From NCBI GenBank assembly GCA_015064095.1, contig SVSW01000001.1, positions 709 to 64,708 of the forward strand: a stretch of 64,000 nt of DNA, in the 5' to 3' direction. The position numbers were made by a program, and so were the translations under genes. The notes below the pieces were generated by a model. It had not been told where the DNA came from, searched no databases, and saw only the letters and a program-made list of their open reading frames with translations. This DNA comes from Oscillospiraceae bacterium (lineage in GTDB: Bacteria; Bacillota; Clostridia; Oscillospirales; CAG-272). Numbering within the stretch: the stretch's first letter is position 1; each line of letters starts with the position of its first letter. This document shows, one piece after another, positions 1 through 64,000 of the stretch.

Positions 1-4
1 AAAT

Positions 5-1660
5 ATGGATTTCATCAACATGACGATCGGCGATTGGATGGACAAAGTCGCCGCCGAAAACCCCGACCATCCTGCAGTCATTTTCACCCACGATTTTGAC
101 TACACGCGAACCTACAAGGAATTTAATGACGAGGCGCACACGATCGCCAAAGCCTTCCTCAAAATGGGAATTAAAAAGGGCGACCACGTTGCGATCTGGG
201 CAACGAACTACCCCCAGTGGCAGCTCACGCTCTTTGCCTGCGCGAAGATCGGTGCAGTGCTCGTAACAGTAAATACAGGATATAAGATCCACGAGGCAGA
301 ATACCTCTTAAAGCAATCCGATACGAAAATGCTCGTTATGTGCGACGGATTTAAGGATACGAGCTACGTTGAGATCATGAACCGCCTTTGCCCGAATATC
401 GAAGATCGCGCAAATATCGAATCAAAGCGTTTGCCCGTGCTGAAGAAGATCGTTACGATCGACGAGGAAACGCATGAGGGTATGTATAACTGGCGCGAGC
501 TTTACGATATGAGCCGCGATATAACCGACGAGGAATATGCCGAAGCCAGAAAGGGTCAAAGCCCTCACGATGTCATCAATATGCAGTACACATCGGGCAC
601 CACGGGATTCCCGAAGGGCGTTATGCTGACGCATTATAATATTTTGAACAACGGAAAAACCATAGGCGACCGCATGAAATTCACAAAGAACGACCGCCTT
701 TGCATCACAGTACCGCTTTACCACTGCTTTGGTCTTGTGCTTGCGACCATGGCGAGCATCACGCACGCAACGACTATGGTCCCCGTTAAATATTACAGCC
801 CGATAAAAGTGCTTGAGGCTTTGCAAAACGCAAAATGCACTGCCGTTCACGGTGTGCCGACGATGTTTATTGCGATGCTTGAGCACCCGCGCTTCAAGGA
901 ATTCAAATTTTATCTGCGCACCGGCATCATGGCAGGCTCGCCCTGCCCCATCAAGGTCATGCAACAGGTCGTTGACGATATGGGCATGAAGGAGATCACG
1001 ATCGTTTACGGTCAGACCGAGGCATCACCCGGCTGCACGCAGACAACGACGGACGACACCCTTGAGCGTCGTGTCAGCACTGTCGGCCGTTCCTTCCCCG
1101 GCGTTGAAACGAAAATTATCGATCCCGAGACGGGCGAAACGCTCGGACCCGGTCAGGTCGGTGAGTTCTGCGCACGCGGATACAATGTTATGAAGGGATA
1201 TTACAAAATGCCCGAGGCGACCGCCCAAGCGATCGACAGCGAGGGCTGGCTCCATACGGGTGACCTTGCAACCGTTGACGAGGAGGGCTATTATAAGATC
1301 ACCGGCCGTATCAAGGACATGATAATTCGCGGCGGCGAGAATATTTACCCGAAGGAGATCGAGGATTTCATATACACTCACCCGAAGGTGAGCGACGTTC
1401 AGGTCGTCGGCGTGCCGAGCAAGGCATACGGCGAGGAGATCATGGCTTTCGTTATCCCGAAGGAGGGTGAGGACTTGACAGAGAAAGAGATCAAGGATTA
1501 CGTTCTCGGATCTATGGCAAAACACAAAGTGCCGTCATTCGTTTCCTTTATCAAGGAATTCCCCATGAACGGCGCAGGAAAGATACTCAAATACAAGCTG
1601 CGCGAAATGGCGATCGAGGAAAAGGATCTGCACGACGCAGCGGCAATAGAAACTGCATGA
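5..1660 (+). CDS. AMP-dependent synthetase/ligase (acyl-CoA synthetase family)
   Basis: 551-aa ORF with adenylate-forming core motifs: YTSGTTGFPKGV, TGDLA, GRIKDMIIRGGENIYP and a C-terminal GKILK. Confidence 0.85.
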   Translation: MDFINMTIGDWMDKVAAENPDHPAVIFTHDFDYTRTYKEFNDEAHTIAKAFLKMGIKKGDHVAIWATNYPQWQLTLFACAKIGAVLVTVNTGYKIHEAEYLLKQSDTKMLVMCDGFKDTSYVEIMNRLCPNIEDRANIESKRLPVLKKIVTIDEETHEGMYNWRELYDMSRDITDEEYAEARKGQSPHDVINMQYTSGTTGFPKGVMLTHYNILNNGKTIGDRMKFTKNDRLCITVPLYHCFGLVLATMASITHATTMVPVKYYSPIKVLEALQNAKCTAVHGVPTMFIAMLEHPRFKEFKFYLRTGIMAGSPCPIKVMQQVVDDMGMKEITIVYGQTEASPGCTQTTTDDTLERRVSTVGRSFPGVETKIIDPETGETLGPGQVGEFCARGYNVMKGYYKMPEATAQAIDSEGWLHTGDLATVDEEGYYKITGRIKDMIIRGGENIYPKEIEDFIYTHPKVSDVQVVGVPSKAYGEEIMAFVIPKEGEDLTEKEIKDYVLGSMAKHKVPSFVSFIKEFPMNGAGKILKYKLREMAIEEKDLHDAAAIETA

Positions 1661-1670
1661 GGTGATTTAT

Positions 1671-2477
1671 ATGAAGCTATCATTTTCAACACTTGCCTGC
1701 CCCGATTGGAGCTTCCGCGAAATATATGCCGCGGCTGCCGATCTCGGATATGACGGTATTGAGATCCGCGGTATTGCCGAGGAGATCTATGCGCCGAAAA
1801 TATACAATTTCTCCGACGAAAAAATAGAGAGCGCAAAGGCACACCTGACAAAGCGCAATCTTGAGATTCCGATACTTTCAAGCAATGCAAATATACTAAA
1901 CACCCCCGATTTTGAGGAGTGCAAAAAAGAAATACGCGACTACTGCGAGCTTGCAAAAAAGCTCTCCGTTCCCTACGTTCGCGTGCTTATGGAAAAAACG
2001 CCCGATCCCGTGATCGTGCCCGATTTTGAATATGCGGTCAAAAAATACCGCGAGCTTTGCGCCGTCGCCTCCGAATACGGTGTCACGCTTTTGACCGAAA
2101 CCAACGGCTTTCTCGCAAACAGTGAGATCTGCGCAAAGTTTATGAGCTCGGTGGGAGCTGAAAATGCAGGGCTTATTTGGGATATTCACCACCCGTACAG
2201 ATTTTTCGGAGAGCCCTTGGCAAAGACCGCGAAAAACATAGGAAAGTATGTCAAGCACGTTCACCTCAAGGATTCCGTCCGCGGCTCAAACGGCAAGGTC
2301 ACCTATATGCTCACAGGCTACGGCGATTTCCCGTTTGAGGAGCTTATCTCGGAGCTTCGCGCCATCGGTTACGACGGCTATTTGTCTTATGAGTGGGTCA
2401 AGCGCTGGTCGCGTGAGCTTGCCGAGCCGGGCGTCGCTCTTTATCAGTATATAAGCTATTTAAAATCGATCATATAA
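1671..2477 (+). CDS. sugar phosphate isomerase/epimerase (xylose-isomerase-like TIM barrel)
   Basis: N-terminus MKLSFSTLACPDW...GYDGIEIRG is typical of this family. I prefer the ATG at 1671 because it follows GAGGTGA. The ORF-track start at 1662 is a GTG inside the RBS. Confidence 0.65.
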   Translation: MKLSFSTLACPDWSFREIYAAAADLGYDGIEIRGIAEEIYAPKIYNFSDEKIESAKAHLTKRNLEIPILSSNANILNTPDFEECKKEIRDYCELAKKLSVPYVRVLMEKTPDPVIVPDFEYAVKKYRELCAVASEYGVTLLTETNGFLANSEICAKFMSSVGAENAGLIWDIHHPYRFFGEPLAKTAKNIGKYVKHVHLKDSVRGSNGKVTYMLTGYGDFPFEELISELRAIGYDGYLSYEWVKRWSRELAEPGVALYQYISYLKSII

Positions 2478-2507
2478 TAAAAGCACCTGCTGTAGCAGGT
2501 GCTCAGG

Positions 2508-2846
2508 TCAGCCCATGTTTTCGGGGAGCTTTTTTCCGCCGAGAATGTGAAAATGCAGGTGCTTTACCGTCTGGCAGCCGTCCTCACCGCAGTTGTTTAT
2601 AATGCGGTAGCCGTTTGTCAGCCCCTCTTGTGCTGCGATCTTCGGTATCGCCTCGAAGATCCGTGCTATGCACGCGCTGTTCGCCGCATCGATCTTATCT
2701 GCGCAGCAAATATGCGTTTTCGGGACTACCAGCACGTGAACCGGCGCTTGCGGATTTATGTCGCGAAACGCATACACGTTTTCGTCCTCATAAACCTTTG
2801 ACGAGGGGATCTCGCCTGCAATTATTTTACAAAAAAGACAATCCAT
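2508..2846 (-). CDS. HIT-family (histidine triad) nucleotide hydrolase
   Basis: 112 aa with the histidine-triad motif HLHFHILGG near the C-terminus and an N-terminal CLFCKI. Confidence 0.9.
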   Translation of the reverse strand: MDCLFCKIIAGEIPSSKVYEDENVYAFRDINPQAPVHVLVVPKTHICCADKIDAANSACIARIFEAIPKIAAQEGLTNGYRIINNCGEDGCQTVKHLHFHILGGKKLPENMG

Positions 2847-2913
2847 TTTATTTTCCTCCGTTTTTTATTATTTTATCACGCGTGGAAAATAAAGTCAATG
2901 CAAGGAAAACAAA

Positions 2914-3723
2914 ATGTATAAAATTTTTGATATTCACACCCACACATATCCGCCGGCTATCGCCGAGCGCGCCGTGACGAGCCTTAACGCCTTCTACGAT
3001 TTCGTTTCAGAGGGCAAGGGCATTTATGACGAGCTTGAAGCCGAGTGGAAAAAGCACGGCGGCATCGGCATGCTTCTCTTTTCCGTTGCGACGAATCCGC
3101 ATCAAGTCGTCAAAGTCAACGACGGGATCGCCGCACTCGTGCGAAGGTCGCAGGAAAACGGATTTCTGACGCGCGGATTTGCCGGTATGCATCAAGATTT
3201 CCCGGACTTTGAGGCGGAGATCGACCGCGCGGAAGCCTTGGGACTTCAGGGAGTAAAAATACACCCCGATATCCAAGGAGTTGATATTGACGACCCAAGA
3301 ATGCTTAAATTATACGAAATACTCGAGGGGAGAATGCCGGTCTATTTCCATATGGGTGACGACCGCGCGCAGTACCGCTTTTCCGAGACAGACAAGCTCG
3401 TTCGGGTGAAAAAGATCTTCCCGAAGCTTGAGGTCGTTGCGGCACATCTCGGCGGCTACCGTGCATGGCATGAGGCAAAAAAGCTCGCCGATCTTGACGG
3501 CATTTGGTATGACACCTCAAGCGCTCTTTGGGCAATGACACCTGAGTATGCCGGAAAGATCATAAAAATGCTCGGCGCGGACCGCGTGATGTTCGGTACG
3601 GATTACCCCGTTATGCTCCCCGAGCACGAGATCGATCGCCTGCTCGCAATCGACCTCACGGAAACAGAAAGAGAAAAAATATTCTATAAAAACGCTTTAA
3701 GATTTTTACATATCGAAGAATAA
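2914..3723 (+). CDS. amidohydrolase-family metal-dependent hydrolase (TIM barrel)
   Basis: N-terminal DIHTHTYP (HxH metal site), AAHLGG and FGTDYP motifs. Lies 15 nt upstream of leuS, so it is probably co-transcribed. Confidence 0.6.
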   Translation: MYKIFDIHTHTYPPAIAERAVTSLNAFYDFVSEGKGIYDELEAEWKKHGGIGMLLFSVATNPHQVVKVNDGIAALVRRSQENGFLTRGFAGMHQDFPDFEAEIDRAEALGLQGVKIHPDIQGVDIDDPRMLKLYEILEGRMPVYFHMGDDRAQYRFSETDKLVRVKKIFPKLEVVAAHLGGYRAWHEAKKLADLDGIWYDTSSALWAMTPEYAGKIIKMLGADRVMFGTDYPVMLPEHEIDRLLAIDLTETEREKIFYKNALRFLHIEE

Positions 3724-3738
3724 AGACAGGAGATAATT

Positions 3739-6141
3739 ATGAAACACGATTTTCGCAGCATCGAGCCGAAATGGCAGGACAGATGGGAAAAGGAAAAAGC
3801 CTTTGCCGCCGCCGATCATTCGGACAAGGAAAAATTCTATGCCCTCGTTGAGTTCCCGTACCCCTCGGGTGCCGGAATGCACGTCGGACATATCAAGGCT
3901 TATTCGGGTCTTGAGGTCGTTTCGCGCAAGCGCCGTATGCAGGGCTACAACGTGCTCTTCCCGATCGGCTTTGACGCTTTCGGTCTTCCCACCGAAAACT
4001 ACGCTATAAAGACCGGTATGCACCCCCGCACCGTCACGGACAAAAACATCGAAAAATTCAGCTCGCAGCTCCGTCGCGTCGGCTTCTCTTTTGACTGGGA
4101 TCGCGTGATCGACACTACTGAGGAGGACTATTACAAATGGACTCAGTGGATATTCCTCAAGCTTTTCGAGAAAGGACTTGCGTTCCGCGATAAAACTCTC
4201 GTAAATTACTGCCCCAACTGCAAGGTCGTTCTTTCAAACGAGGACTCTCAGGGCGGAAAATGCGATATTTGCCACTCCGACGTAGTCCAGAAATCAAAGG
4301 ACGTTTGGTATCTGCGCATCACCGAATACGCCGACAAGCTCCTCGAGGGGCTTGAAGAAGTCGATTATCTGCCGACCGTTAAGCAGCAGCAGATCAACTG
4401 GATCGGCAAGTCTACGGGTGCTTTCGTCAACTTCTCGCTCATCGGTGCTGATGAAACGCTCCGTATTTACACCACAAGGCCCGACACGCTTTTCGGCGTA
4501 ACGTTCATGGTCATGGCTCCCGAGCACCCGATACTCGACAAATATGCGGACAGGATCTCGAACATGGCAGACGTGCTTGCATATCGCACGGAGTGCGCAA
4601 AAAAGACAGAATTCGAGCGCACGCAGCTCGTCAAGGATAAGACCGGTGTGCGCATCGAGGGCATAACGGCGAAAAACCCCTTGACCGGCAAGGAAATCCC
4701 GATCTTTATTTCCGACTACGTTATGATGGGATACGGAACAGGTGCTATCATGGCAGTTCCGGCACACGATCAGCGCGACTTCGAGTTTGCAAAGAAATTC
4801 GGAATTGATATCATTGAGGTCATAAAGGGCGGCGATATTTCCGTCGAGGCCTATACCGGCGACGGCGAAATGGTCAACTCCGGCTTCCTCAACGGTTATA
4901 ATAACAAAAAAGACAGCATTGAACGCGCGGTCGAGGAGCTGACACGCCTCGGTTGCGGTGAGCGCGGCGTTCAGTACAAAATGAAGGACTGGGCATTCAA
5001 CCGTCAGCGTTATTGGGGCGAGCCGATCCCGATCGTTCACTGCCCGCACTGCGGAATGGTTCCCGTTCCCTATGACGAGCTTCCGCTTCGCCTACCTAAG
5101 GTTGAAAACTTCGAGCCCGGCTCGGACGGTGAGAGCCCGCTTGCAAAGATAGATTCGTTCGTCAACTGCAAGTGCCCCGTTTGCGGCAAGGACGCAAAGA
5201 GAGAAACGGACACGATGCCCCAGTGGGCAGGCAGCTCTTGGTATTTCTTGCGCTATATCGACCCGCATAACGATACCTGCCTCGCCGATCCCGAAAAGCT
5301 CAAATACTGGATGGCTGTTGACTGGTACAACGGCGGCATGGAGCACGTCACGCGCCACATGATATACTCGCGCTTCTGGTATCGCTTCCTTTACGATCTC
5401 GGCGTCGTTCCTGTTGCAGAACCGTATAAAAAACGCACAGCCCAAGGTCTTATACTCGGTCCTGACGGTGAAAAGATGTCAAAATCAAAAGGAAACGTCG
5501 TCGACCCGAATGCAGTTGTCGACGAATACGGTGCCGATGTTCTGCGCGTTTACACCCTCTTTATGGGTGATTACGAAAAGGCTGCTCCGTGGTCCGAAAA
5601 CTCCGTTCGCGGCTGCAAGCGATTCCTTGACCGCATAGCGGGTCTTACCGATCTTGCTTGTGGCAAGGGAGAGAGCCCTGCGATCACGAAGAATATCCAC
5701 AAGACATTGAAGAAGGTCTCCGACGATATCGAAAACATGAAGTTCAACACCGCGATCGCTGCGATGATGACACTTGTAAATGACATTTATGACGCAAAAG
5801 CTCTTACGAATGACGAGCTCGGAATCATCGTTCGTATGCTCTGCCCGTTCGCACCGCATATCTGCGAGGAGATCTGGGAGATGCTCGGAAATAAAACGCT
5901 CTGCTCGCTCTCCCCGTGGCCCGAATACGACGAGAAAAAGACCGTTGACGATACTGTCGAGGTCGCCGTTCAGGTTTGCGGCAAGCTCCGCGCAACGATC
6001 GAGCTTCCCGCCGACTGCGACAAGGATTTCGCTATCGCCGCCGCAAAGGCCGACGAGCGCGTTGCTCCCTTCATCGACGGCAAGACCTTAGTCAAGGAGA
6101 TCTATGTTCCCGGACGTATTGTCAACATCGTCGTAAGATAA
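3739..6141 (+). CDS. leuS: leucine--tRNA ligase
   Basis: 800 aa. HIGH region PYPSGAGMHVGH, KMSKS motif, and editing-domain length typical of bacterial LeuRS. AGGAGA RBS upstream. Confidence 0.97.
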   Translation: MKHDFRSIEPKWQDRWEKEKAFAAADHSDKEKFYALVEFPYPSGAGMHVGHIKAYSGLEVVSRKRRMQGYNVLFPIGFDAFGLPTENYAIKTGMHPRTVTDKNIEKFSSQLRRVGFSFDWDRVIDTTEEDYYKWTQWIFLKLFEKGLAFRDKTLVNYCPNCKVVLSNEDSQGGKCDICHSDVVQKSKDVWYLRITEYADKLLEGLEEVDYLPTVKQQQINWIGKSTGAFVNFSLIGADETLRIYTTRPDTLFGVTFMVMAPEHPILDKYADRISNMADVLAYRTECAKKTEFERTQLVKDKTGVRIEGITAKNPLTGKEIPIFISDYVMMGYGTGAIMAVPAHDQRDFEFAKKFGIDIIEVIKGGDISVEAYTGDGEMVNSGFLNGYNNKKDSIERAVEELTRLGCGERGVQYKMKDWAFNRQRYWGEPIPIVHCPHCGMVPVPYDELPLRLPKVENFEPGSDGESPLAKIDSFVNCKCPVCGKDAKRETDTMPQWAGSSWYFLRYIDPHNDTCLADPEKLKYWMAVDWYNGGMEHVTRHMIYSRFWYRFLYDLGVVPVAEPYKKRTAQGLILGPDGEKMSKSKGNVVDPNAVVDEYGADVLRVYTLFMGDYEKAAPWSENSVRGCKRFLDRIAGLTDLACGKGESPAITKNIHKTLKKVSDDIENMKFNTAIAAMMTLVNDIYDAKALTNDELGIIVRMLCPFAPHICEEIWEMLGNKTLCSLSPWPEYDEKKTVDDTVEVAVQVCGKLRATIELPADCDKDFAIAAAKADERVAPFIDGKTLVKEIYVPGRIVNIVVR

Positions 6142-6154
6142 TTTAAAAAAACAC

Positions 6155-6183
6155 TTGACAAGGGAATTTTTTTGTAGTATAAT
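6155..6183 (+). promoter_or_regulatory. sigmaA-type promoter upstream of rpsU
   Basis: TTGACA (6155-6160), 17-nt spacer, TATAAT (6178-6183). Confidence 0.6.
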
Positions 6184-6237
6184 ATCGAGTGTCCGTTTAG
6201 GACATTCGCCAAGAGCGAAGGGAGGGAATAAAGAACC

Positions 6238-6414
6238 ATGGCTGAGATAAAGGTCAGAGAGGGCGAGTCGCTCGACAGTGCTCTGCGCCGCTTTAAGCGT
6301 CAGACCGCCAGAGACGGCACCCTTACCGAGCTTCGCAAGAGAGAGCATTACGAAAAGCCCAGTGTGAAGCGCAAAAAGAAATCCGAAGCTGCCAGAAAGC
6401 GCAAATTCAAATAA
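6238..6414 (+). CDS. rpsU: 30S ribosomal protein S21
   Basis: 58-aa ORF, below the ORF-track cutoff. My translation is [67 protein letters not shown] upstream and a terminator follows. Confidence 0.9.
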
Positions 6415-6428
6415 GATTTCTTAAGATA

Positions 6429-6458
6429 AAAAAGCACCGGAGATCCGGTGCTTTTTTA
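6429..6458 (+). terminator. intrinsic terminator after rpsU
   Basis: AGCACCGG-agat-CCGGTGCT followed by a T-run. Confidence 0.8.
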
Positions 6459-6530
6459 TTTCAAAATCCCTTGACCTTAAACAAAAAAAGTTATATAATC
6501 AAAGCAATAAACAAGTAAAGGAGATCTTCT

Positions 6531-7343
6531 ATGATATTAAAAAGAATTTCACTTAATGAAAACCGAAATGATGTTTATCTCGATGCATATATTGCCAACA
6601 AAACGACCGCTTTTACGAGAAAAGCTATTCTCGTTATCCCCGGCGGCGCATATGCCGGTGTCTGTGTTGACCGCGAGGGTGAGCCTGTGGCGCAAGCCTT
6701 TATCCCGTATGGCTATAATGCTTTCGTGCTTACATATTCGGTAAACCGAACCGCGCGCTTCCCCGAGCAGCTTATCGAGGCGTCGCTTGCGATCAAGCAT
6801 ATACGCGACAACGCCGAGGAATACGGCATTGACCCCGAAAAAGTCTTTGTGACCGGATTTTCCGCAGGAGGCCACCTCTGCGCAGCGATCGGTACTATGT
6901 GGCACAAAAAAGAAGTATATGATGCTATTGACATGGAGTTCGGTTACAACCGACCGACCGGCATCATGCCGATCTACCCCGTTATCAGCGGAGTGGATAA
7001 AGGCCGCCATTTCGGCAGCTTTAAAAACCTGCTCTGCTCCGATGAGCCGACCGAGGACGAGCTTCTCTCCGTCAGCATCGAAAAGAATGTTGACGAGCAC
7101 GCAGTACCTGCATTTATTATGCACACCTCAAACGATAAAGGCGTCAGTGTTCGCAATTCTCTGCTCCTCGCCGAGGCATACAATTCCCTCGAAAAGCAGT
7201 TTGAGCTTCACATCTACCCCGATGCCCCTCACGGAGTTGCAGTTTCAAATCCCATAACCTCCGCCGGGAAAAAAGCTTTTGAAAACCCCGAGATCGCAAA
7301 ATGGGTGGCACAGGCAGCCGCATGGGCTGAAAGCATTGTTTAA
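6531..7343 (+). CDS. alpha/beta hydrolase (esterase/lipase-like)
   Basis: 270 aa. Nucleophile elbow GFSAGGH, and HG near the C-terminus (PDAPHG). RBS AAAGGAGA upstream. Confidence 0.7.
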   Translation: MILKRISLNENRNDVYLDAYIANKTTAFTRKAILVIPGGAYAGVCVDREGEPVAQAFIPYGYNAFVLTYSVNRTARFPEQLIEASLAIKHIRDNAEEYGIDPEKVFVTGFSAGGHLCAAIGTMWHKKEVYDAIDMEFGYNRPTGIMPIYPVISGVDKGRHFGSFKNLLCSDEPTEDELLSVSIEKNVDEHAVPAFIMHTSNDKGVSVRNSLLLAEAYNSLEKQFELHIYPDAPHGVAVSNPITSAGKKAFENPEIAKWVAQAAAWAESIV

Positions 7344-7381
7344 AATATAAAGAAGCGCCTAACCTGCTAAAAGACAGTAAA

Positions 7382-7418
7382 ACAGCCGATATGGATTCAT
7401 TTCCATATCGGCTGTTTT
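7382..7418 (+). terminator. intrinsic terminator after the esterase gene
   Basis: 14-bp stem ACAGCCGATATGGA / TCCATATCGGCTGT followed by TTTT. Confidence 0.8.
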
Positions 7419-7464
7419 ATATCAAGCCAGCACTTTCGGTAGTGAGTAAGTACGCGAATTCCAT

Positions 7465-7601
7465 AAGCCTCCCTCCGAGAGGGAGGTGGCACGCAAAGCG
7501 TGACGGAAGGAGCCCACGTAGCTTTGTGCTTAGAATAACTTCATTATAACGCGCTCTCCCTCACACGACTCCGTCGGGAGCTCCCTCCCGGAGGGAGCCT
7601 T
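7465..7601. repeat. GC-rich imperfect inverted-repeat element (MITE-like), non-coding
   Basis: Arm 1 (7465-7513) and the reverse complement of arm 2 (7551-7601) align: AAGCCTCCCTCCGAGAGGGAGGT vs AAGGCTCCCTCCGGGAGGGAGCT, with weaker similarity further on. Each arm has its own CCTCCCT/AGGGAGG hairpin. Confidence 0.55.
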
Positions 7602-7741
7602 TGACGGTAACGCTTATTTAGTTGTTACCTCATTAGAAAAAATTGTGCTTAAAAACATAACGCCTATACGGTTTGGCTCTTTTTTGTGCATATTATACAA
7701 TATGAGCATTATGTTTTTGTTATTTATATGCACAATTTGTA

Positions 7742-7770
7742 TTGACATTAACGACAAAATATGTTAAAAT
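7742..7770 (+). promoter_or_regulatory. sigmaA-type promoter upstream of adhE
   Basis: TTGACA (7742-7747), 17-nt spacer, TAAAAT (7765-7770). Confidence 0.6.
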
Positions 7771-7821
7771 ACACTCGTTAAAATATTAACACAGTTCGTA
7801 AAAGTTACTTTGGAGGTTATA

Positions 7822-10440
7822 ATGAACGAGAAAATCTATGACATTGTTGACAACACCGAGAAGCTGGAAGAAGCTATATCTCGCGTGCGTGCAGCGCAAA
7901 AAATCTTTGCAACTTATACTCAGGAAGAGGTTGACAAGATATTCCTTGCCGCCGCAACCGCTGCAAACCGTGCCCGTATACCGCTGGCGCGTCTTGCCGT
8001 TGAGGAGACCGGAATGGGTGTTGTTGAGGACAAGGTGATCAAAAACCATTATGCCTCTGAATACATTTACAATGCCTACAAGAACACAAAGACCTGCGGC
8101 GTGCTTGAAGAAGACACGGAATTCGGTATAAAGAAGATAGCAGAGCCGATCGGTCTTATAGCCGCAGTTATTCCGACGACCAACCCAACATCAACGGCTA
8201 TTTTCAAAACTCTTATCGCGCTCAAAACGCGCAACGGAATTATCATAAGCCCTCACCCCCGCGCAAAGAACTCGACCATCGCCGCGGCAAAGCTCGTGCT
8301 TGAAGCAGCGGTTGCGGCAGGTGCGCCCGAGGGCATTATCGATTGGATAGACGTTCCCTCTCTTGATATGACCAACCTCATAATGAAGGAGGCCGACATA
8401 ATTCTTGCGACCGGCGGTCCCGGAATGGTTCGTGCGGCTTACTCCTCAGGAAAGCCTGCACTCGGCGTCGGCGCCGGCAATACACCCGCGATCATCGATG
8501 AAACGGCTGATATAACTCTCGCCGTCAACTCGATAATCCACTCAAAGACATTCGACAACGGTATGATCTGCGCGTCCGAGCAATCCGTTATCGTGCTCTC
8601 CCCCGTTTACGATGCCGTGCGCGCCGAATTTGCGGCACGCGGCTGCTATTTCCTCAACGCAGAGGAGACCGAGAAGGTCAGAAAGACCATAATCATCAAC
8701 GGCGCACTTAACGCAAAGATCGTTGGACAAAAGGCTCACAAGATCGCAGCGCTTTCAGGCGTCGAGGTGCCCGAGAACACGAAGATCCTTATCGGAGAGG
8801 TCGAAAGCGTTGAGCTTTCCGAGGAATTTGCACACGAAAAGCTCTCCCCTGTTCTCGCAATGTACCGTGCCGACAGCTTCGCAGAAGCACTTGACAAGGC
8901 GGATCGCTTGATTGCCGACGGCGGCTTTGGTCACACATCTTCGATCTATTTGAACGAAATGACCGAAAAGGCAAAGCTTGCTGAGTTTGAAGCACGTATG
9001 AAAACCTGCCGCATACTCGTTAACACTCCCTCATCTCAGGGCGGTATCGGCGATATTTACAACTTCGCGCTTGCTCCCTCGCTGACACTCGGCTGCGGCT
9101 CTTGGGGCGGCAACAGCGTATCCGAAAACGTTGGAGTTAAACACCTTATCAATATAAAAACAGTTGCCGAAAGGAGAGAAAATATGCTTTGGTTCCGTGC
9201 ACCCGAAAAGATCTACATAAAACGCGGCTGCCTGCCTCTTGCGCTTGATGAGCTTAAGGCAGTTATGGGCAAGAAAAAAGCCTTCATCGTTACCGACAAT
9301 TTCCTCTACAAAAACGGCTACACAAAGCCGATCACGGATAAGCTTGACAAACTCGGCATCACTCATACCTCGTTCTTTGACGTTGAGCCCGACCCGACAC
9401 TCGCCTGCGCAAGGGCAGGTGCTGCACAGATGCGTGCATTCGAGCCTGACGTTATCATCGCGCTCGGCGGCGGCTCGGCTATGGACGCAGCAAAGATCAT
9501 GTGGGTCCTCTATGAGCACCCGGAAACCGATTTTATGGATATGGCTATGCGCTTTATGGATATTCGCAAGAGAGTTTACGGCTTCCCGAAGATGGGCGAA
9601 AAGGCTTACTTCGTTGCGATCCCGACCTCTGCAGGTACAGGCTCTGAGGTAACTCCTTTCGCAGTTATAACCGACGAGCAGACCGGTGTTAAATATCCGC
9701 TTGCGGACTACGAGCTGCTCCCGAACATGGCTATCGTTGACACCGATTTCCATATGTCGGCTCCTCGCGGCTTGACTGCGGCTTCGGGTATTGACGCTGT
9801 AACTCACGCAATCGAAGCATACGCCTCTATGCTCGCAACAGATTATACGGACGGTCTTGCACTCCGCTCGCTTAAAATGGTATTCGAGTACCTCCCCCGC
9901 GCATACGACAACGGCCAGACCGATGTTGTAGCACGCGAAAAGATGGCTAACGCCGCAACAATGGCAGGTATGGCTTTTGCTAACGCATTCCTCGGTATCT
10001 GCCACTCAATGGCTCACAAGCTCGGCGCATTCTACCACCTGCCTCACGGTGTGGCTAATGCCCTGCTCATTGACGAGGTCATGCGCTTCAACGCCTCCGA
10101 AACACCCGTCAAGATGGGTACCTTCTCACAGTATGACCACCCCCACACGCTTGCACGCTATGCTGAGATCGCAGACTACCTCGGTATCGGCGGGGCGAAC
10201 GATGCAGAGAAGCTTCAAAATCTTATCGCCGCTATTGATGAGCTTAAAGCAAAGGTCGGCATAAAGTCAACCATAAAAGAATATGTCCCGAATGAAGAAG
10301 AATTCCTCGCTCGCCTCGATGATATGGTCGAGCAGGCATTTGACGACCAGTGCACCGGTGCAAATCCGCGCTATCCCCTCATGAGCGAACTCAAGCAGCT
10401 CTATCTTAACGCCTATTACGGCAACGGAGGTACAATATGA
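7822..10440 (+). CDS. adhE: bifunctional acetaldehyde-CoA/alcohol dehydrogenase
   Basis: About 870 aa with an N-terminal aldehyde dehydrogenase domain and a C-terminal iron-type alcohol dehydrogenase domain (GGGSAMDAAK, HSMAHKLG). I chose the ATG at 7822 because it follows GGAGG. The ORF-track TTG at 7810 lies inside the RBS. Confidence 0.95.
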   Translation: MNEKIYDIVDNTEKLEEAISRVRAAQKIFATYTQEEVDKIFLAAATAANRARIPLARLAVEETGMGVVEDKVIKNHYASEYIYNAYKNTKTCGVLEEDTEFGIKKIAEPIGLIAAVIPTTNPTSTAIFKTLIALKTRNGIIISPHPRAKNSTIAAAKLVLEAAVAAGAPEGIIDWIDVPSLDMTNLIMKEADIILATGGPGMVRAAYSSGKPALGVGAGNTPAIIDETADITLAVNSIIHSKTFDNGMICASEQSVIVLSPVYDAVRAEFAARGCYFLNAEETEKVRKTIIINGALNAKIVGQKAHKIAALSGVEVPENTKILIGEVESVELSEEFAHEKLSPVLAMYRADSFAEALDKADRLIADGGFGHTSSIYLNEMTEKAKLAEFEARMKTCRILVNTPSSQGGIGDIYNFALAPSLTLGCGSWGGNSVSENVGVKHLINIKTVAERRENMLWFRAPEKIYIKRGCLPLALDELKAVMGKKKAFIVTDNFLYKNGYTKPITDKLDKLGITHTSFFDVEPDPTLACARAGAAQMRAFEPDVIIALGGGSAMDAAKIMWVLYEHPETDFMDMAMRFMDIRKRVYGFPKMGEKAYFVAIPTSAGTGSEVTPFAVITDEQTGVKYPLADYELLPNMAIVDTDFHMSAPRGLTAASGIDAVTHAIEAYASMLATDYTDGLALRSLKMVFEYLPRAYDNGQTDVVAREKMANAATMAGMAFANAFLGICHSMAHKLGAFYHLPHGVANALLIDEVMRFNASETPVKMGTFSQYDHPHTLARYAEIADYLGIGGANDAEKLQNLIAAIDELKAKVGIKSTIKEYVPNEEEFLARLDDMVEQAFDDQCTGANPRYPLMSELKQLYLNAYYGNGGTI

Positions 10441-11189
10441 ATTTCGATAATGTAATCAAGGTCAGAAAGAACAAAACCGTTTATCGCGACGGCGACACCT
10501 GCATCAAGCTCTTTAACACACCCGAATATTCAAAGGCAGACGTACTCAACGAAGCTCTCAATCAGGCACGTATCGAAACGACCGGTCTTAATGTCGCGGG
10601 CATACGCGAGGTCACAATGGTCGATGACAAATGGGCTATCGTTCTTGATTATATCCCCGGTAAAACGCTTGAGGAGCTTATGATCGAAAATCCCGAAAAG
10701 AAACAAGAGTACCTTGAGCTTTTCGTTGATCTTCAGCTCTCCGTACACGCACAGAAATGCCCGACACTCACCCGTCTTAAAGACAAGATGAGAAACAAGA
10801 TCTCGCAAACAACTCTCGATGCAACGACAAAATATGAGCTGCATCACCGCCTTGAGGGTATGCCGAAGCACAACAAGGTCTGCCACGGCGATTTCAACCC
10901 CTCGAATATCATCATAACCGATGACGGCACTCCCTATATTATCGACTGGGCGCACGTTACTCAGGGCAACGCCTCTGCCGATGCGGCAAGAACCTTCCTG
11001 CTCTTCTCTCTCGCAGGAGACCAGGAGACGGCTAAGCAGTATCTTGATATCTTCTGCAAAAAGAGCGACACCGCACGTCAGTATGTGCAAAAATGGATAC
11101 CGATCGTTGCCGCTTCTCAGTCCGTCAAGGGCAACGAGCACGAGCGTGAGCTTTTGCTCTCTTGGGTCGACGTTGTCGATTACGAATAA
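10437..11189 (+). CDS. protein-kinase-like fold phosphotransferase (APH/choline-kinase family)
   Basis: 250 aa with catalytic-loop motif HGDFNPSNIII followed by IIDW. The start ATG overlaps the adhE stop (ATGA), and a GGAGG lies inside the last adhE codons. Confidence 0.7.
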   Translation: MNFDNVIKVRKNKTVYRDGDTCIKLFNTPEYSKADVLNEALNQARIETTGLNVAGIREVTMVDDKWAIVLDYIPGKTLEELMIENPEKKQEYLELFVDLQLSVHAQKCPTLTRLKDKMRNKISQTTLDATTKYELHHRLEGMPKHNKVCHGDFNPSNIIITDDGTPYIIDWAHVTQGNASADAARTFLLFSLAGDQETAKQYLDIFCKKSDTARQYVQKWIPIVAASQSVKGNEHERELLLSWVDVVDYE

Positions 11190-11192
11190 AAT

Positions 11193-11222
11193 AAAAAAGT
11201 CAGGCATTCGCCTGACTTTTTT
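11193..11222. terminator. bidirectional intrinsic terminator between convergent genes
   Basis: GTCAGGC-attc-GCCTGAC flanked by an A-run and a T-run. Confidence 0.75.
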
Positions 11223-12177
11223 ACTGTATTAAGCGTAATTTTTCAATAAGCTTTTCCATTTCGGGTGGGAGAGGGCTCGAAAAAGTCATTCTCTCGCCCG
11301 TTTTCGGGTGCGTTAGTGTCAGCTCGCCTGCGTGGAGTGCCTGACCGCAAAGGAGCTTTGCGTTTTCTTTTTCAAATCGCGTGTGTCCGCCTCCGTACAG
11401 CGTATCTCCGACGAGAGGGTGACCGATATATGCCATATGTACGCGAATTTGATGTGTTCTGCCGGTTTCAAGCCGACATACAACCTTTGTAAAGCCGTGG
11501 AACCTTTCATCGACCGTATAGTGCGTGACCGCTCGCTTTGCGGATTTTTCGGGATCCTTTATGACCGCCATTTTTTTGCGGTCAACTGGGCAGCGGCCTA
11601 TCGGTGCGTCAACCGTACCGCCATCAGTCTTAAAGCCGCCGACGGCGATCGCCGTGTAAATTCGGCTCATACTGTGACACTCAAGCTGTGCGGCGAGCGC
11701 GATGTGAGATGCGTCGTTTTTCGCGGCGACGATCAGCCCGCTTGTATCCTTATCTATTCGGTGCACGATTCCGGGACGTTCAACACCGCCGATGCCGGAA
11801 AGCTGTCCGCGACAGTGCGCAAGGAGCGCATTGACGAGCGTTCCCGTTTCATTCCCCGCAGCCGGGTGAACGACCATTCCGACAGGCTTATTTATGACGA
11901 CGATATCATCGTCTTCATAAACGATATCAAGCTCAATATCCTCCGGCTGTGCCTCGCTCGGCACGGCAGGCGGCAATTCGATCTCAATGATATCACCCTC
12001 GAAAACGCGGTAGTTCTTGTTCTTTTCAACCCGATCTCCAACTCTTACGCTGCCTGCCTCTGCAAGCCTTACGCAAGCGGATCTCGAAAGCTCGGAATTT
12101 GCGGCGACGAATGCATCGAGCCTCGTTCCTGCCAAGCTTTTATCAACTGTCGGAAGTATCAGAATTTTTCTTTCCAT
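11221..12177 (-). CDS. rluD: 23S rRNA pseudouridine synthase, RluA/RluD family
   Basis: N-terminal S4-like region and catalytic motif HRIDKDTSGL. Start taken at MERKILILP (12177) rather than the longer ORF. Follows lspA as in Bacillus. Confidence 0.85.
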   Translation of the reverse strand: MERKILILPTVDKSLAGTRLDAFVAANSELSRSACVRLAEAGSVRVGDRVEKNKNYRVFEGDIIEIELPPAVPSEAQPEDIELDIVYEDDDIVVINKPVGMVVHPAAGNETGTLVNALLAHCRGQLSGIGGVERPGIVHRIDKDTSGLIVAAKNDASHIALAAQLECHSMSRIYTAIAVGGFKTDGGTVDAPIGRCPVDRKKMAVIKDPEKSAKRAVTHYTVDERFHGFTKVVCRLETGRTHQIRVHMAYIGHPLVGDTLYGGGHTRFEKENAKLLCGQALHAGELTLTHPKTGERMTFSSPLPPEMEKLIEKLRLIQ

Positions 12178-12637
12178 CTTTACATTCCTTGATTGTATCC
12201 AAAATAAGGTATAAAATAAGCATACCCGCGCCGACACAAACAAAGCTGTCGGCTACATTGAAAACGGGGAAATCCATAAAAGTCAGATCAAGAAAATCAA
12301 CGACATAGCCGTAAAGCACTCGGTCGATCATATTTCCGATACCGCCTCCGACGACAAAAGCGAGAGCGACTGTGAGAAAGCGGCTTTTCGGCTTTCCTAT
12401 AAACATATAAAGGAAAACGGCAGCGATCGCCAAGGTAGACAGCGTCATAAATATCCAGCGCTGATCCGGCTTACCGAACATTCCCCAAGCAGCGCCCGTG
12501 TTCTCAACATAAGTGAAGCGCAAAAGCCAAGGGATAAACGGTACTGACGGTCCGCCCTCAACAAATGCAACGGCCAACCATTTTGTCATCTGATCGAGGA
12601 AAACGACCCCGACGGTAATACACAAAAATACAAACAT
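12143..12637 (-). CDS. lspA: lipoprotein signal peptidase II
   Basis: 164 aa with four hydrophobic segments, and NTGAAWG and FNVADS motifs typical of LspA. Confidence 0.9.
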   Translation of the reverse strand: MFVFLCITVGVVFLDQMTKWLAVAFVEGGPSVPFIPWLLRFTYVENTGAAWGMFGKPDQRWIFMTLSTLAIAAVFLYMFIGKPKSRFLTVALAFVVGGGIGNMIDRVLYGYVVDFLDLTFMDFPVFNVADSFVCVGAGMLILYLILDTIKECKDGKKNSDTSDS

Positions 12638-12644
12638 ATATTCT

Positions 12645-12676
12645 CCAAAATCGGGGCGGAAGTAACTCCGCCCCCT
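12645..12676 (-). terminator. terminator-like hairpin between ileS and lspA
   Basis: On the minus strand, GGGGCGGA-guuacu-UCCGCCCC is followed by GAUUUUGG. It could be a partial terminator or a processing site. Confidence 0.45.
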
Positions 12677-12682
12677 GATTTT

Positions 12683-15469
12683 TTATTCTACTATTGCGCG
12701 GCAACGCGGACAGAGATAGCCCTCGCCGTCGGACACACACTCGGTGGAGTGTATCCAGCAGCGGTCGCAACGCTCGCCGTCAGCGATCTCAACGAGAACA
12801 GCAATACCCGACTCGGTCTCAGTGAAAGCCCCGACAGGTGCGTCACCAAGCACGGTCTTTGCCGCAGAAACGATATAGACCGCAGGCAGATCAGCCTCAA
12901 AGGACGAAAGCAGCTCATATACGGCCTCGTCATTGGTATAAACCGTCACTTTTGCATCAAGCGACTTGCCGATAAGCTTATCGGCACGTGCGATCTCAAG
13001 TGCCTTCATAACATCGTCACGAAGCGTGAAAAGACGGTCCCATCTCTCCTCAAGTCCGTCAAACGTCCAATCCGCGTTGACACTCGGCATATCATTGAGG
13101 AAGACGCTCTCTTTTTTGTCGCTGTCAAGATGTGCCATAGACTGCCAAATTTCTTCAGCCGTAAACGAGATTATGGGGGCTGCAAGACGTGTGAGTGCCG
13201 AAAGGATCAGCCACATAGCCGTCTGTGCAGATCGACGGAGCTTCGAATCGGTCTTTTCCGTATACATTCTGTCCTTTGTTATGTCAACATAGAGCTTTGA
13301 CATATCGGTGGTGCAGAAATTATTGATCGCGTGGTATATCACGTGGAATTCGTAATCTTCGTAAGCCCGACGGCAGGTCTCGGTGAGTGCGTTCATACGC
13401 GAAAGCGCCCACTTATCGATATCGAGAAGCTCAGAAAGCTCTACCATATCGGTATTCGGATCGAATTCACCGAGGTTTGCAAGCAAAATCCTTGCGGTAT
13501 TTCTTATCTTTCTGTACGCCTCCGAGAGCTGCTTGAATATCGCATCGGAAACGCGGATATCAACGCGATAATCGCTCGAAGCGACCCAAAGACGTATAAG
13601 CTCTGCGCCGTATTTCTTGACGATCTCATCGGGTGAGATTGTATTTCCGAGCGACTTGTGCATTGCCTTGCCCTCGCCGTCAACGGTCCAGCCGTGTGTT
13701 AGGACTGTCTTATAAGGTGCTCCTTCGCCCTTAGCTCCGACTGCCGTGAGCAGCGATGCCTGGAACCAGCCGCGGTACTGATCCGCGCCCTCAAGATAGA
13801 GATCTGCCGGCCAGTTTACGCCCTCTTTGCCGTCAAGCACGGCAAAATGGCTCGATCCGGAGTCGAACCAACCGTCAAGCGTGTCGGTCTCTTTTGTGAA
13901 ATGAGTCTGTCCGCAGTACGGGCAAACGAAGCCCTTTGGCAGTATCTCATCGACCTCTTTTTCATACCAGGCGTTTGAGCCCTCTGCGCTGAAAAGCTTT
14001 GAAACGGCATCTATCGTTTCGTCCGTGCAAACGGGCTTTTTGCAAGTATCGCAATAGAACACGGGAATGGGCAGACCCCAATGGCGCTGACGCGAAATGC
14101 ACCAATCGGCGCGCTCGCGCACCATCTGTGCTATGCGCTCTCCGCCCCATGCGGGTATCCACTCAACGTTCTCGCAAGCCTTTCCCGCTGCGTCCTTATA
14201 AGAATCGACAGAGCAGAACCACTGCGGTGTTGCGCGGAAGATTATCGGGTGCTTGCATCTCCAGCAATGAGGATACTCATGCTCAATGACCTCGGACGCA
14301 AAGAGCGCGCCGCTTTCGGTCATATCCTCAAGTATCGCCTTGTTCGATTCCTCGTAATACATACCGGCAAATTTACCGGCATCGGCGGTCTGATAACCGC
14401 GGTCATCTACGGGAACGATTATATCGATACCGTATTTTCTGCAGGTCTGATAGTCGTCGGCACCGAAACCGGGTGCTGTATGAACGCAGCCCGTACCGCT
14501 GTCCATCGTGACATAATCAGCCATGAGAACCACGCTCTTTCGATCAAGGAACGGGTGCTGTGCCTCGATCATCTCGAGCTCCTGACCGCGGAAGGTCTTT
14601 ATCTTCTCATAGCTCTCGATGCCGCCGTCCTTCATCGTCTTTTCACAAAGAGCGTCGGCAACGATGTAAATTTCCCGACCCGCTTTGACGGCTACATACT
14701 CCTCGCGGGGATTGAGCGCGATTGCAAGGTTGCCGGGAAGCGTCCAGGGTGTTGTTGTCCAAATGATGAAATATGTGTTGTCAAGATCAAGTCCCGAAAG
14801 CACGCCCTTATCGTTTGCAACCTTAAACTTAACGTAGATCGAGGTGCATTTGTCGGTCTGATATTCGATCTCAGCCTCGGCAAGTGCAGTTTCGTCGTGG
14901 GGACACCAATAGACGGGCTTCAATCCCTTGTATATATAACCCTTTTTATACATTTCGCCAAACACCTTGACTTCGATACCCTCAAATTCGGGGGACATCG
15001 TCAGATAAGGCTTGTCCCAATCCGCAACAAGTCCGAGGCGGCGGAACTGATCCTTTTGTATATCGACGAATTTCTGCGCAAACTTTTCGCAAGCCGTGCG
15101 GAACTCGGGAATACTCATTTTCTTGCGGTCAAGCTTATTCTGCTTAATGATCGCGCTCTCGATCGGCATACCGTGGTTATCCCAACCGGGTGTGAATACC
15201 ACGCGATAGCCCGACATCGCCTTCGATTTATTTATGAAATCCTTTAATGTCTTATTAAGGGCATGTCCCATGTGGAGATTGCCGTTTGAAAAGGGAGGGC
15301 CGTCATGCAAAATAAAATTAGGCTTGCCTTCCGCGTTTTCGAGCATTTTGTTATAAATGTCGATCTCGTCCCAGTATTCTATCGTCTGCGGCTCGCGCTG
15401 AGGCAGGTTAGCACGCATCGGAAATTCTGTTTTCGGAAGGTTCAGTGTGCTTGTGTAATCCTTTGACAT
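12683..15469 (-). CDS. ileS: isoleucine--tRNA ligase
   Basis: 928 aa. HIGH-type motif HMGHALNK, KMSKS-type KMHKSLGN, and C-terminal Zn-ribbon cysteines (CDRCW...CPRC). Confidence 0.97.
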   Translation of the reverse strand: MSKDYTSTLNLPKTEFPMRANLPQREPQTIEYWDEIDIYNKMLENAEGKPNFILHDGPPFSNGNLHMGHALNKTLKDFINKSKAMSGYRVVFTPGWDNHGMPIESAIIKQNKLDRKKMSIPEFRTACEKFAQKFVDIQKDQFRRLGLVADWDKPYLTMSPEFEGIEVKVFGEMYKKGYIYKGLKPVYWCPHDETALAEAEIEYQTDKCTSIYVKFKVANDKGVLSGLDLDNTYFIIWTTTPWTLPGNLAIALNPREEYVAVKAGREIYIVADALCEKTMKDGGIESYEKIKTFRGQELEMIEAQHPFLDRKSVVLMADYVTMDSGTGCVHTAPGFGADDYQTCRKYGIDIIVPVDDRGYQTADAGKFAGMYYEESNKAILEDMTESGALFASEVIEHEYPHCWRCKHPIIFRATPQWFCSVDSYKDAAGKACENVEWIPAWGGERIAQMVRERADWCISRQRHWGLPIPVFYCDTCKKPVCTDETIDAVSKLFSAEGSNAWYEKEVDEILPKGFVCPYCGQTHFTKETDTLDGWFDSGSSHFAVLDGKEGVNWPADLYLEGADQYRGWFQASLLTAVGAKGEGAPYKTVLTHGWTVDGEGKAMHKSLGNTISPDEIVKKYGAELIRLWVASSDYRVDIRVSDAIFKQLSEAYRKIRNTARILLANLGEFDPNTDMVELSELLDIDKWALSRMNALTETCRRAYEDYEFHVIYHAINNFCTTDMSKLYVDITKDRMYTEKTDSKLRRSAQTAMWLILSALTRLAAPIISFTAEEIWQSMAHLDSDKKESVFLNDMPSVNADWTFDGLEERWDRLFTLRDDVMKALEIARADKLIGKSLDAKVTVYTNDEAVYELLSSFEADLPAVYIVSAAKTVLGDAPVGAFTETESGIAVLVEIADGERCDRCWIHSTECVSDGEGYLCPRCRAIVE

Positions 15470-15502
15470 CGAATGTGTGTCTCCTTATGAATAGAAATCA
15501 AA

Positions 15503-15778
15503 TTAAAAAGCCGAAAGAAAAGTAGTGACTATGCCCAGAGCCAAAACAGCGCAAAGATATGCTATATCAAGCGGCGAGTTTTGAAACCAGCCGAAGCGCT
15601 CGAAAAGTCGGCGAAACGGCAGGATCAAAGGCTCGGTTATAAGATATATAAACTCAGGCAAAAGTCCTCCGCCGTCGGGCAAAAACCACGAAAGCAGAGC
15701 ACGTGCGAGCATGGCGAGCTCCACTAAAGACAAAATCAGCAGAACCACCGTTGAAATTACATAATATATCTCGTTCAA
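15503..15778 (-). CDS. YggT-family membrane protein (YlmG-like)
   Basis: 91 aa, two to three TM segments, positioned between sepF and ileS as in the Bacillus ylm cluster. Confidence 0.8.
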   Translation of the reverse strand: MNEIYYVISTVVLLILSLVELAMLARALLSWFLPDGGGLLPEFIYLITEPLILPFRRLFERFGWFQNSPLDIAYLCAVLALGIVTTFLSAF

Positions 15779-15855
15779 AATCTTCCCCTATAATTAAGCG
15801 CACTTTACCGACGCGCGTTTTTTCGCGCGTCGGTCAAAGTGTATTGGAAATTAAA

Positions 15856-16293
15856 TTATTCCTCTTCTTCCTCGCCGAAGCCCGAAACTCCGACATTACC
15901 GGGAGCGAAAACGAAAGTGGTGCGAGTGACCTTCTTCGTTGTTCCGCCGAGGACGTGGATAGCACCGAAAAGGAAGTCCATAAGGCGCTTTGCAACTGCC
16001 TTATCAAGATCCTCGATGTTGAGAAGGACCGTGCTTCCGCCAACGATATAATCAGCGATCTCGGGTCCGTCCTCGTATCCCTTAGGTGTGACGAGCTTCA
16101 ACGCAACGGGAGCCTGAGCACCTGCAAACGAAACGCCGGGCGCAGCCGCCGTATCGTCAAGCACGGGAGCATCGTCGTCATCGAACGAGCCGCCAACCTC
16201 CGCTTGACCGTCACCGTAGTAAGTGTCGTCGTAGTAGTTGTCGTAATCCTCTGTAAATTCTTCTTGGTTGCGCTTTTTGATGAATTTCATCAT
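15856..16293 (-). CDS. sepF: cell division protein SepF
   Basis: C-terminal domain PEIADYIVGGSTVLLNIEDLDKAVAKRLMDFLFGAIHVLGG matches the SepF (DUF552) pattern. Start taken at the ATGATG after GGAGGA. Confidence 0.85.
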   Translation of the reverse strand: MMKFIKKRNQEEFTEDYDNYYDDTYYGDGQAEVGGSFDDDDAPVLDDTAAAPGVSFAGAQAPVALKLVTPKGYEDGPEIADYIVGGSTVLLNIEDLDKAVAKRLMDFLFGAIHVLGGTTKKVTRTTFVFAPGNVGVSGFGEEEEE

Positions 16294-16322
16294 AACGTCT
16301 TCCTCCAAAATTTATGTATTCT

Positions 16323-17018
16323 TTATTTTTCAAAAAATCCCCGACCGACGCGAACGACGGTTGCGCCCTCGAATATTGCTTCCTCGAAGCTTCCCGTCAT
16401 GCCCATTGAAATTACCGGTCTCTTTATATTATGTAGTTTTTTGTCCCAAATGTCAAGGGAAAGCTCATAAGTTTGCGAAAAATATTTTCTGTAATCGTCT
16501 TTTTTATCGCAATTCGGTGCCATTGTCATAAATCCGCAAAGCGAAATGTTTGAAAACTCCGAAAGCCTTTCGCAGAACTCCGCCGCGTCTTCCGGCATAA
16601 CTCCGCTTTTGTTTTCTTCCCTTCCGCTGTTTATCTCGCAAAGCACTTTCATGACTATACCGTGCTTTTTCGCCTGACGGTCGATCTCCGCTGCCAGCTT
16701 TAAGCTGTCGACAGATTCTATCATATCAACCTTGTCGATTATATATTTTACCTTGTTCGATTGAAGCGTTCCGATAAAATGAAGCTTTGCATCGCCTCGG
16801 TCAAATCCCGAAAGATGCTCCGTGAGCTGCTGCACGCGGTTTTCACCGATATGAGTTATCCCCGCCTTATTGCAAAGATGATCGATCTCTTCGGGTGTTG
16901 CATATTTCACGGCAGCGAGCAAGGTTATCTCCGAAGGATCGCGCCCTGCCGCATGCGCTACGCGCTCAAGCCGTTCGCGTATGCGTTTTACATTTTCGTC
17001 TATATATGAAAATTCCAT
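16323..17018 (-). CDS. YggS-family pyridoxal-phosphate homeostasis protein (YlmE-like)
   Basis: 231 aa alanine-racemase-N-like fold. Motifs LLAAVKY, HFIGTLQSNK and MGMTGSFEEAI. Confidence 0.88.
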   Translation of the reverse strand: MEFSYIDENVKRIRERLERVAHAAGRDPSEITLLAAVKYATPEEIDHLCNKAGITHIGENRVQQLTEHLSGFDRGDAKLHFIGTLQSNKVKYIIDKVDMIESVDSLKLAAEIDRQAKKHGIVMKVLCEINSGREENKSGVMPEDAAEFCERLSEFSNISLCGFMTMAPNCDKKDDYRKYFSQTYELSLDIWDKKLHNIKRPVISMGMTGSFEEAIFEGATVVRVGRGFFEK

Positions 17019-18377
17019 TCAGTCCACCGTCTTTCCGTCGTAAAGATCCCGACCGCCGACGATCACGGATTCGTTGTGAAGAAGCCAAGGTCCGTCCCCC
17101 TCACCGCCCGATGTTTTGGCAAGCACGTAGGTATCTGCGATATAAATCATCTCGATCTGCCGCCATTCAACCGTTCCGTACGTCAGAACAAACACTCCGT
17201 ACTCGGTATGATTCCGATCAAGCTTATCGGCTTTTTGGCATTCGCCGTCTTTATTTTTGATAAATATTGCGTCCTTTGGCACGCGAAGCCCCTCATATTC
17301 GTTCATCAGCACGCGTACTCTGCGCTCGCGGCCGCCCGAAAAGCCGATTTTCATAGCATTTGACGAGAAAAGGAGAATTATCTGATCTTCCCCGTCCTCC
17401 TCTATGACCGCCTCAAGCGTCATTTCGGTTCTCTGCCAACCGCCGTCGTAAAAATCGACCGTATATGAGCCGTAATTTATCTTGTCATTTTGATTTTTAT
17501 ATTGCGAAAGCTTCTCCGCACTTATCGGAACTGCCGCATACCAGCGCGGATCGTAAACTATCCTGCCTACCGACGTAGGTGATACCGTCGGCGCAGAATC
17601 AAGCGCATCTATTGCCGAAAGCAGCTCACCGAGCGTTTTTTGGGTTATACCCGTGCTTGACATCGTGCCCTCATAGCCGTCCGTTCCCGAATAATAATAT
17701 CCGGTCTTTTCAGCCGTGAGGCTCTCATATATCTCTCCGAGTGAGCTGACTATATCGGCTCTTTCCCCTCGGAGTTTTTCTATCTCCGAATCGATCCTCT
17801 CGATGTTTTGCTTTACGGCTTGCGTGCTGCCCTGATTTACAGAAAGCATTGATATCGCCTCGGTTATCGGCACTTTGTATTTTACCGCCGCCGCGGTATC
17901 CTTCTTTGCGAGCTGCTCCGTTAATGCTCTGTACCCCTCGGTGAGCACACGCCGAGCCTCGTTTATCCCGCTTGAATTAAGCTCCCGACGGCATTTTTCG
18001 AGCAGAGCGAGCGCTTGATCTATCGCCTCGATAGAATCTCTTTTATCCTTATCCTCGGGCGTATTATATACCCGCGCAAACTCCGTTCCGATGCCGATCA
18101 TATCGCCATCTGCCACAAGATCGAGCCTGTAACCCGAATATTCCGACTCAACGACCGTTTCGTTGCGGAATATATACGCGTCGTAAAACTCATATTCGAC
18201 GTCCGATGCAATGCTTGCCGGCGTTATATTCAGCTTTTCCGAAAAGTTGCCGAGAAGATGTGCCAGCACATATCCGCCGACGAGCACGGCGGCAACCACT
18301 GTGCACATGAGCGAAACGCTTTTTTTACTTTTTACGAATTTTTCAAAGCGTTTCACACAAACCTCCGCACATCGCAT
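17019..18377 (-). CDS. membrane-anchored coiled-coil protein, possibly HlyD/membrane-fusion-like; function unknown
   Basis: 452 aa with an N-terminal TM segment and a central heptad-rich region. The stop abuts the yggS-like start. The family assignment is weak. Confidence 0.55.
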   Translation of the reverse strand: MRCAEVCVKRFEKFVKSKKSVSLMCTVVAAVLVGGYVLAHLLGNFSEKLNITPASIASDVEYEFYDAYIFRNETVVESEYSGYRLDLVADGDMIGIGTEFARVYNTPEDKDKRDSIEAIDQALALLEKCRRELNSSGINEARRVLTEGYRALTEQLAKKDTAAAVKYKVPITEAISMLSVNQGSTQAVKQNIERIDSEIEKLRGERADIVSSLGEIYESLTAEKTGYYYSGTDGYEGTMSSTGITQKTLGELLSAIDALDSAPTVSPTSVGRIVYDPRWYAAVPISAEKLSQYKNQNDKINYGSYTVDFYDGGWQRTEMTLEAVIEEDGEDQIILLFSSNAMKIGFSGGRERRVRVLMNEYEGLRVPKDAIFIKNKDGECQKADKLDRNHTEYGVFVLTYGTVEWRQIEMIYIADTYVLAKTSGGEGDGPWLLHNESVIVGGRDLYDGKTVD

Positions 18378-18406
18378 ATAATATAATAATATATTATAAC
18401 ATAAGC

Positions 18407-19357
18407 TTACGACTTTTGGAAGATATCAAGCGCATTTTTTACAATTTTTTTATATATTTCTTCGTCACCAATGCCGTCGCAGTCGATAAAATTGACATAC
18501 GGCTTCGCTGAGAACCAAGTTATCTGCCGTTTTGCGTATTTGCGCGTCGCAAAAAGCAGCTTTTCGCGAGCATCTAAAAGAGAGCATTCGCCGTTTATAT
18601 AAGGCAAGATCTCCTTATATCCTATCGCTTGCGCGGCGGTGCTGTTCGCCTCGAAAACGCCGGCGGCGAGCAGGGCTTTCGTTTCCTCAACAAGTCCTTC
18701 GTCAAGCATCTTTTCGATCCTGCGTTCTATCCTGTCTGCAAGCTCCGAGCGATCGGCATAACGAAGCCCGATCACGCACGCATCGTATCTCATTCCCTTT
18801 TGGCGGGCTTTTTTGTCCTTCTCGGTCTTAGTTCCGGCGGCTCGGCAGATCTCAAGCGCGCGTATCACGCGGCGAACATTGTTTTTGTGTATTGCCGATG
18901 CTGCCTCGGGATCGATATCCTCAAGCATTTTATGAAGTGCATCTGCGCCGTTCGCCTCTGCGAATTTTTCAAGCTCCGCACGGTATTCAGGATCGGGCTC
19001 GGCACCGTCGCCCCCGACGCCGAAAAGCAGGCTGTCAAGATAAAGCCCCGTGCCTCCGCAGATTATCGGCAGCTTGCCGCGCCCTGCTATATCACGTATT
19101 GCGCGGCTCGCGCTTTTTTCGTAATCTGAGCACGAATAAGCCTTACACGGATCTCGAAAGCCGAAAAGTCGGTGGCGCGCCGCGCGCTTTTCCTCTGCTG
19201 TGGGCGCGGCTGTTCCAATATTCATTTTTCTATATATCTGCATTGAATCGCAGCATACGATCTCACCGTCAAGTGCGCGCGCAAGCTCGATCGCGAGTGC
19301 GCTCTTGCCGCTTGCCGTCGGCCCGACGACTGCAAGTATCTTTGTTTTATTTTTCAT
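18407..19357 (-). CDS. miaA: tRNA dimethylallyltransferase
   Basis: P-loop VVGPTASGKS, and DSMQIYRKMNIGTA. Start taken at MKNKTKIL (19357), not the longer ORF-track start. Confidence 0.92.
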   Translation of the reverse strand: MKNKTKILAVVGPTASGKSALAIELARALDGEIVCCDSMQIYRKMNIGTAAPTAEEKRAARHRLFGFRDPCKAYSCSDYEKSASRAIRDIAGRGKLPIICGGTGLYLDSLLFGVGGDGAEPDPEYRAELEKFAEANGADALHKMLEDIDPEAASAIHKNNVRRVIRALEICRAAGTKTEKDKKARQKGMRYDACVIGLRYADRSELADRIERRIEKMLDEGLVEETKALLAAGVFEANSTAAQAIGYKEILPYINGECSLLDAREKLLFATRKYAKRQITWFSAKPYVNFIDCDGIGDEEIYKKIVKNALDIFQKS

Positions 19358-19423
19358 TTTTTGTCCTAAATAGTATATTATATATATTTTATCATAAAAT
19401 CGCGCGCGTGTCAACGAGTACCC

Positions 19424-19452
19424 TTGACAAAAGCCCGATCTTGTGATATAAT
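19424..19452 (+). promoter_or_regulatory. sigmaA-type promoter (extended -10) for the CNNM-family gene leader
   Basis: TTGACA (19424-19429), 17-nt spacer, TGaTATAAT (19444-19452). Confidence 0.6.
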
Positions 19453-19458
19453 CATGCC

Positions 19459-19626
19459 ATCGCATAAAGAAAGGATAGTTTTATAATTATGGATAACCCC
19501 GGCGGAGACTGTACCGTCCCCTTATGCCGTTTCTCCGTGCTTAATTTGTAGTGAGCCGACCTGCCTCGTGACAGGTTTTGGCTCTTTTTGTGTTTTTATA
19601 TTTAATTTATCGGAGGAAATCTAATT
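19459..19626 (+). promoter_or_regulatory. about 165-nt 5' leader with an intrinsic terminator and a 20-codon uORF (candidate attenuator/riboswitch, class unknown)
   Basis: The leader runs from the predicted promoter to the TTG start. It contains uORF 19489-19551 and terminator 19553-19597. I did not recognise a known riboswitch consensus. Confidence 0.45.
19553..19597 (+). terminator. intrinsic terminator inside the leader
   Basis: GAGCC-g-ACCTG cctcgtga CAGGT-ttt-GGCTC followed by TTTTTGTGTTTTT. Confidence 0.65.
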
Positions 19627-20922
19627 TTGAACGCCACAGTTGCTCTGCAAATACTTTTACAGCTCACACTTATTGCACTCAATGCGGTTTTCGCCTGCGC
19701 CGAGATCGCCGTTATACAAACGGGCAAAACAAAGCTCGAAAAGCTTTCCGACGAGGGCAACAAAAAGGCTCGACGTCTTTTAAAGCTTACTGACAATCCC
19801 GCAAAATTCCTTGCTACGATCCAAGTTGCGATAACGCTTGCCGGATTTCTCGGAAGTGCTTTCGCGGCTGATAATTTCAGCGTATACATAGTAAACGCTC
19901 TCAGCGGCAAAACGCCTCTTTCCGACGAGGTGATCGAAACCTTATCGGTTATACTTATCACTCTTGTGCTTTCGTTCATCACCCTCGTTTTCGGCGAGCT
20001 TGTACCGAAGCGCGTGGCAATGAAAAGATCCGAAAAGATCGCGCTCGGCATTTCGGGTCCCGTCAAATTCATCTCGGTCGTTTTTGCGCCCCTTGTTTGG
20101 CTTCTCACCGTTTCAACGAACGGGCTTTTGAGACTCATGCGAATTGACCCCAACGAATCCGAGGACGAGGTTTCGGAGGAGGATATTCTCATGATGGCCG
20201 ATGCCGGCAGCGAGCAGGGCTCTATCGACGAGGAAGAAAGCAAGATGATCCGCAACATCTTCGAATTTGACGATGTCACGGTCGGCGAGGCGGCAACGCA
20301 CCGCACCGAAATGTCCGTTCTCTATCTTGAGGACAGTGACGAGGAATGGGAGCGCACGATAATTCAAAATGACGTTGAATATTTCCCCGTTTGCGGCGAG
20401 TCCATTGACGATGTCAAGGGCATTTTAAACTCTAATATTTATCTGCGTCTGTCAAATCGCTCGCGCGATCACGTAATGAAGCACGCAGTCACGTCGCCTC
20501 TTTTTGTGGCACAGGTGACAAAGACCGATGCTCTCTTTAAAAAGATGAAGCACGACCGCACATATGCCGCGCTCGTCGTTGATGAATACGGCGGCACGCA
20601 CGGGCTTATCACGATGTCGGATCTCGTTGAACAAATAATGGGAGACCTTGAAGAAGATGACGAAAAAGAGATCGTTGAGTCCGGCGAGGGCTATAAGATC
20701 TCCGGAGCTGCGCCCCGTGAGAGTATCGACGAGCTTTTCGGTATCGACACAGGTGATGACGATTCCGCAACCGTTGGCGGATTTCTCATGGAGCAATTCC
20801 AAAAGATCCCCGCCGTCGGTGACGAGATCCTGGTTGACGGAGTTTATATTAAGGTCACAAAGGCCGATAACAAACGAGTTCTTGAGATCTACGCAGAAAG
20901 ATCGCAAAACGAAGAAGAATAA
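19627..20922 (+). CDS. CNNM/TlyC/CorC-family protein (DUF21 membrane domain + CBS pair + CorC_HlyC)
   Basis: 431 aa. N-terminal TM region with AEIAV, then a CBS-like region, then C-terminal GGFLMEQFQKIP...Y.I.V. TTG start about 10 nt after GGAGGA. Confidence 0.85.
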   Translation: MNATVALQILLQLTLIALNAVFACAEIAVIQTGKTKLEKLSDEGNKKARRLLKLTDNPAKFLATIQVAITLAGFLGSAFAADNFSVYIVNALSGKTPLSDEVIETLSVILITLVLSFITLVFGELVPKRVAMKRSEKIALGISGPVKFISVVFAPLVWLLTVSTNGLLRLMRIDPNESEDEVSEEDILMMADAGSEQGSIDEEESKMIRNIFEFDDVTVGEAATHRTEMSVLYLEDSDEEWERTIIQNDVEYFPVCGESIDDVKGILNSNIYLRLSNRSRDHVMKHAVTSPLFVAQVTKTDALFKKMKHDRTYAALVVDEYGGTHGLITMSDLVEQIMGDLEEDDEKEIVESGEGYKISGAAPRESIDELFGIDTGDDDSATVGGFLMEQFQKIPAVGDEILVDGVYIKVTKADNKRVLEIYAERSQNEEE

Positions 20923-21051
20923 GAAAATATTTCTTGCCTTACGGAAGGTCTTTTTGCAAATTTTACTCAGTATGTTTACAAACAGCAAGGATTGTGATAC
21001 AATAAAGGCATCTGAGCATGACAAATTTAAACAACTAAAAAGGGGCGCACA

Positions 21052-21783
21052 ATGATTCGAGTGCTGGTTTGGAATGAATTTAAGCATGAGCAGGAGAGCA
21101 AAAAAGTTGCTTCTGTTTATCCGAACGGAATTCATAGCGTAATTGCTGAGTTTTTAGAAAAAGAAAAGGATATCGTTGTGAAGACTGCGACATTGTATGA
21201 TGAAAACTGTGGAATCACGAAAGAGCTTCTTGACGCAACCGATGTTCTGATCTGGTGGGGTCACGCCGCGCACGAGCGCGTTCCCGATGAGGTTGCAAAA
21301 ATGGTTCGTGATGCCGTTCACGAGGGAATGGGAATGATCTTTCTTCATTCTGCGCATCATTCAAAGCCGTTTCGTCTGTTGATGGGAACACCGTGTAACC
21401 TGACCTGGAGAGAATCCTGTGACTCTGAAATCCTTTGGGTTATCGATCCTTCTCACCCGATCACTCGCGGTATCGACCGATACTTTAAGTTGGATGCCGA
21501 GGAAACCTACGGAGAACCATTCTCGGTTCCAAATCCCGATAAGGTTCTTCTGATCGGTAACTACTCCGGAGGCGAGGTGTTCCGTTCAGGTCTGCTTTAT
21601 GAGCGCGGAAACGGAAAGATCTTTTATTTCCAGCCGGGTCATGAAACCTTCCCGACCTTCAAGATTCCAGCCGTGCAAACTATAATTACAAATGCCGTTC
21701 GCTTTGTTGCGCCGAGCTACCGCCAGGTGATCCCTTGTCCTAATGTCAGAAAGATCACGGACAATATGCCTTACGTAATATAA
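21052..21783 (+). CDS. ThuA-domain protein (class-I glutamine-amidotransferase-like fold)
   Basis: 243 aa. IRVLVWNEF.HE, LIWWGH and FYFQPGHE are typical of ThuA-like proteins. Confidence 0.7.
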   Translation: MIRVLVWNEFKHEQESKKVASVYPNGIHSVIAEFLEKEKDIVVKTATLYDENCGITKELLDATDVLIWWGHAAHERVPDEVAKMVRDAVHEGMGMIFLHSAHHSKPFRLLMGTPCNLTWRESCDSEILWVIDPSHPITRGIDRYFKLDAEETYGEPFSVPNPDKVLLIGNYSGGEVFRSGLLYERGNGKIFYFQPGHETFPTFKIPAVQTIITNAVRFVAPSYRQVIPCPNVRKITDNMPYVI

Positions 21784-21791
21784 AATCAGGC

Positions 21792-21830
21792 AAAAGGACA
21801 GAGAATGTAAAAATCATTCTCTGTCCTTTT
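21792..21830. terminator. bidirectional intrinsic terminator
   Basis: 16-bp stem AAAAGGACAGAGAATG / CATTCTCTGTCCTTTT between convergent genes. Confidence 0.8.
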
Positions 21831-21858
21831 GTTGTTGGTATGCAATTGTTATTTTTTA

Positions 21859-23496
21859 CTAAATCAGCTCATTTTGGCTTGCGACAAGGCTCTTTGCTCC
21901 GTATATCTCGCGAAGCTTCGGCTTCTCGATCTTTCCGGTAGGATTTCGCGGCACATCGGCAAAGATCACTCGGCGCGGACGTTTATAGCGAGGCATTCCC
22001 TCGCAAAATGCATTAAGCTCGTCTTCTGTCAGGCTCGCGCCCTCCTTGAGCTCAACTATCGCTGCGGCGATCTCACCAAGACGCGCGTGAGGCAGTCCTA
22101 TAACCGCGACGTCCTTTACTGCATCGTGCTTTCTTATGAAATTCTCGATCTCGACGGGATAGAGATTTTCTCCGCCCGTGATAATAACGTCTTTCTTTCT
22201 GTCAACGAGGTATATAAAGCCCTCGCTATCCTCTCTTGCCATATCTCCGGTCAAAAGCCAGCCGTCGCGCAAGACCTCATTCGTTGCCTGCTCGTTTTTA
22301 TAGTAGCAGCTCATAACTCCTGGGCCCTTCACGCAAAGCTCTCCGACCTCGCCGGGCTTGACGGGCTCGCCGTCATTTCCGATGATCTTGGTATCCCAGC
22401 CAAAGCCTGCTTTGCCTATCGCGCCGACCTTATGTATATTTTCAACGCCGAGGTGCACGCAACCGGGTCCTATGGATTCGGAAAGGCCGTAGTTCGTATC
22501 GTAATCGTGCTTCGGGAAAACGGATTTCCAGCGTTTTATAAGAGAGGGCGGCACCGGCTGTGCGCCGATGTGCATAAGTCTCCACTGCGAAAGCCTGTAA
22601 TCATCAAGATCTATCGCTCCGCGCTCAATATCATCAAGCATGTCCTGCGCCCACGGAACAAGCAGCCAAACGATCGTTGCCTTCTCTTCCGAGATCGCCT
22701 GAAGCACCCACTCGGTCTTGACCCCGCGCAAAATTACCGCGCGGCTTGCCGAAAGCAAGCTTCCGAACCAATGCATTTTTGCTCCCGTGTGATAAAGCGG
22801 AGGAATGCAAAGAAACACGTCATCGTGCGTTTGGCTATGATGCGCCTGCTCCGCGCGGCACGCGTGCATTAAACTTTCGTGCTTGTGCAAAATTGCTTTT
22901 GGGAAGCCCGTTGTTCCCGACGAGAAGTATATAGCTGCAAAATCATCGTCCAAGATCTCGACCGGAGGCACAACGGTTGAGCAATAATAAGTCATCTGGT
23001 CGTAATTATCCGCATATTCGGGCGTTTCTTCCCTTTTGCCGACGAAGAAATAATCATCGATCTTCATATCCGCGCGAACGGCGTCAACGCGCTCGGTAAA
23101 TTCCGGACCGAAAACGAGCATATTGACATCTGCAAGATCAACGCAGTATTTGATCTCCTCTGCGGCATAACGGTAGTTCATAGGAACGGCGAGCGCGCCC
23201 GTCTTTAAAATTCCGAAATATATCGGCAGCCATTCAAGGCAGTTCATAAGCAGTATTGCGACCTTATCGCCCTTTTTTATACCGCGTGTGAACAGCAGAT
23301 TGGCAAAGCGGTTTGCCTTAATATCAAATTCGCGCCAAGTCATCTCGCGGCGGTATTTTTCACCCGACGCTTCAATAAGATTATATTCACGCCACGTAAC
23401 GTTCGTTTCGGGCTGATTTGCCGGATTTATTTCGACCAGACTGATCTCCGTCGGATAAAGCCGCGCGTTTCTTTCGAGTATTTCTGTAATCGGCAT
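21859..23496 (-). CDS. AMP-dependent synthetase/ligase (adenylate-forming, acyl/aryl-CoA ligase-like)
   Basis: 545 aa. Motifs YFSSGTTGFPKAI, YGLSE, TGDMA, DRKKDVIITGGENLYP and GKIEK. Starts 12 nt downstream of the symporter stop, with an AAGGAAAA RBS. Confidence 0.85.
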   Translation of the reverse strand: MPITEILERNARLYPTEISLVEINPANQPETNVTWREYNLIEASGEKYRREMTWREFDIKANRFANLLFTRGIKKGDKVAILLMNCLEWLPIYFGILKTGALAVPMNYRYAAEEIKYCVDLADVNMLVFGPEFTERVDAVRADMKIDDYFFVGKREETPEYADNYDQMTYYCSTVVPPVEILDDDFAAIYFSSGTTGFPKAILHKHESLMHACRAEQAHHSQTHDDVFLCIPPLYHTGAKMHWFGSLLSASRAVILRGVKTEWVLQAISEEKATIVWLLVPWAQDMLDDIERGAIDLDDYRLSQWRLMHIGAQPVPPSLIKRWKSVFPKHDYDTNYGLSESIGPGCVHLGVENIHKVGAIGKAGFGWDTKIIGNDGEPVKPGEVGELCVKGPGVMSCYYKNEQATNEVLRDGWLLTGDMAREDSEGFIYLVDRKKDVIITGGENLYPVEIENFIRKHDAVKDVAVIGLPHARLGEIAAAIVELKEGASLTEDELNAFCEGMPRYKRPRRVIFADVPRNPTGKIEKPKLREIYGAKSLVASQNELI

Positions 23497-23508
23497 AATT
23501 TTTTCCTT

Positions 23509-25047
23509 TTATTCAAGATGTTCTTTTATACTTGTTGTAACTTCCTTGTCGTAGCACGAGAACGTGTCATCAAGGAGCTCTTTTTTAGGCTTTGGCGTCA
23601 AGAGGCTGACGATCGGCACGATCACAAAGCCTGCAAGCATCGTAAATGCTCCGCAGTTGATCGGCGACTGAAGCCATACGGGGAAAAAGCTCTTTGCGAC
23701 CATATTAAGAACCATGACAGTCACGCCAAAGCCGAAGCAGACCCAGGTTGCTGCTTTTGTCGTTCTTTTCCAGTATAGGCTGAAAAGATACGGTGCAAGG
23801 AATGCGCCGGCAAGCGCGCCCCAGGAAATTCCCATCAGCTGTGCTATAAAGACCGTGTTTGCCTTGTATTGCAGGATCGCAATAAAGGCGGAGATCACCA
23901 CAAAGAATATAATAAGCACGCGCATCGTTGTCATCTGCGTATTTTCCTTCATATTCTTGACAACATTTCCCTTTATAAGGTCAAGCGTGAGCGTCGAGCT
24001 TGACGTCAAAACAAGAGATGAAAGCGTGGACATGGACGCCGAAAGCACGAGGATCACGACAACTCCGATAAGAACTGCCGGCAGATCCTTTAACATTGCG
24101 GGTATGATGGCATCAAAGCCCTCTTTTGCAACGTCAACGGGGAAAAGTCTTCCAAAGCCGCCGAGGAAGTAACAGCCGCCGGCAACGATAAGCGCAAATA
24201 CCGTTGAAATGATAGTTCCCTTTCTGATCGATTTCTCGTCCTTTATCGCGTAAAACTTGCCGATCATCTGCGGCAATCCCCACGTTCCGAGTGAAGTGAG
24301 AATTACAACGGAAAGCAGATCAAAAGCATTGGGACCGAAGAACGATGCGTATGCACCCGGAACGGTGCTGTCGCCCTTGACATTTGCAAGCTGCTCAAGC
24401 GCCGCCGTAAAGCCGCCCTGTCCGTTCAGCACAGAGGCGATGACCGCCACAATACCGATGAGCATTATAATTCCCTGAATAAAATCGTTGACCGCCGTCG
24501 CCATGTAGCCGCCGACAACAACATAAATGCAAGTAAGCACCGACATTCCGACGATACACCAAATATAATCAATTCCGAATGCCATTGAGAAAAGTCTTGA
24601 AAGTCCGTTGTAGAGCGATGCGGTGTACGGGATCAAAAATACAAAAATAATGATAGACGCACCGATCTTAAGAGAGGGGCTCGCAAAACGTTTGCCGAAA
24701 TAATCTGGCATCGTTGCCGTTCCGAGCTTTTGCGTGATCAGCCTTGTGCGGCGTCCCAGTATAACCCACGCAAGCAACGAGCCGATAAGCGCATTTCCGA
24801 TCCCTATCCAAGTTGATGCAACGCCGAACTTCCAGCCGAACTGACCTGCGTATCCTATAAATATGACCGCAGAAAAATACGATGTCCCGTACGCAAACGC
24901 TGTCAGCCAAGGGCCGACCGAGCGTCCGCCGAGGACGAAGCTGTTAACGTCTGTTGAGTGACGTCGGCAACGTATACCGACATAGATCATCACGCCGAAG
25001 AACACGACGAGCATAGCCACCTTGATGATCATTTCAATAGGATCCAC
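23509..25047 (-). CDS. sodium:solute symporter (SSS family, PutP/PanF-like)
   Basis: 512 aa with about 13 hydrophobic segments. N-terminal FVLGGRSVGPWLTAFAYGTSYFSAV is typical of SSS. GTG start 5 nt after AGGAGGA. Confidence 0.85.
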   Translation of the reverse strand: MDPIEMIIKVAMLVVFFGVMIYVGIRCRRHSTDVNSFVLGGRSVGPWLTAFAYGTSYFSAVIFIGYAGQFGWKFGVASTWIGIGNALIGSLLAWVILGRRTRLITQKLGTATMPDYFGKRFASPSLKIGASIIIFVFLIPYTASLYNGLSRLFSMAFGIDYIWCIVGMSVLTCIYVVVGGYMATAVNDFIQGIIMLIGIVAVIASVLNGQGGFTAALEQLANVKGDSTVPGAYASFFGPNAFDLLSVVILTSLGTWGLPQMIGKFYAIKDEKSIRKGTIISTVFALIVAGGCYFLGGFGRLFPVDVAKEGFDAIIPAMLKDLPAVLIGVVVILVLSASMSTLSSLVLTSSSTLTLDLIKGNVVKNMKENTQMTTMRVLIIFFVVISAFIAILQYKANTVFIAQLMGISWGALAGAFLAPYLFSLYWKRTTKAATWVCFGFGVTVMVLNMVAKSFFPVWLQSPINCGAFTMLAGFVIVPIVSLLTPKPKKELLDDTFSCYDKEVTTSIKEHLE

Positions 25048-25077
25048 AAGATCCTCCTTTCTCGGAGGGTATAAAAT

Positions 25078-25350
25078 GAAAAAGCCCTCCGCATCAAAAT
25101 TGATACAGAGGACGGATACACCGTGTTACCACCTCAATTCACCGCACTCTCACGGGTGCGGCCTCAAAGGGTACAAAAAATACCCCACCGCTTTAACGGG
25201 CGTACCCGTTGCCGCCTACTCGGATCTCTCCTTTCGGGGCACAGCTCACGAAATGTATTCGGCTACCGTCCACCTGCGATCTTTCACCGACCGATCGCTC
25301 TCTGCAAGGCTTTCCGATACCTACTTCTTCCCGGTCACAGCTTTTAATGG
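25078..25350 (-). promoter_or_regulatory. T-box leader RNA (tRNA-sensing riboswitch); specifier read as UAC (Tyr)
   Basis: All sequences below are minus-strand RNA.
- Stem I contains GCAGAGAGCGAUCGGUCGGUGAAAGAUCGC, which has the AG bulge and the GGUGAAA distal loop.
- The specifier loop reads GAA-UAC-A-UUUC (the codon is + strand 25255-25257).
- Stem III is GCCGCAC...GUGCGGU.
- The T-box sequence is AAUUGAGGUGGUAACACGG (+ strand 25121-25140).
- The terminator is GUCCUCUG...CGGAGGGC followed by UUUUU (25078-25113). Confidence 0.75.
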
Positions 25351-25354
25351 AACC

Positions 25355-25383
25355 ATTTTAGCACCATTTTTTTCGTTTGTCAA
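25355..25383 (-). promoter_or_regulatory. sigmaA-type promoter for the T-box leader
   Basis: Minus strand: TTGACA, 17-nt spacer, TGcTAAAAT. Confidence 0.6.
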
Positions 25384-25393
25384 TAGTTTTAAT

Positions 25394-25425
25394 AAAAAAA
25401 GAAGACCCGCGGGTCTTCTTTTTTT
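25394..25425. terminator. bidirectional intrinsic terminator
   Basis: GAAGACCC-gc-GGGTCTTC flanked by an A-run and a T-run, downstream of the minus-strand gene 25434-25751. Confidence 0.75.
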
Positions 25426-25433
25426 ATCCTATA

Positions 25434-25751
25434 TCAGCCTGAATTTCTCATCATGAAACGCACGATAAGAGTTTGGATACCGTGCAGAGCAAGAAAAACC
25501 GTGAAGGAAACCGCGATCACGCTGCAAAGAGAGTACGACACAACAAGCAGTATATTATCGGGAATATAAGTATTCAAGAATTGCTCCATCGTATGGGGAC
25601 GGCCCTTCTCAATATACGGAATAGAATACTGAACGTAGAGAAGATAAAATGTTGTAAGTGCAGAGCAAACGGCCATAAAAAAGAGCTTGATTGCCAAAAA
25701 TACTTTCTTAAGTGTATTTACCTGATCTCTGCGAGAAACTTCTTTTTTCAT
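25434..25751 (-). CDS. small hypothetical membrane protein
   Basis: 105 aa with two clear hydrophobic segments, followed by a terminator. No family recognised. Confidence 0.5.
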   Translation of the reverse strand: MKKEVSRRDQVNTLKKVFLAIKLFFMAVCSALTTFYLLYVQYSIPYIEKGRPHTMEQFLNTYIPDNILLVVSYSLCSVIAVSFTVFLALHGIQTLIVRFMMRNSG

Positions 25752-25944
25752 TAAATTACCCCCAACACAAGGATTTTACCTTAGTATTATACAATAAATT
25801 TTTATTTCTGTCAAGGGAGTATTTGATTTTTAGTTATTATGCTATGCTAAGAGTTCAAAACTTGTATATTTTGTCCATAAGACGGCGTTTTTTGAAGAAA
25901 AAGCACAATCTTTCAAAGAATGACGAAAAATTTTAAAAATACTA

Positions 25945-25973
25945 TTGACAACAAAAAAGAGTTGTGATATTAT
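25945..25973 (+). promoter_or_regulatory. sigmaA-type promoter for the tRNA cluster
   Basis: TTGACA (25945-25950), 17-nt spacer, TATTAT. Confidence 0.55.
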
Positions 25974-25997
25974 ATTAGGGCGGTTCGGGCAAAGCCT

Positions 25998-26071
25998 GCG
26001 GGTGTAGTTCAATGGTAGAATCCCAGCCTTCCAAGCTGGTCGTGTGGGTTCGATTCCCATCACCCGCTCCA
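25998..26071 (+). tRNA. tRNA-Gly (anticodon UCC)
   Basis: Hand-folded cloverleaf. Acceptor GCGGGTG/CACCCGC, anticodon stem CCAGC/GCTGG, loop CTTCCAA, T-loop TTCGATT, encoded CCA. Confidence 0.9.
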
Positions 26072-26092
26072 GATTGCCCGCCGCGTTTTTAT

Positions 26093-26169
<77 letters not shown>

Positions 26170-26177
26170 TATCGTAT

Positions 26178-26255
26178 GGTGAGCGTAGCTCAGTTGGTTA
26201 GAGCGCCAGGTTGTGGCCCTGGAGGCCGTGGGTTCGAATCCCATCGCCCACCCCA
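26178..26255 (+). tRNA. tRNA-His (anticodon GUG)
   Basis: Extra 5' G(-1), anticodon stem CCAGG/CCTGG, loop TTGTGGC, T-loop TTCGAAT, encoded CCA. Confidence 0.9.
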
Positions 26256-26258
26256 AAA

Positions 26259-26292
26259 ATCGACAAGTTTCGAAAGAAGCTTGTCGATTTTT
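26259..26292 (+). terminator. intrinsic terminator after the tRNA cluster
   Basis: ATCGACAAG ... CTTGTCGAT followed by TTTTT. Confidence 0.75.
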
Positions 26293-26453
26293 ACTTCTTC
26301 ACTATTACCTCTTCACTTTTCACTCTTCTCTCGAAACGTGTCGATTAGGTAATAGGCAAAAGTGAATAGTGAATATGTGCTGATGTAGCTTTTCTCTTTT
26401 TAGTCGAAAAGCCTTTAACTATAAATTTGTATCGTGCCTTCACGAAAAAGAAA

Positions 26454-26494
26454 GCCCCGACCGGTTGCGCTATGCTTCCCGTCGGGGCTTTTTT
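26454..26494. terminator. bidirectional terminator-like hairpin
   Basis: GCCCCGAC ... GTCGGGGC flanked by an A-rich tract and a T-run. On the minus strand it follows the 38-codon ORF at 26513-26629. Confidence 0.55.
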
Positions 26495-26762
26495 AAGGCT
26501 TTGCCTTATTTTTTAGTTTGTTGTTCCCACGTTTTTAAGGGTGGGGTGCTGACCTTCAGCAAAGTTCCAATCATCGGCAGACCAATCGAGAGTGGTAGTC
26601 TGGAATGTAACAGACTGCAATTCGGACATTTCCTTTGCGATACCATATGTATTCGTAGATCCTCCCGAAACCGTCTGTCCAATATAACGGTAGCAGTTGG
26701 TTATTCTATATATACTGTCCCATTATCGTTCACTTTTTATCTTAAAAATCTCCAAAAATCTC

Positions 26763-26791
26763 TTGACTTTTTTATAAGTCTGGTTTAGAAT
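26763..26791 (+). promoter_or_regulatory. sigmaA-type promoter for the MFS/PHP operon
   Basis: TTGACT, 17-nt spacer, TAGAAT. Confidence 0.5.
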
Positions 26792-26834
26792 GTAGTCGGC
26801 AGTATTATGACATTAAAAAATTCGAGGTTCTGTA

Positions 26835-28121
26835 ATGCAACAATCAGTTAAAAGAAAGTTAAGTCTTCTTCCTTACATATATATCGCATGCGCGTTTTTT
26901 GTTTATCTCGCCGTTTATTCCGTAAGGGAATTGCTTGGTGCCGTTTCGCCAAGCCTTCTTGCGCTTTCGGTATTCAACGAAGATACGTTGGGCGTTTTTT
27001 CGTCTATTATGTTTGCGTTCTACGGCATAGGACAGTTTGTAAACGGATTTCTGGGAGAAAAGCTGAACGTTAAGTTTATGATCACCGCAGGACTTGTAAG
27101 CGCTGCACTGTGTACGCTCGGATTTGCAATTACCGACAGCCTTGCGCTTCGGTACGTGCTTTGGGCAATATGCGGATACTCGCTCTCCATGCTTTACGGA
27201 CCCTTGACCAAAAGCGTTGCTACGCATTTGAGCAGCAATCTTGCAAGGATCGCATACGTATTTTTGTCTGTTGGCGCGATCCTCGGATCAACAGTTGCGG
27301 GATTTATCGTTGGCCTTTGCGATCAATGGTACGTTTCGTTCTTTGTGACCGCAGCATTTCTTGCCATACCGCTGGTGCTTTTCCATATCGTAAATTCCCG
27401 ATTTGAAAGAATTGCCGCAAAAAAGAAGCAGGACGAAAAGTCCGAACAAACGCAAGAGGCTGTTCAGGCAAGCGAGGAAAGCTTCAACATTCGCAAGTTT
27501 ATCTCTTGCTTCGGTTTGACTACGCTTTGCTTCCTTGCTGTTAATATGATACTTAAAGCAGCAAGGCATGCCGTTTCCTTCTGGGCGCCGACATATCTTG
27601 CTGATGCGCTTGGCTTTGAGCCTCGCACGGCTGCCTTGATTTTTGGACTGACGGCTGTGATCAAGGTCGTAGCTCCGTTTTTTGCATTGGCAATTTACAA
27701 GTGGGTGAAGGAAAACGAGCGCGTGGTGATCTTGATCTCCATGGTCATTTCTGCGTCGTGCTTCTGCTCCATGCTCGTGATCAAAAATCCCCTTGTACAG
27801 GTGGTTCTTTTTACGGTTGCGCTGTTCTTTATTGAAGCCTCCGGCTCTATCATCGGCTCGGTGTTCCTTCTCAGCTTTAAGCAGTTTGGTTGCGTCAGCG
27901 CTATCTGCGGCTTCTTTGACAGTATTGCATATCTGACGGCGGCTGTTTGTACCGTACTTTTCACCAGCGTTCTTTCGGGTGGCGGCTGGACGGCAGTACT
28001 TTGGGTCTGGACGGCTTTGCCCATAGCGGCGGGGCTCGTGATCGCCGTGGTGGTCAACAAAAAGAAATTTTATGTTTCCACAGATAAAAAACACAAGATC
28101 AGAAAAGGAGAACAACAATGA
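26835..28121 (+). CDS. MFS transporter (possibly organophosphate/sugar-phosphate antiporter-like)
   Basis: 428 aa with 12 predicted hydrophobic segments and a central charged loop (KKKQDEKSEQ). The subfamily is a guess. Confidence 0.8.
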   Translation: MQQSVKRKLSLLPYIYIACAFFVYLAVYSVRELLGAVSPSLLALSVFNEDTLGVFSSIMFAFYGIGQFVNGFLGEKLNVKFMITAGLVSAALCTLGFAITDSLALRYVLWAICGYSLSMLYGPLTKSVATHLSSNLARIAYVFLSVGAILGSTVAGFIVGLCDQWYVSFFVTAAFLAIPLVLFHIVNSRFERIAAKKKQDEKSEQTQEAVQASEESFNIRKFISCFGLTTLCFLAVNMILKAARHAVSFWAPTYLADALGFEPRTAALIFGLTAVIKVVAPFFALAIYKWVKENERVVILISMVISASCFCSMLVIKNPLVQVVLFTVALFFIEASGSIIGSVFLLSFKQFGCVSAICGFFDSIAYLTAAVCTVLFTSVLSGGGWTAVLWVWTALPIAAGLVIAVVVNKKKFYVSTDKKHKIRKGEQQ

Positions 28122-28951
28122 AGATCAAACAGGATATTCACATTCACTCATACCACTCCCCCTGTGCTCAAAGCAACGCCACCCCTCAGTTCTATATTGA
28201 TAACGCAGCTGAAAGAGGCCTTGAGCTGATCGGATTTGCCGACCATATGTGGGACAACGGACACGGTTATTCCATTGCGTCTTATGAAAGACACCAAACC
28301 AATTTCGCGCGTTTGTTAAAGATAAAAGACGATCTCGCAAAGTGCACCATTCCCGATGGATTGCGAGTGCTTGTTGGCTGCGAAAGCGATTTTACCGCAG
28401 ACAGCACGCTCGGTATTTCACGCGAGGTCGCAGCGCAGCTCGATTTCGTCCTCGTTGCACATTCACATACGCATTTTCCCGAAATTTGCCCCTCGCCTTA
28501 CAGAGACGATCGCTTCTCCTGCGCAAAATTCGCGCTGAATGCGTTTAAACGACTGATGAAGCACCCCGATGCAGATCTGATCACCGCAATTCCGCACCCG
28601 ATAGCAACGCATTATGTTGGGCAGGAAGGATCAGACTTAGATGCTATTGCAGCAATCAGCGATGCGGAATTCAGAGAAGCTTTTTTGCTTGCAGCAGATA
28701 AGCAGATCGGAATCGAGATCAATGCCCACATCGCCATGTTTGCCCTTAAAGCGGCAGGCACCGACATAAAGGATATTGACAAGATAAAAAATAATGAGTA
28801 TTACCGTATGTTCAGCATTGCCAAGGAAACCGGCTGTAAGTTTACTTTCGGTTCCGATGCACATAGCCAGGGTGCTGTGGAGTATTTTGCCTACGCACAG
28901 GCAATGGCAGATGCACTCGGTCTTACCGATGACGACGTGATCTTGCTTTGA
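28118..28951 (+). CDS. PHP-domain metal-dependent phosphoesterase (histidinol-phosphatase-like), paralogue A
   Basis: 277 aa. PHP motifs DIHIHS, GFADH, HSHTH and FGSDAHS. The start overlaps the MFS stop (ATGA). Confidence 0.7.
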   Translation: MKIKQDIHIHSYHSPCAQSNATPQFYIDNAAERGLELIGFADHMWDNGHGYSIASYERHQTNFARLLKIKDDLAKCTIPDGLRVLVGCESDFTADSTLGISREVAAQLDFVLVAHSHTHFPEICPSPYRDDRFSCAKFALNAFKRLMKHPDADLITAIPHPIATHYVGQEGSDLDAIAAISDAEFREAFLLAADKQIGIEINAHIAMFALKAAGTDIKDIDKIKNNEYYRMFSIAKETGCKFTFGSDAHSQGAVEYFAYAQAMADALGLTDDDVILL

Positions 28952-28996
28952 CATACATCAATACATAAAAGCAACGATCATTAAAGGAGAAAAGCC

Positions 28997-29830
28997 ATGA
29001 AAATCAAGCAGGATATTCACATTCACACCTACATCTCCGCCTGTGCTCAAAGCAACGCCACCCCTCAGTTCTATATTGATAACGCAGCTGAAAGAGGCCT
29101 TGAGCTGATCGGATTTGCCGACCATATGTGGGACAACGGAAAGGGTTACTCCATTGCATCATATGAAAGACATCATGGTAATTTTGCAAATCTCATAAGA
29201 ATAAAAGAAGATCTCGCAAAATGCACCGTTCCCGACGGATTACGCGTATTGGTTGGTTGTGAAACCGATTTTGTCGCCGACAGCACGCTCGGTGTTTCCC
29301 GTGAGGTTGCATCACAGCTTGATTTCGTTCTCGCTCCGAATTCGCATACGCATTTCCCCGAGGTTTGCCCATCTCCTTACAGAGATGATCGCTTCTCCTG
29401 CGTAAAATTCTCGCTGGACGCGTTCAAACGACTGCTGAAGCACCCCGATGCAGATATTATTACCGCAGTTGCGCACCCGATAGCAACGCATTACGTTGGG
29501 CAGGAAGGATCGGATATTGACGCTATTGCAACGATCAGCGATGCCGAATTCAGAGAAGCTTTCTTGCTTGCGGCGGATAAGCAGATAGGAATTGAGATCA
29601 ATGCACATATTGTTATGTTTGCCCTTAAAGCGGCAGGCACCGACATAAAGGATATTGACAAGATAAAGAATAATGAGTATTACCGTATGTTCAGCATTGC
29701 CAAGGAAACCGGCTGTAAGTTTACTTTCGGTTCCGATGCACATAGCCAGGGTGCTGTGGAGTATTTTGCCTACGCACAAGCAATGGCAGATGCACTCGGT
29801 CTTACCGATGACAACGTGATCTTGCTCTGA
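28997..29830 (+). CDS. PHP-domain metal-dependent phosphoesterase, paralogue B (tandem duplicate)
   Basis: 277 aa and collinear with paralogue A. I counted about 30 amino-acid differences by hand. AAAGGAGA RBS upstream. Confidence 0.7.
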   Translation: MKIKQDIHIHTYISACAQSNATPQFYIDNAAERGLELIGFADHMWDNGKGYSIASYERHHGNFANLIRIKEDLAKCTVPDGLRVLVGCETDFVADSTLGVSREVASQLDFVLAPNSHTHFPEVCPSPYRDDRFSCVKFSLDAFKRLLKHPDADIITAVAHPIATHYVGQEGSDIDAIATISDAEFREAFLLAADKQIGIEINAHIVMFALKAAGTDIKDIDKIKNNEYYRMFSIAKETGCKFTFGSDAHSQGAVEYFAYAQAMADALGLTDDNVILL

Positions 29831-29850
29831 TTATTTATGATCACATACGC

Positions 29851-29884
29851 AAAAAGTCCGAACGCAACGCGTTCGGACTTTTTG
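29851..29884 (+). terminator. intrinsic terminator after the PHP paralogues
   Basis: GTCCGAACGC-aac-GCGTTCGGAC followed by TTTTT. Confidence 0.8.
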
Positions 29885-29909
29885 TCTTTTACTATTCACC
29901 GAAAAGCCC

Positions 29910-29939
29910 TTGACAAACCTACTTTTATAGTGATATAAT
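29910..29939 (+). promoter_or_regulatory. sigmaA-type promoter for tRNA-Leu
   Basis: TTGACA, 18-nt spacer, TATAAT (29934-29939). Confidence 0.55.
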
Positions 29940-29948
29940 AGCACATAT

Positions 29949-30035
29949 GCCGGAGTGGCGGAATTGGCAGACGCCAGGGACTTAAAATCCCTTGACATTC
30001 GTGTCGTACGGGTTCGAGCCCCGTTTCCGGCACCA
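29949..30035 (+). tRNA. tRNA-Leu (anticodon UAA)
   Basis: Class II tRNA with a long variable arm. Anticodon stem AGGGA/TCCCT, loop CTTAAAA, encoded CCA. Confidence 0.88.
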
Positions 30036-30061
30036 AAAAGAGCACCTAACGGTGCTCTTTT
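30036..30061. terminator. bidirectional terminator
   Basis: AGAGCACC-taac-GGTGCTCT flanked by an A-run and a T-run, between tRNA-Leu and the convergent hydrolase gene. Confidence 0.75.
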
Positions 30062-30067
30062 CTATTA

Positions 30068-31126
30068 TCATTTTAAAATTTCCGCAAAAAATTTCTCAAA
30101 TCTGCCGCCGTCGACGTCAAAGCGGTGACCGCCCTCCCATAAATTAAATGAGAATTTATCCTCGGCTCCTGCGGCTCTGTAATATTCCTTCGCACGCTCG
30201 GCTTCGGGGATTGAGGTCGCATATCCGAAAACAGGATCCACCTTGCCTACGTCTACGAGCAAAAGTCTCGGTGCGCAAAGTCCTGCGACCTCTGCGTCCT
30301 GAAACATATATGCCGCGTTTTGATAGCCCCAATCGTCAAAGCATTCGTACGAACGGTCGTTGAAAAAGCCTGCGGCGTAGCCCGCCTTTATCCTTTTATC
30401 CGCTGCCATTGTATGCATCGTATAATATCCGCCGTACGAAAGACCCATCATGCCGATCTTGTCCTCATCAACGCAATCGAGCGAAGAAAGCCAATCGATC
30501 GATCGGCGTATGCAAAACACTTCAAGACCAGTCAGGGACATTCCAAATCTTTTAAGCTGTGTATCGTACGTGCGACGGCTTTTGTACGGCACGCCCTTCG
30601 GCGGCTCGGCGGGCTCGTCGGGCACGGTAAATAGCCACGTGAGAAGCTGCGGAGCAAACACTATCAGACCTTGTTCAAGTGCTCGCTTTATAAAATAACT
30701 GTAATTATTCTCACCCCACATATCGCCGCACTTTTCGGGCGTTCCTCCTCCTCCGTGCTGTGCGATAACGAGCGGTGCGCGCGTCACTCCGTTCGGTATC
30801 ATCAGTATACCGTAAAAGAAAAATCCGTCCGCGACCTCAATACTGACGCGCTCGATAGACGAAAAATCATCTCGTGCGACAAATTCGCGTTCGGCGCGCG
30901 GTATTCCGTCGGCTTTGGGCTCGCCTATCATCTCCATGTATTTTTTTCTGTACTCTTCTCTGTTTTGAGCCAGCTTTTCCGGCGAGAAAAATTCGTTCCT
31001 TGACGCTTTTGCTTTTGTAAGCTCCTTTTCCATATACGAATCTATGGATTCAAGGTATCTGCGGCGGTACTCATCTCCCTCGTTTATCTCGCAGGTGTAA
31101 AACTTTTTTCCGTTATAAATGTTCAT
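30068..31126 (-). CDS. alpha/beta hydrolase (dienelactone-hydrolase/acetyl-esterase-like)
   Basis: 352 aa. Nucleophile elbow GLSYGG, HGGGG oxyanion-region-like motif, and C-terminal GGHRF. Confidence 0.65.
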   Translation of the reverse strand: MNIYNGKKFYTCEINEGDEYRRRYLESIDSYMEKELTKAKASRNEFFSPEKLAQNREEYRKKYMEMIGEPKADGIPRAEREFVARDDFSSIERVSIEVADGFFFYGILMIPNGVTRAPLVIAQHGGGGTPEKCGDMWGENNYSYFIKRALEQGLIVFAPQLLTWLFTVPDEPAEPPKGVPYKSRRTYDTQLKRFGMSLTGLEVFCIRRSIDWLSSLDCVDEDKIGMMGLSYGGYYTMHTMAADKRIKAGYAAGFFNDRSYECFDDWGYQNAAYMFQDAEVAGLCAPRLLLVDVGKVDPVFGYATSIPEAERAKEYYRAAGAEDKFSFNLWEGGHRFDVDGGRFEKFFAEILK

Positions 31127-31281
31127 ATCATCACCTCAAGGCAATTATAACATACATTTTGATTTTTGTATACCCCCTCGAACAAAATCCCCTCGCGTAT
31201 TTTGTCACGCGGCGACAGGCTTCGTCATAATATGATATTGAGAGGCGAAAAGCCTCGACAATCTTCAGGAGGAATTATTTT

Positions 31282-31374
31282 ATGAACGGCTGCCTTTGCA
31301 ATATTTTCGACGACAACAACATAATCTGGCTCGTCATCATCGCGCTCCTTCTTCTCTACTGCTGCAACGGTTGA
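31282..31374 (+). CDS. 30-aa Cys-rich hydrophobic peptide (hypothetical)
   Basis: My translation is MNGCLCNIFDDNNIIWLVIIALLLLYCCNG. AGGAGGA lies 7 nt upstream and a terminator follows directly. Below the ORF-track cutoff. Confidence 0.45.
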   Translation: MNGCLCNIFDDNNIIWLVIIALLLLYCCNG

Positions 31375-31380
31375 GAATAA

Positions 31381-31410
31381 AAAAGGCTACCGCCCCGGCG
31401 GTAGCCTTTT
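31381..31410. terminator. bidirectional intrinsic terminator
   Basis: GGCTACCG-ccccgg-CGGTAGCC flanked by an A-run and a T-run. Confidence 0.75.
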
Positions 31411-31413
31411 ACA

Positions 31414-31659
31414 TTACAGCTGTGTTTTTATTTTCTTAAGGCAATCCTCGCAAATGCGCTTGCCGTTGAAATATACTACGTTGTCAGCATTGCTGCAAAA
31501 AACGCACGCAGGGTGATATTTCATAAGAATGATCTTATTATCATCGGTATATATTTCAATAGGATCCTTCTCCTTTATGTCCATGGTCTTACGTATCTCG
31601 ATCGGCAAAACTATTCTGCCGAGATGATCGACCATTCTTACCATTCCCGTTGACTTCAT
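31414..31659 (-). CDS. abrB: AbrB/SpoVT-family transition-state regulator
   Basis: N-terminal swapped-hairpin motif GMVRMVDHLGRIVLPIEIRKTMDI. 81 aa with a C-terminal Cys cluster. Confidence 0.8.
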   Translation of the reverse strand: MKSTGMVRMVDHLGRIVLPIEIRKTMDIKEKDPIEIYTDDNKIILMKYHPACVFCSNADNVVYFNGKRICEDCLKKIKTQL

Positions 31660-31691
31660 ATTTCCTCCAAAGCTTTATTATTTTCACTTAC

Positions 31692-31720
31692 ATTATAAAG
31701 CATCGAAATTTGTCTGTCAA
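31692..31720 (-). promoter_or_regulatory. sigmaA-type promoter for abrB
   Basis: Minus strand: TTGACA, 17-nt spacer, TATAAT. Confidence 0.55.
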
Positions 31721-31830
31721 TGGCAATATATGGAAATTAATATATTATTTACAATTTATTTGTCGAGCAAGCATCGCAAGACTAAACGTCCTTTTTCGTG
31801 GCAATAATTAAATAAAAGGAAGTGATTATT

Positions 31831-32112
31831 ATGATAAAAGGAAGTCAAAGAAAGATAATTCTCATAAACGGCGCGGAATCATCTCCGTTTGAAACCGCAT
31901 ATTTCGTCTTGCGCAGCAGCGCGGAGGATTCGGGGGCGGCGCACGCGGACATGGTGCGCGAGGCTAACCGCATAATCGAGCTGAGCGTGCCCGAAGCCTC
32001 GCGGCGCTTTCGCCGCCGCGAGGCCTTCTTGGCGCGCTTGCGCGCCGCCGCCCTGTTCTTCGGAGGAACGCTTACGGGTGGCAGCCTCGTTGCCCTGCTG
32101 TTGACAAGATGA
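31831..32112 (+). CDS. hypothetical protein with C-terminal hydrophobic segment
   Basis: About 93 aa, ATG after AAAGGAAG. The second half is Arg/Ala-rich and noticeably GC-rich. No family recognised. Confidence 0.45.
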   Translation: MIKGSQRKIILINGAESSPFETAYFVLRSSAEDSGAAHADMVREANRIIELSVPEASRRFRRREAFLARLRAAALFFGGTLTGGSLVALLLTR

Positions 32113-32129
32113 TTACAGTATGATATAAT
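32101..32129 (+). promoter_or_regulatory. sigmaA-type promoter for RNase J (about 130-nt leader)
   Basis: TTGACA (32101-32106), 17-nt spacer, TATAAT (32124-32129). Confidence 0.55.
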
Positions 32130-32262
32130 ATATTTAGTTTAGCAACGGTTATTTTTGCGCAATATCAAAAAATGTTCTCGCGGCGGGACGTGTGCTGCGA
32201 CCAAAGGCATTTTTGTATGTTGCGTGTATTTTTGCGTGCAAATTTTCAAAAGGAGGAAAACA

Positions 32263-34134
32263 ATGCCCGAAAATAAGAAAAATGCAAAAGCGCCGAAGAT
32301 CGAAGCACCAAGGCACAAAAGAAAGCCCAAAAACACGGGATCTGCTCCAAAAAGATCATATCAAGCGGATAAAAAGCCGAAAAACAAGGGTGAAAAGCCC
32401 AATTCTTCCGACCCTAATATAAAAAAAGGTAAAACTCAAAAAACGAAGAAGCTTATTGACGGAAACAGCGGCGAAAAGCTGCGTATAATCCCTCTTGGCG
32501 GTCTTGGCGAGGTTGGAAAGAACATCACTGCCATTGAATGCGGAGAGGATATCATAATCGTTGACTGCGGAGTGGGATTCCCCGACGAGGATATGTTCGG
32601 AATAGATCTCGTTATCCCCGATATCACGTATCTTGAAGGCAAGCGTGACAAAATACGCGGCATGGTGTTAACGCACGGACACGAGGATCATATCGGCTCG
32701 ATACCCTATGTTTTTCGATCGATAAATCCGCCGATCTACGGCACGCGCCTGACTCTCAAAATAATTGAAAACAAGCTGCGTGAGCACAAGCTCCCTTGGG
32801 ACACGTCGCTTAGATGCGTTGATGCGGGCGACACCGTACGGCTCGGCTGCTTCTCCGTTGAGTTCATTCGTGTGAACCACTCGGTTGCGGACGCTTGCTG
32901 CCTCGCGATAAAAACTCCTCTCGGAACTATAATACACACAGGAGATTTCAAGCTCGATCTCACTCCTATTGAGGGTGACATTATGAATATTCCGCGCCTC
33001 GGTCAACTCGGAAACGAGGGGGTCCTGCTTCTTATGTGCGAATCAACGAACGCGGAGCGCCCCGGCTACACGCCCTCCGAGCGCACGGTCGGCAGATCTC
33101 TTGAATACATCTTCGCAACAAACGAGGATAAGCGGATCGTCATTTCAACGTTTTCATCAAACGTTCACCGAGTTCAGCAAATACTGAACGCAGCGGCAGA
33201 GCACGGCAGGAAGGTTGCCATAACGGGACGCAGTATGATAAACATTATCACCTCTGCTATCGAGCTTGGCTATATCGACCTTCCCGACGGCGTACTGATC
33301 GACATTGGCAGCATAAAGCGTTACCGTCCGCACGAGCTTGTTCTCGTTTGCACAGGCAGCCAAGGAGAGCCGATGTCAGCGCTTTACCGAATGGCTTTCG
33401 GAGATCATTCGCAGGTGACGCTCGACCGAAACGATGTTGTGCTTATTTCGGCTTCCGCTATACCCGGAAACGAAAAGCTCGTCGGGCGCATCATAAACGA
33501 GCTTTGCCAACGCGGTGTCGGAGTTATAAACGATCCGCTCGGAGGCGGAGTGCACGTTTCAGGCCACGCGTGCCAAGAGGAGCTTAAGCTCATGATGGCA
33601 CTGACAAAGCCGCTTTATTTTATGCCGATACACGGTGAGGCGCGTCACCTTGAAGCAAACCGCAAAAACGCGCAGCAGATGTCCATTCCCGATGAAAATA
33701 TTTTCATATCAAAAATCGGGCGCGTGCTTGAGATTGACCGAAAGGGCGCACGGCTTGCCGAAACGGTTACTGCCGGTAATATAATGGTTGACGGCTCGGG
33801 CGTTGGCGATGTTGGAGATATCGTTCTGCGCGACCGCCGAATACTCGCCGAGGACGGATTGCTCGTTGTTGTTGCAAGCGTTGATCTCGGCGCAAAGCTC
33901 TTGCTCTCAAACCCCGACGTGATCTCGCGCGGATTCGTTTATATGAGAGAATCCGAGGATCTTATCGAGGAGGTCAAGGCGATCGCCGCTGACTCGATCG
34001 CGCGCACGCTTATGATGCGCGGACATGCGGACCGTATGCAGATCAAAACAAAGATGCGCGACGAGATCGCTCGCTTTGTTTATCAAAAGACAAAACGCCG
34101 CCCGATGATCCTTCCCGTAATCGTTGATGTGTAA
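32263..34134 (+). CDS. rnj: ribonuclease J (beta-CASP metallo-beta-lactamase) with Lys-rich N-terminal extension
   Basis: LRIIPLGGLGEVGKN, HGHEDHIG, a beta-CASP region and a C-terminal domain. Start taken at the ATG at 32263 after AGGAGG. Confidence 0.9.
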   Translation: MPENKKNAKAPKIEAPRHKRKPKNTGSAPKRSYQADKKPKNKGEKPNSSDPNIKKGKTQKTKKLIDGNSGEKLRIIPLGGLGEVGKNITAIECGEDIIIVDCGVGFPDEDMFGIDLVIPDITYLEGKRDKIRGMVLTHGHEDHIGSIPYVFRSINPPIYGTRLTLKIIENKLREHKLPWDTSLRCVDAGDTVRLGCFSVEFIRVNHSVADACCLAIKTPLGTIIHTGDFKLDLTPIEGDIMNIPRLGQLGNEGVLLLMCESTNAERPGYTPSERTVGRSLEYIFATNEDKRIVISTFSSNVHRVQQILNAAAEHGRKVAITGRSMINIITSAIELGYIDLPDGVLIDIGSIKRYRPHELVLVCTGSQGEPMSALYRMAFGDHSQVTLDRNDVVLISASAIPGNEKLVGRIINELCQRGVGVINDPLGGGVHVSGHACQEELKLMMALTKPLYFMPIHGEARHLEANRKNAQQMSIPDENIFISKIGRVLEIDRKGARLAETVTAGNIMVDGSGVGDVGDIVLRDRRILAEDGLLVVVASVDLGAKLLLSNPDVISRGFVYMRESEDLIEEVKAIAADSIARTLMMRGHADRMQIKTKMRDEIARFVYQKTKRRPMILPVIVDV

Positions 34135-34243
34135 AAAGTTTTTATTTCGTTCACAATTACGTCATATCCACATCACTAACTGACAGTATAATGTTTATGT
34201 TTGTAAAAATTAAAGTTTCTTAAAGAACAGAAAGGATCCATTC

Positions 34244-36082
34244 ATGGGAAAAAGTAAAAGGATCAGGGCCGAAAGAGCCCAAGCCATTGCGGCAAATCCC
34301 GACAAATATGTAAAGCAGAATTCTTCAAAGAAAGCAACGATAGTTACGATCGTGATCGTCGCCGTTATTGCGGCAATGGTGCTCGGTCTCGTTGCCGTTG
34401 CCATTGCGCAGTCACTGGGCACATTTGTTCGTTTTCAGACCGCGTATTCTTACAATAAAGACGGAATCAATATTTCGATCAACGGAACTATGCTTTCCTA
34501 TCTTTATTACCAGCAGTACAATTATCTTTACAATCTTTACGCTCAATATTTTGACAGCCAAAGCTTGCAGAACTATCTTTCCTCGATAGCTACCTCGGCT
34601 ACAACAAGCGCAAAATCTCAGGCTGAGCAGACCATCAAGCTCTGCGTTGCCGCAACGGCAAACGGAATCAAGCTCGATGATGATGATTACGCTGAGATCA
34701 ACGAAACGATAAAGTCCATTGAGGATTCCGCAAAGAGCGCCGGCGTATCCATAAACGAAGCATACGGCAATCTCGGAATCAATATAGACGATATTCGCGC
34801 TATGCTTGAGCTTTCAACCCTTGCTTCAAAATATAGGGATATAAAGAACGAGGAATTCACAAACGCCGTTAAGGATAACGACGAGGAGCTCAAAAAGTAT
34901 ATGTCGGAGCATATGTCGCTTTTCTATAAGGCGGATTATCTCGTTTATACCTCCGACGATAAGGCCGTTGTCGACAAGTTCAAGAATTTCACAACTGCCG
35001 AGGAATTTAAGACCGAGCTTTTGCAGATAACTATGGACAAAAAGTTCAAGACCAAATTTTCGTCTGCCACAAGCTCTCTCGAAGCAAAGGACCTTCCCGT
35101 TGTATCGTTGAAGGACGCGATCAAGGATTCGATCTTGGCAGAGCTCAAATATTCTTTGCTTGACATAGAGATCGATGGTCTTAAATTTGAAGATGACTCG
35201 ACCGAAAAGGAGCGCATCAAGCTCATATTCGAGAAGCTCTACGGTGACACCACCTTTGAAGCAGGCAAGACCGATAACAGCAAGTCAACGGCAACCACGA
35301 TTTCCGATGCACTTTACACCGCAATTGCTACGGTTGTAAAGGATATGACAACAGAAGCAACCAAAACGATCGGAAACTCCGAAAAGATCGGAAAGGAATA
35401 TGCCCTGCCCGATCTTGCAGACGAGGAAGATGAAACAGAGGAAGAAGATGAGGAGGATAAGCCCACCGAATCCGAGATTTGGGTCTTTGACAATGCACGC
35501 AAAGCGGGCGATTTAAAGATTTTCACCATCGACCCCGAAGATTCTTCGGACACGACCTCTTATTCTGTCTACCTTGTAACAAAGCCCAACTATGTTGATA
35601 CCGAGATCACAAAGAACGTCGGTCACATTCTTATTGGGGTCGAACAAAAGACAGCATCTTCTGAGGCAACTCAGGAAGAAAAGGATAAGATAGCGGCTGA
35701 AAACGACAAGGCATACGCCGACAAGAAGGTTGAAGCAGAGAAGCTGCTCGCAGAGGTTGCAGGTCTTTCCAAGGATAAATTCGAGGAGATAGCCCTTAAA
35801 AACACCGAGGACTCAAACGTTTTCTATGAGAACGTACACACCGAGGAGATGGTTGAAGAATTCGAGGAGTGGCTCTTCGACGAAAATCGCACGGTCGGTG
35901 AAACGGGTCTTGTTAAAACCGAGTACGGCTGGCACATTATGTATTTTGTCGGCGACGGATATGAGGCTTGGAAGGCAGACGCAATTACCTACCAATCTGG
36001 TGATGCATATACCGATTGGTTTGAGGCACTTCCCTACGAAATAAACGTCAACGATAAGGCAATAGCCAACATCTTGGGCTGA
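34244..36082 (+). CDS. membrane-anchored parvulin-type peptidyl-prolyl isomerase (PrsA/SurA-like)
   Basis: 612 aa with an N-terminal TM anchor and a long helical region. The C-terminal PpiC-type domain runs VGHILIG...GETGLVKTEYGWHIMYFVG. Confidence 0.65.
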   Translation: MGKSKRIRAERAQAIAANPDKYVKQNSSKKATIVTIVIVAVIAAMVLGLVAVAIAQSLGTFVRFQTAYSYNKDGINISINGTMLSYLYYQQYNYLYNLYAQYFDSQSLQNYLSSIATSATTSAKSQAEQTIKLCVAATANGIKLDDDDYAEINETIKSIEDSAKSAGVSINEAYGNLGINIDDIRAMLELSTLASKYRDIKNEEFTNAVKDNDEELKKYMSEHMSLFYKADYLVYTSDDKAVVDKFKNFTTAEEFKTELLQITMDKKFKTKFSSATSSLEAKDLPVVSLKDAIKDSILAELKYSLLDIEIDGLKFEDDSTEKERIKLIFEKLYGDTTFEAGKTDNSKSTATTISDALYTAIATVVKDMTTEATKTIGNSEKIGKEYALPDLADEEDETEEEDEEDKPTESEIWVFDNARKAGDLKIFTIDPEDSSDTTSYSVYLVTKPNYVDTEITKNVGHILIGVEQKTASSEATQEEKDKIAAENDKAYADKKVEAEKLLAEVAGLSKDKFEEIALKNTEDSNVFYENVHTEEMVEEFEEWLFDENRTVGETGLVKTEYGWHIMYFVGDGYEAWKADAITYQSGDAYTDWFEALPYEINVNDKAIANILG

Positions 36083-36093
36083 TAAAGCATGAT

Positions 36094-36123
36094 GGCGGCA
36101 CGGGTACCCCGTGCCGCCTTTTT
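36094..36123 (+). terminator. intrinsic terminator
   Basis: GGCGGCACGGG-tac-CCCGTGCCGCC followed by TTTTT. Confidence 0.75.
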
Positions 36124-36130
36124 AAAAGAT

Positions 36131-37114
36131 ATGAAAAAATTTATTATTTTAATTTGCGCGTTTATTATACTTCTCGGCTCGGTGTCATGTGCCCCCGAAA
36201 ATAATAAACCGATCTTATCAAGTGGAAGCTTCTCGCTTTCACGGGGCGAATTTACATATTTTTTTGTGCGTACCGTTCAAAGCTCGCTTGCAGCATACAG
36301 CGAAGAAGAGCTTTCGGCACTCGGATACGATAAATCGAAATCGCCCTCCGAGCAAAAATACGATAACGAAAAAACTTGGTTTGACGTGTTTTTATCGGGC
36401 GCTCTTGACTACACACGCGAGCTGCTTGTGCTATGCGAGGCGGCAAAAGAAGCTGAGATCACGCTTGACGCATCTGACGGGTTTGAATCAAAGCTCGAAA
36501 ATTTTAAATCTCGCATTGAAAGCACATATTCCGTTGATTTCGAAAAATATCTCGAAATAACGTATTACGGCTACACAAGTGCCCGTGAGTTTGAGCAAGC
36601 CTTTGAGCTTGAGCTGCTCGCAAGCAAATTCTCCGCAAAGATCGAGGCGGGAATACTTGACAGCATAAGCGATGAACGCGTTGATGCTTACATCAAGGAA
36701 AATATCGAGCTTCCGAATATGACGAGCACTCGAAATATTATGCTGATCGTCACAGACAGCGCCGCGCGAGCCGAGGAAATACTCGCCGATTTGCCCGACG
36801 AGGATTTTGCCTCTCTTGCAAAAAAGTATTCTATGTCTGCCACGTATCTTTATGAAAACTGCCGCACCGGCGAATTGCGACCGGCGCTTGACGCTTGGCT
36901 CGGTGAGGACGGACGGGCTATCGGCGATATCGGAACAGTTGAGGACGGCGGCAAGTTTTCGATCATATATTATTTTGAGGACGGAGAGCCGATTTCCGCC
37001 CTTGATGCAAAGGAAGCATTGGCACGCGGTGACTACCGAAAATTCATCGATGCGCTTTTTGATAAATTTCCCGTAATTACCAACGAGGAAATTCTTGCAT
37101 CACTTGACATTTAA
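36131..37114 (+). CDS. lipoprotein, SurA/PrsA-like chaperone domain (degenerate parvulin region)
   Basis: Signal peptide with lipobox LLGSVSC. Start taken at MKKFIIL (36131), downstream of the terminator that lies inside the longer ORF-track ORF. Confidence 0.5.
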   Translation: MKKFIILICAFIILLGSVSCAPENNKPILSSGSFSLSRGEFTYFFVRTVQSSLAAYSEEELSALGYDKSKSPSEQKYDNEKTWFDVFLSGALDYTRELLVLCEAAKEAEITLDASDGFESKLENFKSRIESTYSVDFEKYLEITYYGYTSAREFEQAFELELLASKFSAKIEAGILDSISDERVDAYIKENIELPNMTSTRNIMLIVTDSAARAEEILADLPDEDFASLAKKYSMSATYLYENCRTGELRPALDAWLGEDGRAIGDIGTVEDGGKFSIIYYFEDGEPISALDAKEALARGDYRKFIDALFDKFPVITNEEILASLDI

Positions 37115-37166
37115 TTAAAAACAACATATACTAATACGGAAAATTCGTTTTAGAAAGAGATCTCAT

Positions 37167-37802
37167 ATGGTACTTAAAGAAAAGCAAACAACAGTTGCAT
37201 ACAGATGTCCTCATTGCGGAATGGGGGTTGTCAGCGCGGTTGATATTTTTTCGCTTCACGGCGATATGCTGAAGCTCAAATGCGAGTGCGGCGGGAGTGC
37301 AATGACCATAGTTCGCTCGGGTGACGGCAAGATCCGTCTTTCCGTTCCCTGCCTCTTTTGCCCGAATCCTCACAACTTCACAGTCAGCTCGAATATGTTT
37401 TTTGATAAAGACATTTTCGTTATACCCTGCCCTTACACCGACGTAAACATCTGCTTTCTCGGAAATATTGACAAGGTGCGCCGCGAGCTTGAGCTGACAG
37501 AGCTTTCACTGATCGATATGCTCGGTGAGGAAAACATTGCAAAGCTTTCGCAAGCCGAAGATCCGTCACTTCTGACAGATCCCCAAATATTTGATATTAT
37601 AATGTTTGTCATTCGAGAGCTTGATGCCGAAAACAAGATATTTTGCCACTGCAAGCCCGGCGACGGAAATTTTGAAGTAGAGGTTACCGAGGACGGCATA
37701 AAAATAAGCTGCAAGAACTGCGGCGCATCGCAGCTGATCCCAACGGATTCCTTACTGGGCGCACACGCATTTTTGCACTGCGACAGCCTGCATTTAGAGT
37801 AA
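37167..37802 (+). CDS. Cys-rich hypothetical protein (multiple CxxC / CxC, probable zinc ribbons)
   Basis: 211 aa with CPHC, CEC, CLFC, CHC and CKNC clusters. No family recognised. Confidence 0.55.
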   Translation: MVLKEKQTTVAYRCPHCGMGVVSAVDIFSLHGDMLKLKCECGGSAMTIVRSGDGKIRLSVPCLFCPNPHNFTVSSNMFFDKDIFVIPCPYTDVNICFLGNIDKVRRELELTELSLIDMLGEENIAKLSQAEDPSLLTDPQIFDIIMFVIRELDAENKIFCHCKPGDGNFEVEVTEDGIKISCKNCGASQLIPTDSLLGAHAFLHCDSLHLE

Positions 37803-37803
37803 C

Positions 37804-37836
37804 AAAAAAGGGTTGAGCTAAAAGCTCAACCCTTTT
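37804..37836. terminator. bidirectional intrinsic terminator
   Basis: GGGTTGAGC-taaaa-GCTCAACCC flanked by an A-run and a T-run. Confidence 0.8.
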
Positions 37837-37847
37837 GCTTTGGCGAA

Positions 37848-38054
37848 TTATTCAGCGTCGGTCTCAACCTCAACGCACTCGTCGCAATCATCGAGAACGC
37901 AGATGTCGCAATCGTCGAGCTCGCACTCGTCACAATCGCACTCTTTCTTATTGAGAAGCTTTATTGCAAGGAAAGCACCTGCTGCGAGAACTGCAACAGT
38001 TGCAACGATGATGCCAATGATAAGTCCCCAATTTACACTCTTCTTTTCTTCCAT
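37848..38054 (-). CDS. small single-pass membrane protein with acidic Cys-rich tail
   Basis: 68 aa. TM segment WGLIIGIIVATVAVLAAGAFLAI followed by KKECDCDECELDDCDICVLDDCDECVEVETDAE. Confidence 0.55.
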   Translation of the reverse strand: MEEKKSVNWGLIIGIIVATVAVLAAGAFLAIKLLNKKECDCDECELDDCDICVLDDCDECVEVETDAE

Positions 38055-38222
38055 CTTTTTATCCTCCTTTGAAAAATATGCTATTTAACGGTCGATGCGA
38101 CCTTGTTTATTATAGTATATCATATTTTAGGCAAAATGCAATATTTTTTTAGAAAAAAACATAAAACTTTTCCTCAACAAATTTTGAACAAACACTTTTA
38201 TTTCGGAAGATAATCTGCTATA

Positions 38223-39065
38223 ATGTTAATTATGATGGAAAAGTTAAATTATGAAAAAATAAGGAATATTCTCGCCGATGCCGGAATTGAAGATGCGGAT
38301 TTTGAGGCAACGCAGCTTATTTTGCACTTTTGCCCCAGCGTGACCGCCGCAAGTTTACCCTTTTCAAAGAAAAAAGAGCTTATTTGTCCGGAGCTTTCGG
38401 CGGCTGTTCAAAAAAGATGTGAGCGCTATCCATTACAGTATATAATAGGTACCTGGGATTTTTGCGGTGAAAAATATCGGGTATCGCCCGATTGCCTTAT
38501 ACCCCGTCCCGAAACCGAGCTGCTCGTTGAAACGGCGGCGCGGCTTTTGCCCGAGAATGCCGAATTTCTCGATCTTTGCACGGGCAGCGGCTGTATTGCG
38601 ATCTCAACTCTTGCCCGTCGGCGCGACACGACTGCCGTTGCGGTCGATCTTTTTGAAAATACACTTGAATTAGCCCGAAAAAATGCCGAAATGAACGGCG
38701 TGGCGGCGCGCGTGACCTTTAAAAAGCACGATGTGCTCTTACCTCCCGCCGACGAAAAGCTTTATGACGCCCTGCTCTCAAATCCGCCGTACATCAAAAG
38801 CAAGGATATGAGATCACTTGACCCTGAGCTTTATTTTGAGCCTCGCGCGGCACTTGACGGCGGCGATGACGGATTGGTATTTTACAAAGCCATCATAAAA
38901 AACTTCCGAGATCGCATAAAGCCCGACGGCTTTATCCTTTTTGAGGCAGGATACGATACAGCCTCGGCTGTTGCCGAGCTCGGTCGACTTGCCGGATTTT
39001 CCGGGGAGGTCATACGCGACCTTTCGGGCATTGACAGAATGGTGCTTTTACGGCATATAATATAA
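38223..39065 (+). CDS. prmC: release-factor glutamine N5-methyltransferase
   Basis: SAM motif LDLCTGSGCI and catalytic NPPY. The start is uncertain (ATG at 38223, 38232 or 38235), and a TATAAT overlaps 38219-38224. Confidence 0.85.
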   Translation: MLIMMEKLNYEKIRNILADAGIEDADFEATQLILHFCPSVTAASLPFSKKKELICPELSAAVQKRCERYPLQYIIGTWDFCGEKYRVSPDCLIPRPETELLVETAARLLPENAEFLDLCTGSGCIAISTLARRRDTTAVAVDLFENTLELARKNAEMNGVAARVTFKKHDVLLPPADEKLYDALLSNPPYIKSKDMRSLDPELYFEPRAALDGGDDGLVFYKAIIKNFRDRIKPDGFILFEAGYDTASAVAELGRLAGFSGEVIRDLSGIDRMVLLRHII

Positions 39066-39088
39066 AAAAACGAAAGGCAGATAATATT

Positions 39089-40132
39089 TTGAAAATTACG
39101 GTCCTTGCAGGCGGACTTTCGCCCGAGCGCGACGTTTCGCTTTCCTCAGGCGCGCTGATCGCCGCGTCACTTATAAGATCAGGGCACGATGTTGCCCTTG
39201 CCGATGTTTACGAGGGCATTCTTTCCGACTGCGATATAGAAGAACTGTTTACAAAGAATACCCCCGAGCCCTACCGTATCACCTCGACCGAGCCCGATCT
39301 CGCCGCGATCATGGCGAAAAACGGAGGTCGGCGCGAGCTGATAGGGCCGAGGATATTGGAGCTTTGCCGCGCGGCAGATGTGGTTTTCATCGCGCTTCAC
39401 GGCGCTATGGGTGAAAACGGCCAGCTCCAAGCCGTGCTTGATGTTTTCGACATCAAATATACGGGAACGGATTACGACGGCAGCCTGCTCGCCATGGACA
39501 AAGAGCTGACGAAAAAGCTGATCGCCGCCGAGGGAGTTCCCGTGGCAGAGGGCATTTGCCTTGATTCCTCAGAGCTTGATCCCGAACTCATACTGCAAAG
39601 GGTCGGCCTTCCCTGCGTTATAAAGCCTTGCGACTGCGGTTCAAGCGTTGGAGTTTCGATAGTTAAAAACAAATCCGAGCTTTCTGCGGCACTCGAGCTT
39701 GCACGCCCGCTTTGCCGCCGAGTGATCGCGGAAAAATTGATAAAGGGTCGCGAATTTTCCGTCGGGATTCTTGACGGAGAGACTCTGCCTGCCATCGAAA
39801 TAATCCCAAAAGAGGGCTTTTACGACTATAAAAACAAATATCAAGGCGGCCTTACGGAAGAGGTCTGCCCCGCCGATCTGACAGCAGACGAGGCTGCCCG
39901 CGCCGCTGAAACCGCAAAAAAAGTCTTTTCTGTTCTGCGCCTGCGCGGATATTCCAGAATTGATCTTATCATGGAGGAAAACACGGGCGTTTTCTATTGC
40001 CTTGAAGCAAACACTCTGCCCGGAATGACACCGACGAGCCTTCTGCCACAAGAGGCGGCTGCCGTCGGCATAGGATACGACGAGCTGTGCGAAAGGATCG
40101 CAAAGCTTGCAAAAAAAGAGCGCGAGATCTGA
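39089..40132 (+). CDS. ddl: D-alanine--D-alanine ligase
   Basis: 347 aa ATP-grasp protein. N-terminal VLAGGLSPEREVS-type motif, FIALHG..GENG and EANTLPGMT. TTG start. Confidence 0.9.
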   Translation: MKITVLAGGLSPERDVSLSSGALIAASLIRSGHDVALADVYEGILSDCDIEELFTKNTPEPYRITSTEPDLAAIMAKNGGRRELIGPRILELCRAADVVFIALHGAMGENGQLQAVLDVFDIKYTGTDYDGSLLAMDKELTKKLIAAEGVPVAEGICLDSSELDPELILQRVGLPCVIKPCDCGSSVGVSIVKNKSELSAALELARPLCRRVIAEKLIKGREFSVGILDGETLPAIEIIPKEGFYDYKNKYQGGLTEEVCPADLTADEAARAAETAKKVFSVLRLRGYSRIDLIMEENTGVFYCLEANTLPGMTPTSLLPQEAAAVGIGYDELCERIAKLAKKEREI

Positions 40133-40138
40133 AAGATC

Positions 40139-40933
40139 TCACGCTTTTTTTATAGAAAACAGTTTTTTCGAATTTTTCATAAGCTGCTCAGCAAGCTTTT
40201 CTGCGCCCTCGCCGCGTGCGTCGGCAAGAGCAGACAGAGTGTGTATCATATACCCCGAATGATTGAGCTTACCGCGGTGCGGCGTGGGTGCGAGATACGG
40301 GCAGTCCGTTTCGATAAGTATTTTATCGCTCGGCAAGGCCGCGGCGACCTCTTTTACCCGAGGTGCGTTTTTAAAGCTGATAACGCCCGAAAACGAGATG
40401 TACCACCCACGTCTTGCAAGATCAATTGCCATTTCCCGACTGCCGCTGTAGCTGTGAAACACGCCCTTTACATCGGGATATTTCCGTATCATATCAAAGC
40501 AGTCGCCGTGTGCGTCACGGTCGTGGATTATCACGGGCAAGCCGTATTTTTGCGCCATTTCCATTTGGCGTTCAAAATACACGGTCTGCTTTTCTTTATC
40601 CGTATCGTCATAGTGATAATCAAATCCGATCTCACCCAGCGCAACGATCTTATCTTCCTTTTCGATCAATTCGGCGATCTTCGCAAGCTCTTTTTCGGGT
40701 TCTTCTTTAAGATACTGACAGTCCGACGGGTGTATGCCGACGGCGGCGAACATTCCCTCATATTTCTTTGCCTGCTCAATAACACCCCGCGAATTTTCGG
40801 GATTTGTGCCGACGTTTATAATGTACGAAATGTTCTCCCCAAAAACCTCGGGCAAAAGCGCGTCAGCGCCACCCTCGTATTCGTCTTCAAACCGCGAATC
40901 CGTATAATGCGCGTGAGTATCAAAAAGCTTCAT
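40139..40933 (-). CDS. tatD: TatD-family metal-dependent hydrolase (YabD-like)
   Basis: MKLFDTHAHY, GEIGFDYHY, IIHDRDAH and ETDCPYL. Directly downstream of metG, as in Bacillus. Confidence 0.9.
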   Translation of the reverse strand: MKLFDTHAHYTDSRFEDEYEGGADALLPEVFGENISYIINVGTNPENSRGVIEQAKKYEGMFAAVGIHPSDCQYLKEEPEKELAKIAELIEKEDKIVALGEIGFDYHYDDTDKEKQTVYFERQMEMAQKYGLPVIIHDRDAHGDCFDMIRKYPDVKGVFHSYSGSREMAIDLARRGWYISFSGVISFKNAPRVKEVAAALPSDKILIETDCPYLAPTPHRGKLNHSGYMIHTLSALADARGEGAEKLAEQLMKNSKKLFSIKKA

Positions 40934-42927
40934 TATCTTACGCGTTCTCCAAGAGGTGTATCGTCTGCGAGGAACACGACGCGAACGGTCTGCTCTCCCG
41001 ATGCAAGTATCATGCCGTTGCTCTCAACACCGCAAAGGGTTGCGGGCTTGAGATTTGCAACGATTATTATTTTTTTGCCGACAAGATCGTCAGGCTCATA
41101 AAATTTCGCAATTCCCGAAACGACCTGGCGCTGTTCATATCCAAGGTCAACCTGAAGCTTTAGGAGCTTCTTGGCTTTCAGAAGCTTTTCGCAAGCGATG
41201 ACCTTTGCCGTGCGAAGTTCGATGTTCATAAAGTCCTCAATACCGATGAGCGCACAGCCCTCAGGCTTTTCCGGCTTTTCCTCTGCTTTTGCGGCTGCTG
41301 CCTTAGCCGCCATATCAGATTCGATCTCGGCGAGCATCTTCGCCTCGTCTATACGGGCAAAGAGCACCTTTGAATCTGCGACCTCCTCGTTCGGCACAAG
41401 CGAGAGCGCAAAGCATTCGTCCCAAACGGGATCTTCATGCTCGCCCCTTGCGCGCGCGGCGTCGATCTTTTCGGTTATCGCACTCGCATTTATCTCACGG
41501 AGTATCTCTTCGGCGGTTGCTGGGATAAAGGGATAGAGCAAAAGTGCGGCACAGCGTATCGTGTCAAGCAGATTATAGAGCACCGTTCCAAGCCTTGCCT
41601 TTTTCGCCTCGTCCTTTGCAAGCACCCAGGGCGTCGTTTCGTCTATATACTTATTCGCGCGGCGCAAAAGCGTGACGATGGAATCGGTCGCATCGGCGAC
41701 GTGATATCCGTTCATGTATTCTTCGACCTCGGCGCGCGCTCGGCTTACGGCTTCGGCGAGCTCGACATCAAGCGGCTCTTTCTCCGTCGGCTCACAGATG
41801 ACCTTGCAGAAATACTTTTTCTGCATATCAAGCGTGCGCTTGACAAGATTTCCAAGATTATTAACAAGATCGCCGTTATAGCGGTTTATAACGTTTTCAT
41901 AAGTGATGCTTCCGTCGCTTCCGTAGGGCATTTCGGCGAGTGCATAATATCTCACGCCGTCAACTCCGAAGCGCTCCGAAAGCTCATCGGCATAAATAAC
42001 GTTTCCCTTGGATTTTGACATCTTATCAAGTCCGAAATTGAACCAAGGGTGACCGAAGACCTTTTTCGGAAGGGGCAGGCCGAGTGCCATAAGGAAGATC
42101 GGCCAATAGATCGTGTGGAAACGAAGAATATCCTTTCCGATAATGTGCACGACCGTATCCCAAAGCGACTTGAAGCGCTCCGACTGCTCCTCATACGATC
42201 TATCGGGATCGTAACCGATCGCTGTGATATAGTTCGTGAGTGCATCGAGCCAAACATAGATTATATGTCCCTCAATACCCGTTTGAATTCCCCATTTGAA
42301 CGCGGTGCGCGAGATGCAAAGATCCTGAAGACCCGCCTTTAAGAAATTATTGACCATTTCCTTCTTGCGCGATTCGGGCTCAATAAATTCGGGGTGATCC
42401 TCAATATATGCGAGCAGACGGTCGGCATAATTGCTCATTTTGAAGAAGTATGCCTCCTCCTTTGCCTGCGCGACGGGACGTCCGCAATCGGGGCATTTGC
42501 CATCCGTTATCTGCGATTCGGTGAAAAACGACTCGCACGGCGTGCAATACCAGCCCTCGTAATAGCCCTTGTATATATCGCCTTGATCGAGGAATCTTTT
42601 AAATATTTTCTCAACGGTTTTTACATGATTTTCGTCCGTTGTGCGGATAAAATAATCATAGCTCGTGTTCATTTTATCCCAAATGCCGCGCACCTCGGCG
42701 GCAACGCCGTCAACGTACTCCTGAGGAGTCTTTCCTGCCTCGATGGCGCAGTTTTCAATCTTCTGACCGTGCTCGTCCGTGCCCGTGCAGAAGAATACGT
42801 CATATCCCTGCGCGCGCTTATAGCGGGCGACGGCGTCCGTCATTATGACCTCATAAGTATTGCCGAAATGCGGCTTGCGCGACGCATATGCGATCGCTGT
42901 GGTTATATAAAATTTCTCATCTTTCAT
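40933..42927 (-). CDS. metG: methionine--tRNA ligase (with C-terminal EMAP/tRNA-binding domain)
   Basis: 664 aa. HIGH-type PHFGNTYE, KMSKSKGN, a CxxC...CPDC zinc knuckle, and a C-terminal OB-fold (VANLKPATLCGVESNGMILA). Confidence 0.95.
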   Translation of the reverse strand: MKDEKFYITTAIAYASRKPHFGNTYEVIMTDAVARYKRAQGYDVFFCTGTDEHGQKIENCAIEAGKTPQEYVDGVAAEVRGIWDKMNTSYDYFIRTTDENHVKTVEKIFKRFLDQGDIYKGYYEGWYCTPCESFFTESQITDGKCPDCGRPVAQAKEEAYFFKMSNYADRLLAYIEDHPEFIEPESRKKEMVNNFLKAGLQDLCISRTAFKWGIQTGIEGHIIYVWLDALTNYITAIGYDPDRSYEEQSERFKSLWDTVVHIIGKDILRFHTIYWPIFLMALGLPLPKKVFGHPWFNFGLDKMSKSKGNVIYADELSERFGVDGVRYYALAEMPYGSDGSITYENVINRYNGDLVNNLGNLVKRTLDMQKKYFCKVICEPTEKEPLDVELAEAVSRARAEVEEYMNGYHVADATDSIVTLLRRANKYIDETTPWVLAKDEAKKARLGTVLYNLLDTIRCAALLLYPFIPATAEEILREINASAITEKIDAARARGEHEDPVWDECFALSLVPNEEVADSKVLFARIDEAKMLAEIESDMAAKAAAAKAEEKPEKPEGCALIGIEDFMNIELRTAKVIACEKLLKAKKLLKLQVDLGYEQRQVVSGIAKFYEPDDLVGKKIIIVANLKPATLCGVESNGMILASGEQTVRVVFLADDTPLGERVR

Positions 42928-43678
42928 CGAATGTTACCTCCGTTTTTGTCTTTGCTTTCGGCTCTTTTCCGAACAGCGTAGCGTTAAAATAGAAATATGA
43001 GATCAGCATATAAGGTACTGTAAAAATCACGAAAAGCATTCCCACCGTTAAAAACGACAGGGCTATCCACAGAATAAAGCTCGCACGGAATGCATATATC
43101 CTTGCACTTTTTCGCTCGGTTGCCGAAAATGCGGCAAAAAAGCACGTTTTCAAGGGCTGACCCTCTCCGCATACGACCGCAGCGGGGACCGAATAAAGCC
43201 TGCAATATGCCAAGAACAAAATCGCCGCGACCAAAAGAAGCACAATATACGCAGCAAGCATATAAAAAATCGAAAGCGCCTCAGAAAGCCTGATCACATA
43301 AGCGGAAAAATATCCGTAAAGCATGATCGGCAGAGCCGTTACGGCATACGCCGCAAGCGCGCGCGTATATTTTTTCGGCTCATAATAATAAAACATCTCG
43401 GTTATTTTTGCATCATTCCCTGCCGAGATCATCGAGGCAAGCCTGAACATACCGAAAAAAACGGGTGCGAGCGCCAAAATACCGATCACATCGAAAACAA
43501 GCTCAACTATCGGCGAAGGCAGCGTCGGTATTAAATTCCGGATCACCGCTTCGCAAAGCTTTGGCGCTATGTATACGGCAGCTGCAAAAAACACCGCAAA
43601 AATGAGCTTTATCAAAGCATTTGGCTCAGCGAGTGCTTTTTTTGCCTCTTTTTTTATTTCTTTTCTGTTTATCTCCAA
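42917..43678 (-). CDS. DUF975-like integral membrane protein
   Basis: 253 aa. N-terminal REIKKEAKKAL pattern plus about 5 TM segments. The stop overlaps the metG start. Confidence 0.55.
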   Translation of the reverse strand: MEINRKEIKKEAKKALAEPNALIKLIFAVFFAAAVYIAPKLCEAVIRNLIPTLPSPIVELVFDVIGILALAPVFFGMFRLASMISAGNDAKITEMFYYYEPKKYTRALAAYAVTALPIMLYGYFSAYVIRLSEALSIFYMLAAYIVLLLVAAILFLAYCRLYSVPAAVVCGEGQPLKTCFFAAFSATERKSARIYAFRASFILWIALSFLTVGMLFVIFTVPYMLISYFYFNATLFGKEPKAKTKTEVTFDER

Positions 43679-43758
43679 TTTTATACCCTATGATCATAAA
43701 AATAAATACCTATTATATTATTATAACATATTTTACATTTTTTACAAGGGGTCTGCTC

Positions 43759-43788
43759 AAAAAAAGCCGAGCTTCGCTCGGCTTTTTT
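43759..43788. terminator. intrinsic terminator downstream of the marR-family gene
   Basis: AGCCGAGC-ttc-GCTCGGCT flanked by an A-run and a T-run. Confidence 0.75.
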
Positions 43789-43789
43789 G

Positions 43790-44230
43790 TTATTCATATT
43801 TATCGCAAAGCTCGGCGAGCCTGTCGTTTATAAGATTTAAAGATCTGTAAAGCACCTCTCGGTCGGCATCGCTTATTCCCTCTCTCGTTGACATAAAATA
43901 TAAATTTGTATATTCGGCCGCGCGTGCCGCCACGGCTCGGCCTTCGTCCGTTAGCGTCAGCGCCGCGCGGTATCTCTTTTTCGACGACCGTTCAACGTAT
44001 CCGCGCTCCTCAAGCTGCTTTATCGTGCGCGACATAAGCGCCTTGTCCTCAGCACACATATCGCAAAGCTCCTTTGCGGTGAGTGAGCCGTCGCGAAAAA
44101 GATAATAAAGGCAATAAAGATGCGTGCTGCGCAGATCAAACTCCGACATTATCTCGGTTTTCAGCTTTCTTATGCTGTGGTTTATCTCAGCTATCAAAGA
44201 AGTAAATCGTTCAAAATTCTCCATAACCAT
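43790..44230 (-). CDS. MarR-family transcriptional regulator
   Basis: 146 aa with a winged-HTH pattern (LTAKELCDMCAEDKALMSRTIKQLEERGYV). Confidence 0.85.
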   Translation of the reverse strand: MVMENFERFTSLIAEINHSIRKLKTEIMSEFDLRSTHLYCLYYLFRDGSLTAKELCDMCAEDKALMSRTIKQLEERGYVERSSKKRYRAALTLTDEGRAVAARAAEYTNLYFMSTREGISDADREVLYRSLNLINDRLAELCDKYE

Positions 44231-45894
44231 TACTCCGCAACAAATATAAAAGGATATATATCCTGGCCGCCGTCAATAAAATAGATCTCGATATCGGGGT
44301 AATTTTCGCAGAGCCAATCTCCGAGCTCGGATCGCTCCGATTCGTCTGCGTCCTTGCCGCAAAAAACGGTGAGCATTAATTTATCGCCGTCCGAAAGCAG
44401 AATATCAGCAAGCCCGTGGGAAGCGTCCCGCCTTTCCTTCTTTGCGATAACGATCTCTTTGCCCACGATTCCGATAGTATCCCCGTTCTCAATATGAACT
44501 CCGTTCATATCCGCATCACGTATCGAGGGGGAGATATATCCCGACGTCACTCGCAACATCGCAGCCTCGACCTCGGCAATTATCTCTTTCGGGCGGGGAA
44601 TTTCGGTGTTTATCGAAGAAACTCCAACATAACCCGTACCTATATTCTTGCTCGGAATAACATAAACGTCGGCACCCTCATACATCTGCGCCGCCTGCTG
44701 TGCTGCCATCAAAATATTTCCGTTATTCGGGAAAACGAAAATATTATCTGCGTTTATCTTTGAAAACGCCTTGAAGAAATCTCCTGCCGACGGGTTTTGC
44801 GTTTGACCGCCGCGAATGACCTCGTCAGCTCCGAGCTCAAAAAAGACCTTTTCAAGACCCGGTCCGTTCGCAACGGAAACGATCCCGTATTTCTTTTTTT
44901 CGGCTTTTTTCTCCTCGGCGATCGTTTCCGAATGCTGAAGCGACATATTCTCTATTTTCACCGTGAGCATTTCGCCGAATTTGCGAAGATGAGCGATAAC
45001 CGCCTCAGGCGTAAGCGTGTGAACGTGGACCTTTACGACACTGTCCGTTCTGAACGCGACAACAGAATCACCAATGCCGCCAAGGAACGCTTTGAGTGCA
45101 TCAAGATCGAAATTCTCAATATCGGTCTTCTTGTTTTGCAGGCGCAAAAGCACCTCGGTGCAATAGCCGTAGGTCATCTCGCTATCAGGGCCGAACGCCG
45201 AAAGATCCACTGTCGCTTTTGACTTTTCGGAAATAAAATGCGGGCTTTCAAGCTCCTCACCGTTAAGGACCCTGTTAAATCCGTCAATAATGTAAAAGAG
45301 TCCCGCTCCGCCGCTGTCAACAACTCCTGCCTCTTTAAGCACGGGCAGAATTTCCGGCGTTCTGTCAAGTGATGCGTGCATCTCTTTAACGAGGTCCGAA
45401 AAAAGGCTTCTTATCGTGCTTTTCGGGGTTATGCGGTGCACAGCATACTCAACCGCCTCTCGCGCAACCGTAAGTATAGTTCCCTCCGTCGGTGTCATGA
45501 CCGAGGTATATGCCTGATGAACTCCTACCTCAAGAGCGTGTCCGAGTGTTGCGGCGTCCGCCTCCTCGGAGCTTTCAAGCCCCTTTGAAATGCCGGCAAA
45601 GAACTGCGAAAGTATTACTCCCGAATTTCCGCGCGCGCCGAGAAGCATACCGTGTGAAAGAAATTTCATGACCTGCGCCAGATCATTCGTGTCTACATTC
45701 TCGATAGCGGCGATACCGCTTTCGATCGTCATTTGCATATTATCGCCCGTATCGCCGTCAGGAACGGGGAAAACATTAAGACGGTTGACTTCCTCGGCAT
45801 TACTTCTCAGCTGTGCCGCGCCGCCGAGCGCCATTTTTGCCATCAGCTGGCCGTCTATTACAGCGGTATCCTTATTTTCTAAATTCTTATTCAT
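44230..45894 (-). CDS. DAK2-domain fusion protein (YloV family)
   Basis: 554 aa. N-terminal Dak2 motif LNVFPVPDGDTGDNM and a C-terminal DegV-like/DhaL-associated region. Confidence 0.85.
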   Translation of the reverse strand: MNKNLENKDTAVIDGQLMAKMALGGAAQLRSNAEEVNRLNVFPVPDGDTGDNMQMTIESGIAAIENVDTNDLAQVMKFLSHGMLLGARGNSGVILSQFFAGISKGLESSEEADAATLGHALEVGVHQAYTSVMTPTEGTILTVAREAVEYAVHRITPKSTIRSLFSDLVKEMHASLDRTPEILPVLKEAGVVDSGGAGLFYIIDGFNRVLNGEELESPHFISEKSKATVDLSAFGPDSEMTYGYCTEVLLRLQNKKTDIENFDLDALKAFLGGIGDSVVAFRTDSVVKVHVHTLTPEAVIAHLRKFGEMLTVKIENMSLQHSETIAEEKKAEKKKYGIVSVANGPGLEKVFFELGADEVIRGGQTQNPSAGDFFKAFSKINADNIFVFPNNGNILMAAQQAAQMYEGADVYVIPSKNIGTGYVGVSSINTEIPRPKEIIAEVEAAMLRVTSGYISPSIRDADMNGVHIENGDTIGIVGKEIVIAKKERRDASHGLADILLSDGDKLMLTVFCGKDADESERSELGDWLCENYPDIEIYFIDGGQDIYPFIFVAE

Positions 45895-45900
45895 ATAAGC

Positions 45901-46767
45901 TTATCTTTCCTTACCTATAAAGAACAGTGCAAGCGTGCCGGGTCCCGAATGTGCACCTATAACAGGACCTACGTACGTTATTATATCCACGTTTGCGCCG
46001 TATCGGTCAAGCAGTATATTTTTTAGATCGTTTGCGTCCTTTTCGCAATCTCCGTGTGATATGAAAACAGGGCTCGCTCCGGGTTCTTCTGCAAGCTGAC
46101 CGTATCTGTTCGCCATTTCAACGATCGCATTTCTGCGTCCGCGTATTTTTGCAACGGGCACAAGGTGTCCTTCATTATCAACGTGCATAACGGGCTTTAT
46201 TCCGAGCGCATTGCCGAAAAGTGCCGCAGCGGGACTGACACGGCCGCCGCGTTTGAGATAAACGAGATCGTCAACCGTAAACCAATGGCAGATCTTGAGT
46301 ATATTATCTCTTATATACTGCGCATTCTCCGACAGACTTGCTCCCGCTTTCTTCTTCTCAACGGCAAGATAGAGCGCCATGCCCTCGCCTGCCGACGCGC
46401 AAAGCGTGTCCACGACCTCGATCTTCCTTTCGGGATACTTTTCCCCAAGCTGCAAGGCTGCAAGGCGAGATGAGTTGAAGGTTGTGCTTAGTCCCGAAGA
46501 AAAGCCTATATAAAGTACGTCTTTTCCCTCTTTTAATATCTTTTCAAAGGAATTTGCAAAGGTTTCGGAGTTCACCGCCGCCGTTTTGGCAACGCCCCCT
46601 TCTCTCATTTTGCCATAAAACTCAACGGCACCCATTTCGCCGTTTGCATATTCCTTTCCGTCGCTGTCAAAACGGAAGGTGAGGCTCTCGCAGATCACTC
46701 CCCAGCTTTCAAGTATTTCGGGGGAAAGATCGCAAGCAGTATCCGTAAAAATAACATATTCGCTCAT
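45901..46767 (-). CDS. DegV-family fatty-acid-binding protein
   Basis: 288 aa. IFTDTACDL, SSGLSTTFNS and HSGPGTLALFF. Confidence 0.9.
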   Translation of the reverse strand: MSEYVIFTDTACDLSPEILESWGVICESLTFRFDSDGKEYANGEMGAVEFYGKMREGGVAKTAAVNSETFANSFEKILKEGKDVLYIGFSSGLSTTFNSSRLAALQLGEKYPERKIEVVDTLCASAGEGMALYLAVEKKKAGASLSENAQYIRDNILKICHWFTVDDLVYLKRGGRVSPAAALFGNALGIKPVMHVDNEGHLVPVAKIRGRRNAIVEMANRYGQLAEEPGASPVFISHGDCEKDANDLKNILLDRYGANVDIITYVGPVIGAHSGPGTLALFFIGKER

Positions 46768-46810
46768 AAAATCTCCTTTGTGGGCCTACTATATTAAAAT
46801 ATACGAATTC

Positions 46811-46839
46811 ATTATAACATATACTTGTTGATTTGTCAA
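46811..46839 (-). promoter_or_regulatory. sigmaA-type promoter of the degV-yloV-marR operon
   Basis: Minus strand: TTGACA, 17-nt spacer, TATAAT (both hexamers consensus). Confidence 0.6.
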
Positions 46840-46844
46840 CAAGT
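46823..46844. promoter_or_regulatory. perfect 9-4-9 palindrome overlapping the -35 (candidate MarR operator)
   Basis: ACTTGTTGA-caaa-TCAACAAGT on the minus strand. It covers the -35 hexamer and part of the spacer. Confidence 0.45.
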
Positions 46845-46867
46845 TTTCGGCGTATAAAAAAGCTCCC

Positions 46868-47548
46868 TCATTGGGAGCTTTTTCTTACTCTGAAAACCTT
46901 TAAAGTATCGCCGCTGACCTTAAATTCTATTTCGTACCCTGCGAACGGGAAACCGTATTCGCGCTCGGGGTCGTCCTGATACGAGGGGCGCGGATCCTGT
47001 GCGAGCACTTCAATTAAAGCCTCGCGCTTATCCTCCGGGATAAGCTCTATCAGCTCACTCGGAAAATCCACGCAAATTCCGTATCCGACGAGCGCATCGG
47101 CAAAGCCGCCTGCGGCGTCCTCATGGCTATCGGTATACGCAAGATATGGCTTGATATCGTATATCGGCGTGCCGTCCTTCATGTCGGCTCCGCTGACGGT
47201 CAGCACTGTGCCGCCCTCCGTTTTCACATCGAGCAGGCGAAGCGATGAAAGCCCCAGCCCGTTCGGGCGGAAGGGCGAGCGCGTGGCAAAAACGCCCATT
47301 CTTTTATTGCCGCCGAGCCGCGGCGGTCGAACGGTGAGCGCACCGCGGTATTTTGCCTCGGAAAATCCCCAAATGACCCAAATGTGCGAAAAATCCGAAA
47401 GTCCCCGAACAGCCTCGGGAGCTGAAAATTCAGGCTCAAAAACGATCTTCGCCACAAGCTTATCCGATATTCCGCTTTGGCGCGGAACACCGAATTTTTC
47501 GCCGAAATCCGTTCTTATATATGCTATCGGTCTTATCTCTTTATTCAT
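46868..47548 (-). CDS. trmO: tRNA (t6A37-N6)-methyltransferase TrmO (TsaA/YaeB family)
   Basis: IRPIAYIRTDFGEKFGVPRQSG, SHIWVIWGF and RSPFRPNGLG. Start taken at MNKEIRP. Confidence 0.8.
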   Translation of the reverse strand: MNKEIRPIAYIRTDFGEKFGVPRQSGISDKLVAKIVFEPEFSAPEAVRGLSDFSHIWVIWGFSEAKYRGALTVRPPRLGGNKRMGVFATRSPFRPNGLGLSSLRLLDVKTEGGTVLTVSGADMKDGTPIYDIKPYLAYTDSHEDAAGGFADALVGYGICVDFPSELIELIPEDKREALIEVLAQDPRPSYQDDPEREYGFPFAGYEIEFKVSGDTLKVFRVRKSSQ

Positions 47549-48230
47549 CGTCCGTATCATACTTATAATCCGAGTTCTCAAAGATCGTCCCAAAATCCGA
47601 CGGATCGCCTCTCAAATTTTGCGGTTCTTTTTTTCCGACAATGAAAATAATGATCGCCTGAGCAAGACTTATCAGTATTGAAAGGACCAAAAAGACCGTT
47701 GCGTTTTCAGGTGAAAAGATCTTATAAATGCACCAAAGCGCCATAAACATATGCACCATATAAACGATCGTTACGACAGAGAGCGCAATATCCGCCACCG
47801 TAAGGAGCAGCGACAGTGCCTCAACGATACCGCTTAAAGCTCCAAAAGCCGTAAGTATAAAAATAAGCGCGTAAAGTATCGTCGTTGCAAAGAATAAAGC
47901 AACCACGGCAACCGTCTCCCGAAGCAGCTTTCTGCCGTATCCCGAAGGCGCTTTTCCGTTATTGTACATATCCGCAAGCTCACCTGTCGCTTTTTGGCTA
48001 AAAAAAGGCACCCACGCGTGCCACGGGCGCGCGTATCCAACCTTTTTCAGCATTCGCATAAGCCCGATGCTCTGCAATATATACGCCGCCACGGCAACGC
48101 AAAAAGCTATTATGTAAGCGGCGGTCACAGCGCCGATAAAAAAGGCAATAAATACGTCAAAATAACCCTCAACGGGACTAAATATATTATCGTATCCTTC
48201 CTGAGTGATCAATCCAAGTAAAAAGTTCAT
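47541..48230 (-). CDS. hypothetical polytopic membrane protein
   Basis: About 229 aa with 5 hydrophobic segments and an acidic C-terminus. Start taken at the ATG (48230) 7 nt after GGAG. The longer ORF-track N-terminus is a translation of the repeated RNA element. Confidence 0.55.
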   Translation of the reverse strand: MNFLLGLITQEGYDNIFSPVEGYFDVFIAFFIGAVTAAYIIAFCVAVAAYILQSIGLMRMLKKVGYARPWHAWVPFFSQKATGELADMYNNGKAPSGYGRKLLRETVAVVALFFATTILYALIFILTAFGALSGIVEALSLLLTVADIALSVVTIVYMVHMFMALWCIYKIFSPENATVFLVLSILISLAQAIIIFIVGKKEPQNLRGDPSDFGTIFENSDYKYDTDDE

Positions 48231-48395
48231 GGTAATCTCCATTCCGCCGCCGGGGCGGCGCGAAAAATAGTTTTGAAAATTCAAATGTGTTCGATTTGCG
48301 AACAAAAACGGGTTCGTGGCCCGTTTTTAATTTGAATTTGGCAGCGTGAACAGTAAATAATCTACATAGACATATAATCTTTCACGCTAATCTCC
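48231..48395 (-). ncRNA. conserved structured 5'-UTR element, copy 1 (family unknown)
   Basis: About 90% identical by eye to 57471-57634 over the core. On the minus-strand RNA I see:
- Hairpin AGCGUGAA...UUCACGCU.
- A three-way junction with P1 AAAUUCAAAU/AUUUGAAUUU, P2 AAAAACGGG/CCCGUUUUU and P3 GUUCG/CGAAC.
- A GC hairpin, then GGAGAUUA, then the ATG. Confidence 0.6.
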
Positions 48396-48405
48396 TTTCA
48401 AAATT

Positions 48406-48434
48406 ATTATACTATTCCGCTGTATTTTTGTCAA
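48406..48434 (-). promoter_or_regulatory. sigmaA-type promoter driving element copy 1
   Basis: Minus strand: TTGACA, 17-nt spacer, TATAAT. The predicted TSS falls at the 5' edge of the element. Confidence 0.6.
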
Positions 48435-48437
48435 TAC

Positions 48438-48466
48438 GAATAAAATGCTCAAAAACGGGAAGAATT
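48438..48466 (+). promoter_or_regulatory. possible sigmaF-type promoter for spoIIR
   Basis: GAATA, 14-nt spacer, GGGAAGAATT. This resembles the forespore consensus GYATA-N14/15-GGnnAnAHTR as I recall it. Weak call. Confidence 0.3.
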
Positions 48467-48485
48467 GATTAGAAAGGAGATCGAC

Positions 48486-49082
48486 ATGAAAAAAATTGCA
48501 ATACTTTGTACCGTTATACTCATATCTTTTTCCCTGCTTTGGGTGCTCCCCGTTCACGGCGAGGACAAGATATACGACAGCGTGATCCGCCTGCACGTGC
48601 TTGCAAACTCCGACAGTGAGGAAGATCAAAGCATCAAGCTTTCGGTTCGCGACGAGGTGGCAAAGCTTACGGACGAGCTGACAGAAGGCTGCACCGATAT
48701 TGATACGGCAGAAGCCGTACTTCGCGAAAACCTCGGCAAGATAGAGGAATGTGCCAAAAAAAAGCTTGATGAGCTTGGCTGCTCTCTGCCCGTTCGCGTT
48801 GAGCTCGGACGCGAGAACTATCCCACAAAAAGCTATGAAAGCATCTGCTTCCCGGCGGGCAATTACCGTTCATTGCGCGTGATGATCGGCGAAGCCGAGG
48901 GACAAAACTGGTGGTGCGTGCTGTTCCCTCAGCTGTGTCTTGGCGCGGCGAGCGCAAAGCAAGCCGAGAACGCTTTTATAGAGGTCGGATTCACGCCCGA
49001 GCAATATAAAATAATAACAAAGACCGATGAACCGCAGTACAAGCTCCGCTTCAAGATACTTGAAGCTCTCGGAGGAAAATAA
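48486..49082 (+). CDS. spoIIR: stage II sporulation protein R
   Basis: Signal peptide, then IRLHVLANSDSEEDQ and NWWCVLFPQLC, both hallmark SpoIIR motifs. ATG follows AAAGGAG. Confidence 0.85.
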   Translation: MKKIAILCTVILISFSLLWVLPVHGEDKIYDSVIRLHVLANSDSEEDQSIKLSVRDEVAKLTDELTEGCTDIDTAEAVLRENLGKIEECAKKKLDELGCSLPVRVELGRENYPTKSYESICFPAGNYRSLRVMIGEAEGQNWWCVLFPQLCLGAASAKQAENAFIEVGFTPEQYKIITKTDEPQYKLRFKILEALGGK

Positions 49083-49110
49083 AAAAGCAAGGCAAAGCCT
49101 TGCTTTTTTT
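49081..49110. terminator. bidirectional intrinsic terminator
   Basis: GCAAGGC-aaa-GCCTTGC flanked by an A-run and a T-run. Confidence 0.75.
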
Positions 49111-49900
49111 ATCCTACCGCATCGGATATGATGAACGGTTCTCCCTTTGTTTGTATCTTTGCCGCCGGCTTGGTTTTATCCGTGATGCCGAGTATCTCGC
49201 TGACAGTTACAAGCTGATATCCTTGCTTGACCAATTCCTCCGCCGCGCGTGCAAATATCTCATAAGAAGAAAGGTAAAGCTCATGCATGAGTATTATATC
49301 GCCGTCCTCGACGTTTTGGACTATATACCTAACCTTTTCTTCGATGAAATCCTCTGCTTCATCAACGTTTGAGGTCGCACCGCGCCAGTCCTCTGTGTCA
49401 AGGCTCCAGTTTACCGTGTGAAGCCCCATTCCCGCCGCAATATTGAGCTGTGACTGTGTTGCCGAGCCGCCGACGGGTCTGAAAAGTCTTACGTCCTTTC
49501 CCCACTCCTCCTCGATCGCGTTGACCGACTTTGTCAGCTGCTCGCGAGTTGCGCTGTCTGACATAGACGTGAAATTCGACGGGTGACTGAACGTATGCGT
49601 ACCGATCTCGCAGCCCTGCTCGGCAATTTTTTCATATGTTGATGCGCTCACGTAATCGTGGCGGTTAGCCACCTGAAAAAATGTGGCGCGTCCGCCGAGC
49701 GCTTCAAGCTTTGAAAGTATTTTATCTGTTACGACGGGGGTTGGCCCATCGTCAAACGTAAAAGCTATCCTCTTGCCCGTAACCGTGCCCGCAGGCTCAC
49801 TCGGAGCTTCACAGGCAAAAAGCGGACAAAGAAACAGCAGCGCGGCAAATGCGGCTGCCGCACGCAAAAAGATCCTTTTTTTCACTATTCTCTCCCCCAA
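49109..49900 (-). CDS. polysaccharide deacetylase family protein (CE4; sporulation PdaA/PdaB-like)
   Basis: Signal/lipoprotein-like N-terminus, NodB motifs FTFDDGP and HTFSHP, LFRPVGG. Confidence 0.8.
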   Translation of the reverse strand: MGERIVKKRIFLRAAAAFAALLFLCPLFACEAPSEPAGTVTGKRIAFTFDDGPTPVVTDKILSKLEALGGRATFFQVANRHDYVSASTYEKIAEQGCEIGTHTFSHPSNFTSMSDSATREQLTKSVNAIEEEWGKDVRLFRPVGGSATQSQLNIAAGMGLHTVNWSLDTEDWRGATSNVDEAEDFIEEKVRYIVQNVEDGDIILMHELYLSSYEIFARAAEELVKQGYQLVTVSEILGITDKTKPAAKIQTKGEPFIISDAVG

Positions 49901-49905
49901 GAAAA

Positions 49906-50385
49906 TTATTTGTGATATTTGCCCCCCGTGCTTATGTTCATTGCACGGTACAGCTGCTCGAGCAGCATAACGCGCGCAAGCTGGTGCGGGAACGTCATTT
50001 TCGAGAACGAAAGCCTAAGGTCGCTTTTCGCCTTAAGCTGCGCCGAAAGCCCGTACGAGCTGCCGATGACAAGACATAAATTCCCCGTTCTCATTCTCAC
50101 GTCATCAATAAATGCCGAAAAATCCTCGGACGAACACTCCTTGCCCTCTATGCAAAGTGTGACGAGCGTTGATTTTTGCGGTATTTCAGCCGAAATTTTT
50201 GCGCCCTCGGCAGAAAGTGCCGCGGCGATCTCGGATTCTGACGGCTTATCGGGCAATTTTGCTTCCCGAAGCTCCGTGAGCGTTAATTCACAGTATGCGC
50301 CGAGGCGCTTTTTATACTCTGCGACGGCGGCGCGCAAATAATCCTCTTTGAGCGACCCGACCGCTATTATTTTCACCTTTAACAT
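49906..50385 (-). CDS. rlmH: 23S rRNA (pseudouridine1915-N3)-methyltransferase
   Basis: 159 aa SPOUT protein. MLKVKIIAVG and C-terminal FPHQLARVMLLEQLYRA. The start overlaps the upstream stop (TGATG). Confidence 0.9.
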   Translation of the reverse strand: MLKVKIIAVGSLKEDYLRAAVAEYKKRLGAYCELTLTELREAKLPDKPSESEIAAALSAEGAKISAEIPQKSTLVTLCIEGKECSSEDFSAFIDDVRMRTGNLCLVIGSSYGLSAQLKAKSDLRLSFSKMTFPHQLARVMLLEQLYRAMNISTGGKYHK

Positions 50386-51161
50386 CAGATTATCACCGTT
50401 TCCGAGTCGGGACACGCGGCAAAAAGGCTAATGCCCTCAAACCCTAAAAGTGCCGACCCAACCGTTTTTGTAGCCATCTCGGGCGTGTTGTTCTCCTCGC
50501 TTAAATGCCCGAGCGCAAACCTTTTCGTGCCGCTTTTTGCAAGCTCTGATGCAAGCGCGGCGCAATCCTTGTTTGAAAGATGACCCGTGCGCGAAAGTAT
50601 CCTCTTTTTAAGCTCGGGCGGATAAGGCCCCGTCAACAGCATCTCCTCATCGTGATTCGATTCGATAAGCACCGCGTCGCAGCCGAGAAGGCCGTTTTTC
50701 ATATCATCGGTGACATATCCCGTATCCGTTGCTATCCCAAACAAAAAATCTCCAACCTGCACGCGATATCCAACGCTCATTGCACTGTCGTGGCTCGTGC
50801 AAAACGAGCTGACAGAGATCCCGTCAAGCTCCACCGAAAACCTCGGTGGGTGCACGACCGTATGCTGCCAAAGCGGCGAGTCCTTTTGTATATTCGCCCG
50901 CTTTGCCGACATCTCCGTCATATGCACGGGGATCGGGTGCTTTTTTTCAAGCACAGTAAGTGCGCTTATATGATCTGTGTGCTCATGCGTTATAAATATC
51001 GCATCTATCTTGTCAACATCAAGCCCAACGCGTTCGATCGCGGCAGTAAGGCTTCTTGCGCTTTTGCCTGCGTCTATGAGAATTGTGCTGGTTTTGGTCG
51101 AAACAAGAGTTGCGTTGCCTCCCGAGCCCGAATACAGAGAAATTATGCGAAGCCCCGTCAT
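50385..51161 (-). CDS. MBL-fold metallo-hydrolase (YycJ/WalJ-like)
   Basis: HxHxDH motif THEHTDHI and GHLSN. Start taken at MTGLRII, which overlaps the upstream stop (ATGA). Confidence 0.8.
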   Translation of the reverse strand: MTGLRIISLYSGSGGNATLVSTKTSTILIDAGKSARSLTAAIERVGLDVDKIDAIFITHEHTDHISALTVLEKKHPIPVHMTEMSAKRANIQKDSPLWQHTVVHPPRFSVELDGISVSSFCTSHDSAMSVGYRVQVGDFLFGIATDTGYVTDDMKNGLLGCDAVLIESNHDEEMLLTGPYPPELKKRILSRTGHLSNKDCAALASELAKSGTKRFALGHLSEENNTPEMATKTVGSALLGFEGISLFAACPDSETVII

Positions 51162-51535
51162 GAAGCAATACCCAAAAGCTCGGCAAAAAACGGCAGCACG
51201 AAAATATCCATAAGCTCGTAAACGTATATGAGTATCAATGGAATTATAACGGTAACGACCCATTTTGAGCGCTCAAGCCGACGCTTGCCGTCCTCAATAT
51301 ATGCGGTCTTTTCTTCCGCGCTCATAGTGTTCGGCAAATCCTCGCACTTTAAATTTTTTCTTGTAAAGCCACGATTGTATATGACGTATAAAAAAGCCAC
51401 GGCAGCGGTGACGGCCGTATAGCCTATCAGCGTTGCAAGCGGGAAAAATCTTATAAGTATCAAATACGCAAGAAGCAAAATAACGGTGTTGACAAAAAGC
51501 ATTATTACGTACTTTTTGTTAAGTCCATTTTTCAT
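51158..51535 (-). CDS. hypothetical membrane protein
   Basis: About 125 aa with three hydrophobic segments. Translationally coupled on both sides (ATGA overlaps). Confidence 0.5.
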   Translation of the reverse strand: MKNGLNKKYVIMLFVNTVILLLAYLILIRFFPLATLIGYTAVTAAVAFLYVIYNRGFTRKNLKCEDLPNTMSAEEKTAYIEDGKRRLERSKWVVTVIIPLILIYVYELMDIFVLPFFAELLGIAS

Positions 51536-52812
51536 ACTATCTTCGTTGCTCCTATCGGTCGAATACAAAGCGGGATCGATGATCCGGCACCGAAAACTCC
51601 GTCCATAAGCGCGCAAAAGCCCTTGACCTCAGCCGCAGGGACATATGCCTGTATAGTTCCGGCAAATCCGCCTCCGTGAACACGGTATGCACCGCCGAGC
51701 TTCTGAAGATACCGCTCGGCAAGATTGAGCGCGAGCGAAAGCCCCTGCTCTTTTACGTTGACCGTGGTATAAACGTTCTGCAAATAGCAAAAGCTTGAGC
51801 GTCCCGAGGCAATAACTCCATCAAAATAGCGGCGAAGATCTCCCGAACGAAGTGCATCACCCTGGCTCTTGACGCGGCGATTCTCGGCGAAGAAATGGAG
51901 TGCGCGAAGCACCGCACGGTCGCCAAACTCGGTGCGAAGATCCATAATATTGTCAAGCACGTCTTCTTCCTTTACGTCACGGAGCACTTCTTTTCCGAAT
52001 TTTTTTGCTATCGCCTTCATCTCGGCGGGGACGGCAGCATAATCGGGCGTAAGGTCTGCGTGGTTACCGCCCGTGTCAACTATGCAAAGCCTGTATCCTG
52101 CACCCGTGATATCAAAATCGAGCTTTTCTATAACGGGCGCTTTCGGGTCGTTAAAATCGATCGAAACGATACCTCCGACAGCGCAGGCGACCTGGTCCAT
52201 AAGCCCGCAGGGCTTGCCGAAAAACTTGTTTTCCGCAAGCTGGGCGAGCTTTGCTATCTCAACATTGTCGACCGAGCCGTGGTTATAAAGATGATTTAAA
52301 ATATTTCCGATCATGTCCTCAAATGCAGCCGAAGACGAAAGTCCCGAGCCCTTTAAAACGTTTGAGGTAGTGCAAGCGTCAAATCCGCCGACGCGCAGGC
52401 CGAGGCTGCGAAATCCCGCAACCATGCCTGCGATAAGAGATGCGGAGCTGCCAAAGCGGCTCTTATCGGGCTCGGTGTAAAGAGAGATGTCCACCGTATC
52501 CTCCGGGAAGCCCTCACTCTTTATTCTGATAATTCCGTCATCGCGGGGTGATGCGACGGCGATAATATCAAGGTCTATTGATGCGGCTATAACGCGGCCG
52601 TGATTGTGGTCCGTATGATTTCCCGAAAGCTCGCTTCTACCGGGTACGGAATAAACAGAGATATCCCTGCCCTCTCCGTACGTATTTTCAAATGTATCTA
52701 TCAGCGAGATTATTCGCTCGGTGCGCTCAGCCTTGGCGTCTTTGTATATAGCCTCAAGCTTTTTTTCGGCAGTGGGGTCGGAAAGTGAGCTTATAAGCAT
52801 TTTCTTTTTCAT
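51532..52812 (-). CDS. galK: galactokinase (GHMP kinase family)
   Basis: GRSELSGNHTDHNHG (galactokinase signature-like) and the GHMP ATP motif GSGLSSSAAFE. Confidence 0.8.
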   Translation of the reverse strand: MKKKMLISSLSDPTAEKKLEAIYKDAKAERTERIISLIDTFENTYGEGRDISVYSVPGRSELSGNHTDHNHGRVIAASIDLDIIAVASPRDDGIIRIKSEGFPEDTVDISLYTEPDKSRFGSSASLIAGMVAGFRSLGLRVGGFDACTTSNVLKGSGLSSSAAFEDMIGNILNHLYNHGSVDNVEIAKLAQLAENKFFGKPCGLMDQVACAVGGIVSIDFNDPKAPVIEKLDFDITGAGYRLCIVDTGGNHADLTPDYAAVPAEMKAIAKKFGKEVLRDVKEEDVLDNIMDLRTEFGDRAVLRALHFFAENRRVKSQGDALRSGDLRRYFDGVIASGRSSFCYLQNVYTTVNVKEQGLSLALNLAERYLQKLGGAYRVHGGGFAGTIQAYVPAAEVKGFCALMDGVFGAGSSIPLCIRPIGATKIV

Positions 52813-52928
52813 ATTGCCCTCCGCAGTAACAGAATAATTTTATATATTATATCATTTTTCCGCCCCCGTGGCAAGAGATTTTTCGAACATCTTGCAAAAA
52901 TCCGAAACTTATGGTATAATTTTTTCGG

Positions 52929-53588
52929 GTGGTGATTCATACGAAAAATAATGTATTTAAAAATACGACCGATGCGGCTGCCGTGCTCGGCATCGTTTGT
53001 TCCGCTTTCTTTTTGCTGGTTGCATACAGCTCCTTTGAGCCGACAGATAAGATCCCAAAGTTTTTCGATGATTCCCAAAATGCCGTATATATCGGTATCC
53101 TCGGCGCATTTGCGCTTTCACTTCTCGCAAATATATTTTCGCGCAGCGTGCCGTTTTTCGGGCTCGCGGCGGCGCTTGTTCCGCTTTGGTATCTTTTAAA
53201 CTGCATGAAAGCCGCTATGCTGACCGGTGAAAACCCCATGCTCTATGTTCTTCTCGCCCTCGTTCACCTTGCGGGCGCTCTGATATACACCTTGCAGTGG
53301 CTCATGCACGAGGATCTGAACAGAAGGAAAGCCGTGCTTTGCAGTGTTTCGGCATTACTTACGGTCTTGCTTTATTTTGCCGTTTACGCACTCGTTTTTT
53401 GGGACGCAAAATACGGTGAACCTCTTTCTTATCTGCGAGTTGGGCTTGCGGCCTCGGCTATCTTATCCTCTCTTTGCGCGGTGTTCTTTTACAGACCCCT
53501 CGCGGGCAAAAAAGAAAGAGCCGCCGGTATATGCGTCACCGTTGGCTTCGCACTTTCTCTTGCGGCTCTCATATTCGAATTTATCTGA
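52929..53588 (+). CDS. hypothetical polytopic membrane protein
   Basis: 219 aa with about 6 hydrophobic segments. GTG start downstream of TTGCAA-17-TATAAT. Confidence 0.5.
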   Translation: MVIHTKNNVFKNTTDAAAVLGIVCSAFFLLVAYSSFEPTDKIPKFFDDSQNAVYIGILGAFALSLLANIFSRSVPFFGLAAALVPLWYLLNCMKAAMLTGENPMLYVLLALVHLAGALIYTLQWLMHEDLNRRKAVLCSVSALLTVLLYFAVYALVFWDAKYGEPLSYLRVGLAASAILSSLCAVFFYRPLAGKKERAAGICVTVGFALSLAALIFEFI

Positions 53589-54068
53589 TCAAATTATCGA
53601 GATATGCACGCGGTTTCGCTCAGCTCCCGCGCCGCGTATTTCCAGCATATAATCAAGCACTATAAAACCGTCTGTCAAAAGGCGGTTTTTTACTTCCTTT
53701 GCGTGCACTCCCATCTCAAACGTCATAATGGGCGTGTTATAAACACAGATGTGGCGTTTTCCGCTCTCGAAAACGAACGAGGTGGCAAATCCGCCGCTGC
53801 GCTCCATCGTTACGACCTGCGGTTGATCGTCAAAAAACCATATCTCGGTGGCAGCGCCCTCCATGCCGGAGAGCTCGCTTTCGTTATACCGAATATATGT
53901 CTTCCCTGCGGCGCGAAGCAGCGTAGCTTCCGTCGTCATTTCCGTGTGCTCGTGCTCGACCTCTTTTTTGTCGACCGCTTGCGGTCCTTTTTCGAGCGCA
54001 TCGAGCAGCGGCGCGGTATTATCGTATCTGTCCGAAATTATTTTGAGCTTTATTTCTTTCTTTTCCAA
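53589..54068 (-). CDS. DUF1934-family beta-barrel protein (YwiB-like)
   Basis: The pattern KIISDRYDN...TYIRYNE...TEIWFFDD...MERSG...LDYMLEI is typical of DUF1934. Start taken at the TTG at 54068, 7 nt after GGAG, because a consensus promoter lies inside the longer ORF. Confidence 0.65.
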   Translation of the reverse strand: MEKKEIKLKIISDRYDNTAPLLDALEKGPQAVDKKEVEHEHTEMTTEATLLRAAGKTYIRYNESELSGMEGAATEIWFFDDQPQVVTMERSGGFATSFVFESGKRHICVYNTPIMTFEMGVHAKEVKNRLLTDGFIVLDYMLEIRGAGAERNRVHISII

Positions 54069-54098
54069 AATTCTTCTCCGAAAAACGTACTGAAAAGT

Positions 54099-54127
54099 AT
54101 TATACATTTTTAATCTCATTTTGTCAA
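54099..54127 (-). promoter_or_regulatory. sigmaA-type promoter for the DUF1934 gene
   Basis: Minus strand: TTGACA, 17-nt spacer, TATAAT. Confidence 0.6.
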
Positions 54128-54129
54128 TC

Positions 54130-54157
54130 AAAAAACACCCCGAAGGGTGTTTTTTTA
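54130..54157 (-). terminator. intrinsic terminator of the spoIIIA operon
   Basis: ACACCC-uucg-GGGUGU followed by UUUUUU. The A-run overlaps the spoIIIAH stop codon. Confidence 0.75.
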
Positions 54158-54733
54158 TTTGCAAATGATCTTTACGTTAACGGGCTCGATGCCGGACTGA
54201 ACATAGACTATCTCATTAATCTGAGAAAGCTGAGCCGGTGTCAGCTCGCCGTCCCAAGACACGATAATGCTCGCATCGTCCTCATTGACGACTGCAACGC
54301 ATTTTTCAAATCCTTTGGCAACAACGAGAGTTTCGATATTCGTCTCGTTTTCCATGTTCTTTGCAAGCTTTGTCATATCCGTGTACGCCGCCGCCTTTGC
54401 TTCGGCCGATGCCGCCTCGTCGTCGACAACGCTTTGGAGCACTTCAAGCGCCTCATCACGAGCCTGATTGCGACTGACCTGTGCCGACGTATACCAATCC
54501 GTCGTCTCTGTGCCGCCGTTCACCTCGCCGCTGCCCGTGTAGGAATTATCCATGCCGTTGCTTTCGTTGTATCCGCCGTAGCCTCCGCCGCTTGTGTTTG
54601 CGATGACCGCCCAGTTGATCCATACCGCCGCGCCGACAAGCACAACTGCAAGTGCGATGATAAGATTGCGCTTTCCGATCTTGTCGAAAACGCCTTTGAT
54701 CTTGTCGATCGGTTTCTTTTTCTCGATAACCAT
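54155..54733 (-). CDS. spoIIIAH: stage III sporulation protein AH
   Basis: N-terminal TM anchor, SRNQARDEALEVLQ region and C-terminal YscJ/FliF-like domain. Last gene of the spoIIIA cluster. Confidence 0.75.
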   Translation of the reverse strand: MVIEKKKPIDKIKGVFDKIGKRNLIIALAVVLVGAAVWINWAVIANTSGGGYGGYNESNGMDNSYTGSGEVNGGTETTDWYTSAQVSRNQARDEALEVLQSVVDDEAASAEAKAAAYTDMTKLAKNMENETNIETLVVAKGFEKCVAVVNEDDASIIVSWDGELTPAQLSQINEIVYVQSGIEPVNVKIICK

Positions 54734-54805
54734 ATCTTTTCCTCCGAAAAAATTTCTTTACGCTATATGTATATTTGACGGCAGGCGCTTTTATGCCGCT
54801 TTTTT

Positions 54806-55279
54806 CTATTTTTTACCTTCCGTGATGAAAATGCGATTTGAGCCGACCCCGTATGCGGCGGACACAAGCGAGATCAGTCGGTTTTTTATGTTTTCGTCGC
54901 CGCCGCCCGTGCAAACGATCCCAACACCTGCGATCTTCGGTGTCTCGCGGCGCAATATAACAGCCGACGCAGAGCTGCCTGAGCCGACGGTCACGGGCTT
55001 TCCCTTTTCGTCCGTTGCGTATACGTATTCAAATCCGCCCTCAAGCGTGACGGCGACCGTCACATTCGAAACACCGCGTACGCTTGAACAAAGCTCCTTT
55101 ATCCGCCCTTCAAGCTCGCGCTCGTATTTTTCTATTTCCGAAAGCTCCGAAGAACCACCCGCCGATCTTTCGCCGCCGCCCGAAAAGAGGAGCAGCCCAA
55201 GGCCAAGCGCAAGCACGGCGGCGATAAGAAGCCAGCGCGCTGTCGGCGACATCTTTCCGAAAAAATCCTTTACGTTCAA
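54806..55279 (-). CDS. spoIIIAG: stage III sporulation protein AG
   Basis: 157 aa with a TM anchor. ELEGRIKELCSSVRGVSNVTVAVTL...VGIVCTGGGD matches the SpoIIIAG pattern. Confidence 0.8.
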   Translation of the reverse strand: MNVKDFFGKMSPTARWLLIAAVLALGLGLLLFSGGGERSAGGSSELSEIEKYERELEGRIKELCSSVRGVSNVTVAVTLEGGFEYVYATDEKGKPVTVGSGSSASAVILRRETPKIAGVGIVCTGGGDENIKNRLISLVSAAYGVGSNRIFITEGKK

Positions 55280-55290
55280 ATTTTACCCCC

Positions 55291-55767
55291 TTAATAATAC
55301 GTATCACAATCAACACCGACAAGCGAGGTCACGAACTCCTCGATATCATAGGGATTGCAGAAAACGGCCGCTCCGTGCAGCCCGATCGCAACGCGCCTGA
55401 CGGAAAATTCTCCCCCGTCCGCGAGCGCTTCGACCGAAACCGATATATTGTTTTCATCGATCGAAAAATTTTCACATATAAGCTCGGTCAGCTTTTTTTC
55501 AAGCTCCTTTTGCCCAAGCTCGGTAAGTATTCCGTAATATTCGTCCTCCGCACCAAGCTGCGGTGTGCTTTCAAGTATTGGATCAAAGATGCCCGAAAGA
55601 TCCCCGTCGCACGATGCGCCCGAAAGCGGGGCGGCAAGCGCCGAGATCACGCAAAGCGCCGCCAGCATTTTTACTGCCTTCGAATTTGAGCTGCCCTCGG
55701 GCAAAAAAAGCGATACGATCCCTGCGATCAGGGACGCGCCTATAAGAGAAATTATATATTCTTTCAT
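55291..55767 (-). CDS. spoIIIAF: stage III sporulation protein AF
   Basis: About 158 aa with two N-terminal TM segments. Assigned from position in the operon. Start taken at MKEYII. Confidence 0.7.
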   Translation of the reverse strand: MKEYIISLIGASLIAGIVSLFLPEGSSNSKAVKMLAALCVISALAAPLSGASCDGDLSGIFDPILESTPQLGAEDEYYGILTELGQKELEKKLTELICENFSIDENNISVSVEALADGGEFSVRRVAIGLHGAAVFCNPYDIEEFVTSLVGVDCDTYY

Positions 55768-55768
55768 T

Positions 55769-56890
55769 TTAAGCTCCGACCGCAGCGGTCCCGATAAGCA
55801 ACGCAAGCAAAAAAACGAACATAAGAGATGTTGCACAAAGGACAGCGGCGATATATCCGAAAACGCTGCCGATCTCCGAAAGCAGCGATGCTTCGCGAGA
55901 GCAACCGAGCATAGCAGCGAACCCCGATGCCGCGCTGTTCGCGGTCTTCATTAAAAGCAACGAAAAAAGCGTTGGCAAAAAGATCAAAAATATGATCACG
56001 ATACCGCAAACACCGATGCTTTTTCGAAGTATCCCGACGCTCGCAGCGAGCGTTTTCATACTTTCGCCGACCGCACCGCCGACGATTGGGATCGCCGAGC
56101 CCGCAAAAAACTTCACCGCACGAAGCCCAAGACTGTCCTGACCCGATGCTATTGCGTTTTGTGCCGCCGTCACAGCGCAAAAAAGCATCATAATAAATCC
56201 GAGCGCGGTCGTATACGTCTTTTTTATCACGCCCGATATCGGCCGAAGATCAAACGAAGCCGAAAATCCCGTCGTGACCGCGAGCGCAAGGCAAACACCC
56301 GAAAACGGAACGATACTGCGCGAAAGCACGTTTTCGCAAATACCGAGAAAGATGCCGAACGCGCCGCCGCTGACACTTGCAGACGCAACGTTTCCGCCTG
56401 CGGCGTAGAGCGAAACGGTTATGGGGAAAAGCACGTTGGCAACCGAACAAAGCTCCCCGATATACCGCGCAGACGACGCAACGACCCCGTATTGCAAGGT
56501 GAGTGCCGCCGCGCCGACCGCAAAAAACGAGCAAGCCGACAGCATATCCCCAAACTTCGGATCAAGCGAGGTGCGAAATGCCTCGATCGCCGCCGAAAGC
56601 AAAACAAGACCGCAAAGTGTGAAAAATATCGGCATTATCTCGGACAATGACGCGCCAAGCGCATCTCCTATAAACGAGAAAACATATTTCCAATCGGTCA
56701 GCGCTTCGGCGTCCGAAACGGGATCCTTGCCGTCCACTCCGTCGGGCAACGAGCCCGATATCGAGCCCTCAACTCCGTAAAAAAAATCTTCATATTCCGA
56801 TTTAAGATCATCATCGACCTCGGCAAACGCAGAAAATGAAAAGAAGATCAAAAAAAGCAGGACGAGGGCAAAGACAAATATACGTTTCAT
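55769..56890 (-). CDS. spoIIIAE: stage III sporulation protein AE
   Basis: About 373 aa with a signal peptide plus 7-8 TM segments. The start overlaps the spoIIIAD stop (ATGA). Confidence 0.8.
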   Translation of the reverse strand: MKRIFVFALVLLFLIFFSFSAFAEVDDDLKSEYEDFFYGVEGSISGSLPDGVDGKDPVSDAEALTDWKYVFSFIGDALGASLSEIMPIFFTLCGLVLLSAAIEAFRTSLDPKFGDMLSACSFFAVGAAALTLQYGVVASSARYIGELCSVANVLFPITVSLYAAGGNVASASVSGGAFGIFLGICENVLSRSIVPFSGVCLALAVTTGFSASFDLRPISGVIKKTYTTALGFIMMLFCAVTAAQNAIASGQDSLGLRAVKFFAGSAIPIVGGAVGESMKTLAASVGILRKSIGVCGIVIIFLIFLPTLFSLLLMKTANSAASGFAAMLGCSREASLLSEIGSVFGYIAAVLCATSLMFVFLLALLIGTAAVGA

Positions 56891-57276
56891 GTCAAATATA
56901 TAAGCTCCTGCACAACCTCGAGCAGGTCGTTTATCAGCGGCACGCAAAGAAGAAATATCTCGATCTTTCCCGCAAGCTCAACGCAAGAGGCAACCGTTGC
57001 CTCCCCTGAATCTCGGCAAACGGACGCGCACCCGTGACAAAGCAGAGCTACGCCGAAGCCCTTGAGGATCACGGCGGCGTATTTTGAGAATCCGACAGAG
57101 AGGGACAGCTCGTTCAAATATTCGATGGCAGGCCGTGCCGAGATCAAAAGCAAGGCGGCAAACACCATAAGCGCCGAGGCGCGCAGGGGAATCGAGAATC
57201 CCGCGCCGACCTGCTTTATTATCGCCGCCGCACCGATGACGATGAGCGCCACAGCGCAGATCTTTGCGCTGTCCAT
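56887..57276 (-). CDS. spoIIIAD: stage III sporulation protein AD
   Basis: 129 aa with four hydrophobic segments. The start overlaps the spoIIIAC stop (TAATG). Confidence 0.75.
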   Translation of the reverse strand: MDSAKICAVALIVIGAAAIIKQVGAGFSIPLRASALMVFAALLLISARPAIEYLNELSLSVGFSKYAAVILKGFGVALLCHGCASVCRDSGEATVASCVELAGKIEIFLLCVPLINDLLEVVQELIYLT

Positions 57277-57470
57277 TAAAGACCGAATACCGACCGCACG
57301 GTGGAGATCAGCTCGCCCATTTCCGACACGAGCATAAGCATAACTACAATGACACCGGCAACGGTCAAGAGCATTGCTTGCTCGTCCTTTCCCGATTTCA
57401 CCAGTATCTGCGAGGCAACGGCGACAAGCACCCCAACTCCTGCAACCTTTAATATAAGTCCTATATCCAT
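57276..57470 (-). CDS. spoIIIAC: stage III sporulation protein AC
   Basis: 64 aa: MDIGLILKVAGVGVLVAVASQILVKSGKDEQAMLLTVAGVIVVMLMLVSEMGELISTVRSVFGL. This is the typical SpoIIIAC size and pattern. Confidence 0.85.
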   Translation of the reverse strand: MDIGLILKVAGVGVLVAVASQILVKSGKDEQAMLLTVAGVIVVMLMLVSEMGELISTVRSVFGL

Positions 57471-57634
57471 AATAATCTCCATTCCGCCGATATAGCGGTG
57501 GCACAAATAATAATTGAAATTCAAATGTGTTCGCTTTGCGAACAAAAATGGGTTCGGGTCCCATTTTTAATTTGAATTTTGTAGCGTGAACCGTGAATTT
57601 TATTATAAACAAAATAAACTTTCACGCTAACTCC
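57471..57634 (-). ncRNA. conserved structured element, copy 2, filling the spoIIIAB-spoIIIAC intergenic gap
   Basis: Same architecture as 48231-48395. Here P2 is AAAAAUGGG/CCCAUUUUU, a compensatory change relative to copy 1. It starts at the spoIIIAB stop codon and ends at the spoIIIAC SD/ATG. Confidence 0.6.
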
Positions 57635-58110
57635 TATAAAAGCAATATAACAGCAAGCGCCGCCGCAGTCATGCAAAGCACGGTGTTCTTGCGCCTTTGT
57701 GCCTTTGATCTTTTCTTAAATTCCTCGTAAGCATCGCTAAGACGGTCAATATGATAATCACAATTCTTAACCTCGTCCTCCTTATATCCGGCTCCGAGCC
57801 GTGAAGAGAACGAAAGCAAAAGATCACGCGTTTCGCCATCGATCGGCGGCGAAAGTGAAGATAGGAAAGCGCTGAAATCCTCGGGCGTGATCTCACAGCC
57901 ACACTCCGAAAGAGTTTTCTTGTCGCACCTTCGGAATATCTCGCCAACGGGCACGCAATAGCAGTCTATCTGCGTTCTTATAAACCGCAAAAGCGATATC
58001 AACGCCGAAAGCTGTGTGTCTTTTTGCGTTTCGCGGCTGTTGAGGATCACAGACGCAAAAGCACCTCCGGCAAGTATAAGCGCGGCGCCGAAAAGCTTAT
58101 AGCTCATCAT
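57634..58110 (-). CDS. spoIIIAB: stage III sporulation protein AB
   Basis: About 158 aa. N-terminal TM segment (YKLFGAALILAGGAF), then LISLLRFIRTQIDCY, then a C-terminal TM segment. Start taken at MMSYK, overlapping the end of spoIIIAA. Confidence 0.75.
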   Translation of the reverse strand: MMSYKLFGAALILAGGAFASVILNSRETQKDTQLSALISLLRFIRTQIDCYCVPVGEIFRRCDKKTLSECGCEITPEDFSAFLSSLSPPIDGETRDLLLSFSSRLGAGYKEDEVKNCDYHIDRLSDAYEEFKKRSKAQRRKNTVLCMTAAALAVILLL

Positions 58111-58990
58111 CAAACGTATAAAGATAATCGTCGCCCGACCTGCGTATACCCACAAAATGCGAAAATATTCCCTTTTCTGCAAGCATGGCGATCCCCTTCT
58201 TATTTCTCAGCTCCGACTTGTTTCTTGCGTGCGCGGTCGCGAGCAAAGCAACGCCGCAGTTGTGCGCCGCCGCGACCGCGCACGCTTCCTCTGTATCAGC
58301 ACCGATCTCATCACAAACTATAAGCTCAGGCGATAGTGTGCGCGCGGCAAGCTCGATGCCAAGACCGCGGGGATAGCCCGAAAGCAGGTCTACCGTAAGA
58401 TTTTCCGGCAGGAAGCAGGAAAGTTCACCGCGCGTGTCGATCACCGCGGTTCTTACAGGTCTCTCGCCACCCGCAACATCTGAAATTATAGCGCGGAGAA
58501 GCGTCGTTTTCCCCTCTCCCGGCAAAGAATATACAAGCACACCGGAGAAAAATCCCGTTGATCTCAAAAGTTCTGCGACAGGCTTTCCGACGTGCGGAGC
58601 TCGGTGAGGTATTCTTATTGCCAGCGAGAAAACGTCATAAACCCCAACTATCCTTTGCCCCTCGGTCACAGCCCGCCCGCATATGCCGACACGCACACCG
58701 TTAGGCATTATTATGTATCCTCGGTTTATCGTGTCGCTGTAAGCGTAAAGCGATCCGCCGCACATTCTTTTAACAGTTTCGTCCATCTCGCGACGCGAAA
58801 GCTTATATTTTAAAATTATATTTTTTCGGTCTGAGGTCAAAGAGCACGCTCCGCCACATCGCAGGCGTATCTCCTCGACTCTTGCAATACGGCAAGCGGA
58901 TATCTCCGCCGCGAGCACTGTCGGCAAATACGAGAGTATCCCGGTATCAAGTGCCGCATCGTACACGCGATCATATAACTTCGTTTGCAT
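58097..58990 (-). CDS. spoIIIAA: stage III sporulation protein AA (ATPase)
   Basis: 297 aa. Walker A PGEGKTTLLR and Walker-B-like LIVCDEIG. First gene of the cluster. Confidence 0.85.
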   Translation of the reverse strand: MQTKLYDRVYDAALDTGILSYLPTVLAAEISACRIARVEEIRLRCGGACSLTSDRKNIILKYKLSRREMDETVKRMCGGSLYAYSDTINRGYIIMPNGVRVGICGRAVTEGQRIVGVYDVFSLAIRIPHRAPHVGKPVAELLRSTGFFSGVLVYSLPGEGKTTLLRAIISDVAGGERPVRTAVIDTRGELSCFLPENLTVDLLSGYPRGLGIELAARTLSPELIVCDEIGADTEEACAVAAAHNCGVALLATAHARNKSELRNKKGIAMLAEKGIFSHFVGIRRSGDDYLYTFDDEL

Positions 58991-59018
58991 AGCCTTGTCC
59001 TTTTTTCTTATTCATCAC

Positions 59019-59047
59019 AATATATGGGACATGCCTGAAAAATATGA
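59019..59047 (-). promoter_or_regulatory. sigmaE-type promoter for spoIIIA
   Basis: Minus strand: TCATATT, 14-nt spacer, CATATATT. This is close to the mother-cell sigmaE consensus (ATATT-N14-CATACAnT) as I recall it. Confidence 0.5.
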
Positions 59048-59048
59048 T

Positions 59049-59088
59049 AAAAAATAAGACCGAGCCGCAGCTCGGTCTTGTTTTTTTA
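59049..59088. terminator. bidirectional intrinsic terminator after pfkA
   Basis: AAGACCGAGC-cgca-GCTCGGTCTT flanked by an A-run and a T-run. Confidence 0.8.
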
Positions 59089-59096
59089 TTATTAAA

Positions 59097-60173
59097 TTAT
59101 TTTGCAAGCGATTCGGCAACTGCATAAAGCGCCGCAACATCAGCCGCGCGCTTTTCGCAAAGCGCTTCCATCGCGTCGATCTCATCGGCAGTGAAGCTGT
59201 CAAGATCGCCGTCCTTGAGTTTCTTTTTATACATTCTGTCAGCTGCAAGAGCCCAACGGATATCAACGGGCTTGATCTCGCCGTCGATCTCACAGATAAC
59301 AAGGTCGCTCTTGTGCTCCATGATAAGCTCGATTGCCATAGCACCCATGACGGACGCGGTCTTTCTGTCACGCAGCGTGGGCTCGCCGCCGCGCTGTACG
59401 TGTGCAAGACGCGCAAACTTTGCATCAGCACCGATCTCACGGCAAAGTCTTTTCGTGAGTGCCTCGCCGATGGTGTTTCCGTTTTCGTCAAACACGCCCT
59501 CGCTGACAGCAACTATCATTCCGCGCTTGCCCTCTGCCATAAGCTTTTCAACACGAGCAACCGCTGCGTCCTCGTCAAAAGGAATTTCGGGAATAGCCGT
59601 GGCGACCGCGCCCGACGCAATAGCTACGTTGAGCGTCAGCTCGCCGCAATGGCGTCCCATCATCTCAACGACATTCACGCGTGCGTGAGATTCGCAGGTG
59701 TCACGAAGCATATCCGTCAGCTTCAGTGCCGTGTTCATTGCCGTATCGTAACCGATAGTATAATCGGTTGCGGTGATATCATTGTCTATCGTTCCGGGAA
59801 TTCCGATCGTGGGAACGCCGTGAACGCTCATATCCGTACCGCCGCGGAACGTTCCGTCTCCGCCGATGACAACAAGCGCCTCAATTCCGAGCTCGCGGCA
59901 ATTCTCGACCGAACGCATAACTCCTGCCTCGGTTGCGAATTCAAGGCAGCGGTCTGTATACATAAATGTACCGCCGCGACCTATCACGGTTGCGACCTCC
60001 TTGGGCGTAAGTGTAATGTAATCCTTATTAAGCAGTCCTTTATATCCGCCGAGGAAGCCGAGGACCTCGATACCCTCGTCTGCCGCCTTGTTCGTTATGG
60101 CTCTGACCGCCGCGTTCATACCGGGAGCATCTCCGCCCGATGTCAGAACGCCGATTTTCTTTATTCTTTCCAT
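59097..60173 (-). CDS. pfkA: ATP-dependent 6-phosphofructokinase
   Basis: IGVLTSGGDAPGMNAAVR, GGDGT and PGTIDNDI. Start taken at MERIKKIGV. Confidence 0.92.
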   Translation of the reverse strand: MERIKKIGVLTSGGDAPGMNAAVRAITNKAADEGIEVLGFLGGYKGLLNKDYITLTPKEVATVIGRGGTFMYTDRCLEFATEAGVMRSVENCRELGIEALVVIGGDGTFRGGTDMSVHGVPTIGIPGTIDNDITATDYTIGYDTAMNTALKLTDMLRDTCESHARVNVVEMMGRHCGELTLNVAIASGAVATAIPEIPFDEDAAVARVEKLMAEGKRGMIVAVSEGVFDENGNTIGEALTKRLCREIGADAKFARLAHVQRGGEPTLRDRKTASVMGAMAIELIMEHKSDLVICEIDGEIKPVDIRWALAADRMYKKKLKDGDLDSFTADEIDAMEALCEKRAADVAALYAVAESLAK

Positions 60174-60393
60174 ATTAACCTCCATCGTTGTCGCGATTTT
60201 ATTATCCTTAATATTTTAATACATTGACAAAATAAAATCAAGGGGTTTACGCGAGATTTTTGGCATTTTAGGCAAAATCTTGCGCTTTTTTCAAATTAAA
60301 GCAAAAAAGCTCTGCGTTTTTCAAAGAATACTTGACATCTTCGACGTTTGGTGGTAGAATGTTATACAGTAAAAATTTATCGGAGGAATAGAT

Positions 60394-60909
60394 ATGCGTT
60401 CAAAATCCGCCAAAATAATTCTTTGGGTCCTGCTCGGTCTCACCGCCGCTGCCCTTCTTTCCATGCTTATAATTTTCGTGATCGATGCTAACGGAGGCAC
60501 AGGCACGACCCACCATTGGGCGATGCCGCTTTTCAGCTCGATCTTTGCTGTATTCGGAATACTCCTTCTCCTTACATATATGCTCACGGAGCCGTCCTTC
60601 AAGAAAAAGCCCGAGGACGAGGAGGAGCTTTACACCGTTGACCGTACGTCATACGTCAAAAAGGCTAAGCAGCCCCGTCCGATAACGTCAACCGCAACCG
60701 CTCCCGAAGAAGCTCCCATTGAGGAAGCTCCTGCTGAGGAAGCCCCCGCTGAGGAAGCCCCCGCCGAGGAAGCTCCCGCTGAGGAAGCTCCTGCTGAGGA
60801 AGCCCCCGTTGAGGAAGCCACCGCCGAGGAAGCCCCCGTTGAGGAAGCCCCCGTTGAGGAAGCCACCGCCGAGGAAGCTCCCGTTGAGGAAGCCAAAGAC
60901 GCAGAATAA
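60394..60909 (+). CDS. membrane protein with C-terminal (EEAPx)n low-complexity repeat
   Basis: 171 aa with two N-terminal TM segments, then a Pro/Glu/Ala repeat tail. TTGACA-17-TAGAAT promoter upstream. Confidence 0.6.
   Translation: MRSKSAKIILWVLLGLTAAALLSMLIIFVIDANGGTGTTHHWAMPLFSSIFAVFGILLLLTYMLTEPSFKKKPEDEEELYTVDRTSYVKKAKQPRPITSTATAPEEAPIEEAPAEEAPAEEAPAEEAPAEEAPAEEAPVEEATAEEAPVEEAPVEEATAEEAPVEEAKDAE
60706..60894 (+). repeat. 15-nt tandem repeat, about 12.6 copies (GAGGAAGCYCCCGYY), in-frame EEAP(A/V/I)/EEATA
   Basis: Direct reading of the sequence shows the 15-nt period maintained throughout, with third-position and A/V/T variation. Confidence 0.9.
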
Positions 60910-60919
60910 TAAATCATAA

Positions 60920-60945
60920 GGTAGAGCCGTTGGCTCTGCCTTTTT
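60920..60945 (+). terminator. intrinsic terminator
   Basis: GGTAGAGCC-gtt-GGCTCTGCC followed by TTTTT. Confidence 0.7.
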
Positions 60946-60951
60946 ATTTTC

Positions 60952-60980
60952 TTGACATTACGGCATATTTATGTTATAGT
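60952..60980 (+). promoter_or_regulatory. sigmaA-type promoter for rimO-pgsA
   Basis: TTGACA, 17-nt spacer, TATAGT. Confidence 0.5.
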
Positions 60981-61009
60981 ATAAATACAATTTATTGACG
61001 GAGATTTAA

Positions 61010-62344
61010 ATGAAGATCGGATTTGTTTCTCTCGGCTGCCCGAAAAATCAGCTTGATGCGGAGGTCATGCTCCACGAGCTGCTCGAGGCAGGATACGAGA
61101 TCACCGCCGACGAAACAAAGGCGGATATAGTTATAATCAACACCTGCGGATTTATCGAAAGCGCCAAGCGCGAGTCGATCGATGCAATTCTTGATATCGC
61201 TTGGCTCAAAAAGCACAACGGCCTTCGCGGTATAATCGTCACCGGCTGTCTTTCCGAGCGTTACCGTGAGAGCATTTTCGAGGAAATGCCCGAGGTCGAT
61301 GCTGTGCTCGGCGTGGGAAGCATACATAATATCGTCGATGCCGTTCGCGAGATCGAAAAGAAGAAAAAATGCCGCTACACCTCGTTTTTACCGAATGATG
61401 AGGTCGCACTCGGCGGCGATCGCGTTTTGATCTCGCCGGATTATTCGGCGTATATAAAGATCGCCGAGGGCTGCGACAACCGCTGCGCTTACTGCGCGAT
61501 CCCCGCTATCCGCGGCAAGTTCCGCAGCCGCACGGTAGAGGATATCGTTGCCGAGGCAAAGCAACTCGAAGCGCTCGGCGTGCGCGAGCTTAACGTCGTA
61601 GCACAGGATACCACGCGCTACGGCCTTGATCTTTACGGCGAATATTCTCTTGCGAAGCTGCTCCGCGCGATCACCGATGCAACGTCGATCCCGTGGGTGC
61701 GCCTGCTCTACTGCTATCCCGACAAGATAACAGACGAGCTTGTCGCCGAAATACGCGACAACGAAAGGATCGTTAAATATATCGATCTGCCGATACAGCA
61801 CATCTCAGACCGTATGCTGCGCGCAATGAACCGCCACGGCGACTCCGCAATGATCAAAGACGTTATAGGAAAGCTTCGCCGTGAGATCCCCGATATCGTG
61901 ATCCGCACAACTCTCATTGTCGGCTTCCCCGGAGAAACAGAGGAGGATTTTGAGGAGCTTTGCGAATTTGCAAACGAGGCTCGCTTTGAGCATCTCGGCG
62001 TCTTTACATACTCGCGCGAGGAGGACACTCCGGCATATGATTTCGAGGATCAGATCGACGAGCAGGTCAAAAACGACCGCATGGATATCATCATGCGCCG
62101 CCAGCTCGAAATAAACGAAGAAAAAAATCGCGCGATGATAGGAAAGACCGTTCGCGTGCTCTGCGAGGACTATGATCCTGTCGGTGAGATACATTTCGGT
62201 CGCTCCGCTGCCGATGCCCCGGAAATTGACGGCAAGGTCTATTTCAAGGCTGAGCATCGCATCGCACCCGGCTCGTTTGTAGACGTCAAGATAAGAAAAG
62301 TGCTTGACTACGACCTTGTCGGCTTTGCCAAACTCAGATCGTGA
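61010..62344 (+). CDS. rimO: ribosomal protein S12 methylthiotransferase
   Basis: 444 aa. UPF0004 N-domain (GCPKN), radical-SAM CDNRCAYCAIP, and a C-terminal TRAM domain. Confidence 0.9.
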   Translation: MKIGFVSLGCPKNQLDAEVMLHELLEAGYEITADETKADIVIINTCGFIESAKRESIDAILDIAWLKKHNGLRGIIVTGCLSERYRESIFEEMPEVDAVLGVGSIHNIVDAVREIEKKKKCRYTSFLPNDEVALGGDRVLISPDYSAYIKIAEGCDNRCAYCAIPAIRGKFRSRTVEDIVAEAKQLEALGVRELNVVAQDTTRYGLDLYGEYSLAKLLRAITDATSIPWVRLLYCYPDKITDELVAEIRDNERIVKYIDLPIQHISDRMLRAMNRHGDSAMIKDVIGKLRREIPDIVIRTTLIVGFPGETEEDFEELCEFANEARFEHLGVFTYSREEDTPAYDFEDQIDEQVKNDRMDIIMRRQLEINEEKNRAMIGKTVRVLCEDYDPVGEIHFGRSAADAPEIDGKVYFKAEHRIAPGSFVDVKIRKVLDYDLVGFAKLRS

Positions 62345-62354
62345 GGTATTTACA

Positions 62355-62984
62355 GTGAAAAAGCTTAATCTTCCCAACAAATTAAGCCTATCAAGGCTTA
62401 TTATGGTGCCCGTTTTCATGCTCGTTATGTTCATTGTTCCGTCGGACCTTTGGATATTGCGCAACGCCGTCAGCGCGGCGATATTCCTTGCCACGGCAAT
62501 AACGGACGCAATCGACGGAAAGCTCGCACGTAAAAACAATATGATAACGGAATTCGGCAAATTCATTGACCCGCTTGCCGACAAATTCCTTGTCATCTTC
62601 TCTATGCTGATGATCCTTTATCTGCCCGACTTTTCGAAAATTCAGCCGTATCTGCTTTGGGTGTTCTCCATCGTTGTCATGCGCGAGCTTGCCGTGACTG
62701 CTTTGCGCCTTGTGCTGCGCGGCAGCGGCGTTGTGCTTGCCGCCGACATGCTCGGCAAGATCAAGACCGTATTTCAGATCGTCTTTATCATGACCGCCCT
62801 GCTCGAGCCGATACTTTGGTATCTCATTTCTCTGATCGTTCCGTTTGATCTCGGATTTGCATCATTTATCGTAAATTATCCACCGCTGACGCTTGCAACT
62901 ATGGCTTGCACGCTCGTTTTCACCGTTGCGTCCGGCATAAACTATTTTGCGAAGAACGCCCAACACCTCGATCCCGAGAAATAA
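62355..62984 (+). CDS. pgsA: CDP-diacylglycerol--glycerol-3-phosphate 3-phosphatidyltransferase
   Basis: CDP-alcohol phosphatidyltransferase motif DAIDGKLARKNNMITEFGKFIDPLADK. GTG start at 62355 after GAGGT. Confidence 0.85.
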   Translation: MKKLNLPNKLSLSRLIMVPVFMLVMFIVPSDLWILRNAVSAAIFLATAITDAIDGKLARKNNMITEFGKFIDPLADKFLVIFSMLMILYLPDFSKIQPYLLWVFSIVVMRELAVTALRLVLRGSGVVLAADMLGKIKTVFQIVFIMTALLEPILWYLISLIVPFDLGFASFIVNYPPLTLATMACTLVFTVASGINYFAKNAQHLDPEK

Positions 62985-62985
62985 T

Positions 62986-63020
62986 AAAAAGCCCCTGCAA
63001 AAGCAGGGGCTTGATTTTTT
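62986..63020. terminator. bidirectional intrinsic terminator
   Basis: GCCCCTGC-aaaa-GCAGGGGC flanked by an A-run and a T-run. Confidence 0.8.
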
Positions 63021-64000
63021 AAATTCTTTCCGCTACCGCGTCGAGGAATTCCTCGGTGGTGACGGATTTTTTGTTTTCAAGCTTCGAAATGGAGTAAAGG
63101 TCACCGGTCATGATTCCGTCGGCTATTGTCTTTAAGCATGCCGCTTCAAGGCGGTCTGCATAATCGCAAAGCTCCGGGATCTCATCAAGCTCGCCGCGCT
63201 TGCGAAGCGCGCCCGACCATGCAAATATGGTCGCAACGGAGTTTGTCGACGTTCTCTCACCCTTCAAATGCTTATAATAATGTCTTTGGACCGTGCCGTG
63301 TGCCGCCTCGTACTCATATTTTCCGTCGGGCGATACGAGCACGCTCGTCATCATGGCAAGCGATCCGAATGCCGTTGCCAGCATATCGCTCATAACGTCA
63401 CCGTCATAGTTCTTGCAAGCCCAAATGAAGCCGCCATCGGAGCGAATGACGCGCGCGACCGCGTCATCTATCAGCGTATAGAAATATTCGATTCCCGCCG
63501 CCTCAAATTTCTCCTTGTACTCATTTTCGTAGATCTCTGCGAAAATGTCCTTAAAGCGGTGGTCGTATGTTTTGCTGATCGTGTCCTTTGCCGAGAACCA
63601 AAGATCGAGCTTTGAAGCAAGCGCATAATTAAAGCATGAGCGTGCAAAACCTTCAATGCTGGCATCGAGATTATGCATACCCATAACTATGCCGTCACCC
63701 TCGAAATTCATGATCGGCACGCGAGTTTCATTGCCGTCCTTATCGGTCACAACGATCTCGGCTTTCGATCCCGCAGGGGCGCGACATTCGGACGCCTTGT
63801 AAATATCACCGTATGCATGACGGGCAATGGCTATCGGCTTTACCCAATTCTTCACATAAGGTTCAATGCCGTCAACGATGATCGGGCTGCGGAACACCGT
63901 TCCGTCAAGGATCGCGCGGATCGTGCCGTTCGGCGATTTCCACATAGTTGTGAGATTATATTCCTTAACGCGCGCGGCGTTCGGCGTGATCGTTGCGCAT
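63019..64000 (-). CDS. icd: NADP-dependent isocitrate dehydrogenase, eukaryote-like subfamily (5' end outside window)
   Basis: WKSPNGTIRAILDGTVFRSPII and the C-terminal region are typical of IDH1/2-type enzymes. The reading frame stays open to the window edge, so the true start lies beyond 64000. Confidence 0.85.
   Translation of the reverse strand, partial: CATITPNAARVKEYNLTTMWKSPNGTIRAILDGTVFRSPIIVDGIEPYVKNWVKPIAIARHAYGDIYKASECRAPAGSKAEIVVTDKDGNETRVPIMNFEGDGIVMGMHNLDASIEGFARSCFNYALASKLDLWFSAKDTISKTYDHRFKDIFAEIYENEYKEKFEAAGIEYFYTLIDDAVARVIRSDGGFIWACKNYDGDVMSDMLATAFGSLAMMTSVLVSPDGKYEYEAAHGTVQRHYYKHLKGERTSTNSVATIFAWSGALRKRGELDEIPELCDYADRLEAACLKTIADGIMTGDLYSISKLENKKSVTTEEFLDAVAERI

Follow-up and report, generated by a model that had tools for sequence, protein, structure and literature searches.

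The window, by which we mean the whole stretch of 64,000 nucleotides that was analysed, contains a T-box leader followed by two genes, one for a solute symporter of the SSS family and one for an acyl/aryl-CoA ligase that we call LIG (Table 1). The original prediction described a ligase gene 12 nt downstream of the symporter gene with its own ribosome-binding site, and each of these parts is where it had been placed: the intergenic gap is 12 nt, and AAGGA precedes the ATG of LIG. Between the leader terminator and the end of the operon, the terminator scan returned a single weak hairpin of 5 pairs, inside the LIG gene (22828-22815). Because the gap is this short and both the leader and end terminators fit, the two genes are probably carried on one transcript, and the layout is compatible with the co-transcription that had been proposed.

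Table 1. Features of the T-box operon and its surroundings, in the direction of transcription of the operon
Feature	Position	Strand	Description
Upstream bidirectional terminator	~25395-25425		from sequence reading
Sigma-A-type promoter	25355..25383	-	TTGACA-17 nt-TAAAAT with TG extension; 11/12 matches
T-box leader, transcriptional class	25105..25347	-	full-length; Rfam RF00230, model positions 1-219
Specifier loop	25260-25254	-	GAA-UAC-A; specifier UAC (Tyr) at 25257-25255
T-box core	25139-25121	-	AAUUGAGGUGGUAACACGG; AGGUGG variant
UGGU bulge	25131-25128	-	
Leader terminator hairpin	25074..25113	-	13 pairs and U-tract; 5' arm overlaps antiterminator
Symporter ribosome-binding site	25060-25052	-	AAAGGAGGA; ahead of GTG
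SSS-family solute symporter	23509..25047	-	512 aa; GTG start at 25047; PF00474 SSF
LIG, ANL-superfamily acyl/aryl-CoA ligase	21859..23496	-	545 aa; PF00501 and PF13193
Bidirectional intrinsic terminator, operon end	21791..21831		17 pairs; next gene convergent

The leader is a canonical Tyr T-box, with its own promoter, its own terminator and a matching tRNA-Tyr. It scores 116.2 bits with the Rfam covariance model RF00230 (gathering score 93, E 4.9e-25), and this match, the promoter and the terminator together confirm that a T-box leader stands ahead of the two-gene operon. The terminator upstream of the promoter appears to insulate it from the preceding gene. The specifier, which had been expected to be an aromatic codon, reads UAC in the window, and the UGGU bulge can pair with the ACCA end of tRNA-Tyr(GUA), which the same genome encodes on contig C37. 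The leader terminator folds with an MFE of -30.5 kcal/mol (z = -3.18), and none of 200 shuffled sequences was as stable. Stem I alone gives z = 0.36 in a plain MFE fold, and its structure was taken from the Rfam structural alignment instead. We predict that the leader responds to uncharged tRNA-Tyr by antitermination. The tyrS leader of Bacillus subtilis, reportedly characterized by Grundy and Henkin as a Tyr T-box with a UAC specifier, has the same class-I transcriptional architecture, with UAC and a following purine, a UGGN bulge and a terminator/antiterminator switch; it governs an aminoacyl-tRNA synthetase, whereas the leader in the window governs a transporter and a CoA ligase.

The symporter matches PF00474 over residues 37-431 with 194.5 bits (gathering score 22.8). 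Its scores lie below every NCBIfam equivalog cut-off (PutP, 197.5 bits for a cut-off of 515.5; PanF, 167.4 for 328; the ActP models, 43-50 for 750 or more), and the superfamily model TIGR00813 gives 176.8 for a cut-off of 184. Therefore, no named specificity applies. From its genomic context, described below, the protein is predicted to import arylacetate, with 4-hydroxyphenylacetate as the putative cargo.

LIG belongs to the ANL superfamily of adenylate-forming enzymes, with 243.5 bits for PF00501 and 57.2 bits for PF13193, and the ANL motifs A3, A7, A8 and the A10 lysine are intact (SSGTTGFPK at 192, TGD at 416, DRKKD at 432, and PRNPTGK with K522). The AF2 model (pLDDT 83) has the two-domain ANL fold, and superposes on both 4CL and ACSM2A with TM values of at least 0.8. 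The nearest solved structure is FadD13 of Mycobacterium tuberculosis (PDB 3r44), which shares this fold and the motifs and is the best match both by sequence (E 1.5e-74) and by Foldseek (E 3.5e-46), but is only 30% identical to LIG, compared to 28% for feruloyl-CoA synthetase and 25% for 4-coumarate-CoA ligase. Since these enzymes are almost equally close, no substrate can be transferred to LIG from any of them; solved ligases for fatty-acyl, feruloyl and coumaroyl substrates are all 22-30% identical to LIG, and the sequence and structure searches of the PDB did not tell the substrate classes apart.

The curated models place LIG outside the named families. The best of the 25 listed NCBIfam models, PRK06187, reaches 406.3 bits for a cut-off of 476, and all 25 are below their cut-offs. 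The PaaK model TIGR02155 is absent from these top 25 matches, while for the PaaK-like protein of the same genome TIGR02155 gives 582 bits and PRK06187 only 38 bits. LIG orthologues form a tight family, with about 60-93% identity among those compared. The prediction that the ligase stands apart from ordinary fatty-acid CoA ligases thus appears sound, as LIG is below the cut-offs and seems to form a family of its own with a genomic tie to indolepyruvate (arylpyruvate):ferredoxin oxidoreductase (IOR, subunits alpha and beta encoded by iorA and iorB). An ordinary FadD was ruled out by the curated cut-offs and by synteny.

This tie is seen in the best 80 of at least 599 stretches matching LIG, which come mostly from Acutalibacteraceae, Oscillospiraceae, Lachnospiraceae and Christensenella-like MAGs. 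Among these best 80, iorA-iorB follow LIG in about 32 loci, often with paaK and ACT added, and the gaps within the LIG-iorAB operons are commonly 3-30 nt. A T-box lies directly 5' of LIG or of the symporter-LIG pair in 30 of the 80, and an SSS gene stands on one or the other side of LIG in about 27. The specifiers of these 30 T-boxes read GAA-UAC in 25 loci, GAAU-UAC (one base off) in 4, and UUC (Phe) in 1, and at least 11 of these leaders lie ahead of iorAB as well. The 50 loci of this set without a T-box include the two closest relatives (80% identity), and many LIG genes in the set are solitary with no IOR close by, as in Ruminococcus albus and R. flavefaciens. The linkage of Tyr T-box, LIG, SSS symporter and iorAB is conserved among relatives. 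At the single locus with a Phe specifier (L015), LIG shows no change in the pocket, the sole differences at conserved columns being Y300H and E491D, which argues for a broad arylacetate specificity over a strict specificity for 4-hydroxyphenylacetate.

The control set consisted of 20 IOR loci in genomes of the same order that have no LIG. In 17 of the 20, the slot ahead of iorA is taken by a PaaK paralogue (PaaK2), which forms a single clade with 100/100 support; the LIG-positive loci have the downstream PaaK type only (17/17). An SSS homologue is found upstream in 12 of the 20 control operons, 57-64% identical to the symporter of the window in 8 of them and about 40% in 4, compared to 58-75% for the symporter orthologues beside LIG. 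The Rfam scan of 17 control operons found no T-box, and a T-box as a general trait of IOR operons is ruled out on this basis. Because the PaaK paralogue fills the slot before iorA in LIG-negative genomes and does so without a T-box, LIG and an arylacetate-CoA-ligase-type enzyme are, as judged from gene order, alternative occupants of one operon slot, and the T-box travels with LIG. Although LIG is not a member of the PaaK family, it may work like PaaK, and we consider it most likely to be an arylacetate-CoA ligase, with 4-hydroxyphenylacetate as the predicted substrate.

Another acid related to tyrosine, such as 3-(4-hydroxyphenyl)propionate, 4-hydroxyphenyllactate or p-coumarate, would also be conceivable as the substrate of LIG, serving tyrosine or some other starvation need without direct carboxylation by IOR. 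This would agree with the structural proximity of 4-coumarate and feruloyl-CoA ligases, which are as near to LIG as the fatty-acyl ligases are, with the many LIG genes that do not adjoin IOR, and with the PaaK-type enzyme that the genome has in any case. We find it unlikely, however, given that the conserved neighbours of LIG are iorAB at a distance of a few nucleotides, that arylacetyl-CoAs are the thioester substrates of IOR, and that LIG stands in for the PaaK paralogue in the same slot; furthermore, genes for dehydratase, enoyl-CoA and acyl-CoA dehydrogenase enzymes are not recurrent beside LIG among the neighbour clusters.

The same loci bear on whether the symporter could be a plain importer of tyrosine or amino acids, with the ligase as a passenger of unrelated or general acyl-CoA function. 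The T-box directly precedes LIG, with no symporter nearby, in more than 12 genomes, homologues of the symporter also precede PaaK2 in IOR operons without a T-box, and the symporter and LIG are paired in both gene orders, which indicates a functional coupling of the two. A tyrosine importer is therefore very unlikely, even if the best sub-threshold NCBIfam match is the proline transporter PutP (197.5 bits) and amino-acid transporters are common in T-box regulons (PMC2494555).

IOR and LIG also co-occur at the level of whole genomes. Within the same order, IOR-alpha is present in 45 of 46 LIG-positive genomes versus 48 of 105 LIG-negative ones. Of the 151 genomes, 23 count as missing tyrA (no match above the Pfam cut-off), and 11 of these 23 are LIG-positive, so that LIG is found in 48% of the genomes missing tyrA versus 27% of those with tyrA; in one genus, all four sampled genomes are LIG-positive, IOR-positive and without tyrA. 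Most LIG-positive genomes keep tyrA, and the route is therefore not generally essential; it would more likely supplement the shikimate pathway than replace it.

In the genome studied here, the IOR lies outside the T-box operon. A search for an indolepyruvate/arylpyruvate:ferredoxin oxidoreductase elsewhere in the genome had been proposed, and a profile search of the assembly found iorA-iorB-paaK-ACT on contig C13. iorB scores 270.5 bits (cut-off 230), and iorA is a fragment of 415 bits covering model positions 204-595, as the contig begins inside the gene; a search of the assembly with the N-termini of relatives did not find the missing 5' end, and the region upstream of IOR is unassembled. 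Besides LIG, the genome already encodes a PaaK-type arylacetate ligase.

Taken together, the operon probably supplies one half, uptake and activation, of a tRNA-Tyr-gated route for the salvage of tyrosine. We infer the following mechanism, and with it the substrates of transporter and ligase, a reductive working of IOR and the role of the system in the cell. Largely uncharged tRNA-Tyr would pair with the leader at its UAC specifier and its UGGU bulge, stabilizing the antiterminator and allowing read-through into the operon. The symporter would then take up an arylacetate, most likely 4-hydroxyphenylacetate, which LIG would convert with ATP and CoA into 4-hydroxyphenylacetyl-CoA. The IOR encoded on contig C13 would reductively carboxylate this thioester to 4-hydroxyphenylpyruvate, and a transaminase would yield tyrosine. 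The original prediction of import of an aromatic acid, activation with CoA and reductive carboxylation towards Tyr gains support from the Tyr specifiers, the synteny of LIG with iorAB and the co-occurrence with IOR.

The module could conversely be catabolic, with IOR oxidizing arylpyruvates, the ligases running in reverse to form ATP from AMP and PPi, and an incidental link to the T-box. An AMP-forming synthetase has been reported to run in reverse in Syntrophus aciditrophicus, which provides a precedent. IOR is also classically an enzyme of oxidative fermentation, with arylacetates as its usual products (PMC13285125). Nevertheless, a T-box activates at low charging with tyrosine, which is the opposite of what tyrosine degradation needs, the link to a Tyr-codon T-box is conserved in about 30 species, and the co-encoded protein is an importer and not of an exporter type, making a catabolic role extremely unlikely.

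The salvage of tyrosine may be part of a wider scheme. The same genome has three further T-boxes, assigned to Leu, Val and Ile. Each of them stands ahead of an acyl-CoA ligase, and VOR is also present. The genome is reduced (1.39 Mb), ilvC, ilvD and leuB were sought in the assembly and not found, and in the assembly sequence codon 28 of tyrA (contig C45, region 66985-67428) is an in-frame TGA. We tentatively suggest, as a possibility rather than a probability, that the four T-boxes (Leu, Val, Ile, Tyr) each switch on an acid-CoA ligase feeding VOR or IOR, that these amino acids are made only from fermentation acids of other microbes, and that LIG represents a new family of Tyr-dedicated 4-hydroxyphenylacetate-CoA ligases. 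The MbcS-like branched-chain acyl-CoA synthetases behind the Val and Ile T-boxes have a regulatory logic like that of LIG, namely a T-box for a given amino acid preceding a ligase for the acid one carbon shorter than its 2-oxo acid. They differ from LIG in belonging to another ANL branch, in their Cupin_2 fusion, in the absence of a transporter, and in presumably feeding VOR instead of IOR.

Fermentation of tyrosine in the gut and rumen commonly ends in 4-hydroxyphenylacetate, and labelling work since the 1960s has established that anaerobes of these habitats make amino acids from arylacetates and from branched short-chain acids. For rumen bacteria, the conversion of arylacetates was reportedly described by Allison in 1965 and Kristensen in 1974. 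To our knowledge, the genes and the regulation behind such conversions are largely unassigned in Firmicutes, and IOR is usually annotated as catabolic. The present analysis names candidate genes for the uptake and activation steps and would extend the T-box regulon by CoA ligases and 2-oxoacid:ferredoxin oxidoreductases, neither of which is listed as a target in the T-box regulon survey (PMC2494555). We found no published description of T-box-controlled arylacetate salvage, of which an earlier mention in Vitreschak 2008 or Porat 2004 is possible. The system points to cross-feeding dependencies on 4-hydroxyphenylacetate, which is also the precursor of p-cresol, and may offer a simple means to predict auxotrophies and growth factors of uncultured gut Clostridia.

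Two known systems are close to the one proposed here. In Bacteroides, IOR is likewise clustered with an AMP-forming ligase that acts on arylacetates, and this ligase led the authors of that study to propose a function in biosynthesis (PMC13285125). We infer from its colocation with IOR that this ligase is of the PaaK type; no riboswitch link is reported there, and LIG belongs to another ANL branch (545 aa versus about 430 aa). In Methanococcus maripaludis, according to the account of Porat 2004 given in PMC4162585, aryl acids feed a second, IOR-dependent pathway to aromatic amino acids. Insofar as that account describes it, this pathway, like that of rumen bacteria, resembles the proposed route, in which an exogenous arylacetate would be converted to its CoA thioester, carboxylated by IOR and transaminated. 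Compared to the M. maripaludis pathway as summarized there, the system in the window is bacterial, with a predicted tRNA-sensing control and a dedicated SSS transporter, and it differs from both the archaeal and the rumen route, as far as these are described, in a FadD-like ANL ligase that is found instead of, or besides, the PaaK-type enzyme.

The layout of the original prediction, in which a T-box leader controls a symporter and a ligase, holds. The leader matches the Rfam T-box model, its specifier loop reads GAA-UAC-A, and the domain matches of the two genes agree with a sodium:solute symporter (SSS) and an adenylate-forming (ANL) acyl/aryl-CoA ligase (LIG). The core of the T-box is AAUUGAGGUGGUAACACGG, whose UGGU complements the ACCA with which the genome's single tRNA-Tyr(GUA) ends, and 3' of this core lies a terminator of 13 bp with a U-run (fold z = -3.2), followed by a strong ribosome-binding site and the GTG start of the symporter gene at 25047. 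A gap of 12 nt separates this gene from LIG, which has AAGGA ahead of its ATG. From the leader terminator to the operon end, the terminator scan gave a sole site, a weak 5-pair hairpin within the LIG gene; the operon ends in a 17-bp bidirectional terminator, with a convergent gene beyond it. Judged by its sequence, this leader is a Tyr T-box of the ordinary class-I kind; of the eight T-boxes found in this genome (1.39 Mb, 92% complete), no other carries a Tyr codon.

Features of the Tyr T-box operon and of related loci in the genome (C13, C17, C26 and C45 are contigs, C26 being that of the window)
Feature	Position	Strand	Description
T-box leader (Tyr)	window 25105-25347	minus	Rfam T-box model, whole model length, 116.2 bits vs gathering score 93
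Promoter	5' of leader		TTGACA-17-TAAAAT with TG extension, near-consensus, from sequence
SSS symporter	window 23509-25047		PF00474, 194.5 bits
LIG, AMP-binding/ANL enzyme	window 21859-23496	minus	PF00501 and PF13193; all core motifs intact
T-box, specifier read as CUC (Leu)	C26:431-669, just before window start		88 bits; then FadD-like ligase
FadD-like ANL ligase	window about 60-1660	plus	PRK12583-like, 745 bits; 32% identical to LIG
T-box, specifier read as GUC-G (Val)	C26:71577-71795		as in valS leader; then fusion of Cupin_2 and MbcS-like acyl-CoA synthetase
Val unit	C26:69265-71795		past window end
T-box, specifier read as AUC (Ile)	C26:101660-101877		then fusion of Cupin_2 and MbcS-like acyl-CoA synthetase
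Ile unit	C26:99315-101877		past window end
iorA-iorB-paaK-ACT	C13:1-3461 (L094)		contig begins inside iorA
Four-subunit VOR	C17:17952-20308 (L090)		VorB 535 bits, above cut-off
tyrA (prephenate dehydrogenase)	C45:66985-67500 (L095:6638-7495)	minus	last gene but one of cluster

We consider it likely that this operon serves tyrosine salvage from an arylacetate. Uncharged tRNA-Tyr would stabilise the antiterminator, the symporter would import 4-hydroxyphenylacetate, its probable substrate, and LIG would spend ATP, yielding AMP, to convert this acid into 4-hydroxyphenylacetyl-CoA. Indolepyruvate:ferredoxin oxidoreductase (IOR, encoded by iorA and iorB), presumably working in this direction, would then form 4-hydroxyphenylpyruvate with reduced ferredoxin and CO2, and a transaminase would yield tyrosine. 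The element and the genes for the first three steps are in the window. Salvage through the symporter and the ligase, as had been proposed, finds support in comparative evidence, namely the synteny of LIG with iorAB, the Tyr specifiers, the slot ahead of iorA, and the co-occurrence with IOR.

The substrate of LIG is not given by homology alone, because ligases of different kinds are about equally distant: the nearest solved structure is FadD13 of M. tuberculosis (30% identity), and feruloyl-CoA synthetase and 4-coumarate-CoA ligase, at 28% and 25%, lie at a similar distance in sequence and fold. Membership of a curated NCBIfam ligase family was rejected, as none reaches its cut-off (best PRK06187, 406 vs 476 bits). 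Sequence identity to LIG is 74-93% for the listed database relatives, 68-80% across 80 retrieved loci, and down to about 60% for orthologues in the order-wide sample; such tight conservation suggests one conserved function. A search of the species-representative collection with LIG gave at least 599 matching stretches, the majority of them from Clostridia of gut and rumen. Orthologues of about 70% identity occur in Ruminococcus flavefaciens and R. albus (L075, L076, L085), cultured rumen cellulolytic species, as stand-alone genes with T-box, symporter, and IOR absent nearby.

Genes and T-boxes were mapped in the best 80 of the at least 599 LIG loci. LIG is followed by iorA-iorB in about 32 of the 80, usually with genes for a PaaK-type ligase and an ACT-domain protein alongside, and the intergenic gaps in these strings are often only 3-30 nt. 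The symporter adjoins LIG in about 27/80 loci, in both gene orders. In 30/80, LIG or the SSS-LIG pair has a T-box immediately 5' of it, and at least 11 of these 30 have one leader heading the entire LIG-iorAB(-paaK-ACT) string; the window shows a split form, with transporter and ligase alone under the T-box. The specifiers of the 30 read GAA-UAC (25), GAAU-UAC (4), and UUC, for Phe (1). Two observations count against salvage: the T-box is absent from 50/80 loci, closest relatives included, and many LIG genes among the 80 stand alone, as in R. albus and R. flavefaciens. The UUC leader (L015:199-439) belongs to a LIG-iorAB operon and differs from UAC by a one-base specifier switch; comparison of conserved residues in its LIG revealed no distinguishing pocket residue alongside the Phe specifier, and LIG may take arylacetates broadly. 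In the T-box operons of a few relatives (L055, cluster c15), the symporter gene and LIG are separated by a further gene, for a product of about 270 aa.

Twenty IOR loci (L096-L115) from LIG-negative genomes of the same order served as control. Their recurrent layout is SSS-PaaK2-iorA-iorB-PaaK1-ACT, where PaaK1 and PaaK2 are arylacetate-CoA-ligase-type paralogues of two distinct clades and the ACT protein may act allosterically. The slot ahead of iorA holds a PaaK paralogue in 17/20 loci, in a single clade (100/100 support), and LIG-positive operons have the downstream PaaK type only (17/17). Since PaaK2 holds the LIG position in the controls, LIG and an arylacetate-CoA-ligase-type enzyme are alternative occupants of one slot, with IOR and a transporter of related sequence as neighbours. 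An SSS homologue lies upstream in 12/20 control loci, with identities to the window symporter of 57-64% in eight and about 40% in four. That a Tyr T-box is a trait of IOR operons in general is ruled out by these controls, as none of 17 LIG-negative IOR loci has a T-box at the Rfam gathering score; the T-box goes with LIG.

The remainder of the pathway, noted earlier as not in the window, was sought elsewhere in the genome, and IOR genes were found on C13, physically separate from the T-box operon. The iorA gene, cut by the contig start, scores 415 bits over model positions 204-595, and the assembly lacks both its 5' part and whatever leader it may have; iorB scores 270 bits, above cut-off. Also there are an ACT-domain gene and the gene of a second ligase, PaaK-like by its 582 bits on TIGR02155; its presence besides LIG tells, if anything, against salvage. 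Across 151 genomes of the order, IOR-alpha is present in 45/46 LIG-positive vs 48/105 LIG-negative genomes, counts which are descriptive because related genomes are not independent.

The shikimate/pheA/tyrA operon is complete (pheA-aroB-aroC-aroEK-aroQ-aroA-tyrA-aroG). Codon 28 of tyrA, right after the GxGxxG motif, is an in-frame TGA in place of the Lys or Arg of relatives; the gene is otherwise intact, with 52-63% identity to five close orthologues in the family, and the TGA may mark a gene inactivated recently, be polymorphic, or come from an error in the metagenome-assembled genome. Of the 151 genomes, 23 lack tyrA (below Pfam cut-off) and 11 of those have LIG; in one genus, all four sampled genomes are LIG-positive, IOR-positive, and tyrA-negative. 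Given that 35/46 LIG-positive genomes keep tyrA, salvage would usually add to the shikimate pathway at lower cost and only sometimes replace it.

Three further T-boxes precede ANL ligases, all on C26, which makes four of the eight with the Tyr leader. The other four precede pheST, valS, a trpB-like gene, and thrS, and their codons match these genes, which validates the specifier readings. The ligase behind the Leu T-box could serve leucine salvage as an isovalerate-CoA ligase, and the fusions of the Val and Ile units have 764 or 791 aa. The genome also encodes VOR, and a search of this 1.39-Mb, 92% complete genome gave no ilvC, ilvD, or leuB, which fits synthesis of branched-chain amino acids from branched short-chain acids. 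Leu, Val, Ile, and Tyr are among the amino acids that rumen bacteria reportedly make by reductive carboxylation, in work ascribed to Allison and co-workers and to Kristensen in 1974; the acid precursors are isovalerate, isobutyrate, 2-methylbutyrate, and 4-hydroxyphenylacetate, respectively. With the Leu, Val, and Ile ligase T-boxes and this classical chemistry of the matching acids, the Tyr module fits a genome-wide pattern.

The 2008 T-box survey (PMC2494555) has no CoA ligase or oxidoreductase among its targets, and our full-text literature searches found no description of the system. The chemistry proposed here is also that of the aryl-acid pathway in Methanococcus maripaludis, which depends on IOR (Porat 2004, cited in PMC4162585). 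The Bacteroides IOR with an AMP-forming arylacetate-CoA ligase, recently suggested to work biosynthetically (PMC13285125), matches this chemistry as well. The system is built on known kinds, a T-box regulon and IOR-dependent aryl-acid salvage; new would be the tRNA-sensing control of an aryl-acid route, the FadD-like ANL family as its ligase, and a dedicated SSS transporter.

Follow-up and report, generated by a model that had tools for sequence, protein, structure and literature searches.

Two structured leader repeats in an Oscillospiraceae genome are very probably miniature, transposase-less derivatives of an IS110-family element placed between Shine-Dalgarno sequence and start codon

A structured element of 153 nt occurs twice on the minus strand of a 64,000-nucleotide stretch of DNA from an Oscillospiraceae bacterium (the window), each time directly ahead of a gene (Table 1). 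Copy 1 makes up nearly all of the 5′ untranslated region (UTR) of a gene for a predicted membrane protein, with the divergent spoIIR on its other side. Copy 2 lies inside the spoIIIA operon, with the spoIIIAB stop codon and the spoIIIAC Shine-Dalgarno (SD) sequence on one side and the spoIIIAC ATG on the other. A preliminary description of the window had reported a second copy of the same element in the 5′ UTR of an unrelated gene. We recovered both copies, and the downstream proteins are indeed unrelated: one is SpoIIIAC, and the other matched nothing when Pfam and NCBIfam were searched. The 16-mer AATTCAAATGTGTTCG has exactly two occurrences in the window, at 48278 and 57518, against a chance expectation of 0.06, and TTAGCGTGAAAG likewise occurs twice. 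A repeat finder returned 48211-48358 and 57451-57598 as a two-copy family (78%), while alignment of the minus strands gave 81% identity over 273 columns with flanks included and 77% over the element proper. Shared by both copies are a hairpin, a three-way junction, a GC hairpin and a GGAGAT SD sequence. The consensus sigma-A promoter that had been placed ahead of copy 1 is present and deviates from consensus at no position. The boundaries of copy 2 derive from a comparison of filled and empty sites (below), and those of copy 1 were set by analogy with it.

Table 1. Coordinates in the window of the two element copies, their parts and the adjoining host features
Feature	Coordinates	Strand	Details
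Copy 1, probable mini-IS110 element	48235..48387	-	153 nt, GCGTGAAAG...GGAATGGAGAT; aligned with copy 2 and 13 other copies
Left TA core dinucleotide, copy 1	48388..48389	-	junction of host SD and element
Right TA core dinucleotide, copy 1	48233..48234	-	followed by CC, then ATG
Hairpin H0, copy 1	48344..48387	-	terminal GCGTGAA pairs with internal TTCACGC (GCGUGAA/UUCACGC as RNA)
Three-way junction core, copy 1	48277..48339	-	P1 48330-48339 with 48277-48286; P2 48304-48328; P3 48289-48303
Terminal module, copy 1	48235..48262	-	GC hairpin 48244-48262, AAT, GGAGAT 48235-48240
AGGAG, original SD of the host gene	48392..48396	-	orphaned upstream of the insertion
Sigma-A-type promoter	48406..48434	-	TTGACA-17-TATAAT, 12/12 consensus positions
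Gene downstream of copy 1	47541..48230	-	229-aa predicted membrane protein; from the open reading frame list
Copy 2, probable mini-IS110 element	57475..57627	-	153 nt; filled versus empty site in L096-L098
Left TA core, copy 2	57628..57629	-	from filled/empty site comparison
Right TA core, copy 2	57473..57474	-	empty site of relative has TT here
spoIIIAC, gene downstream of copy 2	57276..57470	-	PF06686 and TIGR02848

Both copies have the same predicted fold, which consists of hairpin H0, a three-way junction of P1, P2 and P3, and the GC hairpin, and each has a fold z-score of -4.0 relative to shuffled sequences. The stems of the junction are AAAUUCAAAU/AUUUGAAUUU (P1), AAAAAYGGG/CCCRUUUUU (P2) and GUUCG/CGAAC (P3). 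On its 3′ side follow an AU-rich linker, the GC hairpin, GGAAUGGAGAU, 4 nt and the AUG. The compensatory change described earlier for P2 holds: AAAAACGGG/CCCGUUUUU in copy 1 corresponds to AAAAAUGGG/CCCAUUUUU in copy 2, so that one C-G pair becomes U-A, and the pair specific to copy 1 is C48323 with G48309.

It had been reasoned that stems mismatched as often as loops in additional copies would speak against selection on the structure. Instead, the stems keep their pairing, as 94% of stem cells hold standard pairs across 15 copies. In this sample, which was partly chosen through sequence patterns within P1 and P3, both partners had changed at 5 of 40 pairs compared to 0.9 in shuffles, and 14 of 500 shuffles scored at least as high for covariation; 20 of the 40 pairs never vary, and P1 is invariant. 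One-sided changes in the stems give G.U pairs on the mRNA-sense strand. The base stem of H0 covaries, reading GCGCGAA/TTCGCGC in the copy at locus L010 and GCGTGG/CCACGC in that at L060, and contains U.G wobble pairs in L006 and L007, while the upper part varies in sequence with pairing kept. Further covariation was seen in P3 (L031, L044 and L040) and in P2 (copy 1). Across species the interior of the element is 90-100% conserved and the loops vary.

In total, we found 17 copies of the short element (15 canonical copies, a partial tandem copy in L040 and a variant in L060), which are spread over at least seven Oscillospirales species or metagenomes and precede 16 different genes. Scanning one genome per species with a P3/P1 pattern yielded eight true copies in six species represented by metagenome-assembled genomes (MAGs), labeled Eubacteriales bacterium, Candidatus Flemingiibacterium and uncultured Ruminococcus. 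Three further loci, one of them a tandem pair, came from metagenomes searched with an H0/P1 pattern (three true among 43), and a protein-database search with peptides translated from the element found just two more copies. Assemblies other than that of the window in which the short element occurs include JAZNPQ01, JAZRUP01, JAZRPJ01, JAZNLM01, JAZODV01 and CAYSUO01. A plasmid collection contained no match to the element, and viral-contig scans with patterns from the core, H0 and the right-end terminus gave zero or chance matches only.

Every one of the 17 copies has the orientation of its downstream gene, and in nearly all the element ends 4 nt before the ATG. Copies inside coding regions or in either orientation relative to genes, which the preliminary description had named as evidence against a role in cis, were therefore not among them. 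The downstream genes serve translation and quality control (hflX, leuS and ftsH), metabolism (argG, pflA, a flavodoxin-like reductase and a PHP-domain protein), transport and regulation (an ABC-2 permease, an ABC exporter subunit and an Lrp-type regulator), or sporulation (spoIIIAC), and two encode proteins of no assigned function. No two canonical copies were found to share a downstream gene. The copy in L010, which has a degenerate SD module, lies between smpB and the tmRNA gene (ssrA). Copy 2 shares 86-89% identity with copies from other species or metagenomes compared to 77% with copy 1. That copies so alike across species occupy differing insertion sites argues for mobility rather than conserved regulation.

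We retrieved SpoIIIAB homologues with their contigs and read the spoIIIAB-spoIIIAC junction in each. The junction is empty in L096-L098 (SpoIIIAB 87% identical, 8-nt gap), L054-L057 (61%, 16-nt gap), L058 and L059 (61%, genes overlapping), and L061 and L062 (50%, 11-17-nt gap). The closest relative reads ...TTTTATAGGAGT-TT-TTATGGATATAGG, i.e. ...AGGAGT-TT-TTATGG, while the filled site in the window reads ...TTTTATAGGAGT-TA-GCGTGAAAG...GGAATGGAGAT-TA-TTATGGATATAGG. By this comparison, copy 2 was cleanly inserted as a unit of 153 nt and the 2-bp core was duplicated; the core is TT in the empty relative and TA on both sides of the insert. At the same junction, L060 (SpoIIIAB 64% identical) has a 165-nt gap filled by the variant, which has the same two end modules around a different interior in which the junction core is replaced. 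This arrangement fits an independent, site-specific insertion of a related element, as would be expected for mobile elements defined by their ends.

The site of copy 1 was also found empty. In L058, which is syntenic with the window, TTGACA-17-TATAAT is kept and is followed by AAGGGAGGTGTCCGTATG, a short UTR with its own SD sequence. Empty sites thus come from six relatives for spoIIIAC and one for the membrane-protein gene. As judged from these alignments, the promoter ahead of copy 1 is that of the membrane-protein gene and not of the element. More generally, the empty-site comparisons assign the promoter and the upstream AGGAG to the host and the downstream GGAGAT to the element, and they place the insertion point in the spacer between SD sequence and ATG. 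The similarity between the copies, which had been said to stop exactly at the start codon, does end near the ATG, but its limit is GGAGAT plus TA, 2 nt before it. Both copies start with GGAG(A)UUA and finish with GGAGAUUA, as had been noted, because host SD and TA core lie at the left, and element terminus and TA core at the right.

The old SD sequence of copy 1 and a GTG in the element (48385-48383) form a 7-codon upstream open reading frame (MKDYMSM, then stop). This GTG is part of the terminus GCGTGAAAG. The reading frames that it creates are of inconsistent length, and the spacing between upstream SD and element differs among copies. Leader-peptide attenuation was rejected, as neither stops nor frames are conserved: six copies have 6-7 codons, others read through, and the copy in L010 has no start codon. 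We also rejected the two SD sequences as a long target-site duplication. The left SD varies in register and sequence, the right SD is constant, and only the 2-bp core is duplicated.

The 3′ terminal module of the short element was first seen on its own in a phage-labeled record and in IMG/VR contigs. The longer element to which it belongs was delimited by comparing L068 (484-2158) with L075 (4733-6406), which are 94% identical over 1,675 bp and have different flanks. This 1.65-kb element encodes PF01548 (DEDD_Tnp_IS110) and PF02371, the domains of an IS110 DEDD transposase. Altogether 24 full-length copies were found (L068, L073 and L075-L095 among the loci), twenty of them retrieved via two transposase clusters. 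They were seen only in hosts other than those of the short copies, in Lachnospiraceae-type gut metagenome contigs and IMG/VR contigs. The named relatives of the transposase are likewise from Lachnospiraceae (Anaerocolumna and Anaerobutyricum), in contrast to the short copies in Oscillospirales MAGs.

The termini of the full-length element match those of the short copies. In host-gene orientation, it starts as TA followed by GTGTGAAAG directly after an SD-like motif of the host and ends as ...TATTTGTGCCGCC-loop-GGCGGCGGAATGGAGAT followed by T(A/T)NNATG. At the terminus near the ATG, the last ~45 nt are common to the short copies and the 24 full-length copies in the alignment and occur also in L065; nhmmer matched the module. 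At the terminus near the old SD, G[C/T]GTGAAAG is common to both, with the similarity confined to 9-11 nt, and the short copies in L006 and L007 carry exactly the GTGTGAA of the full-length element. All 17 short copies and all full-length copies have TA or CA before G[C/T]GTGAA, and nearly all of both have T[A/T/G]-NN-ATG after GGAGAT. Every complete full-length copy with flank lies between SD and ATG, with its transposase antisense to the host gene. Thus, the two kinds of element agree in termini, TA/TT core, target (SD...T[A/T]NNATG) and orientation. Unlike the short element, the full-length one encodes the DEDD transposase and has a ~290-nt left end that contains a target guide. Beyond the termini, the interiors are unrelated save for ~15 more bases of weak similarity.

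The guide in the full-length left end reads GCAU-NNNN-AUC on the transposase strand, and CAU-NNNN-AUC covaries with the flank T-NNN-ATG. In four subfamilies, the host flank is matched in reverse complement by the variable bases of the guide: CATATAA with TTATATG (L068 and L075), CATACTA with TAGTATG (L069 and L073), CATAAAA with TTTTATG (L076-L081) and CATATTA with TAATATG (L086-L095). Guide and flank are mismatched at occasional sites (L066 and L084). Such covariation marks a bridge/seek-RNA target guide (PMC11208160, PMC11187229), which here covers the start codon. A readable guide code of this kind in four subfamilies could help in programming this clade. Within the short copies, no segment matched the copy's own insertion flank better than the flanks of other copies.

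Taken together, these observations make it highly probable that both copies in the window are non-autonomous miniature derivatives of an IS110-family insertion sequence (IS), a family that uses a bridge/seek-RNA-guided DEDD recombinase. Their termini are shared with a transposase-encoding element, and insertion is specific in site and orientation, with a short core on both junctions and no long target duplication. Read directly, the left end GCGTGAAAGTTT and the reverse complement of the right end ATCTCCATTCCG show no terminal inverted repeats. We file the element as a non-autonomous derivative and not as an IS because it encodes no recombinase: 153 nt is too short for a DEDD recombinase, and tblastn over 262 kb of loci bearing the short copies found no IS110 transposase.

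The mini-IS110 model would work as follows. The 153-nt element would have kept both IS termini, GYGTGAAAG at the right end beside the old SD and, at the left end beside the ATG, ~45 nt that finish with GGCGGAATGGAGAT, and would have lost the transposase gene. It would integrate in one orientation at a T(A/T) core within [SD]-N-TA-NN-ATG, the spacer between ribosome-binding site and start codon, with duplication of the 2-bp core. The recombinase, and probably the bridge RNA too, would be provided in trans by an autonomous relative. There are precedents for such mobilization. MITEPpu9, a MITE-like IS110 derivative flanked by IS110 ends, is circularized with the help of the IS transposase (PMC12288879); mini-IS elements that were engineered move with transposase and seekRNA in trans (PMC11187229); and a 22-bp donor is enough for IS621 when the bridge RNA is supplied in trans (PMC11208160).

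Because the left end of the element reads GGAGAT on the host-gene strand, the interrupted gene would regain an SD at the right distance and presumably stay translatable, while the old SD and the GTG of the element would give an incidental short upstream reading frame. An end that restores translation would leave surviving copies directly before start codons, where they look like leaders. The target rule T(A/T)-NN-ATG, combined with survival only where translation is restored, would account for position and orientation relative to genes, and the mode of insertion accounts for GGAG at both ends, with a host SD at the left, an SD-like terminus at the right and the duplicated TA after each.

The preliminary description had read the element as a cis-regulatory RNA. 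The repeat, fold and compensatory change on which it drew stand; regulation does not fit the empty sites, the unrelated genes and the IS termini. A genuine leader RNA (riboswitch-like, a thermometer, or a stabilizing or processing element) that was recruited before many genes and selected for structure would explain the stable folds (z = -4), the 94% of paired cells with five both-sided changes against 0.9 in shuffles, the G.U outcome of one-sided changes on the mRNA-sense strand, and the fact that every copy abuts a gene start in the same orientation as the gene. A GC hairpin directly 5′ of the SD, together with a 5′-proximal SD-like sequence, could also stabilize mRNA in the manner of STAB-SD-type elements. 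However, orthologous sites are empty even at 87% protein identity, the copies have no common gene family, one precedes the non-coding ssrA with a degenerate SD module, the termini are those of an IS, and P1, which never varies, provides no covariation evidence. In the consensus fold the SD is unpaired, and we found no terminator, anti-SD or conserved alternative pairing that could serve as an expression platform. On the mRNA strand a single terminator-like call was made, at the P3 hairpin, which is weak (6 pairs) and has a T-poor tail behind it. A transcription attenuator was rejected, as P2, the hairpin with a U-run, is contained within P1 and of insufficient strength, and no U-run follows the GC hairpin. 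Searches of the whole window and related loci against Rfam 15 gave no family at the gathering threshold, and with E up to 10 both copies had matches at chance level only. We therefore regard a regulatory leader as very unlikely. Less likely still, to the point of being scarcely credible, is another type of small repeat, such as an IS200/IS605-type palindrome-associated element, a REP/RAYT unit or a classical MITE, whose hairpins would be recognition sites in single-stranded DNA. Hairpins near both ends without terminal inverted repeats, and strictly oriented insertion without a long target duplication, would suit this reading, but the element to which both ends match carries a gene for an IS110 DEDD and not a Y1/HUH enzyme, and the target rule (2-bp core and guide-target covariation) is that of IS110. 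The IS200/IS605 and REP types were dropped when an IS110 transposase gene turned up within the same termini, and a classical MITE was ruled out by the lack of terminal inverted repeats.

Within the mini-IS110 model, mobilization in trans should need only the ends, yet the junction and the base of H0 are far more conserved across species than this requires. Together with the covariation between the H0 terminus and its internal complement, this conservation points to some function and counts against the model in its simplest form. The interior may act as a recombinase-binding or guide-like RNA, as a structure in single-stranded DNA or as an exapted mRNA feature. The more specific proposal that GC hairpin, junction and H0 together form either a compact, self-contained guide or recombinase-binding RNA that hijacks an IS110 recombinase, or an exapted leader that stabilizes mRNA and restores translation, is one we hold to be improbable. 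For a self-contained guide, the RNA might come from the promoter of the host gene, on the mRNA-sense strand. A related possibility is a mobile element that encodes its own compact guide in its interior, a bridge RNA without a linked recombinase, which would be supplied alone in trans; H0 would then represent complementarity between guide and element end. Several features are consistent with this idea. The interior is 90-100% conserved while loops vary, changes in the terminus GCGTGAA are matched by changes in the internal TTCACGC in L010 and L060, the GC hairpin occupies the place of the first predicted stem-loop in the full-length left end, P2 scores as terminator-like on the transposase-sense strand, and the sRNA module associated with ISPpu9 moves on its own (PMC12288879). 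Against it, the short copies contain no match specific to their own flanks, and the slot of the target guide in the full-length element holds a different sequence. In addition, the change in L006 and L007 gives U.G in the host-sense hairpin but a C.A mismatch when read as a transposase-sense guide against the element end, and no transposase-sense promoter is evident in the integrated state. We consider such a solo bridge RNA unlikely. If the self-contained-guide reading were true, the element would be a natural minimal unit of RNA plus donor for bridge recombination that rides inside 5′ UTRs.

Among described systems, the element resembles MITEPpu9 in nature and IS900 in its choice of target. 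MITEPpu9, the ssr9 module of ISPpu9 in Pseudomonas putida, is also small and transposase-less, carries the terminal boxes of an IS110-family IS, occurs in dispersed and tandem copies, has a conserved dinucleotide at both junctions and is thought to be mobilized by the IS transposase (PMC12288879). It differs in targeting REP/BIME sequences, in containing an sRNA gene with its own promoter and in its core, AG instead of TA. The element described here targets the SD-ATG spacer, ends in an SD and has a hairpin and three-way junction as interior, and the 262 kb of loci that bear it yielded no linked full-length IS. IS900 of Mycobacterium avium subsp. paratuberculosis resembles this group of elements in orientation-specific insertion at a target, CATGNNNNNNTCTCCTT, in which CATG lies a few bases from a CTCC-type motif (a reverse-complement SD), and in having its transposase antisense to the target gene. 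In contrast, it is a full-length autonomous IS of Actinobacteria with a different target spacing and sequence, and the report on it describes neither a miniature derivative nor a replacement SD (PMC8141618). The likeness to IS621 is at the level of the family: recombination at a 2-bp core, no terminal inverted repeats, and a guide RNA that covaries with the target and has its gene in the left end, upstream of that for the recombinase (PMC11208160, PMC11208158). IS621 has a CT core and a 177-nt bridge RNA with two internal loops, and its targets are REP-type sequences according to the discussion of IS110 elements in the ISPpu9 paper (PMC12288879). If our interpretation is right, IS110-type RNA-guided elements of gut Firmicutes have transposase-less miniatures that occupy the SD-ATG spacer and supply a replacement SD, and these would be natural examples of minimal donor substrates for bridge recombinases.

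Elements of this kind would be convincing false positives in searches for riboswitches and other leaders, as they are structured, lie in 5′ UTRs in the orientation of the gene, show compensatory change and abut start codons. The tests that unmask them are the comparison with empty sites and the matching of their termini to an IS. The window itself contains a T-box (25105-25347), which is similar in being a structured stretch of 150-250 nt between promoter and start codon on the mRNA-sense strand. Unlike the T-box, the mini-IS110 copies have no conservation at orthologous genes, no expression platform and no family match, and they show a clear insertion polymorphism. Should the insert in the spoIIIA operon affect the translation or stability of the mRNA, the SpoIIIA channel proteins could be made in altered proportions. 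The other copy supplies the 5′ UTR of the gene next to spoIIR.

In the left ends of full-length IS110-family elements (the DEDD transposase-bearing relatives of the 153-nt mini element) from four subfamilies, the host flank T-NNN-ATG is matched, as its reverse complement, by the variable bases of the motif GCAU-NNNN-AUC. The motif reads like a target-guide code that would take in the start codon. The insertion sites of L066 and L084/L085 show 1-2 mismatches. Downstream genes start with ATGGAT at 6 of the 16 insertion sites of the mini element. By eye, ATGGAT or ATGAA gene starts are commoner than expected after insertions of both the mini and the full-length elements, so target choice may also depend on the opening codons of the downstream gene.

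Coordinates of elements in retrieved loci (L-numbers) and of features in the window
Feature	Location	Strand	Remarks
Left ends of full-length IS110-family elements	L068 1860-2158; L073; L076-L095		contain GCAU-NNNN-AUC
Mini-element copy	L010 429-604		between smpB and tmRNA gene
Variant element	L060 4714-4878		spoIIIAB-spoIIIAC junction, as window copy 2; genome at 64% SpoIIIAB identity
Tandem pair of mini elements	L040 1-230
IS left-end terminus	L065 (MT836273.1 1376-2228)		phage-labelled human faecal contig
T-box leader	25105-25347	-	Rfam RF00230, 116 bits
tRNA genes, cluster of 3	25998-26252	+
Direct repeats, 2 x 300 nt	28088-28387 and 28967-29266		84% identical, 879 nt apart
Further tRNA, long variable arm	29949-30032	+
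spoIIIAA-AH operon, complete	54155-58990	-
11 tandem 15-nt repeats	60671-60910	+	encode (E-E-A-P-A/V)n tail

For the copy in L010, the sequence that follows, GGGGGCGTAAAGGTTTCGACGGGG, resembles a tmRNA 5′ end. This copy has GCG in place of GTG, and the base of its initial hairpin (H0) compensates, as GCGCGAA/TTCGCGC; its terminal SD module is degenerate. The variant in L060 shares the end modules of the mini element around an unrelated interior, which may fold into a three-way junction as well, and it appears to be an independent insertion into the spoIIIAB-spoIIIAC junction. In the tandem pair, the first mini element lacks the GC hairpin and SD module, and the second begins where that module would be expected.

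On the phage-labelled contig, all that is present of the IS left end is its terminal ~55 nt, CACTTTCATTACTATTTGTGCCGCC...GGAATGGAGAT, lying before a gene whose product has an N-terminus that looks like that of a metallophosphoesterase. A different folded sequence of ~130 nt precedes this terminal module, and the element may be either a further mini variant or a truncated IS.

Gene order around the spoIIIAA-AH operon of the window is the same in L058 and L060: pfkA directly precedes spoIIIAA on the higher-coordinate side, and on the lower-coordinate side spoIIIAH is followed by a DUF1934-like gene. A membrane protein of 171 aa (ORF 60394-60909) carries the tail encoded by the 15-nt repeats at its C-terminus.

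Follow-up and report, generated by a model that had tools for sequence, protein, structure and literature searches.

A probable miniature derivative of IS110-family insertion sequences, carrying its own Shine-Dalgarno sequence, fills the spoIIIAB-spoIIIAC gap of a sporulation operon

On the minus strand of the window, which denotes the whole 64-kb stretch of DNA that was analysed, spoIIIAB (57634..58182 as the longest ORF; Pfam Spore_III_AB, 3.1e-17) ends with a TAG stop codon at 57636-57634, and spoIIIAC (57276..57470, 64 aa; Pfam SpoIIIAC, 6.7e-16) starts with an ATG at 57470-57468. The gap between the two genes was measured at 163 nt. The other spoIIIA junctions, read from contig L027, which is identical to the window, overlap or span 1-11 nt, with the exception of the AG-AH junction of about 72 nt. 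The original prediction, made from the sequence, had described a gap of about 165 nt among otherwise tight junctions, and these values agree with it. The gap is occupied by an element of 155 nt (copy A, 57475..57629, minus strand) that runs from TAGCGTGAAAG to AATGGAGAT and scores 176 bits with covariance model R1; the orthologous junctions are empty in contigs L031, L034 and L036. Directly 5' of copy A, a GGAG at 57631..57634 on the same strand overlaps the spoIIIAB stop codon. This is presumed to be the original Shine-Dalgarno sequence (SD) of spoIIIAC, pushed approximately 160 nt upstream.

Copy A is composed of three parts, all given here on the minus strand. Hairpin 1 (57583..57628) consists of a conserved basal stem, AGCGUGAA/UUCACGCU, and a variable distal part of about 30 nt; it is backed by the fold and by compensatory changes in L025 and L033, and its first 11 nt are the left terminus of the element, which is common to the insertion sequence (IS) described below. 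The compact three-way junction (57517..57579) is built from P1 (AAAUUCAAAU/AUUUGAAUUU), P2 (AAAAAUGGG/CCCAUUUUU) and P3 (GUUCGC/GCGAAC), and it constitutes cargo that is absent from the full-length IS. The right-end module (57475..57516) comprises an AU-rich linker with TATTTGTG at its end, a GC hairpin (57502-57484), AAT and an element-borne SD, GGAGAT (57480-57475), which lies 4 nt 5' of the spoIIIAC ATG; this module is homologous to the outer end of an IS110-family IS (alignment A7). RNAfold returned the hairpin AGCGUGAA/UUCACGCU with a long AU-rich interior, the three-way junction with helices of 10 bp (P1), 9 bp (P2) and 6 bp (P3), the GC hairpin, and an unpaired GGAGAUUA before the AUG, and thereby reproduced the four-part fold that had previously been drawn by hand. 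The minimum free energy of copy A was -46.9 kcal/mol (z = -4.5), and 0 of 200 shuffles folded equally well. The element folds as three independent local modules and forms no single long end-to-end hairpin, and P2 resembles a weak terminator on the antisense strand. The predicted unpaired probability of the element-borne SD is not raised (0.34 vs 0.35 for the element body), which leaves a role of the GC hairpin as keeper of an insulated, accessible SD unsupported. A hammerhead or another three-way-junction ribozyme was dismissed on inspection, as each junction strand holds 0-2 unpaired nucleotides and no conserved core. Rfam 15 was searched with both copies, as had been advised with the original prediction, and gave no match at gathering thresholds and none credible at E <= 10 (best E >= 0.6, with scores well under the gathering thresholds).

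The second copy in the window, copy B (155 nt, 48235..48389, minus strand; covariance model, 166 bits), had also been anticipated as a near-identical element and was borne out at 48228-48395. Copies A and B are 85% identical over a 191-column alignment that includes the flanks, and P2 differs between them by a compensatory U-A to C-G change. A core 20-mer occurs exactly twice in the window, where 0.03 occurrences would be expected, and the window contains these two element copies only. The fold of copy B has a z-score of -3.6. Copy B sits between a perfect sigma-A-type promoter (TTGACA-17-TATAAT, 48406..48434, 12/12 matches) and the ATG at 48230 of a membrane-protein gene without a Pfam family (47541-48230), all on the minus strand. 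The site of copy B is empty in L037, where a homologous promoter is present, and the promoter upstream of copy B belongs to the host and lies outside the element. Copy B adjoins spoIIR and thus lies in a sporulation neighbourhood. Both copy B and the copy in L007 directly follow promoters, and hairpin 1 would fall near the 5' end of the mRNA.

Beyond the window, an exact-pattern scan of the GTDB representative genomes yielded 26 loci in about nine Clostridia MAGs, and the element is present in at least 28 copies in about nine MAGs of gut Clostridia. Up to 11 loci were found in a single goat-colon MAG, some of them in head-to-tail tandem arrays, and the covariance-model scan proposed with the original prediction, run alongside nhmmer, found further divergent or partial copies within the scanned loci. 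Outside tandem arrays, nearly all copies terminate 5-7 nt upstream of the ATG of a gene in the same orientation (GGAG-N5-7-ATG); L007, L015 and L025 depart from this pattern, with diverged 3' ends that do not show the standard GGAGAT-ATG ending. The distance from the GTG of the element to the ATG of the gene is 147-160 nt. The genes 3' of the copies are unrelated and encode HflX, LeuS (LeuRS), PurC, a radical-SAM activase, Lrp/AsnC, an ABC-2 permease, a HAD hydrolase, an FtsH-like protease and lipoproteins. The modules follow one order: the left terminus TAGCGTGAA, about 30 variable nucleotides and (T/A)TCACGC, which together form hairpin 1, then the three-way junction, the AU-rich linker ending in TATTTGTG, the GC hairpin and AAT-GGAGAT-TAnn-ATG. 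In most copies of this small element, the left terminus is preceded at a distance of 1-3 nt by an SD-like motif, and the 5' flank reads GGAG(N1-3)TAGCGUG. Inside the arrays, the junctions read GGAAT-ATAAGATGGA-TAGCGTG and differ from the product of a simple insertion into the SD of a resident element. An ORF starting at the GTG of the element is conserved in neither frame nor length (2-51 codons), and the element is therefore non-coding; a leader peptide or translational coupling from the 5' SD and GTG, which had been considered as well, was rejected on the same differences in frame and length.

The orthologous spoIIIAB-spoIIIAC junctions were reached via SpoIIIAC homologues and the contigs encoding them, and thereby the relatives' spoIIIA operons were inspected as recommended together with the original prediction. 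The junction is filled in the window, L027 and L028 (SpoIIIAC 100% identical) and, with a variant element, in L033 (92%). It is empty in L031/L032 (94%; ...TTTAAGAGAAACGGAGATCTTATG), L034/L035 (92%; ...TTATTATGAGGAATTTTATG) and L036 (86%; ...TTTGATTGGAGAAGGTATG), where the two genes overlap or are separated by 11-16 nt; three lineages are hence empty and two filled. The element in L033 has the same hairpin-1 base and right module, while its three-way junction has the same architecture in an entirely different sequence. At the spoIIR-side site of copy B, L037 is empty and has kept TTGACA-17-TATAAT, followed directly by an SD and ATG; L016 carries the element at the mutS2-like/lrp junction, which is empty in L013. 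Since close relatives have empty spoIIIAB-spoIIIAC and spoIIR-side sites, it can be concluded that the element is an insertion. Scarless excision would account for the empty sites in close relatives as readily as independent insertion. A search of metagenomes for related loci gave none with SpoIIIAC as query and two uninformative loci with SpoIIIAA.

When the right module (GC hairpin and AATGGAG) was scanned against viral contigs, it was found directly before an ATG in seven loci. In L048 and L041, the module forms the extreme end of a unit of about 1.67 kb; over 1691 nt, the two units show 82.6% identity, which ends at the ATG. On the opposite strand, the unit encodes a protein of 424 aa with the Pfam domains DEDD_Tnp_IS110 (6.8e-22) and Transposase_20 (9.5e-20), and a non-coding end of about 300 nt extends between the transposase ATG and the right module. 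Ten more IS copies were reached via a transposase search, and all full-length copies came from viral contigs. Judged by the DEDD and Transposase_20 domains, the long non-coding end and a covarying guide segment, the full-length unit (L048, L041, L051-L058) can be assigned to the IS110 family. Its right end reads ...TTTCATnACTATTTGTG, GC hairpin and AATGGAGAT, followed by TnnTATG of a gene, and its other (left) end is TAGTGTGAAAG; in the lineages L057 and L061, which have 70-73% identity, this end is TAGCGTGAAAA. By tblastn, no IS110 transposase was detected in the 64-kb window or in 37 chromosomal loci, which represent a small part of each genome. Blastn against plasmids and phages and a scan of viral contigs with the three-way-junction pattern gave no matches.

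The small element and the IS have their ends in common, over about 45 nt on the right and 10-11 nt on the left (alignments A7 and A8). The shared right end runs through TATTTGTG, the GC hairpin and AATGGAGAT. The left terminus TAGYGTGAAA(G/A) is invariant in the small elements and in nine IS copies; the left-end homology covers 10-11 nt, and about 20 nt between L061 and subfamily 2. With regard to their surroundings, the right ends agree throughout and are followed by the start of a co-oriented gene (GGAGAT-TnnN-ATG), whereas the left sides agree in part: most small copies are preceded by an SD-like motif, compared to a clear host SD in three of nine full-length IS copies (GGAGGttt, GGAGttt and GGGAGat, up to the terminus). 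Several other left flanks of the IS are merely purine-rich, and in two an SD-like motif is absent. Between IS copies at unrelated loci (L051/L056 and L052/L053), the right module does not differ, and it diverges in step with the transposase lineage, including compensatory stem changes (CCGCGG in L055 and L058). It therefore belongs to the IS and not to a pre-existing target.

In the bridge or seek RNAs of IS110 elements, which are encoded in the non-coding end and work in trans, loops pair with target and donor (PMC11208160, PMC11187229, PMC12288879). Read in gene sense, the non-coding end of the IS found here contains ACACTG-[ATTnnTATG]-CTGTC, and in 7/9 copies the right junction repeats this 9-mer exactly in the 9 nt behind GGAG, while eight of the nine positions match in the other two. 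Four covarying variants were found, namely ATTAGTATG (L051, L056), ATTTATATG (L052, L053), ATTAATATG (L054) and ATTTTTATG (L055, L058), each of which recurs at the junction as ATTAGTATG, ATTTATATG, ATTAATATG and ATTTTTATG, respectively (9/9). The two 8/9 cases are L057, with GTTAAAATA in the non-coding end and GTTAAAATG at the junction, and the solo end L047, with ATTAGTATG and ATTATTATG. On the transposase strand, RNAalifold predicted the 9-mer to be free of pairing, within one side of an internal loop that separates two stems. The segment thus seems to behave like a bridge- or seek-RNA guide, and a putative bridge RNA of this IS is suggested by the covariation. A second motif of the non-coding end, TTAGYGT, covaries with the left terminus (TAGTGTG vs TAGCGTG) and was considered as a donor guide, but was set aside as RNAalifold places it in a stem. 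Rfam gave no match to the IS's non-coding ends. Within the small element, internal segments fitted the junction of their own copy no better than the junctions of the others (permutation p = 0.28), which gives no sign of a self-encoded guide. The spacers before the ATG differ among small copies within one MAG (TAAT, TGTT, AAAG); this variation is looser than the guide match of the full-length IS and exceeds what a single guide would predict.

We consider it probable, at roughly three chances in four, that the element is a non-autonomous, MITE-like derivative of the IS110 family which is mobilised in trans, carries a structured cargo of hairpin and three-way junction, and regenerates an SD. Its 155 nt contain neither a recombinase gene nor a guide region of its own, and it has no terminal inverted repeats (TIRs), as its ends are not reverse complements. 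According to this model, the small element would have kept the two ends of the IS, i.e., TAGYGTGAAAG on the left and about 45 nt on the right (TATTTGTG, GC hairpin, AATGGAGAT), with the structured cargo (the long hairpin and the three-way junction) in place of the transposase and the bridge-RNA region. Recombinase and bridge RNA may be supplied in trans by a full-length relative, located on a phage or at another place in the genome, and the bridge RNA would aim the insertion between the SD and the start codon of a gene, in one orientation. IS110 elements have no TIRs, integrate sequence-specifically, excise without a scar, and produce a bridge RNA from their non-coding end that is active in trans (PMC11208160), and mini-IS with intact ends move when transposase and seekRNA are given in trans (PMC11187229). 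The right end itself, AAUGGAGAU, would provide a new SD at the native distance from the ATG; because the right end has this sequence, the downstream gene (spoIIIAC, or the membrane-protein gene at 48230) is expected to stay translatable and the insertion to be tolerated. The displaced host SD would be left as a relic beside the GUG of the element. The crossover probably occurs at T/TA after GGAGAT, and the excised circle of the small element would join ...GGAATGGAGAT-TAGCGTG.... A target-site duplication beyond GGAG was not apparent, with the similarity of 5' flank and 3' end being no higher within than between copies (p = 0.10).

This model retains the essence of one of the two readings offered in the original prediction, a mobile intergenic element of the BOX/RUP kind that carries an SD. 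The element is indeed mobile, occurs in many copies and brings an SD, but its assignment to the BOX/RUP class has to be given up in view of the missing TIRs and the IS110 ends. A plain MITE, for which copies in random orientations and contexts without covariation had been foreseen, is likewise at odds with the fixed position and orientation relative to start codons and with the compensatory changes. Other classes were considered and rejected: a TIR-type MITE (RUP, Correia or BOX-like), as the element has no TIRs and folds into three local modules rather than an end-to-end hairpin, and a REP/BIME sequence, as the element is a 155-nt composite that invariably precedes a start codon, in the orientation of the gene. 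IS200/IS605-type, integron attC-type and IS91-type mechanisms had been considered from the hairpins and were dropped when the IS110 parent was found.

The second reading of the original prediction, a cis-regulatory RNA that tunes expression of spoIIIAC-AH, would in its gene-specific form be a riboswitch, ribozyme or protein-binding leader controlling these genes in sporulation. The stable fold directly upstream of the SD (z = -4.5) and the location of copy B beside spoIIR, in a sporulation neighbourhood, would suit such an RNA. However, the same element is dispersed before housekeeping genes of unrelated function, the same junction is empty in sister lineages with SpoIIIAC identities of 86-94%, Rfam has no match, and the compact junction provides almost no unpaired conserved nucleotides for a ligand pocket or a catalytic core. 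The distribution of the element thus largely refutes a gene-specific RNA, which we regard as scarcely credible, and any effect of the element on spoIIIAC-AH expression is conjecture. It is also very unlikely, if somewhat less so, that the relationship to the IS is reversed, with the small element being an older host repeat of the REP/BIME kind that is targeted by an IS110 element, and the apparent termini being fragments of the split repeat. IS110 elements do target repeats, as known for IS621 and ISPpu9 with REPs (PMC11208160, PMC12288879), and the left terminus, when fused to the first bases of the right module, gives the palindrome TGAAAG/CTTTCA. Against this stand the covariation of the right module with the transposase lineage, its identity at unrelated loci and the GC-stem compensations (CCGCGG, L055/L058); moreover, the counterpart of the 9-mer is located outside the module, at the ATG, and not at an internal boundary, and in reading the sequences, no unsplit short repeat with CTTTCAT directly after TAGYGTGAAAG was noticed.

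A doubtful but possible extension, which would add to the mobile-element explanation, is that an IS110-type insertion has been exapted as a leader, and its RNA has come to act in cis on the mRNA of the host. It might uncouple the translation of spoIIIAB and spoIIIAC, stabilise the 5' end once the RNA is processed, cause partial termination at P2 and the U-tract, or block antisense transcription, and the terminator-like appearance of P2 on the antisense strand as well as the location of copy B and L007 right after promoters, with hairpin 1 near the mRNA 5' end, would be in line with such actions. An exapted leader would also fit the degree to which the structure is kept. Stems are almost invariant while loops vary freely, and when 26 copies were aligned to the model, standard pairs were present in 98% of the cells, compared to 37-47% with the partners slid. 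Compensatory changes were found in every helix, including U-A to C-G (L025) and A-U to G-C (L033) in hairpin 1 and several C-G to U-A changes in the GC hairpin; the distal stems of hairpin 1 still pair despite different sequences, and L033 retains the three-way junction although its sequence differs. Across the 26 copies, 21/37 pairs had one or more double changes, although most of these stem from the single divergent L033 variant in an alignment that was itself fitted to the model. The cargo helices are under structural constraint, for which the mobile-element model does not itself account. On the other hand, the three-way junction is absent from L001b and L008b and P2 from L005b, and these copies still precede genes; the three-way-junction cargo is dispensable. 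In addition, sister species do without the insert, and the predicted accessibility of the element SD (0.34 vs 0.35 for the body) lends no help to an exapted leader.

That the cargo of hairpin and three-way junction is a functional RNA and not filler is, on balance, rather unlikely. If it were true, the cargo RNA would be made wherever its dozens of unrelated host genes are transcribed, and many housekeeping and sporulation genes might come under one post-transcriptional controller via a common protein or sRNA acting at the GC hairpin and SD. Alternatively, the cargo might feed back on the IS110 recombinase and bridge-RNA system as a decoy or transposition regulator, by analogy with Ssr9 of MITEPpu9. 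In both cases, bridge-RNA-guided insertion at ribosome-binding sites would represent a natural route to genome-wide rewiring of translation initiation. For sporulation biology, the interest of the element is limited unless the cargo proves functional.

For better comparison, the closest known systems are considered here, beginning with IS110-type elements. MITEPpu9 is MITE-like, is associated with the IS110-family ISPpu9 of Pseudomonas putida and carries an sRNA as cargo (PMC12288879). Like the element described here, it is multi-copy, bears a small structured RNA and has been proposed to hitch-hike on IS machinery. It differs in host phylum, in its location within REP sequences and in its sRNA gene ssr9, which is complementary to an IS antisense RNA, whereas our element lies in the interval from SD to ATG, restores the SD, is transcribed together with host genes and carries a cargo without a recognised partner. 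IS621, ISEc11 and other IS110/IS1111 elements share the DEDD and Transposase_20 domains, the long non-coding end upstream of tnp, the absence of TIRs, the guide segments for target and donor, and the trans-mobilisation of ends-only constructs (PMC11208160, PMC11187229). Their targets are REPs or other repeats with a CT core, unlike the SD-spacer-ATG target and probable T/TA crossover suggested here.

An IS110-family target that spans SD and start codon has a precedent in IS900 of the Mycobacterium avium complex, whose target motif CATGN6TCTCCTT corresponds to SD-N6-CATG (AAGGAGA-N6-CATG) (PMC8141618). IS900 is, however, a full-length autonomous IS of actinobacteria without sequence similarity to our element. 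Its relatives IS901 and IS902 target likewise, and insertion takes place in a single orientation. IS900-type IS are not known to end in a replacement SD or to have given rise to a swarm of miniature derivatives. BOX, RUP, Correia, ERIC and REP/BIME sequences are comparable in being 100-200 nt long or modular, transcribed with their neighbours, stably folded and equipped with optional modules. However, RUP and Correia have TIRs and TA-type duplications while our element has no TIRs, REPs are short GC palindromes at gene 3' ends, and none of these repeats is tied to the SD-ATG interval or has IS110 ends. The MIRUs of Mycobacterium tuberculosis are intercistronic operon repeats that are co-oriented with genes and preserve the flanking translation signals, as is the case here. 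They consist of 40-100-bp tandem units whose small ORFs overlap with the stop and start codons on either side, in contrast to the non-conserved GTG ORF of our element.

With a mobile element, the odd gap of 163 nt in a tightly packed sporulation operon is explained, and a new riboswitch is not needed. Uncultured gut Clostridia apparently harbour an IS110-type system aimed at the interval between SD and start codon, together with a swarm of miniature derivatives that would stay harmless by carrying their own SD. For the bridge-recombinase field, the four covarying 9-mers would be natural guide variants aimed at translation starts, and for this field as well as for mobile DNA in general, the small element would provide a natural example of minimal cis requirements, with about 11 nt at one end. 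For genome annotation, the element accounts for intergenic repeats of otherwise obscure origin in these MAGs and for spurious N-terminal extensions (MEIxM...).

Finally, more than 7,900 homologues of the transposase were found at E <= 1e-60, and the named ones, annotated as 'IS110 family transposase', come from Hungatella, Eisenbergiella, Anaerobutyricum and Anaerocolumna. These named relatives belong to the Lachnospiraceae, and one source labels the organism of the window 'Ruminococcaceae bacterium'.

The full-length insertion sequence of the IS110 family, which measures approximately 1.67 kb and shares both ends with the small element, is found on a viral contig at L048:9495-11167, and further full-length copies lie on the viral contigs L041, L051-L058 and L061. 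A start codon directly follows the insertion sequence in every copy, and a clear host Shine-Dalgarno sequence (SD) is found directly 5' of it in three of nine copies. The non-coding end contains a 9-mer, ATTnnTATG, that matches the junction sequence and occurs in four covarying variants. This 9-mer looks like a natural bridge-RNA guide directed to translation start regions. The non-coding end of approximately 280 nt (the putative bridge-RNA region) also occurs as a solo copy with the right module at L047:455-790 (-), with which L039 and L043 are grouped. These solo copies carry no transposase, and they are preceded directly 5' by a small zinc-ribbon ORF and followed 3' by another gene. They are either truncated insertion sequences or stand-alone guide-RNA loci.

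Small elements of the MAG RGIG2161 stand head-to-tail, with at least two per array, at the loci L004, L014, L001, L005, L008 and L018. Here, the units are joined by GGCGGAAT-ATAAGATGGA-TAGCGTG, which replaces the usual GGAGAT junction, and SD and ATG are present only on the last unit of each array. A variant element of a sister species occupies the same spoIIIAB-spoIIIAC junction (L033:1040-1203); its end modules are unchanged, while the sequence of the three-way junction is entirely different and the lengths of P2 and P3 are exchanged. This variant arose either by a separate insertion or by an exchange of modules. Another variant, located on a phage-like contig (L044:9511-9695), has the same right module and different upstream hairpins. 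It is flanked by a following gene and an ORF of 581 aa, for which no Pfam match was obtained. Positions 308-367 of the same contig match the GP20-b RNA motif with 39.9 bits.

In the window, the membrane-protein gene 3' of copy B is driven by a perfect TTGACA-17-TATAAT promoter (48406-48434, minus strand), which adjoins the divergent spoIIR (48465-49082, plus strand). In both copies, the P2 hairpin read in antisense is terminator-like, with a stem followed by TTTTT (57544-57568 and 48304-48328, plus strand), so that the small element could block antisense transcription. In the leuS gene of the window (3739-5547, plus strand), the interval from SD to ATG is short and ordinary, GACAGGAGATAATTATG, and lacks the small element, whereas leuS of MAG L003 carries it. 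This is a further presence/absence contrast, even though the two LeuS proteins are only 61% identical.

The SpoIIIAC database entries P0002 and P0004, 100% and 98% identical to the window protein, have 68 aa instead of 64. Gene callers likely began at the ATG within the element's AATGGAG, yielding MEIIM..., and, if this start holds, the element is responsible for the additional length, which is then an artefact of annotation. However, a 68-aa call is an unreliable marker of the small element, because in L034 (P0008), where the site is empty, such a call starts at an ATG of the host. At 25105-25347 (minus strand), 25998-26252 and 29949-30032 (both plus strand), the window also contains four tRNA genes together with a T-box leader, which scores 116 bits.
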